64,000 nucleotides of DNA. Origin: a virus. The notes beneath the pieces were generated by a model. That model was not told where the DNA came from, did no database searches, and saw only the letters and a list, made by a program, of their open reading frames with translations. Shown here piece after piece: positions 1 through 64,000 of this stretch. The translations under genes and the position numbers were made by a program. Every line of letters begins with the position of its first letter. Position 1 is the stretch's first letter. The DNA lies in the IMG/VR virus record IMGVR_UViG_3300045988_070924, positions 32,001 to 96,000 of that record; one strand, 5' to 3'.

Positions 1-1
1 T

Positions 2-691
2 GGAGTTATTGCTACTCAGACAATTAGCTATACTTCTGGTTCTATAGTTACTATTTCTAATGATGCTGGCTCTTCAGTTCCAACATTTAATGCTATTGCA
101 GTTACCTATAGTGCAGCTGTTACAGCAGCTTCTAAGGGTACGGCAGTTTCTGCAAGAACTGAAGCAGGTGTCATTACAATTACCGCAGCAGGTGCTGCCG
201 ACAAGATAGCCACTAAGTCAGTTACTGTATATCAGGCAGCTAACTCTGCAACTTACGGTGATGTAACTATTGGTCAGGCTACTCCAGTATCTCTTGCTGC
301 TCCAGGTGAGACTTATGCTATTGTTCCTGCAATGAAGCAGACAGTTACTTACACTTCAGGTGCTACTAGAACTGAGGCTACTCCAGCAGACAATAAGGTA
401 CAGCTCTCTGCTGACTACACAGTTAAGACTGCTAAGGAAGGCTTCTCACTTGAGACTAATACTGGTAAGGTTACTGTTAATCTTAACCCTACAACTGCTC
501 CTAGAAATGGCTTTGTTGTTACAATCTCAGCTGAGGGTGAGGGTGGTAAGACTGCTACTAAGGATATTACATTCAACCAGCAGGGTTCAGCTTCAACTCT
601 TGACCTCTCTCCTGATACATTGTCATTCGTTGCAGAAGGTGAGACCAAGACATTGACTATCACATCTAATGATTCTTGGACATTGTCCTAA
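2..691 (+). CDS. Ig-like/BACON-like repeat virion surface protein, C-terminal part (5' end outside window)
   Basis: The frame of listed ORF 332..691 stays open back to base 2. T/A/S/G/V-rich beta-strand repeats. C-terminal 'LDLSPDTLSFVAEGETKTLTITSNDSWTLS' resembles a BACON/Ig-type module. A strong terminator follows. Confidence 0.5.
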   Translation, partial: GVIATQTISYTSGSIVTISNDAGSSVPTFNAIAVTYSAAVTAASKGTAVSARTEAGVITITAAGAADKIATKSVTVYQAANSATYGDVTIGQATPVSLAAPGETYAIVPAMKQTVTYTSGATRTEATPADNKVQLSADYTVKTAKEGFSLETNTGKVTVNLNPTTAPRNGFVVTISAEGEGGKTATKDITFNQQGSASTLDLSPDTLSFVAEGETKTLTITSNDSWTLS

Positions 692-713
692 TCATAGATT
701 AGAATAAAATTAA

Positions 714-752
714 CAAGAGGTTAAGTGTTCTACTTAACCTCTTGCTTTTTTT
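714..752 (+). terminator. Rho-independent terminator
   Basis: Perfect 13-bp stem caagaggttaagt/acttaacctcttg (714-726/732-744), 5-nt loop, then a T-run. Confidence 0.8.
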
Positions 753-772
753 ATTTATACTTCTTACCTTTG
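742..772 (+). promoter_or_regulatory. Bacteroidota-type promoter (TTG-N20-TAccTTTG)
   Basis: TAccTTTG at 765-772 fits the Bacteroides -7 consensus TAnnTTTG. TTG at 742-744 sits at the -33 position. The box ends 20 nt upstream of ATG 792. Confidence 0.6.
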
Positions 773-791
773 CCTATTGGAGGAAAAAGAT

Positions 792-1412
792 ATGAAACTT
801 AAAAGTTGGATATATATAGGAGTAGCTGTTCTTGTACTTGGTATGATTGGTGTTATATCACTACAGTCTTCAAGAATAGATAGTCTGAAGAAAGATTTGT
901 CAATAAGTATAGCCAATGAGAAGGCTTTATTTGCTGACAATGATTCTCTTAATAATAAAGGAAGAACATTACAGCTTACAGTAGAACAATTAAACTATAT
1001 TAATGACTCCATCATTGTGAAGATGAATGAAGTCAGAAAGGAACTTAAGATTAAAGACAAGAACATAAAGGAACTTGAATATCAATTATCTGAAGCCAAG
1101 AAGACTGATACCTTGATATTCAGAGATACTCTTTTCAGAAATCCAGAACTTAAGATAGATACTACTTTAAGAGATAAATGGTATTCTCTTAATCTAAAAC
1201 TTGAATATCCATCTACTGTAATTGCCTCTCCCAAGTTCATATCAGAGAGGTATGTAGTGCAGAGTTTAAGGAAAGAGACTATTAAACCTCCTAAGAAGTG
1301 TTGGCTGGGGAGACTATTCCAAAAGAGACATAAGGTGATTGAGACGGAAGTAATTGAGAAGAGTCCTTATATAATAAACAAACAGGAAAAATATATAAAG
1401 ATTATCGAGTGA
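792..1412 (+). CDS. N-terminally anchored membrane protein with long coiled coil (lysis cassette; spanin/holin-like?)
   Basis: ATG 792 is preferred over the track's TTG 777 because the promoter box ends at 772. TM segment 'WIYIGVAVLVLGMIGVISL' is followed by a K/E/L-rich heptad-like region. Its stop overlaps the next start (TGATG). Confidence 0.35.
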   Translation: MKLKSWIYIGVAVLVLGMIGVISLQSSRIDSLKKDLSISIANEKALFADNDSLNNKGRTLQLTVEQLNYINDSIIVKMNEVRKELKIKDKNIKELEYQLSEAKKTDTLIFRDTLFRNPELKIDTTLRDKWYSLNLKLEYPSTVIASPKFISERYVVQSLRKETIKPPKKCWLGRLFQKRHKVIETEVIEKSPYIINKQEKYIKIIE

Positions 1413-1801
1413 TGGATTTAGGAGTATTGATTACAGCAGGTATAGGTACTGTGACTACATTCTGCTCTGCATTTTTTACTTTTCTATTCTCAAAGAAGAA
1501 GTACAATGCAGAAGTAGATAGCACACAGATATCCAATATGCAGGCATCTTTAGATATATATCAGGACATGGTTAAAGACCTTGGCAGAAAACTTGATTTG
1601 TATTCAAAGATTGTAGACAAGAATAAGGCTGAAGTAATGAGACTTAAGAGTGTGGTCATCAAGATGATTGGTAAAATCTGTACAATTGAATCCTGTAAGA
1701 ACAGATGCCCTTATAGTGACACGGAGCTTGATGATTTGTTCAGACTATTAGATTTTGATACTGATGAAACTGACTATAAAGAGAACTATAACAAGAAATA
1801 G
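1412..1801 (+). CDS. Small N-terminal-TM protein with coiled coil (holin/spanin-like?)
   Basis: The track start 1409 is GTG; ATG is at 1412. TM 'LGVLITAGIGTVTTFCSAFFTFLF', then a charged helical region. Lies between a membrane protein and a putative wall hydrolase. Confidence 0.3.
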   Translation: MDLGVLITAGIGTVTTFCSAFFTFLFSKKKYNAEVDSTQISNMQASLDIYQDMVKDLGRKLDLYSKIVDKNKAEVMRLKSVVIKMIGKICTIESCKNRCPYSDTELDDLFRLLDFDTDETDYKENYNKK

Positions 1802-2222
1802 CTACACTTTAGGTAAGCTGTATATAGATGGGGTCTATTTCTGTGATACTTTGGAGGATAGAGACAGAGGACTTACTCAAAATATGTCAGTAGAGCAAAT
1901 AAAGTCTATTAAAGTACCTGGAGAAACAGCTATTCCAAAAGGAACCTACAGAGTTACTTTAGATGTAGTTAGTCCTAAATTCTCCAAATATCCATTCTAT
2001 ATGGAAACTTGTGGAGGTAAATTACCAAGACTTATTGATGTAAAAGGCTATGAGGGTGTTCTTATTCATGTTGCAGATGGCCCAAAGAGGGATTCCTTGG
2101 TACAGGGATGCATAGGAGTAGGCAACCTTTCAGCAGAAGAATATCTTATGAATGGTAAGAAAGTATTTGCTGAACTCTACAATAAGTTGAAGGGCAATAA
2201 TATAGAACTTGAAATTGTTTAA
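1764..2222 (+). CDS. Putative peptidoglycan hydrolase/peptidase (YkuD-like His...Gly-Cys motif, DUF5675-like)
   Basis: The track start 1755 is TTG; the first ATG is at 1764. 'GVLIHVADGPKRDSLVQGCIGVG' has the H-x13-GC spacing typical of L,D-transpeptidase-fold catalytic sites. It follows two membrane proteins. Function is inferred. Confidence 0.4.
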   Translation: MKLTIKRTITRNSYTLGKLYIDGVYFCDTLEDRDRGLTQNMSVEQIKSIKVPGETAIPKGTYRVTLDVVSPKFSKYPFYMETCGGKLPRLIDVKGYEGVLIHVADGPKRDSLVQGCIGVGNLSAEEYLMNGKKVFAELYNKLKGNNIELEIV

Positions 2223-2297
2223 TTATGGCTTGCAAGAAAAGTAAAGGTAAGGGAAAGAAGGGTAAGTAGTATTACTCTAAGTGAAAAAGTTTATAGG

Positions 2298-2330
2298 CAA
2301 TAAGGAAAATGTTTTCCTTATTGTCTTTTA
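2298..2330 (+). terminator. Rho-independent terminator
   Basis: Inverted repeat caataaggaaaa/ttttccttattg (2298-2309/2312-2323) followed by tctttt. Confidence 0.7.
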
Positions 2331-2351
2331 CATTTTTTGTATATATCTTTG
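2321..2351 (+). promoter_or_regulatory. Bacteroidota-type promoter (TTG-N20-TAtcTTTG)
   Basis: TAtcTTTG at 2344-2351 and TTG at 2321-2323, with the same 21-nt offset as the other sites. The box ends 25 nt upstream of ATG 2376. Confidence 0.6.
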
Positions 2352-2375
2352 CATGAAGTTTAAGGAGAAGATAAT

Positions 2376-3521
2376 ATGGAAGAACTTGATTTGAACAACA
2401 TCCTCAGCCCAGAAGAGGTAGATAATCTCTTTGATGAGGAAGGAAGTAAGACACAGGAAACTCCACCTGAACCAACGGAGGATGATAAGAAAAATAATGA
2501 AACTACTGAGGTTCAAGTAGATGCAGAAGATTTATTTGAATCAGAGAGCGTAGGTAGTGGAAAAGAAGATAAGCAAGGAAAGGAAGATACCTCCCCAGAT
2601 GGGACTGGTACTTCTCCCAAAACCAACTTCTACTCTTCCATTGCCAGTGCCTTGAAAGAAGATGGTATCTTCCAGAACCTTGATGATTCTAAAGCCAGTG
2701 AAATAAAAGATGCAGAATCTTTTGCACAGGCTATAAGAGATGAAGTTTCTGCTCAATTTGATGAAAGACAGAAGAGGATTGATGAAGCATTGAATGCTGG
2801 AATTGAACCTTCTGAAATCCAGAAGTATGAGAGAACACTCAATTATCTTGATTCAATCAAGGATGAGAATATTTCAGATGAGTCAGAGCAGGGTGAACAG
2901 TTAAGAAGACAGCTCATCTATAATGACTTCATCAATAGAGGTTACTCTAAAGAAAGAGCTCAAAGGGAAGTAAAGAAGTCTTTTGATACAGGCACTGATA
3001 TAGAAGATGCCAAAGAGTCTCTAAAGAGCAATAAGGAGTTCTTCAAGAGCTCTTATGACTCTATAGTAGAGGAGGCTAAGAAAGAAGAGGAAAAGGAGAT
3101 TGAGGAGAGAAAGAAGGATGCTGAAACTCTCAAGAAGAACATACTTGAAGAGGAGAAGGTATTTGGAGAGCTCCAGATAGACAAGGCTACAAGACAGAAG
3201 GTCTTTGATAATGTAAGTAAGCCTGTCTATAAGGACCCTGAAACAGGGGAACTCTTCACAGCATTACAGAAGTATGAGATGGATAATAGACTTGATTTTC
3301 TTAAGAATGTAGGTCTCATATACACTCTTACTGATGGCTTTAAGAACCTTGATGGGCTTATTAAAGGAAAAGTAAAGAAGGAAGTGAGGAAGGGATTGAG
3401 AGAGCTTGAAACCACTATCAACAATACTGCAAGAACCGCAGATGGTAATCTGAAGTTTGCAACTGGAGTTGATGAAGACCCTGAGTCTTATGTGGGCAAG
3501 GGCTGGCATCTTGATGTCTAA
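2376..3521 (+). CDS. Acidic, helix-rich protein directly upstream of the capsid gene (scaffolding-like)
   Basis: 381 aa, very D/E/K-rich with a low-complexity N-terminus and coiled-coil-like middle. Call rests on position immediately 5' of the candidate MCP. Inference only. Confidence 0.4.
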   Translation: MEELDLNNILSPEEVDNLFDEEGSKTQETPPEPTEDDKKNNETTEVQVDAEDLFESESVGSGKEDKQGKEDTSPDGTGTSPKTNFYSSIASALKEDGIFQNLDDSKASEIKDAESFAQAIRDEVSAQFDERQKRIDEALNAGIEPSEIQKYERTLNYLDSIKDENISDESEQGEQLRRQLIYNDFINRGYSKERAQREVKKSFDTGTDIEDAKESLKSNKEFFKSSYDSIVEEAKKEEEKEIEERKKDAETLKKNILEEEKVFGELQIDKATRQKVFDNVSKPVYKDPETGELFTALQKYEMDNRLDFLKNVGLIYTLTDGFKNLDGLIKGKVKKEVRKGLRELETTINNTARTADGNLKFATGVDEDPESYVGKGWHLDV

Positions 3522-3559
3522 CCTCCTATTCTGAATTAACAACAATAACATAAAAATTT

Positions 3560-5074
3560 ATGGCAGGAAAGCTTGGTAAATTTCAGATGTTAGGCTTCCA
3601 GCACTGGAAAGGTACAACCAAGGAAAACCACCTTGGACAAATCTTCCAGTTAGCACCTCAGAAGGCTACAAACCTTATGGTGCAGCTGCTTGCCTACTAC
3701 AGAGGTAAGACCCTTGACACATTCCTCAATCAGTTCCCAACAAGGGAGTTTGATGATGACAATGAATATTACTGGGATGTGATTGGTTCTTCAAGGAGAA
3801 ACATTCCACTTGTTGAAGCAAGGAATGGGAATGGAGATGTTGTAAAGGATACAGATGCACCTGTAGGTGCTGGTTATACTCCATTCTATCTTGTATTCCC
3901 AGAAGATTGGTTTGCTGATGGAGAAATCCTTTGGGGTAACTACAATGAGGCATATCCACTTAGGGTTCTTGGAGAAGCAAGGTTTGAGGGAACTAATGCG
4001 GTTTATAAGGTAGAGGTCTTTGGTACTAATTCTAAGGGTGTACCAGCAGAAAGACTTCTTGCAGGAGAAAGGTTCTCTATTGGTTATGCTCCGGTAGAAA
4101 GAAGTTTCTCAAGGAAGGTTGGTGACATCAGATTCAGCTCACCAGTTTCTATGAGAAATGAGTGGTCTACTATTAGAATTCATCACAAGGTTGGTGGTTC
4201 AATGCTTAATAAGAAGCTTGCAGTAGGTATTCCTATTACTAAGGAAACTGAAGGTGGAAAGCTTGTTAAGGATACCACTAATATGTGGATGCACTATGTA
4301 GACTATGAACTTGAACTTCAGTTCTCAGAAGCAAAGAATAATGTACTTGCTTGGGGTGTTTCCAACAGGAACAGTAATGGTGAGTACCTTAACTTTGGTA
4401 AGTCAGGTGAGGCCATCAAGACTGGTGCAGGTCTGTTTGAGCAGATGGAAGTAGCTAATACAATGTACTACAACCACTTCTCACTTAAACTCATTGAGGA
4501 TGCTCTTTATGAACTTTCAGCATCTAAGCTTGATTTCAATGACAGATACTTTGTTATCAAGACTGGTGAAAGAGGAGCAATTCAGTTCCACAAGGAAGTC
4601 CTCAAGACAGTTTCAGGTTGGACACAGTTTGTACTTGACAATAACTCTATTGGAGTAGTTCAGAAGACTCAGAGCAAGCTTCATGAGAATGCTCTCTCAG
4701 CTGGTTTCCAGTTTGTAGAGTATAAGGCTCCTAATGGAGTAAGGGTTAAGATTGATGTAGACCCATTCTATGATGACCCAGTAAGAAACAAGATTCTTCA
4801 CCCAGAGGGTGGTGTAGCATACTCATATAGGTATGACATTATGTACATTGGTACAATGGACCAGCCTAATATCTTCAAGTGTGCTATCAAGGGTCAGACA
4901 GAGTTCAGGGGCTATGAGTGGGGTCTTAGAAATCCATTCACTGGTCAGATGGGTAATCCATACATGAGCCATGATGAGGATTCAGCAACATTCCACAGAA
5001 TGGCAACTCTTGGAATCTGTGTTCTTGACCCTACAAGAACAATGTCAATTATACCTGCAATACTTCAGGGATAA
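3560..5074 (+). CDS. Candidate major capsid protein
   Basis: 504 aa. Lies after the scaffold-like gene and is followed by a strong terminator. Less AT-rich, highly-expressed-looking codon composition by eye. Size agrees with crAss-like MCPs. No motif proof. Confidence 0.55.
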   Translation: MAGKLGKFQMLGFQHWKGTTKENHLGQIFQLAPQKATNLMVQLLAYYRGKTLDTFLNQFPTREFDDDNEYYWDVIGSSRRNIPLVEARNGNGDVVKDTDAPVGAGYTPFYLVFPEDWFADGEILWGNYNEAYPLRVLGEARFEGTNAVYKVEVFGTNSKGVPAERLLAGERFSIGYAPVERSFSRKVGDIRFSSPVSMRNEWSTIRIHHKVGGSMLNKKLAVGIPITKETEGGKLVKDTTNMWMHYVDYELELQFSEAKNNVLAWGVSNRNSNGEYLNFGKSGEAIKTGAGLFEQMEVANTMYYNHFSLKLIEDALYELSASKLDFNDRYFVIKTGERGAIQFHKEVLKTVSGWTQFVLDNNSIGVVQKTQSKLHENALSAGFQFVEYKAPNGVRVKIDVDPFYDDPVRNKILHPEGGVAYSYRYDIMYIGTMDQPNIFKCAIKGQTEFRGYEWGLRNPFTGQMGNPYMSHDEDSATFHRMATLGICVLDPTRTMSIIPAILQG

Positions 5075-5080
5075 ATCATA

Positions 5081-5113
5081 AGGGGTAGGGTAGTACCCTA
5101 TCCCTTTATTTTT
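5081..5113 (+). terminator. Rho-independent terminator
   Basis: Stem aggggtaggg/ccctatccct with one G-U pair, then ttatttttt. Confidence 0.75.
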
Positions 5114-5128
5114 AAAGGGAGATAAATA

Positions 5129-6118
5129 ATGGCAAAGAAAATGGAAGAGTCTATTGATTTTGGAGCTATAGATGATAGCCCAATTTCAGTACATGAAGTT
5201 AGTTCTATGGGAGGTAATGAACCACCTGCAAGAATAGAAAGTGAGAAGAAGCCAAAACCAAGTAGAGTGGTTGAATCTTGCTTAAGAAATGAGAGAGTAA
5301 TTATCAGGCATGTCCCTAAGGAGGGAGGGCTTGTTACTAACCCTAAGCATATCCTCTATGGAGGTATGGCTGAAAGTGCAGTGAGATACTTTACAGTTCC
5401 TATCCTTGGGTCTTCTGGTGCATATAAGAATGTACTTACAGATGATGAGAAGACATTTCTTGAGGAGATTATGGGGCTTGAATATAATGCTCTCTCTATC
5501 TATAAGAAGGAGAACAATTACTGGGATAACTATCAGGTTAGACTGACAAAGCAAGACAATTATCTTGACCTTTCAGTACCAGATGATTATATCAAGTACA
5601 AGGTCCTTAAGGCTAACTCTGACTTTATTGCAGATTCTCTTGAGACATTACAGGACAAGCCAAAGGTAACATACCAGTTTGTAATGATTAGGGAGGGTGA
5701 GCAGGAAAGCCAGGAGAGTGAAAAGATGTCAGCTACTATGAAGTGCTACATGGAATATGGTAGAATTAAGGATGACAGAGATGCTCTTAGGTGCATTATT
5801 GAACTTATAGATGGTAGACCTGTAGCCTCTAATTCAAAACTTGAGTTCCTTCAGGGCAAGATTAATAACCTTATTCAGGCTGATTCTAAGTTGTTCCTCA
5901 AGATAATCACTGACCCACTTCTTAGTACTAAGGTGCTTATCAGTAAGGCTATTGAAGCAGGAGTAATATCAAAGAGAGGTGACCAGTTATACCTCAGAAG
6001 TGACAACTCACCACTGTGTGACCACAATGAGGACCCTACTCTGAATGTAGCTGCAAGATACCTTAACCTTCCTAAGAATCAAGAGCTTAAACTTTCAATT
6101 GAAGCAAAGGTAAAATAA
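5129..6118 (+). CDS. Virion/capsid-associated protein, function unknown
   Basis: 329-aa ORF with ATG start, inside the late operon next to the MCP candidate. Confidence 0.3.
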   Translation: MAKKMEESIDFGAIDDSPISVHEVSSMGGNEPPARIESEKKPKPSRVVESCLRNERVIIRHVPKEGGLVTNPKHILYGGMAESAVRYFTVPILGSSGAYKNVLTDDEKTFLEEIMGLEYNALSIYKKENNYWDNYQVRLTKQDNYLDLSVPDDYIKYKVLKANSDFIADSLETLQDKPKVTYQFVMIREGEQESQESEKMSATMKCYMEYGRIKDDRDALRCIIELIDGRPVASNSKLEFLQGKINNLIQADSKLFLKIITDPLLSTKVLISKAIEAGVISKRGDQLYLRSDNSPLCDHNEDPTLNVAARYLNLPKNQELKLSIEAKVK

Positions 6119-6119
6119 T

Positions 6120-6794
6120 ATGACAACACAAGAGTTTTCACTTGAATTTGATTTAATGTATAATAACATTTCTTCAAATCAAGCTCCAGGACTTTCAGAA
6201 TATGAGAAAAGCTTGTTCTTAACCCAAGCACAAGAAGCTCTGGTTCTTGATATTTATTCAGGAAAACTTGGAAGTCCTTTTGAAAGTACTGAGGAAGTTA
6301 CTGATTATTTGAGTCCTTTGGTTAAGCAAGTTACATATACAAGTAAAGTAGAAGGTAAGGGATTGGATTCAAGGTCAGTATTCTTTAATATAGATACAGA
6401 CATTTGGTTTAAGACAGGAGAAAAGGCAATAATAAAGGATGATTCCCTTAAATGTGGAAATTCTACAGAAAGAGAAGTAGATGTAGTTCCAGTAACACAA
6501 GATACTTTATATAGAACTAAGAATAGCCCATTTAGAGGACCTAATGAAAGAAGGATATTAAGATTGGACTGTGAAGCCAATAAAGTTGAATTAATAAGTA
6601 AATATCCTATTGAGTCTTATACAATAAGATATCTTTCAAAACCAGAACCTATAATACTTGAAGATTTACCAGAAGGTCTGACTATTAATGGTATAAGTAC
6701 ACCTCAAACTTGTAAATTAAGTTCAGCAATTCATAGAGCAATCCTCATCAGAGCAGTAAGTATTGCTAAGTCTGTTTGGGGTTCACAACAATAG
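6120..6794 (+). CDS. Virion protein, function unknown
   Basis: 224-aa ORF starting 1 nt after the previous stop. Confidence 0.3.
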   Translation: MTTQEFSLEFDLMYNNISSNQAPGLSEYEKSLFLTQAQEALVLDIYSGKLGSPFESTEEVTDYLSPLVKQVTYTSKVEGKGLDSRSVFFNIDTDIWFKTGEKAIIKDDSLKCGNSTEREVDVVPVTQDTLYRTKNSPFRGPNERRILRLDCEANKVELISKYPIESYTIRYLSKPEPIILEDLPEGLTINGISTPQTCKLSSAIHRAILIRAVSIAKSVWGSQQ

Positions 6795-6824
6795 TTTTAC
6801 AAATATTTTAATAAATAATAATTT

Positions 6825-7847
6825 ATGGCAGCTTTTTCAGTGCATCAGGTAAGGCAGCTCTATGTTGCTAATGCCTACAAAGAGAATCTTGCAGCTCTTA
6901 AGGATGCTGGAGATATCACTGTAGTAAAGGAAGCTAAAGGCAGTGCTATCTATTTCCAGTACATGGGAGCACTTCTTGATAAGATGAGAAGTGACCTTAT
7001 CAAGATTGAGAATATTACCAGTCTCACAGCTACTAAAGCTGAAGACATGGCTACTAAGCTCAAGGGATATACTCTTACTCTTGACCCTGAGGTAAATGGT
7101 GGTCAGCCAGTAGCTGGGCAGGATTATATTCTTAGACTTGCATTTAGAGAGTATATTGGTATGTCAGAAGCAGACCAGTACTTCAAGTATGGTATGGTTC
7201 ATGCTTATTCAGGTCTTTCTGCATCTGATTTCTATAAGAAGATGGCACACTCTTTAGTAATTAATCTTTCAAAGGATGTAACAGCTCTTGTAGATGTTTA
7301 CCTCTATGATGGTTCTAATGAAACTAAAGTAGAGGCAATGAGTTGGGAGGCTTTTGATAAAGCCTATACTGGAACTTATACAGCAATTAGGTTTGTAGAA
7401 GCAGTTCAACCTTGGCATTTAGGTACAATGCCTCAGGCAGTAATTCCTTTTAAGGTTCAGCCAGTAAATGTTCTTGTAGATGGTGACCAGAGAATTTGGG
7501 GAGAAGTTAAGTCTTATGACCCTCAGGCTTCTCTTCCAGAAGGACAGCTTATTGCAGACCTTGAGTACTTCTGCATGGGTGAAAGAGGAGACCAGTACAG
7601 AAATATGGGATGGCCTAATGTTATTCCTACCAAGTATCTGGTTGACCCTAGCAAGAAATATGATGTTCTTAATATCCACTATTTCTATCAGGGTGATGGA
7701 ATTTCAGTACAGAAGTCTGAAAAGGACATCCAGATTGTAGTTCCTAGACCAGGAGAAGAGGATTATACAAAAATCAATGCTCTTATCGCAGCTATTAAGG
7801 ATATTGTCCCAGCTGAGACAAGAGCATCCCTTGAGGAACTTAAATAA
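6825..7847 (+). CDS. Virion structural protein, function unknown
   Basis: 340-aa ORF with less AT-rich composition similar to the MCP candidate. A terminator follows. Confidence 0.3.
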   Translation: MAAFSVHQVRQLYVANAYKENLAALKDAGDITVVKEAKGSAIYFQYMGALLDKMRSDLIKIENITSLTATKAEDMATKLKGYTLTLDPEVNGGQPVAGQDYILRLAFREYIGMSEADQYFKYGMVHAYSGLSASDFYKKMAHSLVINLSKDVTALVDVYLYDGSNETKVEAMSWEAFDKAYTGTYTAIRFVEAVQPWHLGTMPQAVIPFKVQPVNVLVDGDQRIWGEVKSYDPQASLPEGQLIADLEYFCMGERGDQYRNMGWPNVIPTKYLVDPSKKYDVLNIHYFYQGDGISVQKSEKDIQIVVPRPGEEDYTKINALIAAIKDIVPAETRASLEELK

Positions 7848-7850
7848 ACT

Positions 7851-7883
7851 AAAGGGACCTTAAAAAGGTCCCTTTTATTGTTT
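7851..7883 (+). terminator. Rho-independent terminator
   Basis: 9-bp stem aaagggacc/ggtcccttt (7851-7859/7867-7875) running into a T-rich tract. Confidence 0.75.
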
Positions 7884-7902
7884 AATTTTCAACTGAATTA
7901 GT

Positions 7903-8463
7903 ATGGTAATTTTTAATGATTTAAGAATAACTCCTGATGGTCAAAATCTTTTTATAGATGTTAAGGTAGCTCCATACAAATACTTTGAAAATATGTATAT
8001 ATCTTCAATAAGTATTGATACAGAAGAAACATTTTCTCCTACAGGAAAACCAAGTTCTAATGCAGTTGTAGTATATGAAAATCAAGATACAACTGTAAAA
8101 GAGTACAGTATAAATCTCTCACCAGATAAATTCAAGTTATCAGCATTTAATAGTCATATATTTTATGTATATGTATCTGTAGCTGGTACTCCTTCTATTG
8201 ATACTCCTTGTGCAATGGACACTGAGTATACTTTAGGGGTAGTATTAAATTGGCAACCTATATATCAAAAAGGTATAAATCATATGAAGCAAGTAGTTAA
8301 TGGCTGTTGTGAATTGCCTAAAGACTTCATAGATTATATACTTAGATTCAAAGCATTTGAACTTGCTATTAGAACTGCTCAATATACTTTGGCAAATGAT
8401 AAGTTCAAAGAGTGGTTTGCAGAAGAGAATGTGAAGTTTAACCCTCCTTGTAGATGTAAATAA
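7903..8463 (+). CDS. Hypothetical virion protein
   Basis: 186-aa ORF with ATG start in the late block. Confidence 0.3.
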   Translation: MVIFNDLRITPDGQNLFIDVKVAPYKYFENMYISSISIDTEETFSPTGKPSSNAVVVYENQDTTVKEYSINLSPDKFKLSAFNSHIFYVYVSVAGTPSIDTPCAMDTEYTLGVVLNWQPIYQKGINHMKQVVNGCCELPKDFIDYILRFKAFELAIRTAQYTLANDKFKEWFAEENVKFNPPCRCK

Positions 8464-8464
8464 T

Positions 8465-8854
8465 ATGTATGCAGGAAAAACAACTCAACAAGCTCTTGAT
8501 GCCCTCAATGAATATTTCACTAATCTTAGTCAAACAGGCTATTTAAGATATGATACAGTTGTAAAAATATTAGGATTATTATTAGTAGATTCTTTTCTTA
8601 ATACTGACCTAAATACCTATGTAACTGAGGAAGACTACAACATAATGGCAAAATTTTTATATTGTTTGTATGGAAGTAATTGCCTTATGCCTTATCTTCA
8701 ATTCTATAAAGAAATACCTCAGTTAGGCACTATTCTTCCAAAGCCTGGAGGAATGCAACCTTATAGAGGAACAGAGGAAGATATATTAAGATTTACTGAA
8801 CAAGATTTTAGGGTGAGAGCTACTGAATATAAAACAGATTTTTGGGATAATTAA
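8465..8854 (+). CDS. Hypothetical virion protein
   Basis: 129-aa ORF starting 1 nt after the previous stop. Confidence 0.3.
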   Translation: MYAGKTTQQALDALNEYFTNLSQTGYLRYDTVVKILGLLLVDSFLNTDLNTYVTEEDYNIMAKFLYCLYGSNCLMPYLQFYKEIPQLGTILPKPGGMQPYRGTEEDILRFTEQDFRVRATEYKTDFWDN

Positions 8855-8877
8855 GTTTACATAATATAACAAAATTG

Positions 8878-8931
8878 ATTAGACTATTGCATGAATGACT
8901 ATTTTTTCTTACATTTGTGCAATAGTCTAAT
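8878..8931 (+). promoter_or_regulatory. 14-bp inverted repeat enclosing a TTG-N20-TAcaTTTG promoter
   Basis: Arms at 8878-8891 and 8918-8931 (core agactattgca/tgcaatagtct). TTG at 8887-8889 lies in the left arm. TAcaTTTG at 8910-8917 ends where the right arm starts. ATG at 8953. Confidence 0.5.
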
Positions 8932-8952
8932 TTAGTTAATATAAGTAGAATT

Positions 8953-9681
8953 ATGGCAACATATAGAGAAGTGGTATATATGGCTTTAGATGAGTTAAAA
9001 CTTATCTCAAATGATGCCACTTATACACCAGAACATCTCATCTTTCTTGCAGATAACTATAGGGCACTCCTTCTTGACAGGAGGTATAGGGATGCAAGAA
9101 AAGGAGAGGTTTCAAGAAGTAATTATCAAGAGATATGCTTTGACCTTATAGAAGTTCCAGCTATTCCTGGAACAAGCTGCTATGGAGTATATCTCAGGAG
9201 TACTGAGAAAGTTCCATCATTAATGAGTGTTGGTATTAAACATATATATCCAGTAGATTACTTTAGCTCAGAACATATATCCTATATACCTCTTGAGAGA
9301 ATGCCTTATGTGGGAAACAACAAATGGCTTTCTAATATGATATATGTTACTAAAGGACCTGATGATTACCTGTATTTGAAATCAGCTAATCCTCAATTCT
9401 TATATCTCAAGAAACTTAGAGTAGATGCAGTTTTTCAGGATTCTCAGAAAGCAGCTAGTATGTCTTGTAGTGCTGAATCTGGTGCTAATTGTGATATACT
9501 TGATTCTGAGTTTCCTCTTGAAGATACTCTCATATCACCTCTTGTACAGCTTATGGTACAGGAATTAAGTGGAGCTAGATATTTGCCTACAGATAAGCAA
9601 AATAATGCTTCAGATGATATGAGTGGAATGATGGGAGTTAATCCTAGAACCACTAAATCTACTAAAACAGAGGAAGACTAA
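8953..9681 (+). CDS. Hypothetical virion/head-tail protein
   Basis: 242-aa ORF. Its stop overlaps the next ATG (TAATG). Confidence 0.3.
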   Translation: MATYREVVYMALDELKLISNDATYTPEHLIFLADNYRALLLDRRYRDARKGEVSRSNYQEICFDLIEVPAIPGTSCYGVYLRSTEKVPSLMSVGIKHIYPVDYFSSEHISYIPLERMPYVGNNKWLSNMIYVTKGPDDYLYLKSANPQFLYLKKLRVDAVFQDSQKAASMSCSAESGANCDILDSEFPLEDTLISPLVQLMVQELSGARYLPTDKQNNASDDMSGMMGVNPRTTKSTKTEED

Positions 9682-10238
9682 TGGGAATAAGGGAGTTTAT
9701 GTCTTCTGCTAAGAAGGCTAAAGGAAAAAGAGTACACAAAGCCAGGAATTCCTGGGGAGTAAAAGATGCCTTCCACTACTATAGAAAGACAAGACCAAAG
9801 GAGTCTGAATATGTACTTACTGAATGTGAGTTCCTAAGTATCATAAGAAAGACCAATGATATCCTAAGGCAGCTTATTATACAGGGAGAAGAGATTGTAT
9901 TGCCTGAGAAGATGGGAAAATTGGAGCTCAGGAAGAGACCAACTATAGTAGAATTTAAGGAAGGTAAACTTAGGACCAATCTTCCAGTAGATTGGGACTC
10001 TACTCTAAAACTGTGGTATGAGGATGAACAGTCTTATAAGGATAAGAGGCTTGTAAGACAGGAAACTAAAGAAGTATTCAAAGTCTTCTATAATAAATAT
10101 AGAGCAGACTACCAAAATAAATCTTTCTATCAATTCCATATCAACAGGGAAATTAAGAAAGGACTTAAGCATAAAATAAAAAATGGGGAAATAGATTCCC
10201 TTATGTTATATAGAATTAGGCATGGAGAAGACAACTAA
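9681..10238 (+). CDS. HU/IHF-like DNA-bending protein (putative)
   Basis: 'ILRQLIIQGEEIVLPEKMGKLELRKRPT' resembles the helix-G-x-V-x-L-x-x-x-G-x-F-x-V-x-x-R core of HU/IHF. Basic N-terminus. IHF-like genes are known in crAss-like structural modules. Confidence 0.4.
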   Translation: MGIREFMSSAKKAKGKRVHKARNSWGVKDAFHYYRKTRPKESEYVLTECEFLSIIRKTNDILRQLIIQGEEIVLPEKMGKLELRKRPTIVEFKEGKLRTNLPVDWDSTLKLWYEDEQSYKDKRLVRQETKEVFKVFYNKYRADYQNKSFYQFHINREIKKGLKHKIKNGEIDSLMLYRIRHGEDN

Positions 10239-10947
10239 CATAAGAAGGGTTGCTGACAGAATAATGAGACATCCTCTTCTCAGAGATGTGCCCTTTGAAA
10301 CTATTCTTGATTACACTGTAGATTTTTTACAGATAGTAGGAGTCCCTTCTCTCTTTGAAGAGAAGACTGCTTTACTTCATGTAGAGGATTACAGATGTAT
10401 GCTGCCTTGTGATTATGTATCTATGATACAGGTAAGGACAGCCAAGAAAGTTGATGGCATAGAACCTAACCATAGGTCTCATATATCCTATAGGTATTCT
10501 ACTGACTCATTTCATATGAGTACTGAGAAACCTGATGTAGGAAGATATGGGACTGACCTTACATATAAGATTCAAGGATGTGTTATATATACCTCAACCA
10601 AGGATACAGATATAGAGATAGCCTATAATGCCATAGCAACTGATGGTGAAGGTTATCCTTTATTACCTGACAATCCTTCCTTCCTCAGAGCTCTTGAAGC
10701 TTATATCAAGAAACAGCAGTTCACTATACTGTTTGATTTAGGGAAACTACAGCCTGCCATTCTACAGAATGCCCAGCAGGAATATGCATTTTATGTTGGA
10801 GACTGTGAAACTGAATTTAACAGACTTTCTCTTGATAAGGCTGAGTCTCTGTTTAACTCTTGGAGAACTCTCCTTATAAGGGATAGTGAGCATAGGCATG
10901 GCTTTGTTAATAATGGAGCCAAAGAATATTTAACCATTCAGCCATAA
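10222..10947 (+). CDS. Hypothetical tail/adaptor protein
   Basis: 241-aa ORF overlapping the previous gene by 17 nt, directly upstream of the giant tail gene. Confidence 0.3.
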   Translation: MEKTTNIRRVADRIMRHPLLRDVPFETILDYTVDFLQIVGVPSLFEEKTALLHVEDYRCMLPCDYVSMIQVRTAKKVDGIEPNHRSHISYRYSTDSFHMSTEKPDVGRYGTDLTYKIQGCVIYTSTKDTDIEIAYNAIATDGEGYPLLPDNPSFLRALEAYIKKQQFTILFDLGKLQPAILQNAQQEYAFYVGDCETEFNRLSLDKAESLFNSWRTLLIRDSEHRHGFVNNGAKEYLTIQP

Positions 10948-10948
10948 T

Positions 10949-13900
10949 ATGGAACAGAAGATTGCATCATTTCAAAATAAAGGAATGACAAGAGACCTCT
11001 CAATAAGTAAAGTAAATAATGAGTTTGCTTATGAGAACTTTAATGTCAGAATAATAGCTAGAGACCATGATACTCTTCTTTCTGTCACAAATGAAAGAGG
11101 GAATAAAGAGATAGAACTTAAGGGGCAGCCTTTTACTAAAGGCACTCCTTATGTAATAAAGTATTATGCTGATGGAGATTTTGAAGTTGATTCTAAAATT
11201 ACAAGCTATACTAATTCATTAACCCTTCTTTGGAAACTTAAGTCAGGTGAAACTGGAAGTATGACTTATGCTTACAGCGCTAATAAATGGAAGTTCAAAG
11301 ATGGGGATTCTATAATTAGTCCTATTTCAGAAGTAGAGTATTTAAAAGCAGAGCTGGGATATGTATTGGAAGATTATACTTATCACCCTATAAATATTAT
11401 TTATCATGATAGTAATGATGATGAATTTTTATATGAAAGTGAAGATTTTCCAACAGCAGCTCCTCCAATAACTTTAAAGGGGATTCTAATAGGGCACAGT
11501 GTATTAAATAATTATATGGTTCTATTTACTCATGAAGAGGATACTAAGATAGACCATATTTATAGAATAGAGTATGTTGATGAGGAGAATTGGAGAAGCT
11601 TATCACTGTTTGATGGAAATTTAGGATTTGATTCTAAACATCCAATAGAAACTCTTGCCAATTATGAAACAGAAGCTGTTCAAAAAGTTTATTGGGTAGA
11701 TGGAATTAACCAGCCAAGATTTATCAATATAAAGAAACTTGACTATAACAGTGATAATCCAAGTCAGTTTGATTTTGTAACAGAATTTAATCCTAGTCTT
11801 GGTGTTGAGATAACTAAAACATTTTTAGGAACTTCTTCATTCAGTAGTGGGACTATACAATACTTTTTCACTTATTCAAATAATTCTGGACAAGAAACTA
11901 ATATAGTTGGTAAAAGCAATATCTATAATCTCAGTGACCAAGAGAGGGCAACTCCAGCTGATTCCACAGCTTCTTGTGCTTTTAAAATAGACTTGACAGG
12001 TTTAGACAAGAGGTTTGATAATGTAAACATTTATTCTATTATTACTACCTCTACTTTATCTTGTAATAAAGTAGCAACTTTACCTATTACAGATGAAGTT
12101 TCTTATGTAGATACAGGTTCTTATACTATATCAATAGACCCAACTACTCTCCTTTATATAGGAGGAACAGAGATTCATGCAGAGACTCTTGCTCAAAAAG
12201 ACAATACTTTATTCTTAGGAAACATAGAACTTCAAACAGATGCAGTTGATACTGAACTTAAAAATCTTATAGATGCTACTATAGGAAAAGATTCAGATGG
12301 GAATTTTACTGGTGAAAGTTCCATGATTGAATTTGAATATTCTGATAAATATGTATTTCAGAATAACAGCTTAGGGACTGTATATTATGAAGACCAACAA
12401 CTTAATTTAGGTTCTGATAAATATCTGTTCTTTAAGGGTGGAGAAAAATATAGATTTGGACTAGTTTTCTTAACAGGCACAGGAAGAAGAAGTTCAGTAT
12501 ACTGGATAGGAGATAAGGTTAATACTTTGTATCCAAAATCAAACTCTATCAGAACATATAAGGCAGTAGCTAAATGCACAATACCTCAAGAAGTAGCTTC
12601 TTATATTTCTAAAAATACCCCTTATAAAAGGGCTATTTTAGTAAGAGCACTTATGGCTGAATCTGATAGGTCTGTCATAGCTCAAGGTTTTGTTAATCCT
12701 ACTGTATTCAATGCAACTCAAAGAGTATTGAATTCCCCTTATGCAATGTCTTCTTGGTTTTTTAGACCTAAGAACAGCAATGTTATTACAAATACTCATT
12801 TCTCACAAATACCAGCAAACAAAAGTATTTCAGCAGAAATACAGAATGTCAATGGAGAATATGATGAACAAGGTAAAGAAATAACTAAACCACCTTATTT
12901 TACTAAGGATGAAATAGCTTTAAAGAAAAGACAAGTTTGGATTAGGTGGACTGTCAAGGCTTATTATAAAGACAATAAAGGAGGATTTTATGGAGTAACA
13001 GGTGCTGAAGCTAAAGCAGTGTTAGAGTTCTTCAATAATGAAGGAAAACAAGAAATAGACAATAATGATGGATTAATTCCAGAAGCAACTATAAATATCA
13101 GTTCTAAATGGAGAGAAGCTTATGCAACAGGAGGTTTTGATAAAGTATGGCAGGAGTTCGAGAGGTCTTATAGGAAAGATTTATATCCAAGATTATTAGC
13201 TCATTATCCAAAATATGCAAAATTTTTCCCATCAGAAGCTTCAGAAGAAATGAAGAATGCTCTTTATGCAGATTGGAAAAATGCAGGAAAGGCAGCTTAT
13301 CATAAGAGAACCTCTGCTCCTCTACAAAGAAGAAAAATAAAGATAGGAGGAGTATTAGCAAATAATGGACTTTTATATAGTAAGACTTTAGGTAATAGAT
13401 TTTATATAGATGAGTCTATAATAACTCTTAATTCTCCTGATATAGAGTTTGGAGAATATCAAACTCTTCCTGATAATTTTAAATTTAGAATTATAGGTTA
13501 TTCCCCACTTACAGCAGGAGCTACTAATTTCTATATGAATCCTGAAAAGGATAATTCAAATAGTAGTTTCTTGCCAGATAATTTAAATAAAGAGAATATT
13601 TCTCAATATCCAGAACAGGCTCCTACTTTACCATTTTTTAGTGGAGATACTATTATAGAAAAAGACAAAAGTTCTGTGGTAGCTCCTTATATAATATACC
13701 CTTGGCATAAAACAGGTGCCTTATATAAGAAAGATGATGTTGAGGAATATGTAGTTAAAGATAAAATACTTGCTAATCTTAAATATAGTTTATTTACTAA
13801 TTATTGCTGGCTCAATAAATATAGAACAGATTTAGATATAACTAAGACTGGAGATTATAATTATTATATGAAGATGGCTTGGGAGCCTAAAGGAGGAATC

Positions 13901-16633
13901 AGTAATATAAATATAGCTGATGAATCTATAGACAATGTATTCTTAAATATTAGGGATGAAAGGCTTTACTATAATAATTATGATTTTGTTTTAAGTGTTA
14001 GTTCTGATGATACATCTTCAGAAAAATATAAAGAGTATACTACTGGAGATAAGCAATATACAGAAGGATTAGACTTTTTATCAGATACTGCTAATTGGGA
14101 AGCTGTTGTTACAAACTCTACAGCACCAGTAAATGTAGCAGCAAAGAGTAAAAAGAACTGTATTCTGTCTTTTAATCCTGTAGGAGATGAAACAATTATA
14201 TTACCTTCAGTAAATGCAGATACTCCTGATATTAATTTATCTAATTATTATCTTCCTTGGGAAACTTATGTTGATGAATCACCAATAAATGACACTCTTA
14301 TAACTGGGGATTATCCTTATTATATTCCAGATAGATTATTGAATTCTGATTCTGTTTATATAATAGAGCTTGATAATACTTCTACGGTAGATGCTTATAA
14401 TTCTTTTGATAAGGATTTTAAAAATGCTAAAAATGCTTATTCAAATAAATTAGCTATTGCTTTTATTAAAGAAATATCAGGTAGTGCTGTTACTTATCTA
14501 GGAGAAGATGTAGAATATAAAAAGAATGTTTATCCTGGTTTCAAAATAACAGTAGTACCAATCAAAGAATCTGGAATTACCAGTAAATATAATATTACTA
14601 TAACTGAAGGAAATGAGACCGGAACTTATAAACTAATATACATAAATTCTGAAGGAGTAGAAGAAAAGAGTATAGAAATTATTAATTCCATAGTAGTTAC
14701 AAAAGAAGAAGCTAATAATTATTCTTTCAAAGTAAAAGCTACCTACACTCCTTTATTTCCAGGATATTCCTCTACAAGGGAAAATATGCAAATATTTGAC
14801 CTTAAAGCACCTATATTTGCTGGTTCTTCCGTAACTTTAATAGTTAATGATATAAATAAAGGGGTATGTATAAAAACGGATACTGGATTAAATCCTGAAC
14901 TTGAAGTTATATACTTAAAAGATTATAAAGGAACGTCTTATAAATATACTAGAAAAATAAATACTTTGACTGAGGTAGTTTTAAATAATATTATAATAAA
15001 ACCAGACAATTTATCCATTCCTCTAGATACTTATGAATCAGGTAAAATAGATACAGATACTTTTGATACTTCTTTGCTTTTTGTAGGAGAACTTTATAGA
15101 GATATTGAAGATTATTCAAAGAAGGATTATAGATATGGGGGAGTAGCAGAAGATGCTCTAAAAAAGAATACTTTTGTGGATTGTGGTGCTGTTACTGACA
15201 TTACTAAGTCTAATATTCTTTATGGAGTAGAAGGTGACTCTTATTATCAGAGATATGATGTCCTCAAAACTATACCATATTCAAAAGGTAAAGACAACAG
15301 TATTATTGAAATCTTTTCTGGAATGATTGAAAGTAGAATCAATCTTAATGGAAAGACTGATAAGAATATGTCTACTTCTGATTATACTCTTATAAACACA
15401 GAAACCTTTAATAGTATTAATAAAGCTTATACCAGACAGGATTCATTCAATACATCTGTTGTACTTGGCAGCTCTGATACTACTACTTCTTATCCTACTC
15501 AGTTTACTTGGACTAAAGAAAAAACTCCAGGAGAAGATATAGATACTTGGACTAATATTACTTTATCTGAAATTGAAACTCTTGATGGTGATAAGGGACC
15601 ACTTAGAGCTATAAGAAGGTTCCAGAACTCACTTATAGCATTCCAGGATAAAGGTATTGCTGAGATACTCTTTAATTCAAGAACTCAGATTGGAACTCAG
15701 CAAGGAGTACCTATTGAGATTGCCAACTCAGGTAAGGTTGATGGAAAGAGATATATTACTGACAAGGCTGGATGTATCAACAAGTGGTCCATAGTTGAAA
15801 CCAAGAATGGTATGTACTTCATAGATAATATCAACAGTTCACTCAGTCTGTTCACAGGAACTGTGAAATCTCTCTCTGATGAGAAGGGGTTCAAGGATTG
15901 GGTAGGAAGAAACAACTCTACTGATTTATGGAATCCTGTGGACTTTAATAACTTTGTTGCTTACTGGGATAGGGTGAATGATGATGTCTACTTCCTTAGA
16001 GGGAATGAAGAGAAACAGCAGGATGTACTGTGCTATAATGAAATGCTTGGGCAATTTACATCATTCTTCAGCTATGGAGAAGTCCCAATGATGGTTAATG
16101 TTCAAGATAAATTTGTAGCATTCAGAGAGGATAACAAGGGAGTAAATAAATTGTGGCTACAGGGTGAAGGAGAGTTCAATAATCTGTTTGGAAGTCTGCA
16201 AGGCTATCATATGTTATACAGAATTACTCCTGACCCTTATGGAGACAAAACATTCAGTACTCTTGAATATAGAGCTGACATGTTTGATATGAGTGACCCA
16301 AATTATAATCCTTATATGCCTGGTGAGGGAAAACTTACAGGAGATACCTTTGATACTCTTGAAGTATGGAATGAATATCAGGGAAACAAGATTTCTGTAG
16401 GTGACTCTACTTCTCCTCTATATCCTTTTAGGGCAAGAGATAAATATCCTGATGTAAGAAGAAAGTTCAGAATATGGAGAATGGATATTCCAAGAGATAA
16501 GAAGGGTCCTGATAATCCTTATGGATTGAATAGAATAAGAAACCCTTGGATATATCTTAAACTATCTAAGACTCCAACTCTTTCTAATGAAAGAATGGAG
16601 TTCCATGATTTGGCAGTAAGATATTTTGAATAG
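10949..16633 (+). CDS. Very large tail structural protein (1894 aa)
   Basis: Uninterrupted 5.7-kb ORF in the late block, beta-rich. Call rests on size and position. No catalytic motif recognised. Confidence 0.45.
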   Translation: MEQKIASFQNKGMTRDLSISKVNNEFAYENFNVRIIARDHDTLLSVTNERGNKEIELKGQPFTKGTPYVIKYYADGDFEVDSKITSYTNSLTLLWKLKSGETGSMTYAYSANKWKFKDGDSIISPISEVEYLKAELGYVLEDYTYHPINIIYHDSNDDEFLYESEDFPTAAPPITLKGILIGHSVLNNYMVLFTHEEDTKIDHIYRIEYVDEENWRSLSLFDGNLGFDSKHPIETLANYETEAVQKVYWVDGINQPRFINIKKLDYNSDNPSQFDFVTEFNPSLGVEITKTFLGTSSFSSGTIQYFFTYSNNSGQETNIVGKSNIYNLSDQERATPADSTASCAFKIDLTGLDKRFDNVNIYSIITTSTLSCNKVATLPITDEVSYVDTGSYTISIDPTTLLYIGGTEIHAETLAQKDNTLFLGNIELQTDAVDTELKNLIDATIGKDSDGNFTGESSMIEFEYSDKYVFQNNSLGTVYYEDQQLNLGSDKYLFFKGGEKYRFGLVFLTGTGRRSSVYWIGDKVNTLYPKSNSIRTYKAVAKCTIPQEVASYISKNTPYKRAILVRALMAESDRSVIAQGFVNPTVFNATQRVLNSPYAMSSWFFRPKNSNVITNTHFSQIPANKSISAEIQNVNGEYDEQGKEITKPPYFTKDEIALKKRQVWIRWTVKAYYKDNKGGFYGVTGAEAKAVLEFFNNEGKQEIDNNDGLIPEATINISSKWREAYATGGFDKVWQEFERSYRKDLYPRLLAHYPKYAKFFPSEASEEMKNALYADWKNAGKAAYHKRTSAPLQRRKIKIGGVLANNGLLYSKTLGNRFYIDESIITLNSPDIEFGEYQTLPDNFKFRIIGYSPLTAGATNFYMNPEKDNSNSSFLPDNLNKENISQYPEQAPTLPFFSGDTIIEKDKSSVVAPYIIYPWHKTGALYKKDDVEEYVVKDKILANLKYSLFTNYCWLNKYRTDLDITKTGDYNYYMKMAWEPKGGISNINIADESIDNVFLNIRDERLYYNNYDFVLSVSSDDTSSEKYKEYTTGDKQYTEGLDFLSDTANWEAVVTNSTAPVNVAAKSKKNCILSFNPVGDETIILPSVNADTPDINLSNYYLPWETYVDESPINDTLITGDYPYYIPDRLLNSDSVYIIELDNTSTVDAYNSFDKDFKNAKNAYSNKLAIAFIKEISGSAVTYLGEDVEYKKNVYPGFKITVVPIKESGITSKYNITITEGNETGTYKLIYINSEGVEEKSIEIINSIVVTKEEANNYSFKVKATYTPLFPGYSSTRENMQIFDLKAPIFAGSSVTLIVNDINKGVCIKTDTGLNPELEVIYLKDYKGTSYKYTRKINTLTEVVLNNIIIKPDNLSIPLDTYESGKIDTDTFDTSLLFVGELYRDIEDYSKKDYRYGGVAEDALKKNTFVDCGAVTDITKSNILYGVEGDSYYQRYDVLKTIPYSKGKDNSIIEIFSGMIESRINLNGKTDKNMSTSDYTLINTETFNSINKAYTRQDSFNTSVVLGSSDTTTSYPTQFTWTKEKTPGEDIDTWTNITLSEIETLDGDKGPLRAIRRFQNSLIAFQDKGIAEILFNSRTQIGTQQGVPIEIANSGKVDGKRYITDKAGCINKWSIVETKNGMYFIDNINSSLSLFTGTVKSLSDEKGFKDWVGRNNSTDLWNPVDFNNFVAYWDRVNDDVYFLRGNEEKQQDVLCYNEMLGQFTSFFSYGEVPMMVNVQDKFVAFREDNKGVNKLWLQGEGEFNNLFGSLQGYHMLYRITPDPYGDKTFSTLEYRADMFDMSDPNYNPYMPGEGKLTGDTFDTLEVWNEYQGNKISVGDSTSPLYPFRARDKYPDVRRKFRIWRMDIPRDKKGPDNPYGLNRIRNPWIYLKLSKTPTLSNERMEFHDLAVRYFE

Positions 16634-16635
16634 TT

Positions 16636-16679
16636 AAAAGAGTAGTAAGTAAATCACTTACTACTCTTTTATTATTTTA
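16636..16679 (+). terminator. Rho-independent terminator
   Basis: Perfect 15-bp stem aaaagagtagtaagt/acttactactctttt (16636-16650/16656-16670), then a T-rich tail. Confidence 0.85.
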
Positions 16680-16688
16680 TATACCTTA

Positions 16689-16719
16689 TTGTTTAAGTCA
16701 ATTAATTTTACTACCTTTG
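16689..16719 (+). promoter_or_regulatory. Bacteroidota-type promoter (TTG-N20-TAccTTTG)
   Basis: TAccTTTG at 16712-16719. TTG at 16689-16691 is the same triplet the ORF track used as a start codon. The box ends 18 nt upstream of ATG 16737. Confidence 0.6.
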
Positions 16720-16736
16720 CAACAAATAATTATGTT

Positions 16737-18869
16737 ATGGCTAAATGTAATATTAAAAGAAGACATAGTAAAACACTTGACTTATCTCTACAAAGAAGAA
16801 ATAAGCCAACTGTTGGTAACATATTTGATGGAGAACATAATTTTGGAGCTACCATTCAACCAATCAATAACTTTGTAAGTAACTTTGGAGATATAAGGAA
16901 ACTTACTCCAAAACAAGCAAAGCAAGCTGGAATCACTCCTACTAGTACCCTTACTGCTCCTAGTTCACCTAGTTCAGGGTCTGGATTTGATGTCTCTAAT
17001 TTTATGGGACAAGCAGGAAATGTAGTTGGAGGAATAACTTCAATTATAGATTCTTCATTAAAGAATGCTCAAATTGCAGATACTACTGGAATAGAAAATA
17101 ATATAAGAGATTTAAGAGATACTGATTTCTCAGAAGCTACTAACAGTGATTCTCTTATAGATGCCTACAATAATCTTAATTTTCTTAAAGATGATTATTC
17201 TTGGAGAGATGTAAGAGGAGTATCTAATGGAGAATTAGTTGGAAATACTTTATCAGCTGTAGGTTCTGGAGCTATGGCTGGAGCTTCTGTTGGAGGTCCT
17301 TATGGAGCTATAGCAGGAGCTGCTATAGGATTAGGAGGAAGTCTTGCAGGAATATTTACAGGTAAAAAGAAGGCAAAGAAAAAAGCTAGATTCCTTAATC
17401 AAGCAGCAGAAGCTGCCAATGATTTAGCAATAGATAATTATGATTTCCAAGTGAATGATGTTATGCAGAATAATGCTAGAAATGCTATGCAATATGCTTA
17501 TGCTGCTGAAGGAGGACCTATTAATATAAAAAAGAAGAATAGAGGAAAATTCACAGAGTCTGCTAGTAGAGCAGGTATGGGAGTACAAGAATATGCAAGA
17601 CATATATTAGCCAATAAAGATAAATATTCTTCTACTCTTGTAAAGAGAGCTAACTTTGCTAGAAATGCAGCTGGTTGGAAACATGCTTTAGGGGGATATA
17701 TAAAAGATAGAGATAATATGTATGATAGTTTGTTAGAATCTCAAACACATGGAGGAGACTTCAGTAATGGAGTTACCTTTATAAATAATGGGGGAACTCA
17801 TGAACAAAATCCTTTTGAAGGTGTTCCTATGGGAGTAGCTCCAGATGGGCAACCTAATTTAGTAGAAGAAGGAGAAGTTTTATATAATGATTATGTATTT
17901 TCTAATAGACTTCATCCTACTGATAAAGAGCTAAAGGAATCTAATCTTCCTAAAAAATATAAAGGACATACCTTTGCTCTTATTGCAGAAGATATGAGTA
18001 AAGAATCAGCAGAAAGACCTAATGACCCTATAAGTAAAAGGGGACTTGAAGCTTCGTTAGGTAAGTTAGCTTCAATTCAAGAAGAACAAAGAATGAAGAA
18101 AGGAAAAATAGGTACTCAACAAATGATGGCATTTGGAGGTAGAAAGTTTGCAGGAACTAAAGATACTTATTCAAGATATGCTCCAGCAGCAGGTTCTGCA
18201 ATAGGAGCAGTTCAAAGTGTATTCCAAAAACCTGATTATACTAATTCAGATTTAATTCTTGATGTTGTTAATAATTTATCAAGAAATAAAGTTTCTCCAA
18301 CATTGTTGGGCAATTATTTGAGGTATAATCCTATTAATAGAAATTATTATTTAAATCAACTTCAAGGACAAGCAGGAGCTACAAGAAGAGCAGTTATGAA
18401 TTCCGGGCTTAATTCTGGCCAAAGAATAGCTGGCTTACTTGCAGCAGACTACAATGCTCAACAAGGAATTGCAGATACTTTACTTAAAGCTGATATGTAT
18501 AATGAGCAACTTAGGCAAAATGCAGCACAGTTTAATAGAGGAACTGACCAATATAACTCTGGAGCACTTATGCAGGCTGCTGCACAAAATGCGCAATTAG
18601 CTCAAGCAAGAGATAATATGAGATTATCAGGAACAACTACAGCAGCTAATATGAGAGAATTGGCAGATACTGCATTAGCTACTTCAAGAAGTGCCAATCT
18701 TACAAACTTCTTTGATAACTTAGGTTCAATAGGAAGAGAAAATAGAGATGCTAATATGCTTCAAGCAATGATAGATTCTGATTTATTTGGAACTCTCAGT
18801 GAGCCTATGAAGAGAGGCTGGAATAAGAATGGAGGAATGCTAACTAAAAGAAGTAGGAGGAGAAAATAA
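16737..18869 (+). CDS. Large virion protein with glycine-zipper hydrophobic segment (internal/ejected protein?)
   Basis: In-frame ATG 16737 is preferred over TTG 16689. 'GSGAMAGASVGGPYGAIAGAAIGLGGSLAGIFTG' is followed by 'KKKAKKKA'. Q/N/A-rich C-terminal half ending 'KRSRRRK'. Confidence 0.35.
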   Translation: MAKCNIKRRHSKTLDLSLQRRNKPTVGNIFDGEHNFGATIQPINNFVSNFGDIRKLTPKQAKQAGITPTSTLTAPSSPSSGSGFDVSNFMGQAGNVVGGITSIIDSSLKNAQIADTTGIENNIRDLRDTDFSEATNSDSLIDAYNNLNFLKDDYSWRDVRGVSNGELVGNTLSAVGSGAMAGASVGGPYGAIAGAAIGLGGSLAGIFTGKKKAKKKARFLNQAAEAANDLAIDNYDFQVNDVMQNNARNAMQYAYAAEGGPINIKKKNRGKFTESASRAGMGVQEYARHILANKDKYSSTLVKRANFARNAAGWKHALGGYIKDRDNMYDSLLESQTHGGDFSNGVTFINNGGTHEQNPFEGVPMGVAPDGQPNLVEEGEVLYNDYVFSNRLHPTDKELKESNLPKKYKGHTFALIAEDMSKESAERPNDPISKRGLEASLGKLASIQEEQRMKKGKIGTQQMMAFGGRKFAGTKDTYSRYAPAAGSAIGAVQSVFQKPDYTNSDLILDVVNNLSRNKVSPTLLGNYLRYNPINRNYYLNQLQGQAGATRRAVMNSGLNSGQRIAGLLAADYNAQQGIADTLLKADMYNEQLRQNAAQFNRGTDQYNSGALMQAAAQNAQLAQARDNMRLSGTTTAANMRELADTALATSRSANLTNFFDNLGSIGRENRDANMLQAMIDSDLFGTLSEPMKRGWNKNGGMLTKRSRRRK

Positions 18870-20701
18870 TGGCTACAGCATATACAACAATAGGAAGTAA
18901 ATTTCAACCATATACTCTTGCTGAAATGCTTGTACCTTATCAAATGTATAAGCAGGAATTTGATAAGAGAGAAGAACTTTATAATACATATGCAGAGAAT
19001 GCAGGACTAATAGGCTCTCAACTAGATGACACTCTTGATAAAGATTTAATGGACACTGTATATAATCCTTATATGCAGGAATTAAATTCAGCAGCTGCAA
19101 CTCTTTCTTCTAAAGGATTGTCTTCTGAAAATAGGAAGACTCTACAGAATCTTAGAAGAAGGTTCGGTTCTGATATAGCTCCAATTAAAGTAGCTACAGA
19201 AGCTAGAGCTGAAGCTAGGAAAAACTGGGATAAATTATCTAGTCAAGATAGAACTCTCATGACTAATGCTAATCCTTATTATCAGGCAGTTTCAAACTAT
19301 ATGAATGGTAAATCTCCAGAGACTTATTATGTAAGTGGGAATGAGCTTTATGGTAGAGGCAAAGCACTTGCAGAAGCTTTCTCTAGAACACTTAGAGATG
19401 TTCCAGAAGGAGAAGCTTTAGCTAGTACTTTAGGAGGACAGTATTATAGAATTACTAAACAATATGGTCCTGATTCTAAACAAATGCAGGACTTTATGAA
19501 TGATGTGGCAGATAGTATTCCTGAATTAAGAAGTCAAATTGAAGATATTCTTAATAATACAGATATTGGTAAACAGGGATTTACACAAGAAGATAGAAAT
19601 AAAGCAGAACAGTATATTATAGAAGGGATGAAAGCAGGTCTTTCGGGTAAAACTGATGTCCAATACTTAGAGAATAAAAATTTCATTGACCCTTATAAGA
19701 GATGGCAAATGAATAAAGGAAGTGACGATACTACTCCTGAATCTCCTTTATTCTATGATTTTGTAGGGACAGAAATTACTCCAGATGAAGATGTTAATCT
19801 TAAACAGATGAATGCTGTTCTTAACAATCTTAGAGCATATAAAGAAGCAACAGATAAGGGCGAAACAATTTCACCATATACTACTAGAATGGGTTATGCT
19901 AATAAAGTGTTAGATGACCAATCTAAAAAAATCGAAGAGTATATTCAAAATAGACAGAAGGAAAATCCAAATTGGAATCCAGATACTGATTTAGGACTTA
20001 TAAATCTTAATAGGGAACTTACTAGAACTCTGGATGCATATGCTAGAGTGGGAGCATCTGTTCCTCAAAGAAATAAAGAGTATAGAACTGAAAATCCAAT
20101 TTATGCAGATTATTCTAAACTGTCAAAACAATTTGGCACAGATGATATCAATGCTCTTATAAAAAATCAGCAGACGGCAATATTACATGCTACCAATATA
20201 AATAAATATGCTAAATTTAAAAATACCCAATCTAGTCTTGCTATGAGAGATTTAAGAACAAATCTCATGTCAGGAATTACAGATAGGTCTGATAGTAGAC
20301 AGGTTAAAAAGATGATACATAAGTTAGGAAATCCAAAAGATGTTCCTAATGAGGAAACTTTAAAGAAAATTTTTGAAGATTCTTCTGCAACTATACAATT
20401 TAATCCTTATACTGGAAAGGCTATTATAGAAGGTAAAGAAGGTAGCTATGAAATTAATAAAGAGGCAGCTTTCCATAATATATATGTTCCAACTCCTTTT
20501 GGTATAATGAGTGGTGATGAAATACTGGATGAAATTACAACATTTGCACAACAGCAGTATGACAGCAATAATAAAGATGCAAAGGCAGTTATGGATGTAA
20601 TGTTGAACTCATTCTTTGGAGCATTAAATAATTCTTATAATGGTGGAGCACCAGAAGCTTCTAAAACTAATAGTAAAGCTTCAACATTTCCTATAGAATA
20701 A
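18869..20701 (+). CDS. Large virion protein, function unknown
   Basis: 610-aa ORF with TAATG overlap to the previous gene. Confidence 0.3.
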   Translation: MATAYTTIGSKFQPYTLAEMLVPYQMYKQEFDKREELYNTYAENAGLIGSQLDDTLDKDLMDTVYNPYMQELNSAAATLSSKGLSSENRKTLQNLRRRFGSDIAPIKVATEARAEARKNWDKLSSQDRTLMTNANPYYQAVSNYMNGKSPETYYVSGNELYGRGKALAEAFSRTLRDVPEGEALASTLGGQYYRITKQYGPDSKQMQDFMNDVADSIPELRSQIEDILNNTDIGKQGFTQEDRNKAEQYIIEGMKAGLSGKTDVQYLENKNFIDPYKRWQMNKGSDDTTPESPLFYDFVGTEITPDEDVNLKQMNAVLNNLRAYKEATDKGETISPYTTRMGYANKVLDDQSKKIEEYIQNRQKENPNWNPDTDLGLINLNRELTRTLDAYARVGASVPQRNKEYRTENPIYADYSKLSKQFGTDDINALIKNQQTAILHATNINKYAKFKNTQSSLAMRDLRTNLMSGITDRSDSRQVKKMIHKLGNPKDVPNEETLKKIFEDSSATIQFNPYTGKAIIEGKEGSYEINKEAAFHNIYVPTPFGIMSGDEILDEITTFAQQQYDSNNKDAKAVMDVMLNSFFGALNNSYNGGAPEASKTNSKASTFPIE

Positions 20702-20712
20702 ATCAATGAATT

Positions 20713-23700
20713 ATGGGAGAGAATGAAATAAAAGACCCAAGAGAAATAGGAGTATCTGGACTTAGAGGATTAAATGCCAGAACTTCAAATGATAGAGACT
20801 ATATAGCAGCATATAAAAATTTTACCCTACCTAATTGGAAGGATAATTCTACAAGAAGACAGGGCTTAATAGATAGCGGTCCTATAGAAAGTGTTGGAGT
20901 AGAAGGATTTGGAGAAAGTAGGTATGATAAAAAAATGAGTCAGCTAAGTGAGCTCAAAGATTTAAATGAATCAAGAGCTAATATACAACCTTGGTATGAC
21001 CAAATAGGAGCAGGTATACTTAAAGGAGGAGTACTTGCTGCTACTACTTTTGCTGACGGTGTTGCTGGTACTATAATAGGAGCTATGAACGCTTTTTCTA
21101 ATGCTGATAAAATTGCAGAAAGTGACAACCCTTGGAGGGAATTAGGCAACCAATTTATTAATAATCCTTTCAGTACATATATGCAGGATATTAATGAAAA
21201 AGTAGAGTCAGTGCTCCCTAATTATTATACCAGGGCAGAACAAGAAGACCCTTGGTGGGAACATATATTTTCTGCAAATTTCATTGGAGATAAGTTTTTA
21301 AAGAACCTTGGATTTACTGTGGGTGCTGCACTTTCTGGTAAAGTAAGTGCTGGTGCTATATCTAAAACTATGGGACTTAAAGGTGTAAGAGATGCCTTCA
21401 AAGGAGCTGTTACTACAGCTTCTGGAAGGACTCTTAATACAGCTTCTGAAATAGCAAAAGCCTATAAGACGGGAGATGCCTTTATGGATGGAGTAAAACT
21501 AACAGAAGATTTAGGCAAAGCAGCCAAACAACTAAAGAATGCAGAATGGACTCTTAAAACTATTGGTGCAGTAAGTGCTGCAATGGGAGAGGGCAGAATA
21601 GAAGCTATAACTAATAGTAAAGAGTGGTCATCATATCATGAGCAGTTATTAAAGGATAAACATCAACAAGATGTAGATAGTATTGAAGGACAGTTATTTG
21701 AAGAGCATCCTGAATGGTTTACAAATGGGCAAATTACAAATCTTGATGGTATAAAAGAATGGAATAAAAGGAAGGAAGGGATTGATGATAAATATAATGA
21801 ATCTCTTGCAAAACTTGCTGAGTATAGAGCAGATATGGCTAATGCCGACTTTGGGCTTAATGTAATCATGCTTTCTGCATCTAATCTGTGGCAATATGGA
21901 AGGTTCTTATCTGGAGGATATAATACAGGAAGGCTTGCTAATGGATTAATTAAAGGAAGTCTTAAAGAAGGATTTAAGAAATCTAAGGGAGCAGTTGTAA
22001 AACAATATGCTAGAGCATTATCAAATCCACTTGCAGAGGCAAATGAAGAAATGATGCAATCTTGGTTTTCTGAAGGTACTGGATTACAGCAGGCTTCTAA
22101 ACTTAATAGTTTTTATGGAGCTAAAGTAGACCCAGAGGCTGAGGAAGAGACTGCTGGATTTCTTAATTCTATGCTTACTGGATTTTCTAATATTTATGGC
22201 AATGCAAAAAGTTGGGAAGAAGGTTTTATAGGAGGACTTACAGGACTTTTAGGAATTCCATCTATATCTAGAACAACTACAGAAGGAGGTAAAAAGAAGC
22301 TCAAATTATCCCTTAAAGGAGAGCTTTGGGAAGGATTGGCAGATGCTAATAAAGATAAAAAAGAAGCATATTCTCTTGTAGATGCTCTTAATACCAGAGT
22401 AAAAGACCCAGAATTTATCAATTATTATCAAGGATTTATAAGGCATCAGAAGTATCAAAATGATATGGAAGCTGCTTTAAAAGAAGGTAAACCTTTTGAC
22501 TATAAGAATGCAGAACATTCTCAATTTATCTCTGATGCTATAATGTTTGAAAAGGCTGGAAGATTGCAGGACTTATATGACATTATAGAGGAGGCAGGAA
22601 ATGTAACTCAGGATGATATAAATGATATAAGAAACCTTACAGTTGATAAGAATACAGGGAAGTCAATCTTTGAAGGTAAATCAGACCAGGAAGTAATTAA
22701 CCATGTTAATAAGCAGGTCAGGGATATAAAGACCAAACTTCAGAAGTATTCTGAAATCTCTGCTAATCTTAAGACACTCTATGGAGAAGATATGGCTGAT
22801 GACTATCTTGAGGAGATGACTTGGATGATGACTCAAATTGATGATTGGGAATCAAGATTCAAGTCTCTTTTTGAAGAAGTAAAGAAGGGGGCTTCTCAGG
22901 TTATCGGGGATAGAGATAAAAGGTTCTTTGGAAGAAATGCAAACAGGAAGATAGGAGAATTGACTGATATTACAGCTGAATCTTTGCTGAATACTCTTAA
23001 TAGAAAGGAAGTCAGGGATATTCTATCTGATGAGAAAATTCTTGCTGATAAAGATAAGGACAAATCACTAAGGAACATGAAACTTTTCAAGGACTTATCT
23101 GATATGCTTAAAATATATGAAGCAAGAAATAAGTTCATTGATAAGTATACTGCACTTTCAAAGAATCCGGAGCTCTTCTCACAGCAGGTACAGGATTCTA
23201 TAAAGGCTGTTAAGGAGGATAACGTAAAGAGGGTTCTTGATGAAGCCAAACTTAAAGCAGACTCAGCAACTTCAGTTAATGACCTTAGGGAAATATTCTC
23301 TAATTATCCTGAGCAAAAGAAGGATATAATAGAGTCATTGAAGAATAGTGATAATGATACTCTCAAGAAGCTGGCAGAGGCTTATGAAGACCTTGATGAG
23401 TCTTCTGCTATATTCACAGATATTCTGTCTGCTACAGAGCCTTCTCCTGAAGTAATATCAGCTAAGAACATCATACAGGATGCTCTTAAAAATGCTGAAT
23501 CACTTGATGATATACTTACTACTCTTGACCAAGCACAGGACTCTTCTATACCAGAAGAAGTAAAGACTACTCTTCAGGAGATAGTTGATAAGTTCATAGA
23601 GCAGAAGAAGTCAGGGAAAACTTCAAGAAAGGACACAAAGAAATCAAAGAATAAGCCTAAGAAAGCTGGAAAGAAAGGGTTCTTTGATATGTTGTCTGAT

Positions 23701-26013
23701 TCTCCAGATGTTAAGGATGCTCTATCTGAGGAAGAAGCTGAAGGTGAGGAGGAAGATAAAGAAAAACCTTCTAAGGAAGAACCTCCTCATGTTCCTTCTG
23801 AACCTGTTGAGGGTAGGGTAGAACCAGAAAGCCTTGAAGAAAAGAGTCAGGATGAACTTGTAGATATAGCCAAGAAGGGTGATAATTCTCTTTCAAAGGA
23901 AGATGATACTGCTCTAAGAAGACTTGCTGCAAAGATACATAACAACAGACTTCTTCCTGCTGCTGGTGAGGAGAGTAATGTGGAAGTTGAAGATAATGCA
24001 TCTCCTGAAGATAATGGTATTACACAGGGACTTAGAAGCTGGGTTGAGACTGAGTATGAATTTAATCCTCTTAAGAACAGAAAAGAGAGAAAGGCTGTAT
24101 TAAGGAATAATCCAATAGTAAATGCCTTACAGGAATTAGGAGCTTTTCAGTATGTGGATGAAGGCTATCTTGCAGATAGAGTTGATGCAAATGAAGATTT
24201 GCCAATACATCTTATCATATCTTCAGATAGCAGACTTAACAGTCATATACTGCTTGCTGTAGAAATAGGAGAAAAAGACAAATCTCTGAATCCAGTAGAA
24301 GGAAATGATGGAAAGAGGTATCAAGTAGTAGGAGTCCTTGGTTTCAATAAGAATAATAAGGAGTCCATAAAGAACTACAATGATATAGTGGATGCAGTAA
24401 ATGATGAGTATTCTGATTCTGAAAGTAATAAAGGAAGTGTATTTGTTTCATCCTATTATACTAAGGTAACCCACATATATAGTGGAAGAATGGTCAAGTC
24501 TACAGAAGACTCACCAGTTGAGAGTAAAGACCTCACAAAGGAATTTCTTAGGGGAAGACCTCTTAGGATTGGTATCTATTACAACAGTACAAGATTTGAA
24601 ACTCCAGGTCTTGATAATGTTGAAATAGTCCCACTCAATACTAATAATCAGAATCCAAGGGCTGGTTCTATATGGCTCATGACCAAGGAAGCTGATGGAA
24701 GATGGTATCCTAAACATCTAAGGGCAAAGAGGTTCACAGAAACTGAATATCCACTTGATACATGGGGGGACTCTCCAATAGTTGAAAGGATAGGAAGGGA
24801 TGCCGCAGTCCTTGTAAGTCCAGAAAGCACTCAATATCAGAAGTCTCTTGCCAAGTATGACCTTAAGGAAGTTCTACATTTCCCAGAAGGGATTGATATA
24901 GCCTTCTCAAAGAAGGGAAATATTATATCTATACCAGGAATTATAGAGAATATAACTGGGGGAGCAACCTCTTTGGATGAAGCAGTAGTACTTCTGGCTC
25001 AGGCACTCCAAAGTGATGAACTTGGATTAAGGTTCAATGTAGTTACTTCAGAACTTACTGACCCTCAGTATCAGGAGGATATACTCAAGTCTGGCATACT
25101 TACCACTGATTTATATCAGCCTGGTAATGTTAATGCAAGTTTTGATATTGCACCAGTTAATTCAGAAGGTAAGCCATCTGTTGAAGGAGGTGAGATTGCT
25201 CTTAAAGGTCATACTGGAAAGAGGGGAATACAGAATGTTCTTAATAGAACCACATTGACTCTTAACAGCAAGAGTTATAGCATAGATTCAGAAGGTAATA
25301 TCTATGATGATAAGGGGGAGGCAGTTTCAAATCAGAATAGTATAGATGAACTCACCTTACTTTCCAAGATAAACCAAGGCTTGATAAATCCAGTTTCAGG
25401 TAGTAAGAGACTTTACTTAGGAGTTTATACCAATGATGGTACAGAGTTTGGTATAGTCAATGGAGTTGTCAAGACAGGAAACTCTCTGAAGGAACTTAAG
25501 AGTAAAGCAGAAAAGCTTCATAAGAAAGAACTTCAGAACAGGAAAGTAGGGGAAACTGCACTTGGAATGGAAGCTGCTGAAGGTGCTAATCTTTCATATC
25601 TTGAATCTCAGTATGGAGTTTCTGACAAAGTTCCAAAGCAGGAAACAGCAAAGGAAGAACCAGCAGATTCTGAAGATGGAATCTCAATGGAGACTATATC
25701 TGATGAACTTGCTATGGCTATCCTTGGAGGAGAAGAAGCTTCAAAGCCAGTAAAGAAAGCACCAGAAACCAAAGTATCAAAACCTACATTTACTCTTACT
25801 GAATCCTTCACTCCAATATCTGATGAAACCAAATTACAGATTTCATCTTATATAAGAGGAAATAGGGGAGTTCTCAGAGAGCTTGGATTTAAGAATGTTG
25901 AAGAGTTTATGGACTTCATAAGAAATCCAGAGAATAATCTTCCAAGTCCTGAGACTATAACCTCAGTAGAAGCATTCAACAGTCTTATTGACACTATAAA
26001 GAATTGTAGATAG
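20713..26013 (+). CDS. Very large virion protein (1766 aa), presumed internal/cargo protein
   Basis: Uninterrupted 5.3-kb ORF with long helical regions and a highly charged K/E/P linker ('KKSGKTSRKDTKKSKNKPKK...EEEAEGEEEDKEK'). Confidence 0.35.
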   Translation: MGENEIKDPREIGVSGLRGLNARTSNDRDYIAAYKNFTLPNWKDNSTRRQGLIDSGPIESVGVEGFGESRYDKKMSQLSELKDLNESRANIQPWYDQIGAGILKGGVLAATTFADGVAGTIIGAMNAFSNADKIAESDNPWRELGNQFINNPFSTYMQDINEKVESVLPNYYTRAEQEDPWWEHIFSANFIGDKFLKNLGFTVGAALSGKVSAGAISKTMGLKGVRDAFKGAVTTASGRTLNTASEIAKAYKTGDAFMDGVKLTEDLGKAAKQLKNAEWTLKTIGAVSAAMGEGRIEAITNSKEWSSYHEQLLKDKHQQDVDSIEGQLFEEHPEWFTNGQITNLDGIKEWNKRKEGIDDKYNESLAKLAEYRADMANADFGLNVIMLSASNLWQYGRFLSGGYNTGRLANGLIKGSLKEGFKKSKGAVVKQYARALSNPLAEANEEMMQSWFSEGTGLQQASKLNSFYGAKVDPEAEEETAGFLNSMLTGFSNIYGNAKSWEEGFIGGLTGLLGIPSISRTTTEGGKKKLKLSLKGELWEGLADANKDKKEAYSLVDALNTRVKDPEFINYYQGFIRHQKYQNDMEAALKEGKPFDYKNAEHSQFISDAIMFEKAGRLQDLYDIIEEAGNVTQDDINDIRNLTVDKNTGKSIFEGKSDQEVINHVNKQVRDIKTKLQKYSEISANLKTLYGEDMADDYLEEMTWMMTQIDDWESRFKSLFEEVKKGASQVIGDRDKRFFGRNANRKIGELTDITAESLLNTLNRKEVRDILSDEKILADKDKDKSLRNMKLFKDLSDMLKIYEARNKFIDKYTALSKNPELFSQQVQDSIKAVKEDNVKRVLDEAKLKADSATSVNDLREIFSNYPEQKKDIIESLKNSDNDTLKKLAEAYEDLDESSAIFTDILSATEPSPEVISAKNIIQDALKNAESLDDILTTLDQAQDSSIPEEVKTTLQEIVDKFIEQKKSGKTSRKDTKKSKNKPKKAGKKGFFDMLSDSPDVKDALSEEEAEGEEEDKEKPSKEEPPHVPSEPVEGRVEPESLEEKSQDELVDIAKKGDNSLSKEDDTALRRLAAKIHNNRLLPAAGEESNVEVEDNASPEDNGITQGLRSWVETEYEFNPLKNRKERKAVLRNNPIVNALQELGAFQYVDEGYLADRVDANEDLPIHLIISSDSRLNSHILLAVEIGEKDKSLNPVEGNDGKRYQVVGVLGFNKNNKESIKNYNDIVDAVNDEYSDSESNKGSVFVSSYYTKVTHIYSGRMVKSTEDSPVESKDLTKEFLRGRPLRIGIYYNSTRFETPGLDNVEIVPLNTNNQNPRAGSIWLMTKEADGRWYPKHLRAKRFTETEYPLDTWGDSPIVERIGRDAAVLVSPESTQYQKSLAKYDLKEVLHFPEGIDIAFSKKGNIISIPGIIENITGGATSLDEAVVLLAQALQSDELGLRFNVVTSELTDPQYQEDILKSGILTTDLYQPGNVNASFDIAPVNSEGKPSVEGGEIALKGHTGKRGIQNVLNRTTLTLNSKSYSIDSEGNIYDDKGEAVSNQNSIDELTLLSKINQGLINPVSGSKRLYLGVYTNDGTEFGIVNGVVKTGNSLKELKSKAEKLHKKELQNRKVGETALGMEAAEGANLSYLESQYGVSDKVPKQETAKEEPADSEDGISMETISDELAMAILGGEEASKPVKKAPETKVSKPTFTLTESFTPISDETKLQISSYIRGNRGVLRELGFKNVEEFMDFIRNPENNLPSPETITSVEAFNSLIDTIKNCR

Positions 26014-26023
26014 AGATACTACA

Positions 26024-26071
26024 AAAGAAAAAAAAAGAGGAAGTAGAATAACTACTCCCTCTTTTTTTTTT
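26024..26071. terminator. Bidirectional terminator at the convergence point of the two arms
   Basis: Stem agaggaagtag/ctactccctct (one mismatch), flanked by an A-run on the left and a T-run on the right. Lies between the stops of 20713..26013 (+) and 26070..30146 (-). Confidence 0.8.
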
Positions 26072-29000
26072 ATCTATCAGCAAATATAGTGTACATATAA
26101 TCTTCCTCAGAGAGGTCTGCTACCTTCCTGAGCTGACCAAAAATAGGAATTGTCTGTGAAGCATCCCTCTCCCACTCACTCCATCCCTTGTATCTTCCAG
26201 ATTCAAGTTCATTAAACATATTCCAGAACTTAACCAAATCAAGCAGTCCATTGAAACTGTTTATGGCTGCTGCTGGACTTTGTAGTATAGTCCATGCATT
26301 CTCAATGGCTGAGAACCAAGGTATAGCAGCACCAGTCTCCAGTTGCATTCTTTTAAGCTGATATACAATCATTCTCTCGCCCCATCTGCCTTTTTTATCC
26401 TTCTCAGGTCCTATCATGGCAATAAGTGCTGCAAGTGTAGCAAAGGTTCCAAGCTCTGTTAAAGCCCTTCTTATGTTAGCCTTCTCATGAGTGCTAAGAC
26501 TATTCCAGTTGGTTGCAAGGTCAAACTTTGCTCTTCCTATATCCTTCATAAGGTTTAAAGCAAATCTTCCTATAGTTCTATAATAACCTTCTCTCCAATG
26601 GTCAAGTTTAGCATCATAACTGGCACTTGAGAACCTTCTTGAGTAATGGGCAGGCATCCACTGTCTAAACTGCATAGCAAGTCTTCCAAGAGAATATCTT
26701 TGGATAGCTCCTCTGTCAGTCTCATTGAATGCACCATTAAGAGATTGATTGACTTTTCCAATCCTTAGTTTCTGGTTTGTAATAAAGTTTTCATATCTCT
26801 TCTCCACCTCTTCATACAATTCAGAGCTCCTGTCAAGCCCTTCTGTAGAAAGAAGATTACCATCAAGGTCTTTTATTCCCTCCTTAAGGACTATCTTTGA
26901 TGCTCCTTCATGGTCAGTCTTTACTTCAAAAGCATCAAACAGGCTCATCTCTTTTCCACTTCTGTCCTTTACTTTGACATTATTGAGCATAGCCAACATA
27001 TTCCTACTGTGAAGATAGTGCTCTCCCATGTTGTTAAGGAGGAATATATTTGTTGAACCTATGATTCTTGACAAAGGTCCTTTGTAATACCCTTGTGATT
27101 TAAGGTTTCCATAGAACTCCTCAAGAGCATCAAACTTGTCTATAAGGAGACCAAGCTTACTTGTTTTCTTTGTAGAGTTGAGTTCTGCCATATATTGTGG
27201 AAGAAGTGCATAGTAGTTCTTCTTACCTATGGCTGAGTCTTTCATATTAAAGTATTCTCCAGACATAGCCTCTATGAACAACTGCATTTTACCCATAGTG
27301 ACATTGCTTATAGCAGAAAACACGTTAAGACCAAGTCCAAGTGCTCCTGTATAACTCTTCAAAGTATCCATAGTCTTGGCTTTATCTATCTCCTCACCAA
27401 AAACATTCCAGGTTCCTTCATCTTTCTTATGCTGACCATACAGAACAGAAGCATAATAATTATCTATTCTCTCTCCAATGTTGGTTCTTTCTCCAGGTTT
27501 GGTATAGGTCTTACTGAACTTCTTATGGACAACCTTGAAAACATCTATCAGTTTTGAGTCTCCAGACATCTGCTTGACTTGCCTCTCTTTGATAAGGTCT
27601 CTTGTAAGCTCAAGTGCATCAATCACTTTACTCATCTCATTATAGTTTACAGCCATAGATGCATATGCCATAATAGATGAAGTGAAATCTGTACTCAGCC
27701 TCTCCATATCTTCAAGAGGAGTTGTATAGTACACTGGTAGTTTCTGTATAGGATTTCCTGAGAAATCCAGACTTATCTTCTTTGACTTAGTAAAAGAGGA
27801 TTCTCCATCACCAAGAACTGTTGTATCTCCCCAGTCAGTATCATCACTTCTTCTGAGGAAACTGTCCTTGAGGTTCTCTATAACCATTTTCCCAGCCTTC
27901 TTAGGATTAGTCACATTATCCATAATAGCTTCAGTAACATCATTCCTTATCTGGACTGCATTGAAAGTATTTGCAAACCTTGCTGGTATCAGTGAGTCAA
28001 GAGTAGCCTTAAGGTTAATCATAGTATTGTAATACTCTCTCTGTGCAGGTGCAAGTTTACTTATTCTATCAACACCATAAAGACTCTTCTTAGGAAGTTC
28101 TTCCTTTCTACCTGAGTCTGCATCTATAAGAACAGTTTCAGTATGTCTTCTTTCCCATGCATCAAGTTTTGACTTGACTATGTAGTAAGGAAGTTTTTCA
28201 TCCATAAGTCTCTTCTTTTCAGCATCATACTCCTCCTTAAACTTAACAAAGTCAATATCACTTATTATTCTTCCAGTAAGCTTTCCATCCTTGTCTCTCT
28301 CATACATAAAGTCTGTAGTATACCCAGCCTGTGAAAGTTTAGTATGAGCACTTCTCACTCCTGCAAGAACCTCTTCAAGCACTGAATCCCTCTTAAACTG
28401 TGTAGATTTGACTACTTTATCTACAAGAGACAGCATTGGGTCTGATGCATCACTCATTGAACTGATATAGCTGTCAAGGAAGTTAATATCCTTATCAGCC
28501 ATCTTCATTATCATTTCAAGAGTAATTCTCTTGCCCTTATCTTTTCCAGAATCAATAATCTTATCCTCCCCCCAGTACATTTTAAGGAAGCTGTAAAGAG
28601 TATTGAACCTCATGCTTTTATACCCAGAGTTAATCTTGTTAATTATCCTGAATACAGAAGAAGCTTTGTCTGCAATAGTAGCAGCATCTTCAGTAGACAG
28701 TTCAACTTCTCCTCTCTCCTTCATAGCATCTATACTCATCATTTGTTTGATGATAGGCTCATATGCATCTGAGAACTCTTTAATCTTCCTTAGAGTAGAA
28801 CTAATCTTTCTGATTCTGTTTAAGTCTGATTCTTCATTGAGATTATTAGCATCAAGTTTGCTTAAGTTGGTATTCAGTTGTTCTAGCTGTTGAAGGCTAT
28901 CTGAAAGAAAAGCAAGACAGCTCTTGGAGTATTTCTTCTTTTCAATCAGGTCCTGAAGGTTCTTTATTGACTCAAGGTCATCTTCACTATATCTACCACT

Positions 29001-30146
29001 TTTACTTCTTAACCTTAAAATCTCAAGTCTCTTACTTGCAATCTCAAGAGCTTTCTCAGCCAGTTCCTCCATTCCAGATACAGACTTCTCTGCATTGTAC
29101 AAGGTCTTTGCATTAACTATAAGGTCTTTATCTACTAATGGAAGTATAGACTCATCAAGGATAGAACTTGCTACCTGAGAAGCATCTCTATTGGCCTGTA
29201 GTATGATATTATCAACATCATCTTCAGACATACTGCCAAACTTGGATTTAACCCAATTCCAAAGTCTCTCAAGCAAAGAAGGTCTACTTACAGGAAGAGT
29301 TTCACCAGTGATATACTTCTGAAGCAATTGTCCAGCAGCTTCCTTCTGGAGAGATTCCATATCTCCTTTATAAAGCCTTACATAGGTATCAAAGTTTTCA
29401 CCAAGAATTTCCTTTATGACTTCATAAGAACCTACAGAATTTACAAGCCTCTGAACCAAAGGCTGGTTCATAAGTCCTTCTATCATAAGATGGCTGAACT
29501 CTTCAGGAAAGGCATCTTCCCCTCTCTGACCTTTGGCTATTTGTATAACTGTCTTCAGTCCTTCTGCATTTGTCCTTGCATTCTCAGGACTGAACATAGC
29601 ATTGAATCTTGGGGTATTAAGTACTTCAACATCAAATCCAAGCCTTCTAAGGATACCCCTCAACTGATTGTTAAGAGAACTGTTAAATACAAGCTTCTCA
29701 GGAGAGGTTGCATTCTGAGGAGTCTTAGGCTCAACATTTATTACATACCCTCCATCTTTACTTCCAATATCAGCAACCATCCTTGGATGGTTCTTATTAA
29801 ATTCAACTACTGAATTGATAATCTCATCAGCAGAAGAATGTATAACAGGTTCCCCTTTACTATTTATAGCACCAAGTTCTCTCTTAGCACCTTCTATTGA
29901 TATACCTTCATCTAATAGACTATCTATATCAACAGCCTTAATGAGAGAGGAAAGAGTAGGTTCTCCATTCTTATCCTTCTCAATACCCTTAAGAGAACTC
30001 ATGAACTCTGGAACCTGAGTAAGTCCCCAAATGTACTTTGCTGATTCTCTATTACCAGTGTAGGTAACCAGCTCCTTAAAGAGCTGGCTATCCACTTCCT
30101 GGTTTCCTACTTTTACTGTAGGAACATAAACACAAGATTTAGCCAT
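26070..30146 (-). CDS. Large protein co-transcribed with the giant RNAP gene (virion/transcription module, function unknown)
   Basis: 1358-aa ORF starting 1 nt after the stop of 30148..38346. Helix-rich. No motif recognised. Confidence 0.35.
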   Translation of the reverse strand: MAKSCVYVPTVKVGNQEVDSQLFKELVTYTGNRESAKYIWGLTQVPEFMSSLKGIEKDKNGEPTLSSLIKAVDIDSLLDEGISIEGAKRELGAINSKGEPVIHSSADEIINSVVEFNKNHPRMVADIGSKDGGYVINVEPKTPQNATSPEKLVFNSSLNNQLRGILRRLGFDVEVLNTPRFNAMFSPENARTNAEGLKTVIQIAKGQRGEDAFPEEFSHLMIEGLMNQPLVQRLVNSVGSYEVIKEILGENFDTYVRLYKGDMESLQKEAAGQLLQKYITGETLPVSRPSLLERLWNWVKSKFGSMSEDDVDNIILQANRDASQVASSILDESILPLVDKDLIVNAKTLYNAEKSVSGMEELAEKALEIASKRLEILRLRSKSGRYSEDDLESIKNLQDLIEKKKYSKSCLAFLSDSLQQLEQLNTNLSKLDANNLNEESDLNRIRKISSTLRKIKEFSDAYEPIIKQMMSIDAMKERGEVELSTEDAATIADKASSVFRIINKINSGYKSMRFNTLYSFLKMYWGEDKIIDSGKDKGKRITLEMIMKMADKDINFLDSYISSMSDASDPMLSLVDKVVKSTQFKRDSVLEEVLAGVRSAHTKLSQAGYTTDFMYERDKDGKLTGRIISDIDFVKFKEEYDAEKKRLMDEKLPYYIVKSKLDAWERRHTETVLIDADSGRKEELPKKSLYGVDRISKLAPAQREYYNTMINLKATLDSLIPARFANTFNAVQIRNDVTEAIMDNVTNPKKAGKMVIENLKDSFLRRSDDTDWGDTTVLGDGESSFTKSKKISLDFSGNPIQKLPVYYTTPLEDMERLSTDFTSSIMAYASMAVNYNEMSKVIDALELTRDLIKERQVKQMSGDSKLIDVFKVVHKKFSKTYTKPGERTNIGERIDNYYASVLYGQHKKDEGTWNVFGEEIDKAKTMDTLKSYTGALGLGLNVFSAISNVTMGKMQLFIEAMSGEYFNMKDSAIGKKNYYALLPQYMAELNSTKKTSKLGLLIDKFDALEEFYGNLKSQGYYKGPLSRIIGSTNIFLLNNMGEHYLHSRNMLAMLNNVKVKDRSGKEMSLFDAFEVKTDHEGASKIVLKEGIKDLDGNLLSTEGLDRSSELYEEVEKRYENFITNQKLRIGKVNQSLNGAFNETDRGAIQRYSLGRLAMQFRQWMPAHYSRRFSSASYDAKLDHWREGYYRTIGRFALNLMKDIGRAKFDLATNWNSLSTHEKANIRRALTELGTFATLAALIAMIGPEKDKKGRWGERMIVYQLKRMQLETGAAIPWFSAIENAWTILQSPAAAINSFNGLLDLVKFWNMFNELESGRYKGWSEWERDASQTIPIFGQLRKVADLSEEDYMYTIFADR

Positions 30147-30147
30147 A

Positions 30148-33100
30148 TTAGCAAATTCCCTTTACAATATCTATCATTTTCTTCATAACCTTAGAAGCAG
30201 TCTCAGAGTCTATATGCTCTTCAATCATGCTCTTATACTTATCTACCTTCTTTGACTGTCCTTTGACAAGAGATGTCATAAGATTGTTCAGTTCATCCTC
30301 ATCAAATACCTCGCTGAGTATATTCTCAACATCAGTCTCTGAGAGTTCTACTACTTCAGCCTCTCCATCATCCTCAGGAACTTCTCTTGCTGGAGAATCC
30401 TGAACCTCCTTCTCATGTACATCTTCCTCAGAAGTTCTCTGGATAGAAGTTCTTATCTCACTTCCAGATTCATTCATATCATATTCAAGGAAGTTGTTGG
30501 TATTACCAAGAGTTGTTGTCTCAGTATAGGTAATAGAACCATCTGAGTTGATTTCAGGATTGAAATACACCTTATCATTATAGAGGATAACAGGGACAGC
30601 TACTGTCTCTTTAGTAGATACTTTTCCACTTCCCCTTTTCACCTTTTTGACAATGAACTGTGAAGAAGCACTGTCTGAAGCAAATGTGAAGGTTATCTTC
30701 CTGTTACCAGCTCCATCTTCAGTGATAGAAGATGCAATTCCCTTTCTCTGTGTTATATGAGGAACAACCCTGAAGTTGTCTGTATGATTCCTTCTATACT
30801 GAAGAAGGAAGTCATTCACATCAAAGGAGTCATTATAATTGACATCCCTGATACTTTCAACATATCCTGGAATTGCAAGTTTCACATCAGTTGAAGCAAG
30901 ATGGAGGAAAGTCTTAGGACTAAATGAAAGTCCTGTTCTGTACATATTGTAGAAGAACAGTTTGACTCCAAGGTCTCTTGTACTTTCATTTGTTATAAGA
31001 TTTGTCCAAGCATCTCTCACTCTCTCTTGAACATCCTGAGTATATCCACCAGTCTTTGCTTCCAAAGTTGGAACAGGGCATTTTCCAGTAGAAGGTTTGA
31101 TAGTTATAATCTTGATAAGTTCATTATCTACTATTCCAGCAGCCTTCTCCTTGAACTCTACTATGAAGTCATGTATGAACTCCTCTCTTACTTTTCCATC
31201 TGAATTAAGGACAGGGTTTGGTCCTCCAGTAAGTTTGTAAAGAACAAAGTCACTGACAAGGGAATTGATAGTCTTGCTATCTACATTTGCCTTTGTAGTT
31301 TCTCTGAACTTTCCAAGAACCTGATTGAATTTATCAGAGTACTGAGGAAAATATCCCTGGAATATCAACTGAGAAGCTCCAGTATCAGATACTGTGGTTG
31401 TATAGAAGGCATCAAGAATAGGAGAGTTCTGAATGACATCCTTTGCATTATCTGAGAAGATTGCATTGCTATCCTCAAACTTGTCAAGGAACTTCTTATA
31501 TCTCTGCTTCATTACAAGGGTATCTGCAATGGTTGGACCAACAGCATTAGTTACTGAGTTGAACTTAGTAAGGAATGTAAGTGTGCCAAGGTCCTGTGAT
31601 ATTTTTGACAATCTCTTGAACAGAATAAGAGCTCTTGTCTGAAAGTCTCCTTTATCACTATTAAGTGATATACCCTGAGCAAGTTCTTCTTTAGAGAAGT
31701 TAGTCAGAGTAAGAGTCTTTTCATAACCCTTTGCATTCTTGTCTTGTTCAAGGAACTTATCAATCAGGTCCTCAGCTGAGATGTAACCCTCATTGTTCCT
31801 CCTGAAGTATTCATTAGTCACCCTTCTTATAATAGGCTGGGAGAGGAGCAGACCTATACTGTCAGAATCAAAACCAAGTCTTGCCAGAACCATTGCTGGT
31901 CCAGAGGTAAATGTATTAAGATTCATAAAGTTAAGTACTGGGTCCTTCACAGCATCCACAGAGGCTGCAAGAAAACCTGCAATAGTCTTGCTTATGAGAC
32001 TTCCATTCTTGCCTTTAAGGTCATCAAGTTTGTTGTTTTGAACAGCATCTACTTTATACCCATCAAAGGTAAACTTAAGGTCATCCCCAAGATTAAGATG
32101 TATATCCTGCATAGAAATAAATGCGTGACTCGTGTTATTATTGGCAAATACACCAATCAACTTGCCAGCAGTCATATTCTGCTTATGGAAGTACACCTGA
32201 GAAGTTGAGTAGATGATATTCCTGTCAGTTGAAGAGTCAAGTATTTCATCAAGCTGGTCAAGATTAAGCTTGCTTAACTCCTGATAGGTATGACCCTTTG
32301 TTTCTTGAAGTATCCTTACAATCCTTGCAGTCCTCTTCTGTACATCAAATGAACCAGGATTAAACATCTTGCTCATTGTGTCAGGGTTAGTGAGAACAGC
32401 CCATTGAAGGTCAAATATCCTGTTGTTCCTTCTATCAGTACCCCCATTAGACAGTTCAAAAGAAGTTCTGCTATACCTATCTCTATGGTCATAATAATAG
32501 TCATATACTTCCATTTCAAAGGAGCCTTCACTAAATTCTTGTCCAAATTGAATTTGCTGAGCAGTCATATCCAGATTATCTTTAAGCTTCTTCCTTTCTT
32601 CACCTTTAACTTTCTTAGTAGCAAGAAAATCTCTTTTAAGTTGCCCCCAATCAGTTCTCTTCTTGAGAGTGAAAGTCTTAAGCATCACATACAGCTTGTC
32701 AATATCAAAGTCAGAACCTGAAAGAAGAGTAATCTCTTTAGGGAGCATCACTGCTTCTCCAGCTGCTTTAGGAAGAAATCCTTTTATATAGAGAGGAGCC
32801 ATAGAATACTTGTCCTCTGTAGGAATTCTATATCCAATAGCCTTTCTCATTTCTTCAGGAATTATACCTTCCTTAACTGCTTCTTCCATTGATATTATGT
32901 ATGAGTGTCCATCCTTGTCATGTCTTGTAAGAGCCTCTTCAAGTTCAGAAGAAGGAATAGGCATATAGCACTCAAAGTGTGCCACGGAAGCCTGCTTATC
33001 ATCAATGAACTTCTTATATTCAGCTGCTGAAGATTCATCCTTTGAAAGACCTCTCTTCTCTACAAACTCACTATAGGTTTCAATAAGATTTCCATCTTTG

Positions 33101-36100
33101 TCCTTGAACCTTATTGAAAGGTCATCTGACATACCAAATACTGAGGCCTGAACTACTGGACCACCAGTTACCTTCTGCTTGTTTATCCTGCTCTTTATAA
33201 TAGAATTAAGAAGCTGCTGTATTCTAATAGACTGTATAGGGTCACTAAGTGGGATTATAAATTCTCCATTCTTATCAAGAGAACAAGCCCTCTGTATGTC
33301 AGCACCATACCTCTGGTCTTTTTCAATAGCTTCCTGAAGTATTTTCTCAAGTGCCCTATTCCTTTCAAGCCTTGTTCCTCTGACCTTGAAATCCTTACAC
33401 AATTTTTCAAAACTCTGCTCAATGTTCTCCTTTATAAGATTCTGGTACTCACTGATAAGTTCATCACTCTTAAGATTTTCATCTCCTATCTGGAACTCAG
33501 TACCTGGGGTAATGTCACTTATACTAAGTATTCTCATCTGAGAACCCATGAGCTGCTCATGGTCTACCAAGTGGGCAGGAACCTCCTGCTGAATGCCATA
33601 GTCTTCAAAAGGAATTGTATGAATGTAATTGACATTATATCTGTCATTGTTATTATCAGAAGAAGCAGTTCTATCAGAATTGATATATGTAGCCTCATTA
33701 AGGATACTCTTAATTTCCTCATATGATTCTACCTTATTTATATTCACAACTCCAGACTTTCCTGACTTCACAGATGATTCAAATTGGACAGTATCAATAC
33801 CCTTTCCATTGTATGTACCTTCCTTTATAACCTCATAGGTGTTGGTCTTTGGATTGAATTTGGTTTCTCTGCCATCATATGCAGATTCCTCCATGAAATC
33901 AAAGATAGCAGCAAGTTTGCTCTGCTTCTTTCCACCTCTCATAAGTGCATCTGCAAGGAGAAGAAGATATTCAGAGTTCTTGTTCTGAACAGGAACCTTA
34001 AGTTCAGAAAGAGCATCTGAACCTCCTGGTTTCCTAATCTGGGAATAGACAAAAGGTTTTAATGGCTGCCAGACAATACCAAGGTCATTGACATTGAAGT
34101 CTCCTCTCTTGATTCTGTTATAAGCCTCTTCCATTTCATCAGACCATTTGCCCATCATACCCATCTTCTTTCTGTATGAGGTAGGTGATGAATACCCCTG
34201 AGCATCTGCTACGTTAATCTTCCTGAAAGAATCAATTATGAGGTCTTTCATCATCCTCATATTAGCCTTTTCAAAAGGGTCAGAGATTGAAGAAATCTTC
34301 TGGTCAAATATCTCCTCAACATTAGGAATTATGTCAGACTCTGCCTCATAATCTGTAATGTACATAGTTCTTTCCATTCCATCGGCAGAATAGAGTCTAC
34401 CCTTTGAATCCCTTGCAGTTATATTCAATCTCATTGCAGGAGAATGGACCTGAGCATACCTCTTCTGGAAGTCTTCTACATTCTTGTAATAAGCAAGGTC
34501 TGTAGCAGTAAGTTGGATTATGTTTATAGTTGCAAACATATCATTCCATACATACTCTTCAAGATTAGCCTTAGCCTCAGACTCCATAACCTGCATTATC
34601 TCAGACTTCTGTTCCTTGGAGAGTCTTCTCTCCTTTCCAAACAGTTCCTTCTTTATAGTTGAGTATGACCTTGTAAGGTTAGGTATGTACTTATATCTTG
34701 TTTCAACATCTTCACCCCTTCTGACTTCCTCTGTATCAAATAGACCAATCTTCTCCCACTGTGAAATCTCCTTGCTCACTATAATGTCCATGTAAGAATC
34801 AAGGTTCTGATTGACTAACTTGTCAAAAGAATCCTCATTTACACTGACACCATTTATCTTGTCTATAAGCATCATTCCAAGTTCATCACCTTCAACTATA
34901 TTCTGGTTGAAAGCATCAAGAAACTTAAAGGAGGCTCCACTTGAGTAGGTGACAAGTTTTCCATTCTTCACAAGGTCATCATGAGTAAGAGGTTCTCCAG
35001 CTCTCATCTTAGCCTCAATCTGAGGATTCTTCTTCAGAACTTTAGAACTTATATCAAAGTTTGAGATAGGTTCAATGTTTGCATTCACACTTCTTTCAAG
35101 TACAGCTCTGAACCTAAGAACTTCCTGATTGAGAACCATTTTGAGTCCTCTCTTGATTCTTCTCTTATATTCAGAACCTGAGTATCTCTTGAACCTTATA
35201 AATTCAGAAGAAGGTTTATTTGAAAGCATAGGAACTCTGTACCATGCCCACTGAGGACCTTTTCCTCTACTTCCCTTATCATAGAAGTACTCACTCATAA
35301 GAGATAGAGTATATCCCAACTCACTCAAATCAGTGTAAGGAGTTCCATCAAATGACAACTGGACTTTATGTTCCAAGCCTTGTCTTGCATCCTTACTTTC
35401 AGAAATCAGCTCAAGCCATGCATTATTCCAAGTTCCATCTTCCTCCCTGAACCATCTGTATGACCCATAGTTCTCTTCCATAAATGAATTGAACTTGCTT
35501 GGATTACCAATGGCATCTTTCAGATTGAGAATAAGTTTTCCCATATAAGAAGGAGTTACAAAAGAGTAATGCATCTTGCCATTCTCATAGGATGATGACT
35601 CAATACTGTCCTGAATATACCTGCTCATAAGTCCAACTATAGATTTATAATTTCCATAGATGTTCTTCTCCTCCCCCTTAAGAAGAGGATTATATGAGAT
35701 AGAGTCCTTCTTTGATAGCAAGGTATCAAACATATAGGACATTTCACTCAGAAGTTTCATTACTGGAGAATTATTAATGTCCTTAGGTCTTCCTTTATCA
35801 ACTATAGTATTAGAGACTGTCTTGGTATCTACTCTTATTCCTAACTCATTTAGGAGTTTTGTAATCTTAGGTACAGAGTTCTTGAGAGTATTATTATATA
35901 CTTCCTTTCTTACAGCAGTGAATGCACCCTTAAGGTCAGATACTATTTTGTCCTTCTCAGCCTTAAGAGCCTCAACATTCTTGACATTAACCCTACCCTT
36001 ACCTTCAATACCATCAGCAGTGATTATAATGTTCTGCATAAGTCCTGAATTATAATAGGTGGTAATTTCATCAAGTACAGACTGTGCTGCTCCCTTAGTG

Positions 36101-38346
36101 TTAATGATTTGAGTCTGATATACCTTATTTCCTTTCTCATCCCTTTCCACAGTTACAATACTATACTGCGTAAAGTCCTTTCTGAAATTCTGAAAGAATT
36201 GAGACCTGAAAGGTTCTTCCTTTATCTTATTGAGGATAGAGTTAAGCCAAGGATAAGAGTCCTTCATTCCATCAAGTATCTCCTCCATCTCCTCTATAGT
36301 TGTAGCAGTTCTGGTCCATTTAAGGATACTGTTTACAGCAACACCAGAGTCTACAAAAGTATCAAAGTTGAAACCAAACTTGTCCTTTATAGGATTTCCA
36401 TTGGAGTCTATGGCAAAGAGTCTTTCAAATGACCTTCTTATATCACCACTAAGACTTGACCTTGCTGATATGTTTCTTATACCAAGCTGCCAATACTCCC
36501 TTTCCTTCTCTTCAAGTTCACCAGCATCTATCTGTTCTTGAAAAGAGGTCTCAATATCCTCTCTACTTATTTCATCAGGTCTTGCAGCAACTACTGTAAC
36601 ACCTTCAAGAGTTATAAGTTTTGCATAGGCAGACTTCACAAGGGCTACCCAGTTGTCATAGGCTATCTGTAACTTGTCAAGAATATCAAAATCATCAATG
36701 TCAGTCCTATTGTCAGGATTATACCATCTTTCCTTTATATACTCAAATATCCTTGTCACTCCAACAGTACTTATGATGTCTTCTCTTGACATCTTAGTAA
36801 AGTTGAACCTACTGAATTGGTCTCCAAAATAGAACTGATTAGCCTCAGGATTTGTCTGTAAGTGAGTAACAATAAATGAAGTAAGACTCATTACATTGTT
36901 GGCAAGGAATGTTCTCTCAGTAGCTGAAAGCAGAGGGTTTCCATAGAGGTTACCTCTCTGGCTATCTACTTCATTCTGTGAGAACTCAGTATTTTCTGGC
37001 TCTCTGGTTTCCTCTCTCATTGATTCTACCTCATTTTCAGTCATACCTTCAAAGAGGATATTCATACTTACAGGCTCTACTGGAACAAGCACCTGATTAT
37101 CAAGACTGTTTCCAGTAAAATCCAAATGAGGTGCATAGTAGTCTTCAGTCTCCTGAATAGGAACATTATTAAGATATAACTGACCATCAGTTGCTGAATA
37201 GATGGAGTCAGCATTAGGTTGTGGATAACCTACCCTAAACTGAATAAGTTTGAGCTCCTTTATCTTGCCTCTCAGTTCTGGATAATTAGCCTCAAGAATA
37301 GCCTTATAGAGGGTTAGCTGTTTTGCATATCCAGCAACCCTGTCCTCATTGAAACCACTTCTTGAAGTCTTCATATCATAGATATAGAAGTTACCTTCAT
37401 TATCATAGATAAGCATATCCATAGTTCCCGCCATTACACCTTCCTTAAGTTTTCCATCTTTGTCAGTGTATGTGTACTTTGAGGCTATTGGGAACTCTTC
37501 AGTCACTACTGTATATTTGTCCTTTCCAAACTTCTTGTCAAAGAAATTCCTAAGACTCTTCAAGTCATGCTTGAGAAAAGAAAGGTCCTTATCTGACAAG
37601 TTTGGATATTCATCTTTCAGTTCACCTTTGAAGAAGTCTCTTGTGACACTGTCTGCTGTTATACCTATGGCAGAGGCTGCTACCCCCCATTGACCAAGGT
37701 CTTCCTTACCATGTATGAACTGTGTCACACTGGTATCAGCCTTCTTCCCATCTACTGTATAGGAATGGTCTTCTGGGTTGAACTTGATATGCTCTCTTGA
37801 ATCTGCTATCATCCTATCTACAAGTTCTTTAGCAGATTGCATATTATTATTTTCTTCTTCAAACACAGGAGCTTCTTCTACAGCTTCTGACTTAGTATTA
37901 GTAGAATTAAGAATATCAGCAGTAGTTTCTATGGTAGTTTTATTCTCAGAAGAATTGTCCCTATTAAATATAGGTTCAGCTGCCCTCACTGTATACTCTC
38001 CAGTAGGGGTTTCATATATAATGACATTCTCTTCTCCAAACCTCTCTACAAGTTTAGAGTAGATGTCCTTCATCTTCCCTTCATCAGAGGAACTATAAGC
38101 TGGGTTCAGAGCTTCCCAGACTTTATGGGCTCTGTTGTATTCACTTTTAGAAGTGAATACATTATTACTTCTAAGCTTGAAGTAAGAATCCATATGATTA
38201 ATGAAGTCCTGAGATGTAGAGTCATAGGTCTCAAGACCATTTTTATCCATATAGATTTTGATAGCATTTTCTACAGTTCCTGATGTAGCATTATACTTAG
38301 AGGTCAACTTCTTGAAGTTGCCATCTTTCGTGTTTACACAAGCCAT
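30148..38346 (-). CDS. Giant virion-type RNA polymerase (two-barrel, DxDxD) with N-terminal RecB-like nuclease-fold domain
   Basis: 2732 aa. 'LLSGSDFDIDKLYV' gives DFDID at residues 1879-1883 (nt 32698-32712), the metal-binding motif described for crAss-like virion RNAPs. Residues ~300-350, 'GTMDMLIYDNEGNFYIYDMKTS...YAKQLTLY', form a D...(D/E)xK plus QxxxY pattern. Confidence 0.75.
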   Translation of the reverse strand: MACVNTKDGNFKKLTSKYNATSGTVENAIKIYMDKNGLETYDSTSQDFINHMDSYFKLRSNNVFTSKSEYNRAHKVWEALNPAYSSSDEGKMKDIYSKLVERFGEENVIIYETPTGEYTVRAAEPIFNRDNSSENKTTIETTADILNSTNTKSEAVEEAPVFEEENNNMQSAKELVDRMIADSREHIKFNPEDHSYTVDGKKADTSVTQFIHGKEDLGQWGVAASAIGITADSVTRDFFKGELKDEYPNLSDKDLSFLKHDLKSLRNFFDKKFGKDKYTVVTEEFPIASKYTYTDKDGKLKEGVMAGTMDMLIYDNEGNFYIYDMKTSRSGFNEDRVAGYAKQLTLYKAILEANYPELRGKIKELKLIQFRVGYPQPNADSIYSATDGQLYLNNVPIQETEDYYAPHLDFTGNSLDNQVLVPVEPVSMNILFEGMTENEVESMREETREPENTEFSQNEVDSQRGNLYGNPLLSATERTFLANNVMSLTSFIVTHLQTNPEANQFYFGDQFSRFNFTKMSREDIISTVGVTRIFEYIKERWYNPDNRTDIDDFDILDKLQIAYDNWVALVKSAYAKLITLEGVTVVAARPDEISREDIETSFQEQIDAGELEEKEREYWQLGIRNISARSSLSGDIRRSFERLFAIDSNGNPIKDKFGFNFDTFVDSGVAVNSILKWTRTATTIEEMEEILDGMKDSYPWLNSILNKIKEEPFRSQFFQNFRKDFTQYSIVTVERDEKGNKVYQTQIINTKGAAQSVLDEITTYYNSGLMQNIIITADGIEGKGRVNVKNVEALKAEKDKIVSDLKGAFTAVRKEVYNNTLKNSVPKITKLLNELGIRVDTKTVSNTIVDKGRPKDINNSPVMKLLSEMSYMFDTLLSKKDSISYNPLLKGEEKNIYGNYKSIVGLMSRYIQDSIESSSYENGKMHYSFVTPSYMGKLILNLKDAIGNPSKFNSFMEENYGSYRWFREEDGTWNNAWLELISESKDARQGLEHKVQLSFDGTPYTDLSELGYTLSLMSEYFYDKGSRGKGPQWAWYRVPMLSNKPSSEFIRFKRYSGSEYKRRIKRGLKMVLNQEVLRFRAVLERSVNANIEPISNFDISSKVLKKNPQIEAKMRAGEPLTHDDLVKNGKLVTYSSGASFKFLDAFNQNIVEGDELGMMLIDKINGVSVNEDSFDKLVNQNLDSYMDIIVSKEISQWEKIGLFDTEEVRRGEDVETRYKYIPNLTRSYSTIKKELFGKERRLSKEQKSEIMQVMESEAKANLEEYVWNDMFATINIIQLTATDLAYYKNVEDFQKRYAQVHSPAMRLNITARDSKGRLYSADGMERTMYITDYEAESDIIPNVEEIFDQKISSISDPFEKANMRMMKDLIIDSFRKINVADAQGYSSPTSYRKKMGMMGKWSDEMEEAYNRIKRGDFNVNDLGIVWQPLKPFVYSQIRKPGGSDALSELKVPVQNKNSEYLLLLADALMRGGKKQSKLAAIFDFMEESAYDGRETKFNPKTNTYEVIKEGTYNGKGIDTVQFESSVKSGKSGVVNINKVESYEEIKSILNEATYINSDRTASSDNNNDRYNVNYIHTIPFEDYGIQQEVPAHLVDHEQLMGSQMRILSISDITPGTEFQIGDENLKSDELISEYQNLIKENIEQSFEKLCKDFKVRGTRLERNRALEKILQEAIEKDQRYGADIQRACSLDKNGEFIIPLSDPIQSIRIQQLLNSIIKSRINKQKVTGGPVVQASVFGMSDDLSIRFKDKDGNLIETYSEFVEKRGLSKDESSAAEYKKFIDDKQASVAHFECYMPIPSSELEEALTRHDKDGHSYIISMEEAVKEGIIPEEMRKAIGYRIPTEDKYSMAPLYIKGFLPKAAGEAVMLPKEITLLSGSDFDIDKLYVMLKTFTLKKRTDWGQLKRDFLATKKVKGEERKKLKDNLDMTAQQIQFGQEFSEGSFEMEVYDYYYDHRDRYSRTSFELSNGGTDRRNNRIFDLQWAVLTNPDTMSKMFNPGSFDVQKRTARIVRILQETKGHTYQELSKLNLDQLDEILDSSTDRNIIYSTSQVYFHKQNMTAGKLIGVFANNNTSHAFISMQDIHLNLGDDLKFTFDGYKVDAVQNNKLDDLKGKNGSLISKTIAGFLAASVDAVKDPVLNFMNLNTFTSGPAMVLARLGFDSDSIGLLLSQPIIRRVTNEYFRRNNEGYISAEDLIDKFLEQDKNAKGYEKTLTLTNFSKEELAQGISLNSDKGDFQTRALILFKRLSKISQDLGTLTFLTKFNSVTNAVGPTIADTLVMKQRYKKFLDKFEDSNAIFSDNAKDVIQNSPILDAFYTTTVSDTGASQLIFQGYFPQYSDKFNQVLGKFRETTKANVDSKTINSLVSDFVLYKLTGGPNPVLNSDGKVREEFIHDFIVEFKEKAAGIVDNELIKIITIKPSTGKCPVPTLEAKTGGYTQDVQERVRDAWTNLITNESTRDLGVKLFFYNMYRTGLSFSPKTFLHLASTDVKLAIPGYVESIRDVNYNDSFDVNDFLLQYRRNHTDNFRVVPHITQRKGIASSITEDGAGNRKITFTFASDSASSQFIVKKVKRGSGKVSTKETVAVPVILYNDKVYFNPEINSDGSITYTETTTLGNTNNFLEYDMNESGSEIRTSIQRTSEEDVHEKEVQDSPAREVPEDDGEAEVVELSETDVENILSEVFDEDELNNLMTSLVKGQSKKVDKYKSMIEEHIDSETASKVMKKMIDIVKGIC

Positions 38347-38373
38347 ATATTTGTACTAATTTAGATTTAAGGA

Positions 38374-38404
38374 CAAAGATAAGTATTTAATTTCAATTAA
38401 CCAA
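38374..38404 (-). promoter_or_regulatory. Bacteroidota-type promoter (TTG-N20-TAtcTTTG) for the RNAP gene
   Basis: On the minus strand, TAtcTTTG is at plus 38374-38381 and TTG at plus 38402-38404, with the same 21-nt offset. The box ends 28 nt upstream of ATG 38346. Confidence 0.55.
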
Positions 38405-38454
38405 GTTATTAAGTATTAATCTGTATACTCTCTAATTTGATTACTAATTATGGT

Positions 38455-38489
38455 ATAAAAAAATAAGGGAGATATTGCTATCTCCCTTA
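38455..38489 (-). terminator. Rho-independent terminator (minus strand)
   Basis: Perfect 11-bp stem taagggagata/tatctccctta (38464-38474/38479-38489). An A-run at 38455-38463 reads as a T-run on the minus strand. Confidence 0.8.
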
Positions 38490-38533
38490 GAAAATCTCTT
38501 AATATTTCAAAAAGAGATAGTAATAGCAGAGAT

Positions 38534-39160
38534 TTACTCTACAACATACTTCACTCCATTGTAGATAAGCTGAGAGATTGTATTGATGTTCACCAATCTT
38601 TCACCTGTTTCTTTCTCAGTTCTCTCAATATCCATGTCCATACATTTGTATTTACCATCTCTTGAGACAAACTGCATCTTATAGCCTCTCAGTACTCTAT
38701 CCTCACCTTCAATATAGTCCTTTACAGGATTATCCTGAATGAGTTCAAGAGCTTCTTTATAGGCTACAGCCATAGATTTCTTCTGCTTCTTAGCCTTATC
38801 AATCAGGGCAATAGCTTCAGCTCTCTGAGCCTCTCTTTCAGCTTCAAACTGTTTCTTAGTCTTGGCTTTATCCTGTTTCTTGAAGACTACAGTGAATACC
38901 TCAGAAGACTTGATACCCTCAAAGATAGTTCTTATGCCCGGAGTACCATCTTTCTTATCTTCCTTAGTAACCTTTACTTCTTTTTCATACTGGTCAGAAG
39001 TATTGAGCATATTATGAACATACTCATTGCTAAGACTAACAGTCTTACCACTCTCAAGATGTTCAAATACAACACTATCTTTCTTTACTTCTTTTACAAT
39101 GTAATGGGACTCTTCTGAGAAGATGTCACCAACTTCAATTTCTGTAAGATTTACTTTCAT
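38534..39160 (-). CDS. Hypothetical protein (two small beta-rich domains joined by a K/E/A-rich helix)
   Basis: 208-aa ORF with ATG start, downstream of the vWA gene. Confidence 0.3.
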   Translation of the reverse strand: MKVNLTEIEVGDIFSEESHYIVKEVKKDSVVFEHLESGKTVSLSNEYVHNMLNTSDQYEKEVKVTKEDKKDGTPGIRTIFEGIKSSEVFTVVFKKQDKAKTKKQFEAEREAQRAEAIALIDKAKKQKKSMAVAYKEALELIQDNPVKDYIEGEDRVLRGYKMQFVSRDGKYKCMDMDIERTEKETGERLVNINTISQLIYNGVKYVVE

Positions 39161-39169
39161 GTTCTTTTA

Positions 39170-39931
39170 TTATTTAGATATTACTTCTTTTGAATAAGCT
39201 TCATAAACAGCAGTCATCTCAGCATCTCCACTTGCTTCAAAGCTATCCATAGTAGCTTTATAAATACCTATTGTCTTTTCTCCTCCTCTTGCCAATGCAG
39301 CAGCCTCAACAAGCTGTGAAGTCTTTGAGCTTGTACTAAATGGAGCACTTACACCATTAGTAATGCTTGAAAGTGTTTTATACCACCTAGTTCCATTTAT
39401 AGTCAATGTATCAAATTTAATTCCTTTCTCAGCAGCTTTCTGAGCTTCCTTTCTCCAATCAATTTGATTATTAACTACTCTATCCCTGTAGCTATATCCT
39501 ACCTTATGTGGTTCTGCATCTGCAATGAGAAGAACTGCTTTGGTAGAACCCTCTCTCCAATTAGTCTCTTCAACTATCTTCTTGATAACAAGTTCATAGA
39601 ACTCATCACTGTCACCTCCACTTGTATCCTGTGCATTAGTGATAAACTCTATAAGTTTATTTTCATCATCAGTAAGTTCACATACTTGATATGCCCAACC
39701 AAATTTATCTTTGCTTGACATATCACAATAGTCACCAAAAGCCACTATTCCTATCCTCAAATCAGGATTCTGTTTGAAGAGTTTAGGAATCAGTTCCTTC
39801 ACATGTTCCTTGACTGCATCAATGTAACTTGCCATTGAGCCAGTAGTATCAAATGCAATCACCATGTCAAGCCTGCCATCTGATGTAGTAGTGCTTTCCT
39901 TTACCTTGGGTTTAACTAATCCTGTTCTCAT
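39170..39931 (-). CDS. von Willebrand factor A (vWA) domain protein
   Basis: MIDAS-type 'VIAFDTTGSM' (DxTxS), then 'IVAFGDY', 'TSGGDSDE' and 'VLLIADAEPH' in the usual vWA order. Confidence 0.7.
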   Translation of the reverse strand: MRTGLVKPKVKESTTTSDGRLDMVIAFDTTGSMASYIDAVKEHVKELIPKLFKQNPDLRIGIVAFGDYCDMSSKDKFGWAYQVCELTDDENKLIEFITNAQDTSGGDSDEFYELVIKKIVEETNWREGSTKAVLLIADAEPHKVGYSYRDRVVNNQIDWRKEAQKAAEKGIKFDTLTINGTRWYKTLSSITNGVSAPFSTSSKTSQLVEAAALARGGEKTIGIYKATMDSFEASGDAEMTAVYEAYSKEVISK

Positions 39932-40158
39932 TTAATAAACTTTTCTAAGTTGGACATAAATCTCTTAGTCTCTTCTTGAGTAATACTAATCTCCTTTATT
40001 TGAGCATTAATAGACTCAATCTGAGACTGCTTTGTTTCAATTTCTTTCTGCATCTCCTCATTCAATGCAGATGCCTGGTTGTGTGCAGTCTGAAACATAG
40101 CTTTTACATTGCTGAGTCTCTCTGCAAATGTAGCCTTACCATTACTAAAAATTGCCAT
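39928..40158 (-). CDS. Small coiled-coil protein
   Basis: 76-aa ORF with a 4-nt overlap to the vWA gene. Heptad-like Q/E/K/I sequence. Confidence 0.3.
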   Translation of the reverse strand: MAIFSNGKATFAERLSNVKAMFQTAHNQASALNEEMQKEIETKQSQIESINAQIKEISITQEETKRFMSNLEKFIK

Positions 40159-40182
40159 ATTCTTTTTTTTAATTGTTTATCA

Positions 40183-40208
40183 CAAAAAAAGCAGGAATTA
40201 CTCCTGCT
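40183..40208 (-). terminator. Rho-independent terminator (minus strand) overlapping the thyX stop
   Basis: Stem agcagga/tcctgct (40190-40196/40202-40208). An A-run at 40184-40190 reads as a T-run on the minus strand. Confidence 0.6.
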
Positions 40209-40776
40209 CATAATCTGTGTTTCTGTATTTCTGCAAATCCTCTTCAAATTTCTTAGTTTTAGAATACCCACAAGGGTTCATAAACTCAGGACAGAATCCT
40301 CTATACAGACATTCAGGAACACATTTGTCAGCTAATACTGGGTCTACCTCTCTGATAGCCTCTACTACTTGTTTCCATGCCTCTCTGGTTTCTTTAGAAG
40401 CACAAGAACACAGTCTCTTTCTTGATATATTTATAATAGCTTGAGCATTAGCTGTCATATCCATATCATTAAGAGCACCTTGAGGTAATTCATTTCTTGG
40501 AACAGGTAGTACTCTCCTATCTCCTCTTTGGCTATGGACAAACTTCTCACAGCCTTCATGGTGTCTTACAAGGTGAGTAGTAACCCACTGCATGATGTCC
40601 TTCCATGTCCAATCAAATTCTACTAGCCTAATTGGACTATGCTCAGCAAGGAGCATCTTTGCTTCCCAAGACTTTGAAGGCTCTTTGGCTAATGGTGCTT
40701 TACCAATAGTCCTTCTTGCAGCATTCAAAGCTCTCTTCCAACTTGTTACTTGGTCTAATCTAACAATTTCACTCAT
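40198..40776 (-). CDS. thyX: FAD-dependent thymidylate synthase (ThyX/Thy1)
   Basis: 'LVRHHEGCEKFVHSQRGDRR' fits the ThyX signature RHRx7-8S followed by SQR. Size and nucleotide-metabolism context fit. Confidence 0.7.
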   Translation of the reverse strand: MSEIVRLDQVTSWKRALNAARRTIGKAPLAKEPSKSWEAKMLLAEHSPIRLVEFDWTWKDIMQWVTTHLVRHHEGCEKFVHSQRGDRRVLPVPRNELPQGALNDMDMTANAQAIINISRKRLCSCASKETREAWKQVVEAIREVDPVLADKCVPECLYRGFCPEFMNPCGYSKTKKFEEDLQKYRNTDYEQE

Positions 40777-40856
40777 ATATAAACTTTGTTAAATCTGTTC
40801 ATTTGCCTCATTGAAGTAGAACATAGACTTAATTAATTCAAAGTTATCAATCATAA

Positions 40857-41132
40857 TTACACTTTTTCTAATGTGTATGAAAACCTTTCAGCATAGGTTT
40901 CTCCTGTATTCTCATGAATCCAAGTCTTGCCTGTAGAATATCCACAATAGCTCTTTTCATTGCCTTTATGGTAGTCTCTCCAAATATCTTTTTTACCTCT
41001 TAACTTATTTTCAATATAGTTTTTAGCTTCTTTTCTTGTTTTGAAAGTGGTAGCATTAATTACTACCTCTTCAGCCTCTAAGTCTCCTTTTCTATAAGTA
41101 GGTCTACAATGCCACTCTTTAACTGTATACAT
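40857..41132 (-). CDS. Hypothetical protein
   Basis: 91-aa ORF with ATG start. Confidence 0.3.
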   Translation of the reverse strand: MYTVKEWHCRPTYRKGDLEAEEVVINATTFKTRKEAKNYIENKLRGKKDIWRDYHKGNEKSYCGYSTGKTWIHENTGETYAERFSYTLEKV

Positions 41133-41155
41133 AATTTTATCTTTCCATTAATTAC

Positions 41156-41839
41156 TTAAACTTCCGGTTTATTCTCCTTAAACTCTATGTTACCATCTTC
41201 AACAATGATATAATACTTAGGCATCATATCATTGAACCATACCTTATCCCTATTCACAGGAACTTTCATCTGAGTATGTCCTACTACCTGCCTGTATCCA
41301 TCAATAGGATATTTCAGAAGGGATACAGGTCTAATCCAGATAGGACTCTGTGAAGGTGTATCTCCAAATGGATTGTACCCAGTAAGTTCATTGAAGTTGA
41401 ACTTATCAAGAGGAACATTCTCCCAAGTAATATCCTGAGGATGTGCTAATTGGGCTACCTCTTTGAGCCAATATGAAGACACTCCTGCATGAGAGAAGAT
41501 AATGTCATCATGAATATACACAGGTTTAAGCCAACCTTTATCCTTAGCTTCCTTAAGTACTTCTTCATAAATAAGTTGATTTTGCCATTTATAACCACTG
41601 CATCTTTCCTTGTTAAGATAGGAATGGTCATGATTTCCATAGAGAAGTTCTACCTTATCAGGGTGAGTAGCCTTCATTGCAAGTATCTTCTTGAAGTTAG
41701 CAACTTGCTCTGTTCCAGGAGTATTCTTATAATTGTCAAAGTAATCTCCAAGGAAGACTACTTTATCCCAATCCTCCTTGAGGACTACTTTCTCCCAGCC
41801 ATTGTGACCATGTATGTCACCTATAACCAATATTCTCAT
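41156..41839 (-). CDS. Calcineurin-like metallophosphoesterase
   Basis: Ordered motifs 'VIGDIHGH', 'FLGDYFD', 'YGNHD', 'FSHAG' and 'VVGHT'. Confidence 0.85.
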   Translation of the reverse strand: MRILVIGDIHGHNGWEKVVLKEDWDKVVFLGDYFDNYKNTPGTEQVANFKKILAMKATHPDKVELLYGNHDHSYLNKERCSGYKWQNQLIYEEVLKEAKDKGWLKPVYIHDDIIFSHAGVSSYWLKEVAQLAHPQDITWENVPLDKFNFNELTGYNPFGDTPSQSPIWIRPVSLLKYPIDGYRQVVGHTQMKVPVNRDKVWFNDMMPKYYIIVEDGNIEFKENKPEV

Positions 41840-41913
41840 TTCTTCTTAAAAACTTTGTTAAACAAAGAGGCAACATACATAGTGAGCATCTGATATGAAA
41901 TAAACTGTTGCCA

Positions 41914-42177
41914 TTACTCTTCTACCACTTCAAATTCATCCTCATACCAGCCATTGTCAGAAAGTGCCTTTACATCATCATAGACCTCATCCTGTGCAGC
42001 ATTGTAGAGGTCAGGAGTGTCATAATGCTCATTAAGTTTGACCCTTATAGTCTTATGATATGTGATGCTTACTGTAACATCTACAAAGACGTCCTTTTCT
42101 TTCCAGGGAGCTCTTGGGTCCTGGTCAGCTCCCAATGGGTATCCCCCATCACTTCTTATGCCATAAATTCTACTCAT
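41914..42177 (-). CDS. Hypothetical acidic protein
   Basis: 87-aa ORF overlapping the HNH gene end by 8 nt. Confidence 0.3.
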   Translation of the reverse strand: MSRIYGIRSDGGYPLGADQDPRAPWKEKDVFVDVTVSITYHKTIRVKLNEHYDTPDLYNAAQDEVYDDVKALSDNGWYEDEFEVVEE

Positions 42178-42745
42178 ATTTATATCTCCAAATAAATCCT
42201 CCAGCTTGCTTTGTCTGTACCCATTTATTCCTACTTTTCATAAAGAATCCCCCACAACAGCATCTTAATATATTCACATTGGGAATTTTTAATTGTCTTT
42301 CAGCTTCTCTTGCTGAAGACCATTCTTTTATGATATGTCCATTTAAATCATATTGAACAATGGGGATAGATTGAGACTCTGCAATTCTTTTTGGATGGTT
42401 TCCATAATTAGTGTTGTATTTATTATCACACCATTCTAAGTTATTTACACTATTATTTCTAGGATTTTCATCTATATGATTAATCTGAGGATAATTATTA
42501 GGGTTACTTAAAAAAGCTTTAGCAACAATCCTATGCAAGAGGTGTATTTTTATCCTACCCTCTTTAGAAAGAGTAATCCTTATGTATCCCTTCTTATCAG
42601 GGAAAGTTTTTAATATTTTTTCATTCTGGATTCTATATGTAGATAGACCTGGATTATACACTCTCCTACATACACTTTTAACCCTTCCTAAAGAGGATAC
42701 TTGATACAATCCTTCATAACCAATAACATCTTTCCAAATTTCCAT
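42170..42745 (-). CDS. Free-standing HNH homing endonuclease (NUMOD4 + HNH + helix-turn-helix-like tail)
   Basis: 'WKDVIGYEGLYQVSSLGRVKS' is NUMOD4-like. 'INHIDENPRNNSVNNLEW' is an HNH_3-type motif. ATG 42745 is preferred over the track's TTG 42769 because the promoter box lies at 42755-42762. Confidence 0.85.
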   Translation of the reverse strand: MEIWKDVIGYEGLYQVSSLGRVKSVCRRVYNPGLSTYRIQNEKILKTFPDKKGYIRITLSKEGRIKIHLLHRIVAKAFLSNPNNYPQINHIDENPRNNSVNNLEWCDNKYNTNYGNHPKRIAESQSIPIVQYDLNGHIIKEWSSAREAERQLKIPNVNILRCCCGGFFMKSRNKWVQTKQAGGFIWRYKYE

Positions 42746-42754
42746 TTTTTTTTG

Positions 42755-42786
42755 CAAATATAATAACAATATTTCACTTATGCAAA
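42755..42786 (-). promoter_or_regulatory. Consensus Bacteroidota promoter (TTTG-N20-TAtaTTTG) for the HNH gene
   Basis: On the minus strand, TAtaTTTG is at plus 42755-42762 and a full TTTG at plus 42783-42786, with the same 21-nt offset. ATG follows 10 nt downstream. Confidence 0.6.
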
Positions 42787-42803
42787 TGCTATAACAGAAA
42801 AAG

Positions 42804-42992
42804 TTACAAAGTTATATCTAAATTGTATTCACGGATGAGTCTTCTTGCAATGACACACTCAAGTTTCTGAGGTACAGATATATGCCTCCCTCCCTCACTT
42901 ACATAGATATGATGGTCCCCATTATGTCTACTGTAAGTATATCCATTCTTTCTAAGCATCCTTAGAAACTCTCTTGATGTCCACTGTTTCAT
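42804..42992 (-). CDS. hicA: HicA-like toxin (YcfA/HicA mRNA interferase family)
   Basis: 62 aa. 'SREFLRMLRKNGYTYSRHNGDHHIY....ISVP' matches the HicA pattern (L..L...G....R..GsH........vP). Has an ATGA overlap with the ligase gene. Confidence 0.6.
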   Translation of the reverse strand: MKQWTSREFLRMLRKNGYTYSRHNGDHHIYVSEGGRHISVPQKLECVIARRLIREYNLDITL

Positions 42993-43678
42993 GATTTCAT
43001 CACTTGACTATCTCTGTATTTTCTGAAATCAACTGTCTTGATTTTGGTTATAAGCCTTTCTCCATTCCTTCTCAGAAGTCCTGTAGTAGTCTTAAGAACA
43101 AGACCTTCAGCATCATAATCCTTATTCTCTGCAATAGTAGACTTGAAGCCTTTCTTGACATACTCAACTGCCTCAGGGATAGTCATATATCCTATAAGAG
43201 GGACTATTTTGATGTTGAGTTTATTTGCAATATCTTCAACAGCATCCCTTTGCAGCCACCATTTATCAACTTTAACATCAAAGAGGATAAAATCTACACC
43301 AGAGCTTATGTAGTTACCTCCTTTCTGAATCTTAGTTCCATATCCTTCACCATAGAGGGTAATAGATGTAGTACCTGTGATGTTAAATATCTCAAACCAA
43401 TTAACATTGTCAAATAGTTCTTCAAGCCTTCTGTATAAATGTTCAGGTATATTAGCCTCATCAGTTCTTCCTTTGAAATTAACATTTACCTCTCTTGTTC
43501 CATCATCATGGACATAGAAGTCAAGTTCTATTCTGATGTTGGTTCCATCAATCTTCTCAGTACACTCCCATTTATTGTCTTTTAGATACTCAAACTCTGG
43601 ATAAGTGAACTGGTCAAGAATGATAATGTTCTTATCATCTCTGAGAAATAGTGTCTGTATTTTCTGATATTTAGCCAT
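42989..43678 (-). CDS. ATP-dependent RNA (or minimal DNA) ligase, nucleotidyltransferase domain only
   Basis: Motif I 'EKIDGTN' (KxDGxN), motif III-like 'ITLYGEGYG', motif IV-like 'DFILFDV', motif V-like 'AEGLVLK...ITKIK'. The track start 43702 is TTG; the first ATG is at 43678. Confidence 0.7.
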   Translation of the reverse strand: MAKYQKIQTLFLRDDKNIIILDQFTYPEFEYLKDNKWECTEKIDGTNIRIELDFYVHDDGTREVNVNFKGRTDEANIPEHLYRRLEELFDNVNWFEIFNITGTTSITLYGEGYGTKIQKGGNYISSGVDFILFDVKVDKWWLQRDAVEDIANKLNIKIVPLIGYMTIPEAVEYVKKGFKSTIAENKDYDAEGLVLKTTTGLLRRNGERLITKIKTVDFRKYRDSQVMKS

Positions 43679-43952
43679 TGTTTTTTCCCTCCATCTTCTC
43701 AAGAAGTTCTGCTGCCTTAGTATTATACCATGCAGCTTTTCTTAAATCTTCCTGAGCTTTGCCTTTATTATTAAACCTAAACTGATATTTGAAAGCATTA
43801 AGCACACAGAAATGATATGTCCAGTCTATACCAAACAGTTTTTCCATAACATCAATACATTCCATGCCATGGACATTATAATGGTCTGGATGATTCACCA
43901 TATCTTTCTCTACCTTTTCTTCCTGATTCAATAGATATTTTCTAGTTTCCAT
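43671..43952 (-). CDS. DUF3310-family phage protein
   Basis: 'NHPDHYN..GMECIDVME...FCVLNAFKYQFRFNNKG...DLRKAAWY' follows the DUF3310 pattern (HY...E.I......gNa.KY..R...K...DL.KA..Y). Confidence 0.6.
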   Translation of the reverse strand: METRKYLLNQEEKVEKDMVNHPDHYNVHGMECIDVMEKLFGIDWTYHFCVLNAFKYQFRFNNKGKAQEDLRKAAWYNTKAAELLEKMEGKNNG

Positions 43953-43953
43953 A

Positions 43954-44262
43954 TTAAATCTGTCTTATTTCCATTCTGTCTTTTAAGGCTTCCTTAAATC
44001 GTGCCCAATACATTGAAGAGTTCCTCCAATAGTAGTCATTGCCTTCAGCTCTCCCCATAGTACTTATTACTCTCCACCTCATCTCATTATAAAAAGCAGT
44101 AACTGCCTGTTTCCTTGAGTTAAATATAAAACTTTTTGTATTTGAAGGAGATTTCCATACCTGACCATCTATGAGAATAATCCAACCATGAAGAACTTCT
44201 TCTATTGGCTTTGTATACTGGCAGATTATATTATTGATTATAGCATTACTTGTTTCACTCAT
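43954..44262 (-). CDS. Hypothetical protein
   Basis: 102-aa ORF with ATG start. Confidence 0.3.
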   Translation of the reverse strand: MSETSNAIINNIICQYTKPIEEVLHGWIILIDGQVWKSPSNTKSFIFNSRKQAVTAFYNEMRWRVISTMGRAEGNDYYWRNSSMYWARFKEALKDRMEIRQI

Positions 44263-44386
44263 TTTTTTTTTATTAAAAAAGCCTTACTACTGCACTCCTA
44301 TGGAATTACCCAATGGTCTGTCACCTGAAAGGTTCAGGGGCTCAGGTAAGGCTTAAAGGTACTACAGCCCCTTTTTCCCAAACATT
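44263..44386 (-). other. Structured 124-nt intergenic element ending in a terminator-like U-tract
   Basis: Read on the minus strand there are three stems. Stem A is AGGGGCT/AGCCCCT (plus 44366-44372/44336-44342). Stem B is AAGCCTTAC/GTAAGGCTT (plus 44346-44354/44279-44287), followed by T6. Hairpin C is 44324-44329/44333-44338. Stems A and B cross. Confidence 0.4.
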
Positions 44387-45137
44387 TTAATGTATCCAAT
44401 ATGTGTTTACCTCTGCATCTGCCGGAAGTTCAAGCTTTCTACAGAAGTATCCCCCTGCTTTAGCCATACAATCCTGCAATACTTTGGTCATTTCATCAGC
44501 AAGTTCCTCTGGAACTTCTATATTCCATTCATCATGTGCTGGAATACAGAGTTTGACTTTGAATACTAAGTCATGTTTAACAAGATAATCCCACAAGAAA
44601 CATGAGGCTGTCTTAAACATGACAGCTCCTGTACCTTGGCAGGGATAATTGATTGCCTGCTTTTCAGAAGCAGCTTTTCTTTTGAAGAAGTATTTGACAG
44701 GATGTACATAGGCATCTTCCAGAGTGACTACTGCTGTATAATGCTCTTCCTTCTGTCCTACCTTCTTTGTATAAGGATATTGCCCTGTAACCTGCTTTAT
44801 ATCAGTACATTCAGCAAACCTCTTGTAGAGTTCCTGCTTCACTACTTTTGGCAGATTCTTGGTTTCTTTACCCTTACACAGTCTATAATCAGACCAAAAG
44901 TCTGATGTAAACTTGGATTTAAGTTTCATCAAAAGGTCATAGTCATAGATATATGCCTTATGTTGGCTTATTGGGTTAAGGATGATAAAACCATTTTCCA
45001 TGACAAACTTTCTCTGTCTGTCCTGATATGCCTTCATACCCTTGAAACCTTTCATATAGCTGTCATATATCTTCTGAGCCTCTTGTATAGGCAGACCTTT
45101 ATTTGACCTGATAGTGTTGGCATCTCCACCATAATTT
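44387..45137 (-). CDS. polA: Family-A DNA polymerase, exon 2 (motif B second half to C-terminus)
   Basis: The frame of listed ORF 44387..45055 is open upstream to 'YGGDANTIRSNKGLPIQEAQKIYDSYMKGFKG'. Contains 'IPAHDEWNIEV' (motif C, HDE). The end '...EVNTYWIH' is typical of PolA C-termini. Confidence 0.75.
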
Positions 45138-45362
45138 CACTTTATTAACTTACAAGCTCTTTATCTTGTAATTCTTACATTTCTTTTTTTTTATGTAAGG
45201 TTGGACTATATCATCATCCTTTTAGGATGTTGGGCACTCGTGTTAGTATTATATTCTCTTTTAGAGTTTCAACTATTAGTCTCTGAACTTTCCAACTTTG
45301 TTAAAGGTTGGCTTAGCTGCTGATTAACATCTCAGTCTTCCAGCAATTCACCCAATTTTTAA

Positions 45363-45977
45363 CTATTTGTTACCAAATAGTGCCACAAATCTTTGATATT
45401 TATATTCTAATCTACTTGTATTTGTTGTATATAAATGAGCAAAAAGGATAGCTACAGAACTTTTCTTATAAATATTAACATCAAATGCTTTACCTTTAGG
45501 AGTTATAACACTTTCTATTTCATATTTTTCGAGAAAATTCTTTAGCCTATTTGCCCATATTTCTGAACCAGTTGTAAATTTAGCTTCATAATGAGTTCCA
45601 TTAAGTCTAACACTTCCATCTCCATCAAAATACCCATGTACTATATCCCAATCTAATTCTATATTTGGGTTGAGTGTGAGTGCTTTGACTTGAGGAATGT
45701 TAAAAGTTTCCATGAACCATTTAGTGACTGGTTTTGAATTATATATCACTTGATATATACCACTTGGTCTTTTATACATCTTAGCTTTGTCTCCTATAAA
45801 GTTTTTAAATCTAAGCATAATATTCTCATCCTTAGAAAATAAACTTATGGAGTAAGCTCTGTTATTATAAACTAAATGACCGTCAGCAAAGATATATCCT
45901 ATCCAATATTTTGCTTCAGGACTCATGCACTCAAATGGGTTTTCTTTGTTTTTAATGTAATTTTCAGTATTTCTCAT
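45363..45977 (-). CDS. LAGLIDADG homing endonuclease (double-motif)
   Basis: Two LAGLIDADG-type motifs, 'IGYIFADGHL' and 'HGYFDGDGSV', about 100 aa apart. The gene is visibly AT-richer than its flanks. Confidence 0.85.
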   Translation of the reverse strand: MRNTENYIKNKENPFECMSPEAKYWIGYIFADGHLVYNNRAYSISLFSKDENIMLRFKNFIGDKAKMYKRPSGIYQVIYNSKPVTKWFMETFNIPQVKALTLNPNIELDWDIVHGYFDGDGSVRLNGTHYEAKFTTGSEIWANRLKNFLEKYEIESVITPKGKAFDVNIYKKSSVAILFAHLYTTNTSRLEYKYQRFVALFGNK

Positions 45978-45993
45978 AACATTTAATTTATTG

Positions 45994-46024
45994 CAAAGTT
46001 ATAAAGATATACTGATGTATGCAA
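45994..46024 (-). promoter_or_regulatory. Bacteroidota-type promoter (TTG-N20-TAacTTTG) inside the intron, upstream of the LAGLIDADG ORF
   Basis: On the minus strand, TAacTTTG is at plus 45994-46001 and TTG at plus 46022-46024, with the same 21-nt offset. The box ends 17 nt upstream of ATG 45977. Confidence 0.55.
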
Positions 46025-46065
46025 CATATAAAGTAAATTAGTTATAAATATTGAACTTTTTGTTT

Positions 46066-47633
46066 ATGGCAAACTCAACACCCTTTGCCTCACTTCTCCA
46101 ATGCTTGAACTTGTGTTTGATTTCCTCAATAGGGCAATCTCCAATAATTTCTGGATATGCCATCTTTGCTACCAGAGAGTGAATGTCTCCACAACCATTG
46201 TTAAACAGGTTAAGCATAGCAGCATCATTGGTTATGTCTGCTATAATCCTTGACTCCTGTCCACTATAGTCACAGCTAATCCACTTCATTCCAGGACCAG
46301 ATATAAAACAAGCTCTGGTCTCAGGGTCAGCAGGGAAGTTCTGAAAGTTCAGATACTCAAGTCCTGCCTTCTTATCTTTTCCTCCAGAACTCAATCTTCC
46401 TGTATCAGTTCCTAACTGATTGAAGTTGGTATGAAGCCTTCCACTAGTCTCATTAATCTGCCTGAGTACATTCTCTCCATAGGTAGAAGTGACCTTTGTG
46501 GCAGCCTTATACTGAAGATACAGATAAGCCAAAGTAGACCTCTCTTTCTGAGGCTCTATCACTTTTGACTCAATACTATCCTTCATTTCACCAGTCTCAG
46601 GGTCTTGAACTAGTAGATTGAATCCAAGGAACTTGAAAAGTCTTATTACCTGCATAGGACTATTCCAGTTTATATTGCACTGAATAGCATTGTCCCAACC
46701 AGAGAACAGGTCTCCTTGAGGGTCATCAATGACAAAATCCTCAGGAACCTTAACTCCTATAGGAACTTTATATGCTTCATAATAGCCTCTCTTTACTCCT
46801 TTTATATCAGCCTCTGGTGCTCTTTCCCCTTCCATTTTAGACCTCATCTTATTAAGGTCATCTTCTGGGACACCTTCTATCTGAAGATAGTGATAGGAGT
46901 ACTCTTCCCCTTTATAAGAACTTATCACCCACTTATTGAGAGCATCTTCAAACACTTGGACATTCATTCTGTCCAAGTCCATCTTTCTCCTCCATCTTTC
47001 TCTACTAAGAAGCACTCCACAATACTCAGTATAGGCAAGCCAGATAACAGACTTATTCTCATAGATAAGAGCATTTGCCAGACCTTGTTTCTCAAGTTCT
47101 ATAGCCTGCTTCTCCATAATCATAGGCAGCCACTTTACATCATTTGCAGCATAGTCAATGACTGCATCTGAAAGTCCTGCCCACATAATCTGGCCTCTGA
47201 CTGTCTTGTCAAGTTCAACTCCACAATATCTCTTTCCTGCTGCCTTAAGACCCATAGAATGAATACCAGCAGGATAACCCAACCACATGAGTTTCTCTGC
47301 AAGGAATCCATCATAGACATTCTTAAGTACTATTCTCTGATGGAACAAGAACTTCAAGTCAAACTTTATATTCCATCCAATGAATAGCCTATCAGATTCA
47401 AGATAACTTTTATAGAGTCCAGGACTTACTGTGGTACAGTCTATGACTACTTGAAAATCATAACAGCCCAACTGAAGCATAAGGAGTTGTTTTGTATATG
47501 GGTCAAAGCCCATAGTCTCAGTATCAAGACCTACAACAGAGATAGTTTCAAGCAACTGTAGAGATTCCTCAACACTTATCCTTTTGTAAGTATCTGAGGG
47601 AGGTAATATCTGCTGTGATACAAGATATATCAT
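46066..47633 (-). CDS. polA: Family-A DNA polymerase, exon 1 (3'-5' exonuclease plus polymerase motifs A and first half of B)
   Basis: Exo I 'VGLDTET', Exo II 'GWNIKFDLKFL', Exo III 'YAANDVKWL'. Pol motif A 'ISCDYSGQESRI'. Motif B start 'RSEAKGVEFAIN'. The listed ORF then reads 7 unrelated codons into the insert ('KKFNIYN*'). Confidence 0.8.
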
Positions 47634-48124
47634 TTTGTATATGCAACTAAATCATCATAATCAAGTACATATCTGTACTTTCTAAGGAAGGTACCACCAA
47701 GAATACCATGCAATTGTATTCCTGTATCTTCCTTTAGGACCTCAAAGGAATCATGCAAGTCCAAAGGCATGAAATCCTCAGTAAAGCTCTGTTTCTTATA
47801 GTTCAGGGGAACTCTAATCCAACTGTTGTTACCTTCAATTGAACCATTTGCAGTAGTAACAGCAAGATTATCACCTTTAATTTCCTCTGTATCAGATAGA
47901 AAATCCTTAATATTAGAGTCTATATGAGATATATTACTTCCAGTATCAAGAAGGAAGTTAAATTCTTTCTCTCCATTCTTCAGGGTAACTATGGGAATAC
48001 CTACATCAGTCATAGTCTCCTTAAGAGGAAACCCTACCTTTTTAGATAGCCATAGGTTAAGTGCATCTCTACTGAATGCTGCTATTACTGCAACTAAGAA
48101 ACAAATTATTAAAGTCAATACCAT
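47630..48124 (-). CDS. Membrane-anchored retropepsin-like aspartic protease (putative)
   Basis: N-terminal hydrophobic segment 'MVLTLIICFLVAVIAAF'. 'FNFLLDTGSNISHI' has the D-T/S-G active-site triad in its usual hydrophobic context. 'GILGGTFLRKY' matches the retropepsin 'ILGxDFL' flap-distal motif. Confidence 0.55.
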   Translation of the reverse strand: MVLTLIICFLVAVIAAFSRDALNLWLSKKVGFPLKETMTDVGIPIVTLKNGEKEFNFLLDTGSNISHIDSNIKDFLSDTEEIKGDNLAVTTANGSIEGNNSWIRVPLNYKKQSFTEDFMPLDLHDSFEVLKEDTGIQLHGILGGTFLRKYRYVLDYDDLVAYTK

Positions 48125-48160
48125 TTTTTTTTTTCATTTTCTGTCCAACAATAGCACAGG

Positions 48161-48628
48161 TTATTTCCTTCCTGTGCTTCCAATCCCACCTCTGTTAATG
48201 GTATTCAATTTTTCTACGTTTATTATTTTTATTTTGTTGTTTAAAAACCATTTAATCTTCTGCCAAAAAGTTGCTCTCTGAGATAATTGAATTCTAAATT
48301 GACAAATTCTATCTCCTTTATGAATAGGCTTCTCTACTAAACAATATGCAGGAAATCTCCACTCATCATCATCTCCATTATAGCTACCATCTATCATTCC
48401 TACAGAATTGGCAAGAAGAACCCCATAACTTTTAAAAGTAGAACTTCTTGGAATTACAAGAGCCTCAAAACCTTTAGGAAGTTCCATTGCTACTCCCAAT
48501 TTAAGTAGTTTGTATTCTCCTGGTTTTAAGTTATATTCTTCTGCTGCTCTGAGGTCTATCCAATCTCCTTTACTAATAATTTCTGGCAGAATTTGGTCTT
48601 TAAATGTTTTTATCTTTATTTTGAGCAT
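48161..48628 (-). CDS. dut: dUTP pyrophosphatase
   Basis: 'ALVIPRSS', 'GMIDGSYNGD' and 'GDRICQ' are dUTPase motifs 2, 3 and 4. Start ATG 48628 (Met-37 of the listed ORF) was chosen because a terminator hairpin occupies 48640-48667. Confidence 0.8.
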   Translation of the reverse strand: MLKIKIKTFKDQILPEIISKGDWIDLRAAEEYNLKPGEYKLLKLGVAMELPKGFEALVIPRSSTFKSYGVLLANSVGMIDGSYNGDDDEWRFPAYCLVEKPIHKGDRICQFRIQLSQRATFWQKIKWFLNNKIKIINVEKLNTINRGGIGSTGRK

Positions 48629-48639
48629 ACCTCTATATA

Positions 48640-48667
48640 TAATAAAAGCCCTCATTTCTGAGGGCTT
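48640..48667 (-). terminator. Terminator-like hairpin (minus strand)
   Basis: Stem aagccctca/tgagggctt (48646-48654/48659-48667). On the minus strand it is followed by TTTATT. Confidence 0.5.
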
Positions 48668-48671
48668 ACTT

Positions 48672-48887
48672 CTACTCTTCTCTTTTGTGAAATCCAATAT
48701 GCCATTTACCACATACAGGACACCTGTAAGCCTCATAATTCTCTAACTTTCTCTCTTCAATAAAGAGTTTAGCTGCTTGCATAGAGACATAAGGAACTTT
48801 AGGCTTCCATCTGTGTTTCTTTCTTGTATAATGACATCTTGGGAATGTCTTCTCCCCAATTACTTTTCTGAGGAATCTTTTTTCCAA
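48672..48887 (-). CDS. Small CxxC protein, uncertain start
   Basis: The listed start is TTG and overlaps nrdG by 28 nt. The first ATG would leave only 36 aa ('...YRCPVCGKWHIGFH'). Confidence 0.3.
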   Translation of the reverse strand: MEKRFLRKVIGEKTFPRCHYTRKKHRWKPKVPYVSMQAAKLFIEERKLENYEAYRCPVCGKWHIGFHKREE

Positions 48888-49348
48888 AATTTGTACGTAA
48901 TATCAATTAACAATGTTGAGGCTATTGGAGTATGAAGAACTTGATAAAATACCTGATTAGTATGTGGATTATCCAAAGGACCCATACTTTCTTTATAAGA
49001 ACCAAGTTTAAGATAGTTTAAATATTTGGTTATCTCCTTGTCTTTAAGATAATCTAAACCAGAATACCAAGCAGTTTTTATCTTTGGATAGTTTTCTTTA
49101 GTCCATTTAATTAGTTGTTTAAGAGATTTAATATCTCTATCTCCTCCCATAAAACAGATGCAGGTTATCCCTTCATTCTTCTCCAAAAGGTCACGTATAG
49201 ACACCTCAGTTAAAGGGTCTCCTACATCTTCTCTTAACCAGGGGGAGTGACAACCTTTACAAGTTCCTGGACAATTAGATATGCTTATAGCAAGAGTTAT
49301 CTCATCAGGAACTTCTGAAAATACTACTTTAGCATCTACATACTTCAT
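48860..49348 (-). CDS. nrdG: Anaerobic ribonucleotide reductase activating protein (radical SAM)
   Basis: 'SNCPGTCKGCHSP' gives the CxxxCxxC cluster motif. Lies directly downstream of nrdD with a 4-nt overlap. Confidence 0.8.
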   Translation of the reverse strand: MKYVDAKVVFSEVPDEITLAISISNCPGTCKGCHSPWLREDVGDPLTEVSIRDLLEKNEGITCICFMGGDRDIKSLKQLIKWTKENYPKIKTAWYSGLDYLKDKEITKYLNYLKLGSYKESMGPLDNPHTNQVFYQVLHTPIASTLLIDITYKFWKKDSSEK

Positions 49349-51519
49349 ATCTCAACCTTTTCACTATAAGTCCTTTTAGCTGCTTCAATCTGCCTGTCTT
49401 TACCAAAAGACTTGATAGGTCTAAGATACCCAATTACCCTTGTATATTGAGTAATGTTATGACTATGACACTTAGGACACTCAGTAATAGGATGCTTAGT
49501 AATATACCCACAATCATCACATTTACTATTAGGAATATTAAATGTGAAGTAGTTAGTACCATTGGCTATTGCAAAGTCTATCAACTTGAGATACTGCTCT
49601 TTACTCAGATGGTCTTCAAGATTGATATGAGCTGCTGAACCACCATCAGTGAATTGATAAGTCTGCCTTCCATGAAGAATAAACTTGTCAAGTACTGAAG
49701 TATCATCATGGGCATCATAGAAATATGAATTATACAGGTTCTCATCATCAGGCACTACATATCCATCTTGTAAATCCCATTGATAATTCTTCCCTCCCAA
49801 TCCTTCAGCAGGTACTACCTCAGAATTAAACAAGAAAGGTCTCTTCTTATCATGAATAGAATGCTTCTTATTTTCCTCTTTGATAGTTCCAAGTATGAGT
49901 TGCAAGAACTCAATGTACTCAGGATTATTACCTACTTCAAGACCCAAGAACCTTGCAGCCTCATTCAAGCCATTAATACCAATAGTGCTGTACAACTTGC
50001 TAATGTGAATATACCCACCATTTGAAGCTGCAAACATTCCCTTATCTTCAAGGTCATACAACATTGTTTTGTAAGCAATATGATATTTATAGACTCTACT
50101 GAGAATATCTGTTAAGTAATTTCTAAGAAATGAAGTGTTTTCTTTCCAGCCACCATTCCTTTTCAACCCATAAGCTTTATCACAATCCTGCACAATCCTA
50201 TTGATATTCAAGGTAATCACATTGCAAGAACCAGTCATAACACCTGTAAGACCTGATGTAGGATTGAAAGTATTCTCTGCAAGTTCATTTCTCAACCTAC
50301 AGCATGAAGCCAAGCTATCAGCACTATCTGATATATAGGTAAAGAAACTATGGCCTTCTGCATACATTTCAGCAGTAAAGTCTTTGTAATCCTTATCTAT
50401 AATATCATTAGTCTTTGGGTCATACACCATAGCCATTGTTTCTACAGGGAATGTAAGAATCTGTTTGGTTCTCAGTTTATTGAAGAACTTCATAAACAGC
50501 TTCTGAAGACAATCTATAGCTTCCCATTGAGGTTTAGTACCATCAGGATAGCTAAACTCTCCAAACAGTGAATTGAAATATGTGTGGTCATAATAAGATA
50601 CATTAGTAAATGGACTCTGATATGACCTATTACCAGCAGGCTGATTTACACCATAAATAAACTGCTTGAATGCCTTATATACAGCATCTCTAATAGTTCT
50701 TTGCTTATTACAAGCAGGAGAAGTAGTTATCTCATCTAATCTATTATACCAATCTTCTCCAAACTCTTTCACAATATAATAATTCAGTGCAATAAAATAT
50801 TCACCTACTGCAACTGCTCCCTTACATTGAGAAGAAAGAAGGAATATAAGATTGGTAATTTGTCCACTGAATGACTGTAAATCATTAGGTGCTGAAGGTG
50901 TGATACCATCAATATTACCTACTCCCTCCATCATAAGAGGATATAGGCTTACTGCCATACAGTATTGCTTCAATACAGGAGTAGTAGCCTCATCATGGGC
51001 ATAAATGATATGATGATTCAAATCCTCCTCATACTTCTTAGCCACCTCAGGAAACATCTCATTTAGTTTATCCTTCATCCTCTGTCTTTGAATGACTCTA
51101 TTAGTGGTTTTATACACCTCTCCTTCAAGATTAGCCACATTCTTCATAGTTACATTTGCATTAGCATCTGTCTCTGATGAAGTAGCTGCATTATCATTAG
51201 ACTGACTATACTTATTCATATAATCAATCCTCTCCCTAATGAATCTTGCCTGCTTATGCTTCTCTCTATATAGAATGAAAGATTTTGCTGCCTGAAAATA
51301 TTTATTGTCCATAAGGTATTTTTCAACCCTATTCTGTATCTCCTCTACTCCTACAGGATTAGGGAGATTGACTTCAATTGTCTTAATAAAAGACTCTATA
51401 AGTCCTGGTGGCAGAGTCTGTCCTACTGATTCAAATGCAGCAGCAACTGCATTGACAATCTTTTCTTCATCAAATTCTGCAAGAGTGCCATTCCTCTTAA
51501 CTACTTTATACTCATTCAT
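49345..51519 (-). CDS. nrdD: Anaerobic ribonucleoside-triphosphate reductase (class III)
   Basis: N-terminal ATP-cone 'VVKRNGTLAEFDEEKI'. C-terminal zinc ribbon 'CDDCGY...CPKCHS'. Glycyl-radical motif 'TRVIGYLRP'. Confidence 0.9.
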   Translation of the reverse strand: MNEYKVVKRNGTLAEFDEEKIVNAVAAAFESVGQTLPPGLIESFIKTIEVNLPNPVGVEEIQNRVEKYLMDNKYFQAAKSFILYREKHKQARFIRERIDYMNKYSQSNDNAATSSETDANANVTMKNVANLEGEVYKTTNRVIQRQRMKDKLNEMFPEVAKKYEEDLNHHIIYAHDEATTPVLKQYCMAVSLYPLMMEGVGNIDGITPSAPNDLQSFSGQITNLIFLLSSQCKGAVAVGEYFIALNYYIVKEFGEDWYNRLDEITTSPACNKQRTIRDAVYKAFKQFIYGVNQPAGNRSYQSPFTNVSYYDHTYFNSLFGEFSYPDGTKPQWEAIDCLQKLFMKFFNKLRTKQILTFPVETMAMVYDPKTNDIIDKDYKDFTAEMYAEGHSFFTYISDSADSLASCCRLRNELAENTFNPTSGLTGVMTGSCNVITLNINRIVQDCDKAYGLKRNGGWKENTSFLRNYLTDILSRVYKYHIAYKTMLYDLEDKGMFAASNGGYIHISKLYSTIGINGLNEAARFLGLEVGNNPEYIEFLQLILGTIKEENKKHSIHDKKRPFLFNSEVVPAEGLGGKNYQWDLQDGYVVPDDENLYNSYFYDAHDDTSVLDKFILHGRQTYQFTDGGSAAHINLEDHLSKEQYLKLIDFAIANGTNYFTFNIPNSKCDDCGYITKHPITECPKCHSHNITQYTRVIGYLRPIKSFGKDRQIEAAKRTYSEKVEI

Positions 51520-52543
51520 TCTCCAACCACTTGCTTATATTGTTGATTAAATTCATGTTAATATCTATTGGAACTTCATAGTCCTTGGTAAGGTAAGTAT
51601 TAAGTTCTTTTGCTATACCTCTCCAGTTCCTGAGTTTATGCTCCCCAAGTTTAAGGTCAGTAATAGTCTGAGTCTGCGGAAATTCCCACACAAGAGGTTT
51701 TCTTGTCCTGTTACTTATGACAATAAACCTGTAATCTGCCAGTTTGAAGTCCTTGAAGTACTCATCTTCATCCATAGCCTGCCTGATAAGATACCAGTAC
51801 AGTTGAGCTTGAATCCAATATCCCCATTCCATGAAAGACTTGTAGAATCTCCATTCAGGTTTGAAAGAAGTCTTAAGGTCACAAGGGTATACTATCTTCT
51901 TCTCATGGTCTACTATAATAAGGTCAGCCATACATCTAAGGTTTATACCCTCATAACTCCCTTTGAACTTCAACTGATATAGTCTTTCAATATTCTTGTT
52001 AAAAGGATTGTCTGCTTCAAAATACCACTTGGTGCTTTCAGACTTTCTCAATGTCTCCACACAGTCCAAAGCATCCTGATACAATTTCTGTGATATTACT
52101 GTCTTTCCATCAGCAAGTGTAAGTAAGTCATAATATTCCCTACCAGCTTCTCTTATTACTTTAATTCTGGTTTCTGTTCTCCAATTAGGCTGATAATTAT
52201 TGGCCAATAGATACTCTAAAATAACAGCATCCATTATCTTATCCCAAGACTCCCCAGGTTTAGCAGCATGGAATATGCCTTCAACAATTTCCTTTTGTTT
52301 ATCTGGAAGCTCAGGAAAATCTGCTACAAAGAATCTTTCTTCAAATTCCTCCTTGGTTCCTGTAAGTAGAGTATCAACTACACTACCAAAAAGAAGTGAA
52401 GGACTTTCTGTCTTATCAAACAGATGAGCAAGATTGTCAAAACCCTCTCTATTGAATCTTGAGAGGGTTGAATAAGACAATGCTGGGTCAGCTCTATATT
52501 GGTCTTCTGTTACATCCCATGATATATCTCTCAATGATTTCAT
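51512..52543 (-). CDS. PD-(D/E)XK (RecB/Cas4-like) nuclease
   Basis: 'CMADLIIVDHEKKIVYPCDLKTS' gives D...D-x-K, and 'QAQLYWY' gives QxxxY. The track start 52558 is TTG; ATG 52543 overlaps the upstream stop (TAATG). Confidence 0.6.
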   Translation of the reverse strand: MKSLRDISWDVTEDQYRADPALSYSTLSRFNREGFDNLAHLFDKTESPSLLFGSVVDTLLTGTKEEFEERFFVADFPELPDKQKEIVEGIFHAAKPGESWDKIMDAVILEYLLANNYQPNWRTETRIKVIREAGREYYDLLTLADGKTVISQKLYQDALDCVETLRKSESTKWYFEADNPFNKNIERLYQLKFKGSYEGINLRCMADLIIVDHEKKIVYPCDLKTSFKPEWRFYKSFMEWGYWIQAQLYWYLIRQAMDEDEYFKDFKLADYRFIVISNRTRKPLVWEFPQTQTITDLKLGEHKLRNWRGIAKELNTYLTKDYEVPIDINMNLINNISKWLENE

Positions 52544-52815
52544 TATTCTCCTTCCCAAAAATCTGTTTCAACTTCATCATCTTCAAGACCTAACAAAAGC
52601 AGATAGGCGTCTATCTCAGTTTTAAGAAGTCTCAGATTGTCTATCTGCTCCTCAAGGGATTCATCCTTCTTCTTAAGAAGTATCCTTATATCAGACTTGA
52701 CTAAATCTCTGAGGGCTTCAAAATCCCTTTCCTTAATGAACTTATTTGCATAAGGAATGTCTTTCTCTGGTACACAGGAAAGCAACTGTTTGATTCTTTG
52801 GACTGGTGTACTCAT
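52543..52815 (-). CDS. Hypothetical helical protein
   Basis: 90-aa ORF, translationally coupled on both sides. Confidence 0.3.
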   Translation of the reverse strand: MSTPVQRIKQLLSCVPEKDIPYANKFIKERDFEALRDLVKSDIRILLKKKDESLEEQIDNLRLLKTEIDAYLLLLGLEDDEVETDFWEGE

Positions 52816-53231
52816 CTTGAAAACTTCTTTATTTCTGCTATTATAAATTCCATATCTCTTTTGGTATGAACCTCTGCAAACACATAGTGATTCTCTGAAC
52901 TATCTATATGATTGATAAGCATTTTCCTTTTGAGAGGGTATCTGTCAGTAATAAAACCTTTTACTTCTACTATAAAGAACCAGTTTTTATCTGGAACCTT
53001 CACAACAAAGTCAGGTGTATAGGTAATAGCTCTAATCTTGTCTTCCCTATACTTTGTACCTTCATACCATCCCATAGGATAGAAGCCCTCTTGAAGGACT
53101 ATAGGGTCTGGTTCATATTCAAACCAGAGCCCTGACTCCTTCAATAGTTCATACATCTTAGCTTCAGCCTTACTTCTGAACTTTATATTGTCCCTAAGTA
53201 CAGCTGTAGCATTGACTACTTTCTTATTCAT
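52812..53231 (-). CDS. DUF1064-like PD-(D/E)XK endonuclease (possible Holliday-junction resolvase)
   Basis: 'KFRSKAEAKMYELL', then 'YTPDFVV', then 'FIVEVKG'. This is the F-x-S-K-x-E...Y / DF / E-x-K-G arrangement. Confidence 0.5.
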   Translation of the reverse strand: MNKKVVNATAVLRDNIKFRSKAEAKMYELLKESGLWFEYEPDPIVLQEGFYPMGWYEGTKYREDKIRAITYTPDFVVKVPDKNWFFIVEVKGFITDRYPLKRKMLINHIDSSENHYVFAEVHTKRDMEFIIAEIKKFSR

Positions 53232-53781
53232 TAGGCCACAGTTCCTTAATGAAAGGTCTCAGAATCTTAGTGGCAATCTTGATGTCATCAATACTTCTGA
53301 ATGCAGCAAAGTTTCTAAAGTTCTTGATTCTACCTTTAGGAACTTCACATACTCTTCCATTAGTCATGTCAATAGTGAAATACTTGTCAACATCAGCATT
53401 GTTGATGTGGTCAGGGTATTTCCTGTCTATCAGAACTGCAAGAGCTCTAAGCACAACTGAGAACCCTGCATAGCCAGGCATTGCAGTAAGAAACTCTTTT
53501 GCTGTATCCTTTGCATGAGGAGTACCCATAAGCCATGTACTTATAAGAGCAATTATCTCATCAGGGGTAGGAACCACAGGTATTGTCTCCTCTCTGTCAG
53601 GAAATTTCTCTTCCTTGAGCATTCCTTTCATTACAAGTATTCTTGCCTGTGAGGAAGTAAGCTTGTCACTCCTGAATATATAGGTTGTCTTCACTCCCTT
53701 CTTCTTGAGAGTATCAGTAATACTAAGAGGCTCTCCAAGAGAAACCTTCTTTCCTTCTTTAGTTATAAATTTATCTCCCAT
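53224..53781 (-). CDS. Hypothetical protein
   Basis: 185-aa ORF with ATG start. Confidence 0.3.
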   Translation of the reverse strand: MGDKFITKEGKKVSLGEPLSITDTLKKKGVKTTYIFRSDKLTSSQARILVMKGMLKEEKFPDREETIPVVPTPDEIIALISTWLMGTPHAKDTAKEFLTAMPGYAGFSVVLRALAVLIDRKYPDHINNADVDKYFTIDMTNGRVCEVPKGRIKNFRNFAAFRSIDDIKIATKILRPFIKELWPNE

Positions 53782-53796
53782 AATATAAATAAAATG

Positions 53797-54441
53797 TTAA
53801 ATCCAACGTATCTTCTTCTTACCTTTCTTTGCAAGAATTTCATTTATTGCATTGAAAATAAGAGGAAATTTTTCTCCAGTTCTTGCACTATATGCAGGGT
53901 GAGGTATCTCAAGAACAGTACTCTCCTTGTTGATATAAGGTCTGAATGTGCTTGCTTGTGAACCAAACAGAACAAATATTATATCTGGATTGTACAGAGA
54001 CAGGTTCCTCAGAAGTTTTGATATGAAAGGTCTCCATATCATAACATGAGAACCTATCTTGTTCATCTCTACAGTAAGTGCAGAGTTAATCATAAGTATC
54101 CCCTGTTCTGCCCAGGATATTAATGAAGGGTCAAAGTTAGAATCTTTTTCTGAAATATGCAAGTCTTCAAACAAAGAATTTTTGATAACCTTCAATGAAG
54201 GGGATAGTTGTTCAGGCAAAGTTTCTGACTTATTTGCAAACAGTATACCAGTTGCAACACCTTTCTGAGGATATGGGTCTTGTCCAAGAAATACTACCCT
54301 ACAGTTATCAGGACTACAGTATGAGAATGCCTTGAAAATGTCATTCTTATCAGGACAAAAAGGTCTTCCAGATTTCATGACCTTAGACCAAGGAACAGCC
54401 ATACTATCTGCTGATATTATATTATCCCAAGTCATAGGCAT
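53797..54441 (-). CDS. ung: Uracil-DNA glycosylase (family-1-like)
   Basis: 'FLGQDPYPQKGVATGILFA' corresponds to motif A GQDPYH. 'FVLFGSQA' and 'IPHPAYSA' correspond to the motif B HPSPLS region. Confidence 0.75.
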   Translation of the reverse strand: MPMTWDNIISADSMAVPWSKVMKSGRPFCPDKNDIFKAFSYCSPDNCRVVFLGQDPYPQKGVATGILFANKSETLPEQLSPSLKVIKNSLFEDLHISEKDSNFDPSLISWAEQGILMINSALTVEMNKIGSHVMIWRPFISKLLRNLSLYNPDIIFVLFGSQASTFRPYINKESTVLEIPHPAYSARTGEKFPLIFNAINEILAKKGKKKIRWI

Positions 54442-55193
54442 CCTATTATATCCTGAACAATATCCTCTCTTGACAAGAACTTTTGCATATCTTCCTTGAA
54501 GGTCTGAGGACTGCCTACTTTTGCAGGTCTTTTAATCCACTCTGAAAGGTCCTCAATGATAACTTTAGGAGTTGTAGGCTTACCTAATACTCTGCTCCCT
54601 ATAAATTTAAAACTCTTTGATACAAGTGAAGGTATAGCCTTGGAGATTATACTCTTCTTGAGCATATCATCCTTAAGAAACACCTGAGGGGACACTCTCA
54701 CATTAAGGGCAGAAATGGTTGCCTTCATTTTTGTTGGTCTGTAAGGAATAGTTACAGGGGTCATGCCTGTAACAGTAACAGTATACAGGACAAGAGGTTT
54801 CATATGTTTGTCAAATATCATCCCATTTCCTCCATAATAAACCTCTTCTTTATCTGTCATAACCTTAGAGAGTCTTGCACCATATGCTGGAGTTTCTCTG
54901 AAGAAATATTTTATGATAGCATAAGAAGTGTTCCTCATGATAATATTATCATAATATAGAGGCATAGCAATCTGCTCCCACTTTATCTTTGGCTGTGCCA
55001 AGATAGTCTCAAGATAAGGAAGCATAGCCATAGGTACTTCAAATGAACCAGTATGATTCACATCTGTACATATGTATCCATTCAGTATATCATGCTTTTC
55101 AAGACAGGAATAATTTGTAACAAATGCACCTGTATCTGCATATATAGTATTGAAAGGATAAGTGATGGTGTCATTGTAAGATGTTGAAGTCAT
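54432..55193 (-). CDS. Hypothetical protein, last gene of the E1/JAB cassette
   Basis: The track start 55199 is TTG. ATG 55193 lies 2 nt after the E1 stop. The 3' end overlaps ung by 10 nt. No motif recognised. Confidence 0.3.
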   Translation of the reverse strand: MTSTSYNDTITYPFNTIYADTGAFVTNYSCLEKHDILNGYICTDVNHTGSFEVPMAMLPYLETILAQPKIKWEQIAMPLYYDNIIMRNTSYAIIKYFFRETPAYGARLSKVMTDKEEVYYGGNGMIFDKHMKPLVLYTVTVTGMTPVTIPYRPTKMKATISALNVRVSPQVFLKDDMLKKSIISKAIPSLVSKSFKFIGSRVLGKPTTPKVIIEDLSEWIKRPAKVGSPQTFKEDMQKFLSREDIVQDIIGCL

Positions 55194-55195
55194 AA

Positions 55196-56143
55196 TCAAG
55201 CCTCCGTAGTAAACATCATCAAAGAAGCATCATATGATGTAAGGAATGGAAGACTCCTATCTATCATAGGCTTTTCATCACCCTCAAGGTCATTGGCACA
55301 GAAATTTACAAAGAGGTTAGTCATGATAGAACCAATCATATTAGCCATGAAAGTTGTCTGCTTATAACTACAGAGTGTGGCATCAGCCTCATCATCTGAG
55401 AACAGCCAGTCTCTCTCATACCTCTCCATATCATAACTGGCATCACCCTGTATACACAGAACCTGGAACTCCTCTGCTGCAAGCCTTCCATCTATGAATA
55501 GGCAGTGCTTTCTTAGTCCTTCAGGTATGCTCATTACATGGTGTTTCCATACATTGTAGAATATCCTTCTGGCAGTCATATTGTCAAATCCACAAATCAT
55601 GATGTCAGTAGGAGGGGAATCTTCTGTGAATCTTTCATTGACAGAGGTTATGGAATAATAATTACTGTAATCATGCATCATGTTAGTCACGGCTTGAGCC
55701 TTAGTCTTGTTGAGGTCAAGAACACTGTAGAACTGCCCCGACATATTTGCCATTTCTACAGTATCATCATCATATATTCTTATGTGACTAGGCTTCATTC
55801 TTGAAAGAAGGAAAGCCACATAAGAACCTATACCCCCTAAACCTGCAAGAGTGATTATCTTCTCCTGCACTTTATTGTACCACACTGCACTACTGAACCT
55901 TGAAGTACTCGTGTCAATGGTAATAGTCCCAGAGTTGGTAGAAATCCTATCATTAGGCAGCTCAGGAACAGTAATTTCACTGCTTATACTTGGGTACTCT
56001 GGGTATACAGCCTGTTCTTCTATCTCTTCAGAAGTATTCTCTTCAGGAACAGCGGTCTCAATATGCCCCTCATTGAGCTGGTTTATAAAATCACTAACTG
56101 CTTCAGCCAGTCTAACTGACGTACTTTGTGTATCCTGTGTCAT
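55196..56143 (-). CDS. ThiF/MoeB/E1-like adenylyltransferase-fold protein
   Basis: 'KIITLAGLGGIGSYVAFLL' is a GxGGxG Rossmann loop. 'IRIYDDDTVEMANMSGQ' fits the D-x-D-x-V-x3-N-[LM]-x-x-Q strand. 'DIMICGFDNMTAR' and 'CLFIDGR' also fit. An ~85-aa acidic N-terminal extension is present. Confidence 0.75.
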   Translation of the reverse strand: MTQDTQSTSVRLAEAVSDFINQLNEGHIETAVPEENTSEEIEEQAVYPEYPSISSEITVPELPNDRISTNSGTITIDTSTSRFSSAVWYNKVQEKIITLAGLGGIGSYVAFLLSRMKPSHIRIYDDDTVEMANMSGQFYSVLDLNKTKAQAVTNMMHDYSNYYSITSVNERFTEDSPPTDIMICGFDNMTARRIFYNVWKHHVMSIPEGLRKHCLFIDGRLAAEEFQVLCIQGDASYDMERYERDWLFSDDEADATLCSYKQTTFMANMIGSIMTNLFVNFCANDLEGDEKPMIDRSLPFLTSYDASLMMFTTEA

Positions 56144-57276
56144 GCTATTTCCTCCTCAAGTCTAAACTTGATAGCATCAAGTATCTTGTTATCAGGCAAT
56201 TGCTCACACATACTAAGCAATCTAGCTGCCACTGCCTTGGCTATCATATCAGAATCCTCATTTTCAACTTCCTTCCAGTTAGTATACCATGTAAGGAACT
56301 CTATATAGTGGTCAAGCCAGTTCTCAAGGTCCTGAGGGTCAGGGAACCTTCTGAGGAAAGCCCTCTCCATTACAGATGAACACCACTTCTCCATATCAAA
56401 CTTGTCACTAAAACCAGCTGTGATAGAACCAGTTACTAACTGTACAAGCAGTCTTTGAGCCAACTCTTGAGGAACTTCAATATTGACCCAACTCCCATCT
56501 GTTTCTGAAGGAGATGTTTCTTCAGCAGGGAACAATGTTGGCTGTATTGATATTCTCTGTGAGGGAAACTTTCCAGTAAATGATACTCCCTCTTCTCTCT
56601 CAGAGGATACGTCTTCCTCCTTGGTAGAAGGGAAGTTAGTTCTTCTTACAGTAGTTTTCTCTGCTTCTATTTCTTTGATTCTCTGAGTAACTTCATCCCT
56701 GATAGATGTATCTTCCTGTACATCTATCTCAAGAGGAAATGCTTCAAGGTATTCATTGATAGTAGATTCCACTTCCTCAGACTTACTTTCTCCACCAAAG
56801 GTAGGATAGGTTATCTTAGAGGTCTGAAGACTCACTCTTCTGGTAATCTTGGCAGTATATACACCTACATTATTCACTATAAGAGAGAGGAAATGAGGCA
56901 TATCCATACCTTCCTCTATAAGAGTGTTTCTGTCTGTTCCACTGAAGAATGTTGCCATTTGGTTATGTGAGTGGATAAGTCCCGTATAGCAGTCAAGCAA
57001 GTCATTCATTGCCTGATAGGTAACAATATCAGCACTATGGTCAAACTCTGTATAGGTAGCAGAACCTATATCAGATACATAAATGTCCTTACAAGTAATA
57101 ACCAAAGAATTATCCTCAAAAGAACCTTCTACTGTGTAGAACAGTGTTCCAGACCATTCTTTGGTAGGGAAATGATAACACCATTCCCTTATCTTTCTCT
57201 GAACTAAATCAGGTATTATGAGTTTATACGTAGAACGTCTGTCTATCAAGCTCAGACTCTTCTTCTTTTCTTCCAT
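56140..57276 (-). CDS. JAB/MPN+ (JAMM) metalloprotease-domain protein with long C-terminal extension
   Basis: 'TKEWSGTLFY' carries the upstream Glu. 'HSHNQMATFFSGTD' is exactly HxHx7Sx2D. Has an ATGA overlap with the E1-like gene. Confidence 0.85.
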   Translation of the reverse strand: MEEKKKSLSLIDRRSTYKLIIPDLVQRKIREWCYHFPTKEWSGTLFYTVEGSFEDNSLVITCKDIYVSDIGSATYTEFDHSADIVTYQAMNDLLDCYTGLIHSHNQMATFFSGTDRNTLIEEGMDMPHFLSLIVNNVGVYTAKITRRVSLQTSKITYPTFGGESKSEEVESTINEYLEAFPLEIDVQEDTSIRDEVTQRIKEIEAEKTTVRRTNFPSTKEEDVSSEREEGVSFTGKFPSQRISIQPTLFPAEETSPSETDGSWVNIEVPQELAQRLLVQLVTGSITAGFSDKFDMEKWCSSVMERAFLRRFPDPQDLENWLDHYIEFLTWYTNWKEVENEDSDMIAKAVAARLLSMCEQLPDNKILDAIKFRLEEEIA

Positions 57277-58393
57277 ATCTTAAATTTACAACTTTACAAA
57301 TAGCTGATACTATATCTCTTATAACACTTTCTTGCAGTAAGGTAGCTGGATGCTGTTCAGAGGAAGGAGTATCATCTATGTGTAATTTAATCTCTCTTCC
57401 TTTGAAGTTACATACAAGTTTACCCTCATAGTTCCTATAATTACTGATACTTTCATTAGCCCTGATAGTATAGATTTTACCATCAACTATCATATACTCT
57501 CCAAGGATGTTCATATCCTTCAAATACCGAAAATCATACAACCTCCTGTATGGATTGTCTTCAAGATTGAACCATTCTATGAACTTATTACTAATCAAGA
57601 TGGCAGCATCATAATAAGACATTCCAAGACAGTATGTTCCATTTGAGTATTCCATAGGAAGAGAGACATTCTTAAGTAAGTATCTTGTGAAATCTGGTAT
57701 GATTCCAAGGTCTACACCCCTAAATTCATATGTAGGTCTTGCTACCTTTCCATAAAATCCTCTGGCTACATAAAGGAACTTCTGTGTCACACCAGAAGTT
57801 GTGTTGGCACCTATAGCTTCAAGTTTCCTATAAGGCACTCCTTCAACTGACTCTACTTGAGTAAAGTCTTCAAGTTCACTACAGAATAACTGCCACATAT
57901 CTTCATCAAACTCCCTGTTAAGACCTCCAATAGTAACATTGATAGGTCCACTTCCAGTACAAGGTGTAAGAAAGTTTAAGAAGTTAGAGGTATTTATTCC
58001 AGGAATATGGGAATGCATATAGTTAGCCCTCATATGACTTAATGGGTAAGTAGCTCTATTGAGATAGAACTTTCCTATAAGTTGCCCCTCTGTATCAATC
58101 TTTACTTTAGCATAAAGGTCTTGTATATCTACAGACTTGTTATACTCATTAGTGACTCTCACTTGAGGAAACCATACAAGTATAAATATACCACTTGGGA
58201 ATGATATAGCATCTGTATTATTCTTCCCTAATGATTTATTTTCACAGAACTTCTCCTTAGTACAGAACCCTCGCATATCCACTTTATCTTCTCCAAAGTA
58301 ATCACTGAATATTTCAAGGATTCTTTTTGGTTTCTCCATCAGGCTGTCATACAGATTTTCCCATTCTTTTTTCTGTTCATCTGTCATATTCAT
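57224..58393 (-). CDS. Hypothetical protein; N-terminal ~170 aa possibly E2/UBC-like
   Basis: N-terminal helix, then 3-4 predicted beta strands ('GIFILVWFPQVRV', 'DIQDLYAKVKID', 'LIGKFYLNR'), then 'YMHSHIPG'-x13-'PCTGSGP'. This is reminiscent of the HPN...Cys flap. Overlaps the JAB gene by 53 nt. Confidence 0.3.
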   Translation of the reverse strand: MNMTDEQKKEWENLYDSLMEKPKRILEIFSDYFGEDKVDMRGFCTKEKFCENKSLGKNNTDAISFPSGIFILVWFPQVRVTNEYNKSVDIQDLYAKVKIDTEGQLIGKFYLNRATYPLSHMRANYMHSHIPGINTSNFLNFLTPCTGSGPINVTIGGLNREFDEDMWQLFCSELEDFTQVESVEGVPYRKLEAIGANTTSGVTQKFLYVARGFYGKVARPTYEFRGVDLGIIPDFTRYLLKNVSLPMEYSNGTYCLGMSYYDAAILISNKFIEWFNLEDNPYRRLYDFRYLKDMNILGEYMIVDGKIYTIRANESISNYRNYEGKLVCNFKGREIKLHIDDTPSSEQHPATLLQESVIRDIVSAICKVVNLRYGRKEEESELDRQTFYV

Positions 58394-58397
58394 CCCT

Positions 58398-58445
58398 ATA
58401 AAAAAGGGGGATAAGGGAGAGGAAATTCATCCTAACCCTTATCCC
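58398..58445 (-). terminator. Rho-independent terminator (minus strand) between the Ubl gene and the rest of the cassette
   Basis: 10-bp stem gggataaggg/cccttatccc (58408-58417/58436-58445). On the minus strand it is followed by CCTTTTTTAT. Confidence 0.7.
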
Positions 58446-58451
58446 TCATTA

Positions 58452-59123
58452 TTAGAAGTTAAACTGTTCAGCAAGTTCATCATAGGACTGCTCCCTTTCT
58501 ACAGGAAGAGCAGGCTCACCATTGACAACACCCCAGATGTTATCAGCATCATGCTGCATGAAAACTCCCTTAGATACCATCTCATCAAGAAGGTTTCTAA
58601 GATTAGACATCATTTCTTTTCCTGATGCTGGCATAGTATAGGCATCTGCCTTAACTACTTTCTCCTTTGCTATAGGAGCAGGAGTATGTTTAGGAGTCTT
58701 CTTGGCTACATTTTCACCAGCTTTCTCCTTCTTCTCTATATAGGAGATAAGGATAGCAGTTGAACACTGGGTGAAGTTCTTTCCCTCATGTTCCTGAATT
58801 TTTCCTTGAAGACCAAGCTCCTTAACTCTTGCATAAGCTTCTTTCCTGTCCATAGCACCAGACTTAATTTTCTTCTGAGGTGCAGTGACCATGAACACAA
58901 GGTCATTAGTTACCTGACCCTTCCAAGGAATGTTAGAAGGGAGGATAGACTCATCAGATGTAAGGATAGTCTTTGAAGCAGCCTCCTTAAATACACAATC
59001 TGAATCATACTTTACCTGTTTTTCTCTCAGTTCATTCTTAAGCTCACCAAGAGTGGTAGCATTTGACTCAAACACAACTTTGCTCTGTGTGCTCTCTACA
59101 AGCACAGTAACTTTTCTACTCAT
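58452..59123 (-). CDS. Protein with N-terminal ubiquitin-like (beta-grasp) domain and helix-extension-helix-like middle domain
   Basis: Residues 4-82 show a beta-beta-alpha-beta...beta pattern: 'KVTVLVE', 'SKVVFES', helix 'TLGELKNELREK', 'CVFKE', 'LVFMVTA'. 'RKEAYARVKELGLQGKI....STAILISYIEKKE' resembles Rho-N/SAP/HeH motifs. Confidence 0.45.
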   Translation of the reverse strand: MSRKVTVLVESTQSKVVFESNATTLGELKNELREKQVKYDSDCVFKEAASKTILTSDESILPSNIPWKGQVTNDLVFMVTAPQKKIKSGAMDRKEAYARVKELGLQGKIQEHEGKNFTQCSTAILISYIEKKEKAGENVAKKTPKHTPAPIAKEKVVKADAYTMPASGKEMMSNLRNLLDEMVSKGVFMQHDADNIWGVVNGEPALPVEREQSYDELAEQFNF

Positions 59124-59135
59124 TTTTGTTTTTTT

Positions 59136-60113
59136 TTAGTTTACTAATTCATATATAACCCCTCTCAGAACCTCTCTTCCATGATTTTTTACTAAATCCG
59201 AAGGGTCCTTGCTCTCCCACTTCTCAGGTATTTCAATCTGAGTAACATTAAATTTCTCAGCAATCATCTCACCATACATCCTTCCATGGTTCTCTTCACT
59301 TTGAAAGTCATTATCATAAAGTACATAAACCTTATTATATCTGTCTTTCAACTGTTGAACTACATGCTCCTTTGGTATATAACCTTCCCCCTGCAAGCTA
59401 AGGGCAGGAATACCTGTATTGGACCATATAGCAAGGGCATCTTTTCTTGATGAAGTGATAATCAGTTTATCACCTTTCTCTGGAATCTTAGTCCATAAAT
59501 CCCATACAGAAGAGTCATGTTTAGACATCCACTTATACTCTTTTGAGTAGGGCTGGTAAATCTTGAATGAGACTATACCATCTTTCCTTTCTACATATAC
59601 ATAAGCATACTTCTCTGCTGGAATAGGATAAGAGTGTCCATTTTTAGTAAAGATAATATGAGATATGGGATATATTTCTCCAAATTTAAGCCAAGGCAGT
59701 GATATTCCATAGGAATCCCAATAGGCAATATCATAGTCCCTCCATTCCCTAACTCTAACTTCAACTTTGCCTGCTGACTTCCTGTACACCTTTACTCCAT
59801 GCTTTCTCATAGGGGCGGGAGCAGGCATATCTTCAAGGATTCTTTTATACACCTTATCTTTGGAGACATTCCACATTTTGGCAAGAAGGTCATACAGACT
59901 TCCTCCTTCTCCACTTCCAAAATCTTTGAACCACAGACTATTGGTCTTGCTGTTTATGAACAATCCCAATGAAGGGTTATTGTCCTGTCTGAGTGGAGAA
60001 TTAATTACTTCAGGAACACAAGTAATACCTAAATACTTGTGTGCAATATCAAAGTCTGAATATAGGTCATTGACCTTCTCAATAGAAGTACTGTCTGAAC
60101 CTCTTGCTACCAT
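59136..60113 (-). CDS. DnaG/Toprim-type DNA primase with cysteine-less zinc-finger-like N-terminus
   Basis: 'SPLRQDNNPS...WFKDFGSGEGGSLYDLL' aligns by eye to the CHC2 finger 'CPFHxDxxPS...yhCFGCGxxGdvi.f', with all ligands replaced. The Toprim-like part is 'LIITSSRKDAL' and 'VYVLYDNDF' (DxD). Confidence 0.6.
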   Translation of the reverse strand: MVARGSDSTSIEKVNDLYSDFDIAHKYLGITCVPEVINSPLRQDNNPSLGLFINSKTNSLWFKDFGSGEGGSLYDLLAKMWNVSKDKVYKRILEDMPAPAPMRKHGVKVYRKSAGKVEVRVREWRDYDIAYWDSYGISLPWLKFGEIYPISHIIFTKNGHSYPIPAEKYAYVYVERKDGIVSFKIYQPYSKEYKWMSKHDSSVWDLWTKIPEKGDKLIITSSRKDALAIWSNTGIPALSLQGEGYIPKEHVVQQLKDRYNKVYVLYDNDFQSEENHGRMYGEMIAEKFNVTQIEIPEKWESKDPSDLVKNHGREVLRGVIYELVN

Positions 60114-60140
60114 ATGGATATATTATTTATAGTTTGTTCT

Positions 60141-61085
60141 TTATTTGCTTCCCCAAGGATTGGCTGGAGCATCTGTGAAATCAGGCATGTCACCAGGAAC
60201 TGCTGCATTGCTCAGGTCAGTTGCACCTACCTGATAAACCTTAAGGTCACATACCTCAAACTCAGTTGTAGGATATGCACCTGCATTCTTCCTCTCCTGT
60301 ACATCCTTGTCAAGTCTTGAATAGTCAGTCACACCATTCTTGAGGAACATCTCAGTATACACAGCCTGGAACTGCTTGTTGTCATCAGTTGTCCTTACTC
60401 CAAAGAGGAGTTTAACCTTATTCTGAGGCTGATAAGTAAGGATTTCATTCAACTCTGAATAGTTACCCTTGAAATAGTTGGAAATCTCATCCAATCTTAC
60501 TTCTGCCTCCTCTGGCTTGTCAATGAGAACCCACTGCTTATTGACATACTTCATTACATTAGGAATGTTGAGATATGCCCTTATGAAGTTAGTGAGCTGC
60601 TCCTCTCCCCAGAAGCATGGTCTATAGTCCTTATCAAGGTTTGCAGGACCATTGGAATATACAGGAATCTCCTTCTTCTCAAACTGCTCTTTGGTTACCC
60701 ATGCAGTTCTACCATACTTGTCAATCACCTGAATCTTATCTCCAGCATTGTTGGTTCTATACTGGTTTCTGAGGAAGAATGACACTCTAGTAAGAGCATC
60801 AATAGGATTTCCCTGAGAGTCTTTGCACTTGGTACCATCTATCTTTAGGATAAAGTCAAGCCTTACCTGTGCTACTTTCTTCTTGTCTTCTCCAACCTCA
60901 GCCTCACCTACATATACTGGGTCATTCTCAAGGGTATTACCATAGAGCTCCTCTAGTTTCTTCTTGTCTGGATTCACTGCAAGTACAAATACTGGTGCTA
61001 CACCAATGTACCTCTTGACTTCTCCTCCCTCAGAGGATATTTTACCCTTTGCTACTGCAAAAAACAGTTTATTCGTTCTACTCAT
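60141..61085 (-). CDS. Putative ssDNA-binding/annealing protein
   Basis: 314-aa ORF between the primase and the RecA-fold ATPase. Beta-rich N-terminal half and acidic/aromatic C-terminal tail ('GDMPDFTDAPANPW'). The call rests on position only. Confidence 0.25.
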   Translation of the reverse strand: MSRTNKLFFAVAKGKISSEGGEVKRYIGVAPVFVLAVNPDKKKLEELYGNTLENDPVYVGEAEVGEDKKKVAQVRLDFILKIDGTKCKDSQGNPIDALTRVSFFLRNQYRTNNAGDKIQVIDKYGRTAWVTKEQFEKKEIPVYSNGPANLDKDYRPCFWGEEQLTNFIRAYLNIPNVMKYVNKQWVLIDKPEEAEVRLDEISNYFKGNYSELNEILTYQPQNKVKLLFGVRTTDDNKQFQAVYTEMFLKNGVTDYSRLDKDVQERKNAGAYPTTEFEVCDLKVYQVGATDLSNAAVPGDMPDFTDAPANPWGSK

Positions 61086-61114
61086 TTGTTTTGTTTGTTT
61101 TAGTTGATTTACTA

Positions 61115-61456
61115 TTAAAGTTCTGGGTTCTCATCTACAGATGCTGATGTATGTCCAGCCTGCATATCAGCAGCTTCTCCCTCCTCTGTATCATCAACAG
61201 TTCCTACAGGAACTTCTGGCATATTCTCAGTCTGTGAAGCTATCTCATCAGCCTCTCCTGAAAGAATCTGCTCAGAAGAATAACCATGTTTGGTTATGAT
61301 AGGAGCCTCCCAGAGGTCAATCTCACTCTGAAGAGCATCTATCTGCATATTAATCTCTTTTCTCTTTGCAAGAAGCTTGCAAATTTTAGCCCTCTTAGGC
61401 TTAATAATCTGTGCTGTCTTTTTAACAGCAGCCAATTCATACCTACTTAATTCCAT
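61115..61456 (-). CDS. Hypothetical protein with acidic C-terminus
   Basis: 113-aa ORF with ATG start. Confidence 0.3.
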   Translation of the reverse strand: MELSRYELAAVKKTAQIIKPKRAKICKLLAKRKEINMQIDALQSEIDLWEAPIITKHGYSSEQILSGEADEIASQTENMPEVPVGTVDDTEEGEAADMQAGHTSASVDENPEL

Positions 61457-61470
61457 TTTGTATCTATTTT

Positions 61471-61860
61471 TTAGTTGTTACTTCCAAAGTAATACTCCTT
61501 CATAGTATCCACAACATACCCAAGGTCATTAGGTATATACAGTGGAAACATTCCCACAGGAGATTTTGCTGGATACTGTCCATCATCATTGGTTACAAAC
61601 TCTCTGATGGACTTCTTTTCTTTCTCATCATATGAGGCTTTTCCATAAAGGACTACTTCAAACTTACCCTCAGGAGTGATATACTGGTCAACCATGTTTC
61701 CAGTACTCTTATATCTGTAAGACAGACTGTCCCCATTCTTATCCTTGTACTCCTCATAATGAGCAAGACAAATCATGTTCTTATCTTCAGGAACCTTGTT
61801 GATTGCATCAAAGATAAGTCCCATACCATAGCCAATCTGCTTTGGTGTCAAGTTGTTATC
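61471..61860 (-). CDS. RecA-fold/AAA ATPase (Sak4-like?), exon 2
   Basis: The listed ORF starts at GTG 61863, with no ATG. The frame joins to exon 1 if ~968 nt are removed. Together the two halves are ~250 aa, the size of core-only phage ATPases. Confidence 0.45.
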   Translation of the reverse strand, partial: DNNLTPKQIGYGMGLIFDAINKVPEDKNMICLAHYEEYKDKNGDSLSYRYKSTGNMVDQYITPEGKFEVVLYGKASYDEKEKKSIREFVTNDDGQYPAKSPVGMFPLYIPNDLGYVVDTMKEYYFGSNN

Positions 61861-61998
61861 CACAGGGCTTTTTATCCCTATGTTCTACATCTTCTTGCAT
61901 AGTTGATGTAGTTCAGCATATATTTTCATCCTATTTAATATAGGAGTTGGATACTCTTGGATACATTATATTCTCTATAAATTATAGAGGTTCAGTAT

Positions 61999-62712
61999 CT
62001 ATGCGTTACACTGTGCAGTTCTTTTATCTACTGCATTTAGCACGGTATTAAGTGCTTTATCCCTTTTTCTTTTTAAGAACACTGTAGCATTTTTATATAA
62101 ATAGTCAAATATTGGTCTTCTGACTTTTATACTATAACTAAAATGTAGACTCCAATAAGGAGTAGTTTTTCTAACCTCTCTGTATATAACCCATTTTAGT
62201 TCAGGAATAGCCTTGATAAATCTATCCTTAATCTGTTCTGCAAATTTAGGAGAGTTACAAATCATACTGAAATGTCTATCTCCTATAGACCCATCTCCAT
62301 CTATAAATCCTCTGATAAAATCTCTTTCAAATTCTTCAGGAATATTAGGAAATTCAAAATCAGCATCATAGGTCTTTCTTGGCTGTATATTGTATAAAGT
62401 CCTTAAGTCATTTATAAGTTCCTTATCACATATCTGAAGAATAGTAGTTTGTTTTCTGTTACCTTCAGGTTGATAAAATCTAAGATTATTATTAGGAGCT
62501 ATCTCTTTTTGTATTAACCTTATAATTTCATCATCCTCTGATACACAACCAAATCTAAGTCTTACTAATTTGCTAGGTCTGTCTTTTCTTATTGACTCCT
62601 CTATAGAGCCGTCTGCTACTAAATAACCTAAAATATAGGCTTTAACTTCAGAATCTATATTTCTGAAGTAATCACTTTTGTGTTCTTTCTTTCCAGGAAT
62701 AAAACTTCTCAT
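61999..62712 (-). CDS. LAGLIDADG homing endonuclease (double-motif)
   Basis: 'LGYLVADGSI' and 'RGFIDGDGSI'. Start ATG 62712 ('MRSFIPGKK') is preferred over the listed 62787 because the promoter box lies at 62734-62741. Confidence 0.85.
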   Translation of the reverse strand: MRSFIPGKKEHKSDYFRNIDSEVKAYILGYLVADGSIEESIRKDRPSKLVRLRFGCVSEDDEIIRLIQKEIAPNNNLRFYQPEGNRKQTTILQICDKELINDLRTLYNIQPRKTYDADFEFPNIPEEFERDFIRGFIDGDGSIGDRHFSMICNSPKFAEQIKDRFIKAIPELKWVIYREVRKTTPYWSLHFSYSIKVRRPIFDYLYKNATVFLKRKRDKALNTVLNAVDKRTAQCNA

Positions 62713-62733
62713 AATTATCATATATTTGGTTGG

Positions 62734-62764
62734 CAAATATACAAATAAATAATGAGAAATGCAA
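62734..62764 (-). promoter_or_regulatory. Bacteroidota-type promoter (TTG-N20-TAtaTTTG) inside the intron, upstream of the LAGLIDADG ORF
   Basis: On the minus strand, TAtaTTTG is at plus 62734-62741 and TTG at plus 62762-62764, with the same 21-nt offset. Confidence 0.55.
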
Positions 62765-62828
62765 TACCCTTCACCGTTTTTACCCAATTATTTTCACATA
62801 GATTACTCTATGCAGGGACACACATTCT

Positions 62829-63194
62829 ATCCCATCCTCCCTTGAGAGCATTCTTCATATAGAAGTCCTGAGATATGTAGTTCATATCATCAAGAACTAT
62901 GTTCTCATAAGGGGAATTAGCAAGCAATTCAATTACTGCTGCAATGGTCTTTGCATCATTAGAGATAAGTCTGTTCCCAGATGCTATCTCAGCAGGGAAA
63001 GTCTTGTCTGTTGGCTGACTCTTAACCTTGGCAATCTTATACTGAGAAGCAGCACCTCTAAAAGGAAGAGGTTTATTCACACAGCTAATCAGATAAGTCT
63101 TGGCTGGGTCAAGCCCTTTAAGTCCCAATTCAGGAATAGCACCAATTGAGGTACTCTTCCCAAATCCACTTTTTGCAAGCACTAATGCTTTCAT
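62829..63194 (-). CDS. RecA-fold/AAA ATPase (Sak4-like?), exon 1
   Basis: Walker A 'LAKSGFGKST' and Walker B 'NIVLDDMNY'. The listed ORF reads 6 extra codons ('RMCVPA*') into the insert. Confidence 0.55.
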
Positions 63195-63200
63195 CTACAC

Positions 63201-64000
63201 TTATTTCTTAAAAATTTTTCTCAAATACATAAAGAAAGACTTAGCCTTTCTTTTCATCTTCTGTTTGTTAAGATTATCTATGTAGCCATAGACACTCTCA
63301 AGTCCAGCACTGTCTGTTGGTAAAGGAAGTTCATTGAATGTACTTACTGCACCATTGAAGAACAATGGACATATGTTTCCTGCTGAACCATAATCCCTAT
63401 CTTCAATAACTTCCATAAACCTTATATAGTTCCTAAACTTCTTGATGTCATACCCTTCAAAATCAGGTATTCCATACTTGAATGGTGAGTATAGACCAAT
63501 CACAAGATTTGCATCTCTGGTGGTAGTCTTACAGTCAGCCAATCCATCTGATGATGGTTTAAGCCTGTTCAGTTTTTGATTCTCAATACCTTCTTGGGCT
63601 TGAGCCTGATGCTGAATAAGCACAAATATGAACTGCATCTGATTTCTTAAAGTAATACCATGCTTTGAAAGTTTGTCAATGGATTCCCTCTTGTCCAGAC
63701 CTTTTTCCAAAGATATATTAGAAGCATTATCCACTATGACAATCTTGTACTCTTCTGGGTCATCAGGAGTATAAGGTTCAGTAGGGTCAAGTATCCTTAC
63801 TTCCTCTTCCTCACCAGTCAGTTTGTTCTTGTTCTTGACTGTCTTATAATTGTAATGACCATGCTCTTCTGCATAAGCTCTGCACTTTTTGTTTATTCCA
63901 GTAGGATTTCTGTCAGTATCTATATATTCCACCATTTCCTCAAACTTCCTTATATAGGCTTGATACCTTTCACTTTTAAGAAGTTCAAAGATATGAGGGT
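63201..64000 (-). CDS. DnaB/gp4-like replicative helicase, C-terminal part (5' end outside window)
   Basis: The frame stays open upstream of the listed Met to the window edge. 'YKIVIVDNASNI' is Walker-B-like. 'FVLIQHQAQAQ' and 'DANLVIGLY' resemble DnaB H3/H4 regions. Walker A is not in the window. Confidence 0.5.
   Translation of the reverse strand, partial: PHIFELLKSERYQAYIRKFEEMVEYIDTDRNPTGINKKCRAYAEEHGHYNYKTVKNKNKLTGEEEEVRILDPTEPYTPDDPEEYKIVIVDNASNISLEKGLDKRESIDKLSKHGITLRNQMQFIFVLIQHQAQAQEGIENQKLNRLKPSSDGLADCKTTTRDANLVIGLYSPFKYGIPDFEGYDIKKFRNYIRFMEVIEDRDYGSAGNICPLFFNGAVSTFNELPLPTDSAGLESVYGYIDNLNKQKMKRKAKSFFMYLRKIFKK

What the first reader, a model, noticed from the sequence alone, without database searches (positions are those of the whole stretch)
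54432..59123. Phage-borne ubiquitin-like conjugation-type cassette (Ubl / E2-like? / JAB / E1-ThiF / unknown) inside the replication operon
Seen in sequence:
- 55196-56143 has a ThiF/MoeB/E1 adenylation fold: GxGGxG 'LAGLGGIGSY', 'YDDDTVEMANMSGQ', 'ICGFDNMTAR'.
- 56140-57276 has an exact JAMM signature, 'HSHNQMATFFSGTD' (HxHx7Sx2D), with the upstream Glu in 'KEWSG'.
- 58452-59123 begins with an ~85-aa segment whose strand/helix pattern fits a beta-grasp ubiquitin-like domain.
- 57224-58393 has a helix, a beta-meander and 'HSH...PC', reminiscent of an E2 flap.
- The genes are tightly coupled. The 389-aa and JAB genes overlap by 53 nt. JAB and E1 share an ATGA overlap. The next ATG lies 2 nt after the E1 stop. 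The last gene overlaps ung by 10 nt.

Established knowledge: E1+JAB+Ubl(+E2) neighbourhoods define bacterial Ub-like conjugation systems. These include the prokaryotic Ub-antecedent operons of Iyer/Burroughs/Aravind, type II CBASS Cap2/Cap3, Bil, and PRTRC cassettes on plasmids and ICEs. The same neighbourhoods also define Ubl sulfur-carrier pathways (ThiS/ThiF, MoaD/MoeB, CysO/Mec+).

Inference: a lytic crAss-like phage carrying such a set, wired between primase and UDG/RNR rather than to tail assembly, is not a module I know as described. Three roles are possible:
1. conjugating a Ubl to phage or host proteins during replication;
2. antagonising host Ubl-based defence;
3. supplying activated sulfur for a nucleic-acid modification.
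Basis: partly seen in the sequence, partly recalled or inferred. Interest (0 to 1): 0.9.

Follow-up and report, generated by a model that had tools for sequence, protein, structure and literature searches.

The report
Phage-encoded ubiquitin-like protein activation cassette
A crAss-like gut phage, like all its relatives that infect Bacteroidota, carries a fixed gene set that looks like a virus-owned ubiquitin-type protein-tagging system: a small ubiquitin-like tag, an unknown Cys/His enzyme, a JAB protease and an E1 activating enzyme. The proposed E2 enzyme could not be confirmed, and what the tag is attached to is unknown.

Summary
Five tightly coupled minus-strand genes lie between primase and UDG.

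- **E1:** 55196-56143 is a ThiF/E1 adenylating enzyme (Pfam 4e-17).
- **JAB:** 56140-57276 has a complete, invariant JAMM motif.
- **Ubl:** residues 1-89 of 58452-59123 are predicted as a beta-grasp. Foldseek hits are almost all ubiquitin, SUMO, NEDD8 or bacterial Ubl, but weak (E >= 0.01). The domain ends in a Gly invariant in 32/32 divergent homologues.
  - After that Gly the tail varies from 3 to about 200 residues. One relative has a stand-alone 83-aa Ubl.
  - In two lineages a homing-endonuclease gene splits the gene just after that Gly.
- **E2 claim not supported:** the 389-aa protein gives a confident model (pLDDT 88) with no PDB match, no Pfam E2 hit in 100 members, and no hhalign similarity to four human UBC E2s. 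It is a phage-only family with invariant H129, C145 and E181. It sits where BilB (E2) sits in Bil operons.
- **Not PRTRC**, and no sulfur-transfer parts were found.
- **Distribution:** the core Ubl-X-JAB-E1 is strictly syntenic in about 240 loci from crAss001-like and Flavobacterium FpV4-like phages.
- **Prior annotation:** crAss001 gp76 and gp77 were already labelled ThiF and metalloprotease. No paper found treats the set as a system.

Verdict: a new variant of bacterial Ubl systems, encoded by phages; target unknown.

The parts
58857..59123 (-). Ubiquitin-like beta-grasp domain: residues 1-89 of the 223-aa protein, ending KKIKSG.
   Evidence: The AF2 secondary-structure order is b-b-a-b-...-b (E3-9, E14-20, H25-34, E44-48, E75-80). 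At least 45 of the top 50 Foldseek PDB hits are beta-grasp or Ub-like domains, with probabilities up to 0.98 but E >= 0.011. G89 is invariant in 32/32 and S88 in 31/32 divergent homologues. Translation checked.
58452..58856 (-). C-terminal extension of the Ubl protein (residues 90-223). It has a three-helix HeH/SAP-like module (93-134), a disordered K/P/A/E linker (137-164), a helical end and an acidic tail. It is presumed to be released by cleavage after G89.
   Evidence: AF2 helices and low-pLDDT linker. Weak HeH, SAP and DUF6913 Pfam hits. Beyond the SG motif the extension varies from 3 to about 200 residues among relatives. It is encoded as a separate ORF in L018, L037 and L056.
57224..58393 (-). 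X389: a phage-specific 389-aa protein with a conserved Cys/His centre. It occupies the E2 position of the operon. Its fold has no match among solved structures.
   Evidence: AF2 pLDDT 88.2, pTM 0.81. No PDB Foldseek hit with E <= 1e-3. BFVD hits are only uncharacterised crAss-like and other podophage proteins. The family has 2056 50%-identity representatives. It co-occurs with the E1 in 74 of 74 GenBank phage records.
57959..58015 (-). X389 conserved loop, H127-S128-H129 ... P144-C145 (YMHSH ... PCTGSGP): the candidate active site.
   Evidence: S128, H129, C145, G147, E181 and S182 are invariant in 36/36 divergent sequences. N82, R113, Y125 and H127 are conserved in 34-35 of 36. Coordinates checked.
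56140..57276 (-). JAB/JAMM metalloprotease (N-terminal ~160 residues) with a family-specific C-terminal helical region.
   Evidence: Prok-JAB PF14464 hits at 8.9e-5 (22.8 bits, cut-off 25). All 13 of 13 family members hit it. There is a weak profile match to Pyrococcus JAMM1 (5lda).
56932..56973 (-). JAMM metal-binding motif H102-S-H104-x7-S112-x2-D115. The upstream Glu40 lies at 57157-57159.
   Evidence: Read directly from the sequence. The motif residues never differ in the ORFs that cover them (E40 27/27, H104 30/30, S112 and D115 32/32); the 3 Met at H102 and all gaps lie in shorter, mostly split ORFs and look like ORF-calling artefacts.
55196..56143 (-). E1-like (ThiF-family) adenylating enzyme. 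The core is residues ~78-315, preceded by a variable acidic N-terminal extension.
   Evidence: ThiF PF00899 at 4e-17. PADLOC Cap2 E1-E2 at 2e-12 and BilD at 7e-6. Profile against PDB: MccB 1.8e-10, UBA5 3e-10. R82, GxGGxxS, D125, D127, N133, Q137, K148, D187, N188 and R192 are invariant in 33/33.
55370..55372 (-). E1 Cys258 (TLCSYKQT): the only invariant cysteine and the candidate thioester site.
   Evidence: Invariant in 33/33. Its equivalence to the catalytic Cys of UBA5 could not be shown, because profile alignments stop at residue ~195.
54432..55199 (-). Fifth gene (255 aa from the listed TTG start; the probable start is the ATG at 55193), function unknown. It is conserved only within the crAss-like clade.
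   Evidence: No hit in Pfam, NCBIfam, PHROGs, PADLOC or by PDB profile. It is present in the crAss-like loci. A profile built without FpV4 does not detect the FpV4 ORF at the same position, and the fifth ORF varies from 166 to 434 aa in FpV4-like phages.
59136..60113 (-). DnaG-type primase: the upstream flank, which is constant (context).
   Evidence: phrog_12622 DNA primase at 9e-53. It lies upstream of the cassette in nearly all loci, directly in the crAss-like ones and with UDG or small ORFs in between in FpV4-like ones.
53797..54441 (-). Family-1 uracil-DNA glycosylase: the downstream flank (context). In FpV4-like phages it lies upstream of the Ubl gene instead.
   Evidence: NCBIfam ung at 1.8e-41. 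Positions are compared.

Best explanation
The core of the cassette is four genes in the order Ubl, X389, JAB, E1. It is a phage-encoded ubiquitin-like protein activation and conjugation module.

Proposed mechanism:
1. The 223-aa protein is a Ubl precursor. It is an N-terminal beta-grasp domain ending ...KKIKSG(89), fused to a dispensable, lineage-variable C-terminal part (here an HeH-like helical protein).
2. The JAMM protease cuts after Gly89 to expose the Ubl C-terminus. It probably also reverses conjugates.
3. The E1-like enzyme binds ATP and adenylates Gly89. It may then hold the Ubl as a thioester on its only invariant cysteine, C258.
4. The Ubl is handed to, or used by, X389. X389 sits where the E2 sits in Bil operons and has an invariant Cys145/His129/Glu181 centre, but it is not a recognisable E2. 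Either X389 acts as a new type of transfer enzyme or ligase, or conjugation is E2-independent, as in archaeal SAMP or Thermus TtuB systems.
5. The acceptor is unknown. It could be phage or host proteins present during the replication phase. The fifth gene may add specificity or may be unrelated.

Shown here: the E1 and JAB identities, intact catalytic motifs, a Ubl-like fold at moderate confidence, the invariant terminal Gly, modularity at that Gly, and strict co-inheritance. Inferred: cleavage, adenylation, thioester formation, transfer, and any target.
For: - **E1.** ThiF scores 62.6 bits against a cut-off of 28.1. It is related to UBA5, MccB, UBA3 and ThiF and to the Cap2 and BilD models. 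The nucleotide-site residues and C258 are invariant in 33/33.
- **JAB.** The full E...HxH...S..D motif never differs in the ORFs that cover it. All 13 of 13 members hit Prok-JAB.
- **Ubl fold.** The AF2 strand/helix order matches a beta-grasp. At least 45 of the top 50 Foldseek PDB hits are Ub-like beta-grasp domains, including the bacterial Ubl entries 8tyx_A and 8tyz_B.
- **Ubl terminus.** G89 is invariant in 32/32, preceded by S/A and basic residues. After the Gly, sequence and length diverge completely.
- **Stand-alone form.** L183 encodes an 83-aa Ubl ending KVKSG-NKN.
- **Gene split.** In L018 and in L037/L056 an HNH homing-endonuclease gene sits immediately after the Gly codon, compared with 97%-identical unsplit relatives. 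L037 has lost the endonuclease ORF but keeps both halves intact. Rfam finds no intron there.
- **Synteny.** Ubl-X389-JAB-E1 is invariant over about 240 loci spanning E1 identities down to about 34%. UDG and the fifth gene move or change.
- **Co-occurrence.** X389 and this E1 occur together in 74 of 74 GenBank phage records.
- **Gene order.** It equals BilA (Ubl)-BilB (E2)-BilC (JAB)-BilD (E1), as described in PMC11601603.
- **X389 centre.** H129, C145 and E181 are invariant in 36/36.
Against: - No E2 could be recognised by Pfam or PADLOC models, hhalign or Foldseek.
- The Ubl fold rests on a model with mean pLDDT 63. No Foldseek hit reaches E <= 1e-3. Sequence profiles find no Ub, ThiS or Prok_Ub family.
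- The E1 lacks the canonical Arg of the N-x-x-R-Q ATP-phosphate motif, which is Gly in 32/33. It also has no conserved CxxC zinc motif: C258 is its only invariant Cys.
- The Ubl ends in Ser-Gly, not Gly-Gly.
- No target, E3 or acceptor is identifiable.
- The split gene might still be joined by an unrecognised intron.
- There are no experimental data of any kind.
Confidence: 0.55

Rival explanations
1. Counter-defence version of the same chemistry. The phage uses its own Ubl, E1 and JAB to interfere with host Ubl-based immunity such as Bil, type II CBASS Cap2/Cap3 or Bub. For example, its JAB could strip host conjugates (Cap3-like), or its Ubl could compete with or cap targets such as tail fibres. 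This is a rival about purpose, not about mechanism.
For: The closest defence-library matches of the E1 are the Cap2 E1-E2 and BilD models, and the JAB weakly matches the CBASS JAB model. The gene order matches Bil. The cassette occurs only in phages: 74 GenBank phage records, and no genuine bacterial locus. A 2026 preprint speculates the same for a UBA5-like gut-phage family.
Against: The cassette sits in the replication module and is universally retained in two old phage lineages with very different hosts (Bacteroides, Flavobacterium). That is unusual for anti-defence genes, which are normally patchy. The similarities to Cap2, Cap3 and Bil are weak and generic. No host system was examined.
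Confidence: 0.15
2. Sulfur-carrier pathway of the ThiS/MoaD/CysO/TtuB type. The Ubl is thiocarboxylated at its C-terminal Gly by the E1. It then donates sulfur to a cofactor or to a nucleic-acid modification, with X389 as the sulfur-inserting enzyme.
For: The best NCBIfam hits of the E1 are ThiF models (1.4e-16). JAB + E1 + Ubl neighbourhoods with a C-terminal extension on the Ubl are known for CysO/Mec+ and QbsE/QbsD (established knowledge; Iyer et al. 2006, PMC1779556). GenBank annotates the E1 as a 'thiamine biosynthesis protein'.
Against: All ThiF and MoeB equivalog scores are far below their cut-offs (60.8 against 159, and so on). No rhodanese, cysteine desulfurase, PP-loop or ThiG/MoaE-like partner was found in the cassette. 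The Ubl ends in SG, not GG. The E1 has no CxxC zinc motif. The Ubl is fused to a large helical protein.
Confidence: 0.08
3. Processing only. The beta-grasp is a cleavable N-terminal chaperone or solubility domain for the HeH protein, as ubiquitin is for ribosomal-protein fusions or lambda TAPI in tail assembly. JAB, and perhaps X389 acting as a Cys/His peptidase as in the lambda gpK JAB + NlpC/P60 pair, merely mature it. The E1 adenylates something else, such as a peptide C-terminus in the manner of MccB or PaaA.
For: MccB and PaaA are among the top PDB relatives of the E1 (1.8e-10). The lambda and T1 tail clusters combine a Ubl, a JAB and a Cys peptidase without an E1 (PMC1779556). X389 has a Cys/His/Glu set that could be a protease triad.
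Against: The extension that would be the 'matured product' is not conserved, and it is absent in L183 (three residues only). The Ubl, E1, JAB and X389 are always present. The invariant part is therefore the Ubl itself, not its fusion partner. No MccA-like peptide gene was seen.
Confidence: 0.12
4. There is no functional unit. The five genes are neighbours only because the gene order of the replication module is frozen in this phage group.
For: Flanking genes (primase, UDG, p185, nuclease, RNR) are also syntenic within the crAss001-like clade.
Against: Between the crAss-like and FpV4-like lineages UDG changes side, the fifth gene is replaced and the flanks differ. The four-gene block nevertheless stays contiguous and in the same order. 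E1, JAB and Ubl are a known functional triad. Overlapping start and stop codons indicate translational coupling.
Confidence: 0.03

Closest known systems
Bil (bacterial ISG15-like) operons, BilA-BilB-BilC-BilD (Hor et al. 2024; Chambers et al. 2024; described in PMC11601603)
   Same: There are four separate genes in the same order: Ubl, then the second gene (E2 in Bil), then a JAB/JAMM peptidase, then E1. The Ubl has a beta-grasp fold and a C-terminal Gly. The E1 weakly matches the BilD model (6.9e-6).
   Different: The cassette is encoded by lytic phages, not by bacteria as an anti-phage system. The second gene is not a recognisable E2. The BilA, BilB and BilC models do not hit. The Ubl has a single beta-grasp, ends in Ser-Gly, and is usually fused to a long C-terminal protein. 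A fifth gene is attached.
Archaeal SAMP/UbaA/HvJAMM1 and Thermus TtuB/TtuC systems (E2-independent Ubl conjugation)
   Same: A Ubl, a single E1-like enzyme and a JAMM protease are sufficient for conjugation without an E2 (established knowledge; e.g. PMC4443979, listed). This shows the phage set could work even if X389 is not an E2.
   Different: Those Ubls end in Gly-Gly and double as sulfur carriers. The SAMP-activating E1 model scores only 18.7 bits against a cut-off of 450. They have no X389 counterpart.
Lambda/T1 tail-assembly Ubl cluster (TAPI Ubl + TAPK JAB/NlpC-P60) (Iyer, Burroughs and Aravind 2006, PMC1779556)
   Same: Both are phage-encoded. Both have a Ubl with a conserved C-terminal Gly, followed by a linker and another domain, and predicted to be cut by a neighbouring JAB. 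Both have a second Cys/His enzyme next to it.
   Different: The lambda cluster has no E1 and lies in the tail module, not the replication module. X389 is not an NlpC/P60 fold by Pfam or Foldseek.
Type II CBASS Cap2 (E2-E1 fusion) / Cap3 (JAB)
   Same: The best PADLOC hits of the E1 are Cap2 models (2.2e-12), and the JAB weakly hits the CBASS JAB model (0.0068).
   Different: There is no E2-E1 fusion and no CD-NTase, and the substrate is a beta-grasp Ubl rather than a nucleotidyltransferase C-terminus. It is phage-encoded.
PRTRC (ParB-related, ThiF-related cassette) of plasmids and ICEs
   Same: It contains a ThiF-family E1 together with JAB-, E2- and Ubl-like proteins on a mobile element.
   Different: PRTRC_ThiF scores 34.8 bits against a cut-off of 144.75. 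No PRTRC A-F or ParB model matches any cassette protein.
UBA5-UFM1 (eukaryotic)
   Same: UBA5 is among the best solved-structure relatives of the E1 (3e-10 to 4e-9). UFM1, like this Ubl, ends in a single Gly exposed by removal of a short extension (the UFM1 point rests on my own knowledge).
   Different: The similarity covers only the Rossmann half. The phage E1 lacks the NxxR arginine and the zinc site. There is no UFC1-like E2.

Membership tests
ThiF/E1-like adenylating superfamily (PF00899) | The profile match passes the curated threshold. | tested here: met
   62.6 bits against a cut-off of 28.1, E 4e-17.
ThiF/E1-like adenylating superfamily (PF00899) | A Gly-rich Rossmann loop GxGGxG and the Mg/ATP residues (DxD, N..Q, K, and the Asp of the 'DN' motif). 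| tested here: met
   G101, G103, G104, D125, D127, N133, Q137, K148 and D187 are invariant in 33/33.
ThiF/E1-like adenylating superfamily (PF00899) | The conserved Arg of the N-x-x-R-Q motif, which contacts the ATP phosphates. | tested here: not met
   It is aligned to NMNR of UBA5 and NLTRQ of MccB, and the phage family has NMSGQ. The position is Gly in 32/33.
ThiF/E1-like adenylating superfamily (PF00899) | A catalytic cysteine in the crossover region (needed for E1s that form thioesters). | tested here: inconclusive
   C258 is the only invariant Cys (33/33). Profile alignments to UBA5 and MccB end before it.
JAB/JAMM (MPN+) metalloproteases (Prok-JAB PF14464) | The E-x(n)-H-x-H-x(7)-S-x(2)-D metal-binding motif. 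| tested here: met
   E40, H102, H104, S112 and D115 are present and never differ in the ORFs that cover them.
JAB/JAMM (MPN+) metalloproteases (Prok-JAB PF14464) | The profile match passes the curated threshold. | tested here: not met
   22.8 bits against a cut-off of 25 for the window protein. However, all 13 of 13 family members hit the model at E <= 0.1, the best at 3.4e-5.
Ubiquitin-like beta-grasp modifiers | A beta-grasp fold. | tested here: inconclusive
   The AF2 element order fits, but pLDDT is 66-78 for the first four elements and below 50 for residues 48-74. The Foldseek top 50 are almost all Ub-like domains, with probabilities up to 0.98 but best E 0.011. The low-confidence loop is a clade-specific insert.
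Ubiquitin-like beta-grasp modifiers | A C-terminal Gly at the end of the domain that can be exposed. | tested here: met
   G89 is invariant in 32/32. Extensions run from 3 to about 200 residues. There is a stand-alone 83-aa form and a gene split after the Gly codon.
Ubiquitin-like beta-grasp modifiers | Sequence membership in a known Ubl family (ubiquitin, ThiS, MoaD, Prok_Ub). | tested here: not met
   No Pfam or NCBIfam hit in 14 members. hhalign against Ub, NEDD8, SUMO1 and UFM1 gives 0.2% probability.
Ubiquitin-like beta-grasp modifiers | Covalent attachment to targets. | not testable with these tools
   Needs biochemistry or mass spectrometry.
E2/UBC superfamily (UQ_con, Prok-E2_A to E) | A profile match to any E2 family. 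| tested here: not met
   No E2 family appears among 100 members scanned at E <= 10. PADLOC, NCBIfam and PHROGs give none.
E2/UBC superfamily (UQ_con, Prok-E2_A to E) | A UBC fold. | tested here: not met
   The model has pLDDT 88.2. No PDB hit has E <= 1e-3 and no E2 appears in the top 50, although bacterial E2 structures (for example in 8tyz) are in the library.
E2/UBC superfamily (UQ_con, Prok-E2_A to E) | A conserved catalytic Cys preceded by a conserved His/Asn loop after a beta-meander. | tested here: met
   The element order is helix, three long strands, a loop with H127-S-H129, then C145, then two helices. H129 and C145 are invariant in 36/36. This is a resemblance only and does not establish membership.
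Bil system | Four genes: Ubl, E2, JAB and E1. | tested here: inconclusive
   The order and three of the four identities fit. The second gene is not an E2 by any test. Only BilD is hit, weakly.
Bil system | A bacterial anti-phage defence locus. | tested here: not met
   It is found only on phage genomes and phage-like contigs.
PRTRC cassette | PRTRC ThiF, proteins A-F and a ParB homologue pass the NCBIfam cut-offs. | tested here: not met
   PRTRC_ThiF scores 34.8 against 144.75. No other PRTRC model hits.
Ubl sulfur-carrier pathways (ThiS/ThiF, MoaD/MoeB, CysO/MoeZ) | An E1 equivalog score, a Gly-Gly terminus, and an associated sulfurtransferase or acceptor enzyme. | tested here: not met
   ThiF and MoeB equivalog scores are 19-61 bits against cut-offs of 152-449. 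The terminus is Ser-Gly. No rhodanese, desulfurase or PP-loop domain was found in the cassette.

The most novel reading that the evidence does not exclude
Abundant human-gut crAss-like phages and their Flavobacterium-phage relatives run their own ubiquitin-like conjugation pathway. In it, a previously unseen Cys/His enzyme fold (the X389 family, with more than 2000 clusters at 50% identity) takes the place of E2/E3. A Ubl released from a fusion precursor is attached to phage replication proteins or host proteins during infection. This would be the first virus-of-bacteria ubiquitin-like tagging system and a new class of Ubl-transfer enzyme.
Probability: 0.35. Interest if true: 0.85.

Novelty: new variant of a known kind. 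Interest (0 to 1): 0.7.

Why it matters
- Every ubiquitin-like conjugation system of bacteria characterised so far (type II CBASS, Bil, Bub) is a host weapon against phages.
- A complete Ubl/E1/JAB set that is universally kept by a major lineage of human-gut phages (crAss001-like) and by Flavobacterium phages would show that phages use the same chemistry for their own ends. Those ends could be regulating replication or neutralising host immunity.
- It also points to a large, structurally unmatched protein family with an invariant Cys/His centre as a candidate new Ubl-transfer enzyme.
- crAss001, DAC15 and FpV4 are cultured with their hosts, so the predictions can be tested directly: cleavage after the conserved Gly, adenylation, and conjugates in infected cells.

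Tried and rejected
1. **PRTRC membership: rejected** on NCBIfam scores.
   - Recurrent very weak Foldseek hits to EndoG-type nucleases and winged-helix domains (E ~1-4, probability <= 0.15) are not evidence.
3. **Sequence-profile detection of the Ubl failed**. Only the structure prediction plus context supports it.
4. **Aligning E1 C258 to the catalytic Cys of UBA5 failed.** The alignments stop at about residue 195.
5. **Fifth gene: nothing found** by Pfam, NCBIfam, PHROGs, PADLOC or a PDB profile. Its homology to the FpV4 fifth ORF is unsupported.
The diverse alignment came from the representative search instead.
7. **The Ubl alignment stayed shallow** (about 9 clusters at 80% identity), which limits that model.
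8. **E1 hits in Moraxella phages are not relatives of the cassette.** The one opened (Mcat22) is an ordinary ThiF gene next to methyltransferase and UbiB-like genes. The Acinetobacter-phage hits were not opened; they have no X389 hit.
9. **The bacterial genome scan gave only 5 MAG contigs** that look like crAss-like phage contigs.
10. **Group I intron at the Ubl split site: none found by Rfam**. None was found in the window at 50-64 kb either.
11. **No described system in the literature**, across eight searches.

Full report
**1. The observation**

The window region 54432-59123 holds five ORFs on the minus strand:

| Coordinates | Length | Name used here |
|---|---|---|
| 58452-59123 | 223 aa | Ubl223 |
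| 57224-58393 | 389 aa | X389 |
| 56140-57276 | 378 aa | JAB |
| 55196-56143 | 315 aa | E1 |
| 54432-55199 | 255 aa from the listed TTG start (probable start: the ATG at 55193) | Y255 |

- A DnaG-type primase (59136-60113) lies upstream and a family-1 UDG (53797-54441) lies downstream.
- Every junction it described is exact: the 53-nt overlap, ATGA, an ATG 2 nt after the E1 stop, and a 10-nt overlap with ung.

**2. What the window is**

- Megablast finds no GenBank phage.
- tblastn with the E1 finds crAss001 (Steigviridae, Kehishuvirus), PhiCrAssBcn phages, DAC15/17, Kolpuevirus, several 'cr' MAG phages and bajarodcaudo virus at 50-60% identity. It finds Flavobacterium psychrophilum phages FpV4/Fpv1-3/FPSV (Fipvunavirus) at 33%.
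- In crAss001 the same block is gp79-gp75, between primase gp80 and UDG gp74. gp77 is annotated 'metalloprotease domain containing protein' and gp76 'thiamine biosynthesis protein, ThiF'.
- The window is therefore a new crAss001-like phage. Two of the five genes had generic labels already.

**3. E1**

- Pfam ThiF scores 62.6 bits against a cut-off of 28.1.
- NCBIfam gives only sub-threshold hits to ThiF, MoeB, PRTRC_ThiF, cap2_3, UbaA and TcdA models.
- PADLOC gives Cap2 'E1-E2' models up to 2.2e-12 and BilD at 6.9e-6.
- Profiles against PDB sequences give MccB 1.8e-10, UBA5 3e-10, PaaA, UBA3, TcdA, ThiF and MoeB. All matches lie over the Rossmann half only.
- Over 33 divergent family members these residues are invariant: R82, G101, G103, G104, S107, D125, D127, N133, Q137, K148, D187, N188, R192, D218, R220, C258 and T263.
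- There are two departures from canonical E1s:
  - The Arg of N-x-x-R-Q is Gly (NMSGQ), as seen in the printed alignments to UBA5 (NMNR) and MccB (NLTRQ).
  - There is no conserved CxxC zinc site, because C258 is the only invariant Cys.
- I could not align C258 to a known catalytic Cys.

**4. JAB**

- The JAMM motif is complete: E40, then H102-S-H104-x7-S112-x2-D115.
- The motif never differs in the ORFs that cover it.
- The Pfam Prok-JAB score of the window protein is just under the cut-off (22.8 against 25). All 13 of 13 diverse members hit that model.
- The C-terminal ~200 residues are family-specific.

**5. The Ubl**

Sequence methods find nothing.

Structure prediction:
- An AF2 model built on a shallow alignment has mean pLDDT 63.
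- Residues 1-80 are predicted as strand, strand, helix, strand, (loop), strand. That is the beta-grasp order.
- Foldseek against the PDB returns almost exclusively Ub-like beta-grasp domains in the top 50: FAF1 UBL, SUMO1/2, ubiquitin variants, NEDD8, kindlin/FERM F1, SPN, DIX, PB1, RBD, CIDE-N, and the bacterial Ubl entries 8tyx_A and 8tyz_B.
- The probabilities reach 0.98, but the best E-value is only 0.011.
- The low-confidence loop (residues 48-74) coincides with an insert found only in the crAss-like clade. FpV4-like versions are about 75 residues long, the size of ubiquitin.

Comparative evidence, which is stronger:
- The domain ends in K-x-[IVT]-[KR]-S-G. The Gly is invariant (32/32) and the Ser nearly so (31/32).
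- After the Gly, sequences diverge completely and lengths range from 3 to about 200 residues.
- L183 encodes a stand-alone 83-aa protein ending KVKSG-NKN.
- In L018, and independently in the L037/L056 clade, a homologous HNH homing-endonuclease gene is inserted right after the Gly codon.
  - This leaves a 91-aa ORF (ending ...SGIC or ...SGKF, then a stop) and a separate ORF for the rest.
  - Unsplit relatives are 97% identical on either side of the insert.
  - L037 has lost the endonuclease ORF but keeps both halves.
  - Rfam detects no intron there, although it finds one in the UDG gene of L018.
- The two parts can therefore exist as separate polypeptides. That is what a JAB-processed Ubl precursor predicts.

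**6. X389**

- The family is very large: 2056 representatives at 50% identity with E <= 1e-3.
- With 148 of them as the alignment, AF2 gives pLDDT 88.2 and pTM 0.81.
- The N-terminal half is:
  - a long helix, a short strand, and a variable helical insert;
  - three 13-residue strands;
  - a structured loop carrying Y-x-H127-S-H129 and P-C145-x-G-x-G-P;
  - then two helices and an E181-S-x-x-G-x-P turn.
- The C-terminal half (231-373) is a separate alpha/beta domain.
Every test I could run was negative:
  - no Pfam E2 family in 100 members;
  - nothing in PADLOC, NCBIfam or PHROGs;
  - no PDB profile hit;
  - no Foldseek PDB hit with E <= 1e-3, and no E2 among the top 50;
  - hhalign against human E2s at 0.1% probability.
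- BFVD returns only uncharacterised proteins of crAss-like and other podophages.
- S128, H129, C145, G147, E181 and S182 are invariant in 36/36 divergent sequences. C171 is not conserved, which argues against an H/H/C/C zinc site and for a catalytic Cys/His centre.
- X389 is thus an enzyme-like, phage-only family of unmatched fold that occupies the E2 slot.

**7. Y255**

- No hit was found by any method.
- It is conserved only in the crAss-like clade. A profile built without FpV4 does not detect the FpV4 ORF in the same position.
- In FpV4-like phages the fifth ORF ranges from 166 to 434 aa.
- I treat it as associated, not as core.

**8. Distribution and linkage**

- In 80 IMG/VR loci found with the E1, and 80 found with X389, the order primase-Ubl-X389-JAB-E1-Y255-UDG is kept wherever the contig allows.
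- In a third set ranked by similarity to the FpV4 E1, from environmental phages with 80-126 kb contigs, Ubl-X389-JAB-E1 is always contiguous and in order. UDG sits upstream or is absent there, and the fifth gene changes.
- In GenBank phages X389 hits 74 records, from the same organism groups as the E1 hits. The four additional E1 hits are Moraxella and Acinetobacter phages. The Moraxella one I opened is an ordinary ThiF gene in a different gene context.
- A scan of 185,579 species genomes found only five MAG contigs that look like crAss-like phage contigs.
- The four-gene block is therefore a co-inherited, phage-specific module. All cultured hosts are Bacteroidota.

**9. Mechanism**

- The simplest reading is a Ubl activation and conjugation pathway:
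  1. JAB exposes Gly89.
  2. E1 adenylates it and perhaps forms a thioester on C258.
  3. X389 (Cys145) acts downstream, or conjugation is E2-independent as in SAMP/TtuB systems.
  4. JAB may also reverse conjugates.
- The gene order is that of Bil operons: BilA Ubl, BilB E2, BilC JAB, BilD E1 (PMC11601603).
- Steps 1 to 4 are inferred. What is shown is the identity and integrity of the parts and their linkage.
- The purpose is unknown. Constant placement next to primase, in a module with UDG, nucleases and RNR, suggests action during replication. An anti-defence role is equally open.
- The crAss-clade extension has an HeH/SAP-like three-helix module, a disordered basic linker and a conserved acidic tail (...YSDDEIDxMF in relatives). 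This resembles a DNA-binding hub protein. That is my speculation only.

**10. Comparison and novelty**

- Not PRTRC.
- Not type II CBASS: there is no E2-E1 fusion and no CD-NTase.
- Not a documented sulfur-carrier set: scores are far below equivalog cut-offs, there is no GG terminus, and there is no sulfurtransferase.
- Not the lambda TAPI/TAPK tail cluster: that has no E1 and lies in a different module.
- It is closest in layout to Bil, but it is phage-encoded, has a non-E2 second component, and has a fusion-precursor Ubl.
- Eight literature searches found no description of the cassette. The only mention is one sentence in a 2026 preprint about a gut-phage family matching UBA5 6H77.
- I class it as a new variant of a known kind. 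Interest is about 0.7.

**11. Limits**

- The Ubl model has modest confidence.
- I had no access to model coordinates, so active-site geometry and a manual E2 superposition could not be checked.
- No multimer predictions were possible.
The part of UBA5 that could be checked agrees.

Noticed in passing
L018:3162-4463; L037:3515-4444 (same contig as L148); L056:3162-4375 (same contig as L155): An HNH-type homing-endonuclease gene is inserted in the Ubl gene exactly after the conserved Gly codon, in two different phage clades. L037 has lost the endonuclease ORF but keeps the two gene halves. Rfam finds no intron there.
   Followed up: yes
L018:9667-9910 (also L013, L015, L017, L051, L075): A group I intron (RF00028, 84.8 bits) lies in the UDG region of L018. 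In several loci the best UDG ORF is only 164 aa and is displaced by about 1 kb, so UDG seems often to be interrupted in this phage group.
   Followed up: partly
window 61471-63194: A LAGLIDADG-type ORF (61999-62787, with motifs LGYLVADGSI and IRGFIDGDGSI) lies between a 128-aa P-loop fragment (62808-63194, GFGKST) and a 130-aa ORF (61471-61863). It looks like an ATPase gene split by a homing endonuclease. Rfam finds no intron at 50-64 kb.
   Followed up: partly
L183:3048-3299: A stand-alone 83-aa Ubl ending KVKSG-NKN in an environmental phage. In the same locus the JAB gene appears as two ORFs (115 + 288 aa).
   Followed up: partly
window 58452-58520 and homologues (alignment A6): The C-terminus of the Ubl-fusion protein carries a conserved acidic/hydrophobic tail (relatives: SPYSDDEIDxMF; here SYDELAEQFNF). 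It is reminiscent of the SSB C-terminal tip that recruits replication and repair proteins. This is a resemblance from memory only.
   Followed up: no
window 57224-57700 (X389 residues ~231-373): The C-terminal domain of X389 gave repeated but insignificant Foldseek hits to winged-helix DNA-binding domains (ORC2 C-terminus, ETS, Fur/PerR, STIV F93). The N-terminal half gave similar hits to EndoG-type nucleases (E 1-4).
   Followed up: no
L085-L089 (genome contigs): MAG contigs labelled Bacilli, Acholeplasmatales, Spirochaetia and Agathobacter carry the X389 gene. Two of the contigs are 94 kb and 111 kb, near the ~100 kb of a crAss-like genome. They are most likely mis-binned phage contigs.
   Followed up: partly
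window ~26000: GC skew and AT skew change sign at about 26 kb: positive over 1-26 kb and negative over 26-64 kb. This fits two oppositely transcribed genome arms.
   Followed up: no
L004 (Moraxella phage Mcat22 39192-39755): The distant E1 hit in Moraxella phage Mcat22 is a full-length canonical ThiF (PF00899, 9e-68). It lies between a small methyltransferase and an ABC1/UbiB-type kinase in an unannotated stretch at the end of the record, and it is unrelated to the cassette.
   Followed up: yes
window 55910-56143 (E1 residues 1-77): The E1 has a variable, acidic, probably disordered N-terminal extension. It is absent in FpV4 (228 aa) and much longer in crAss001 (385 aa).
   Followed up: no
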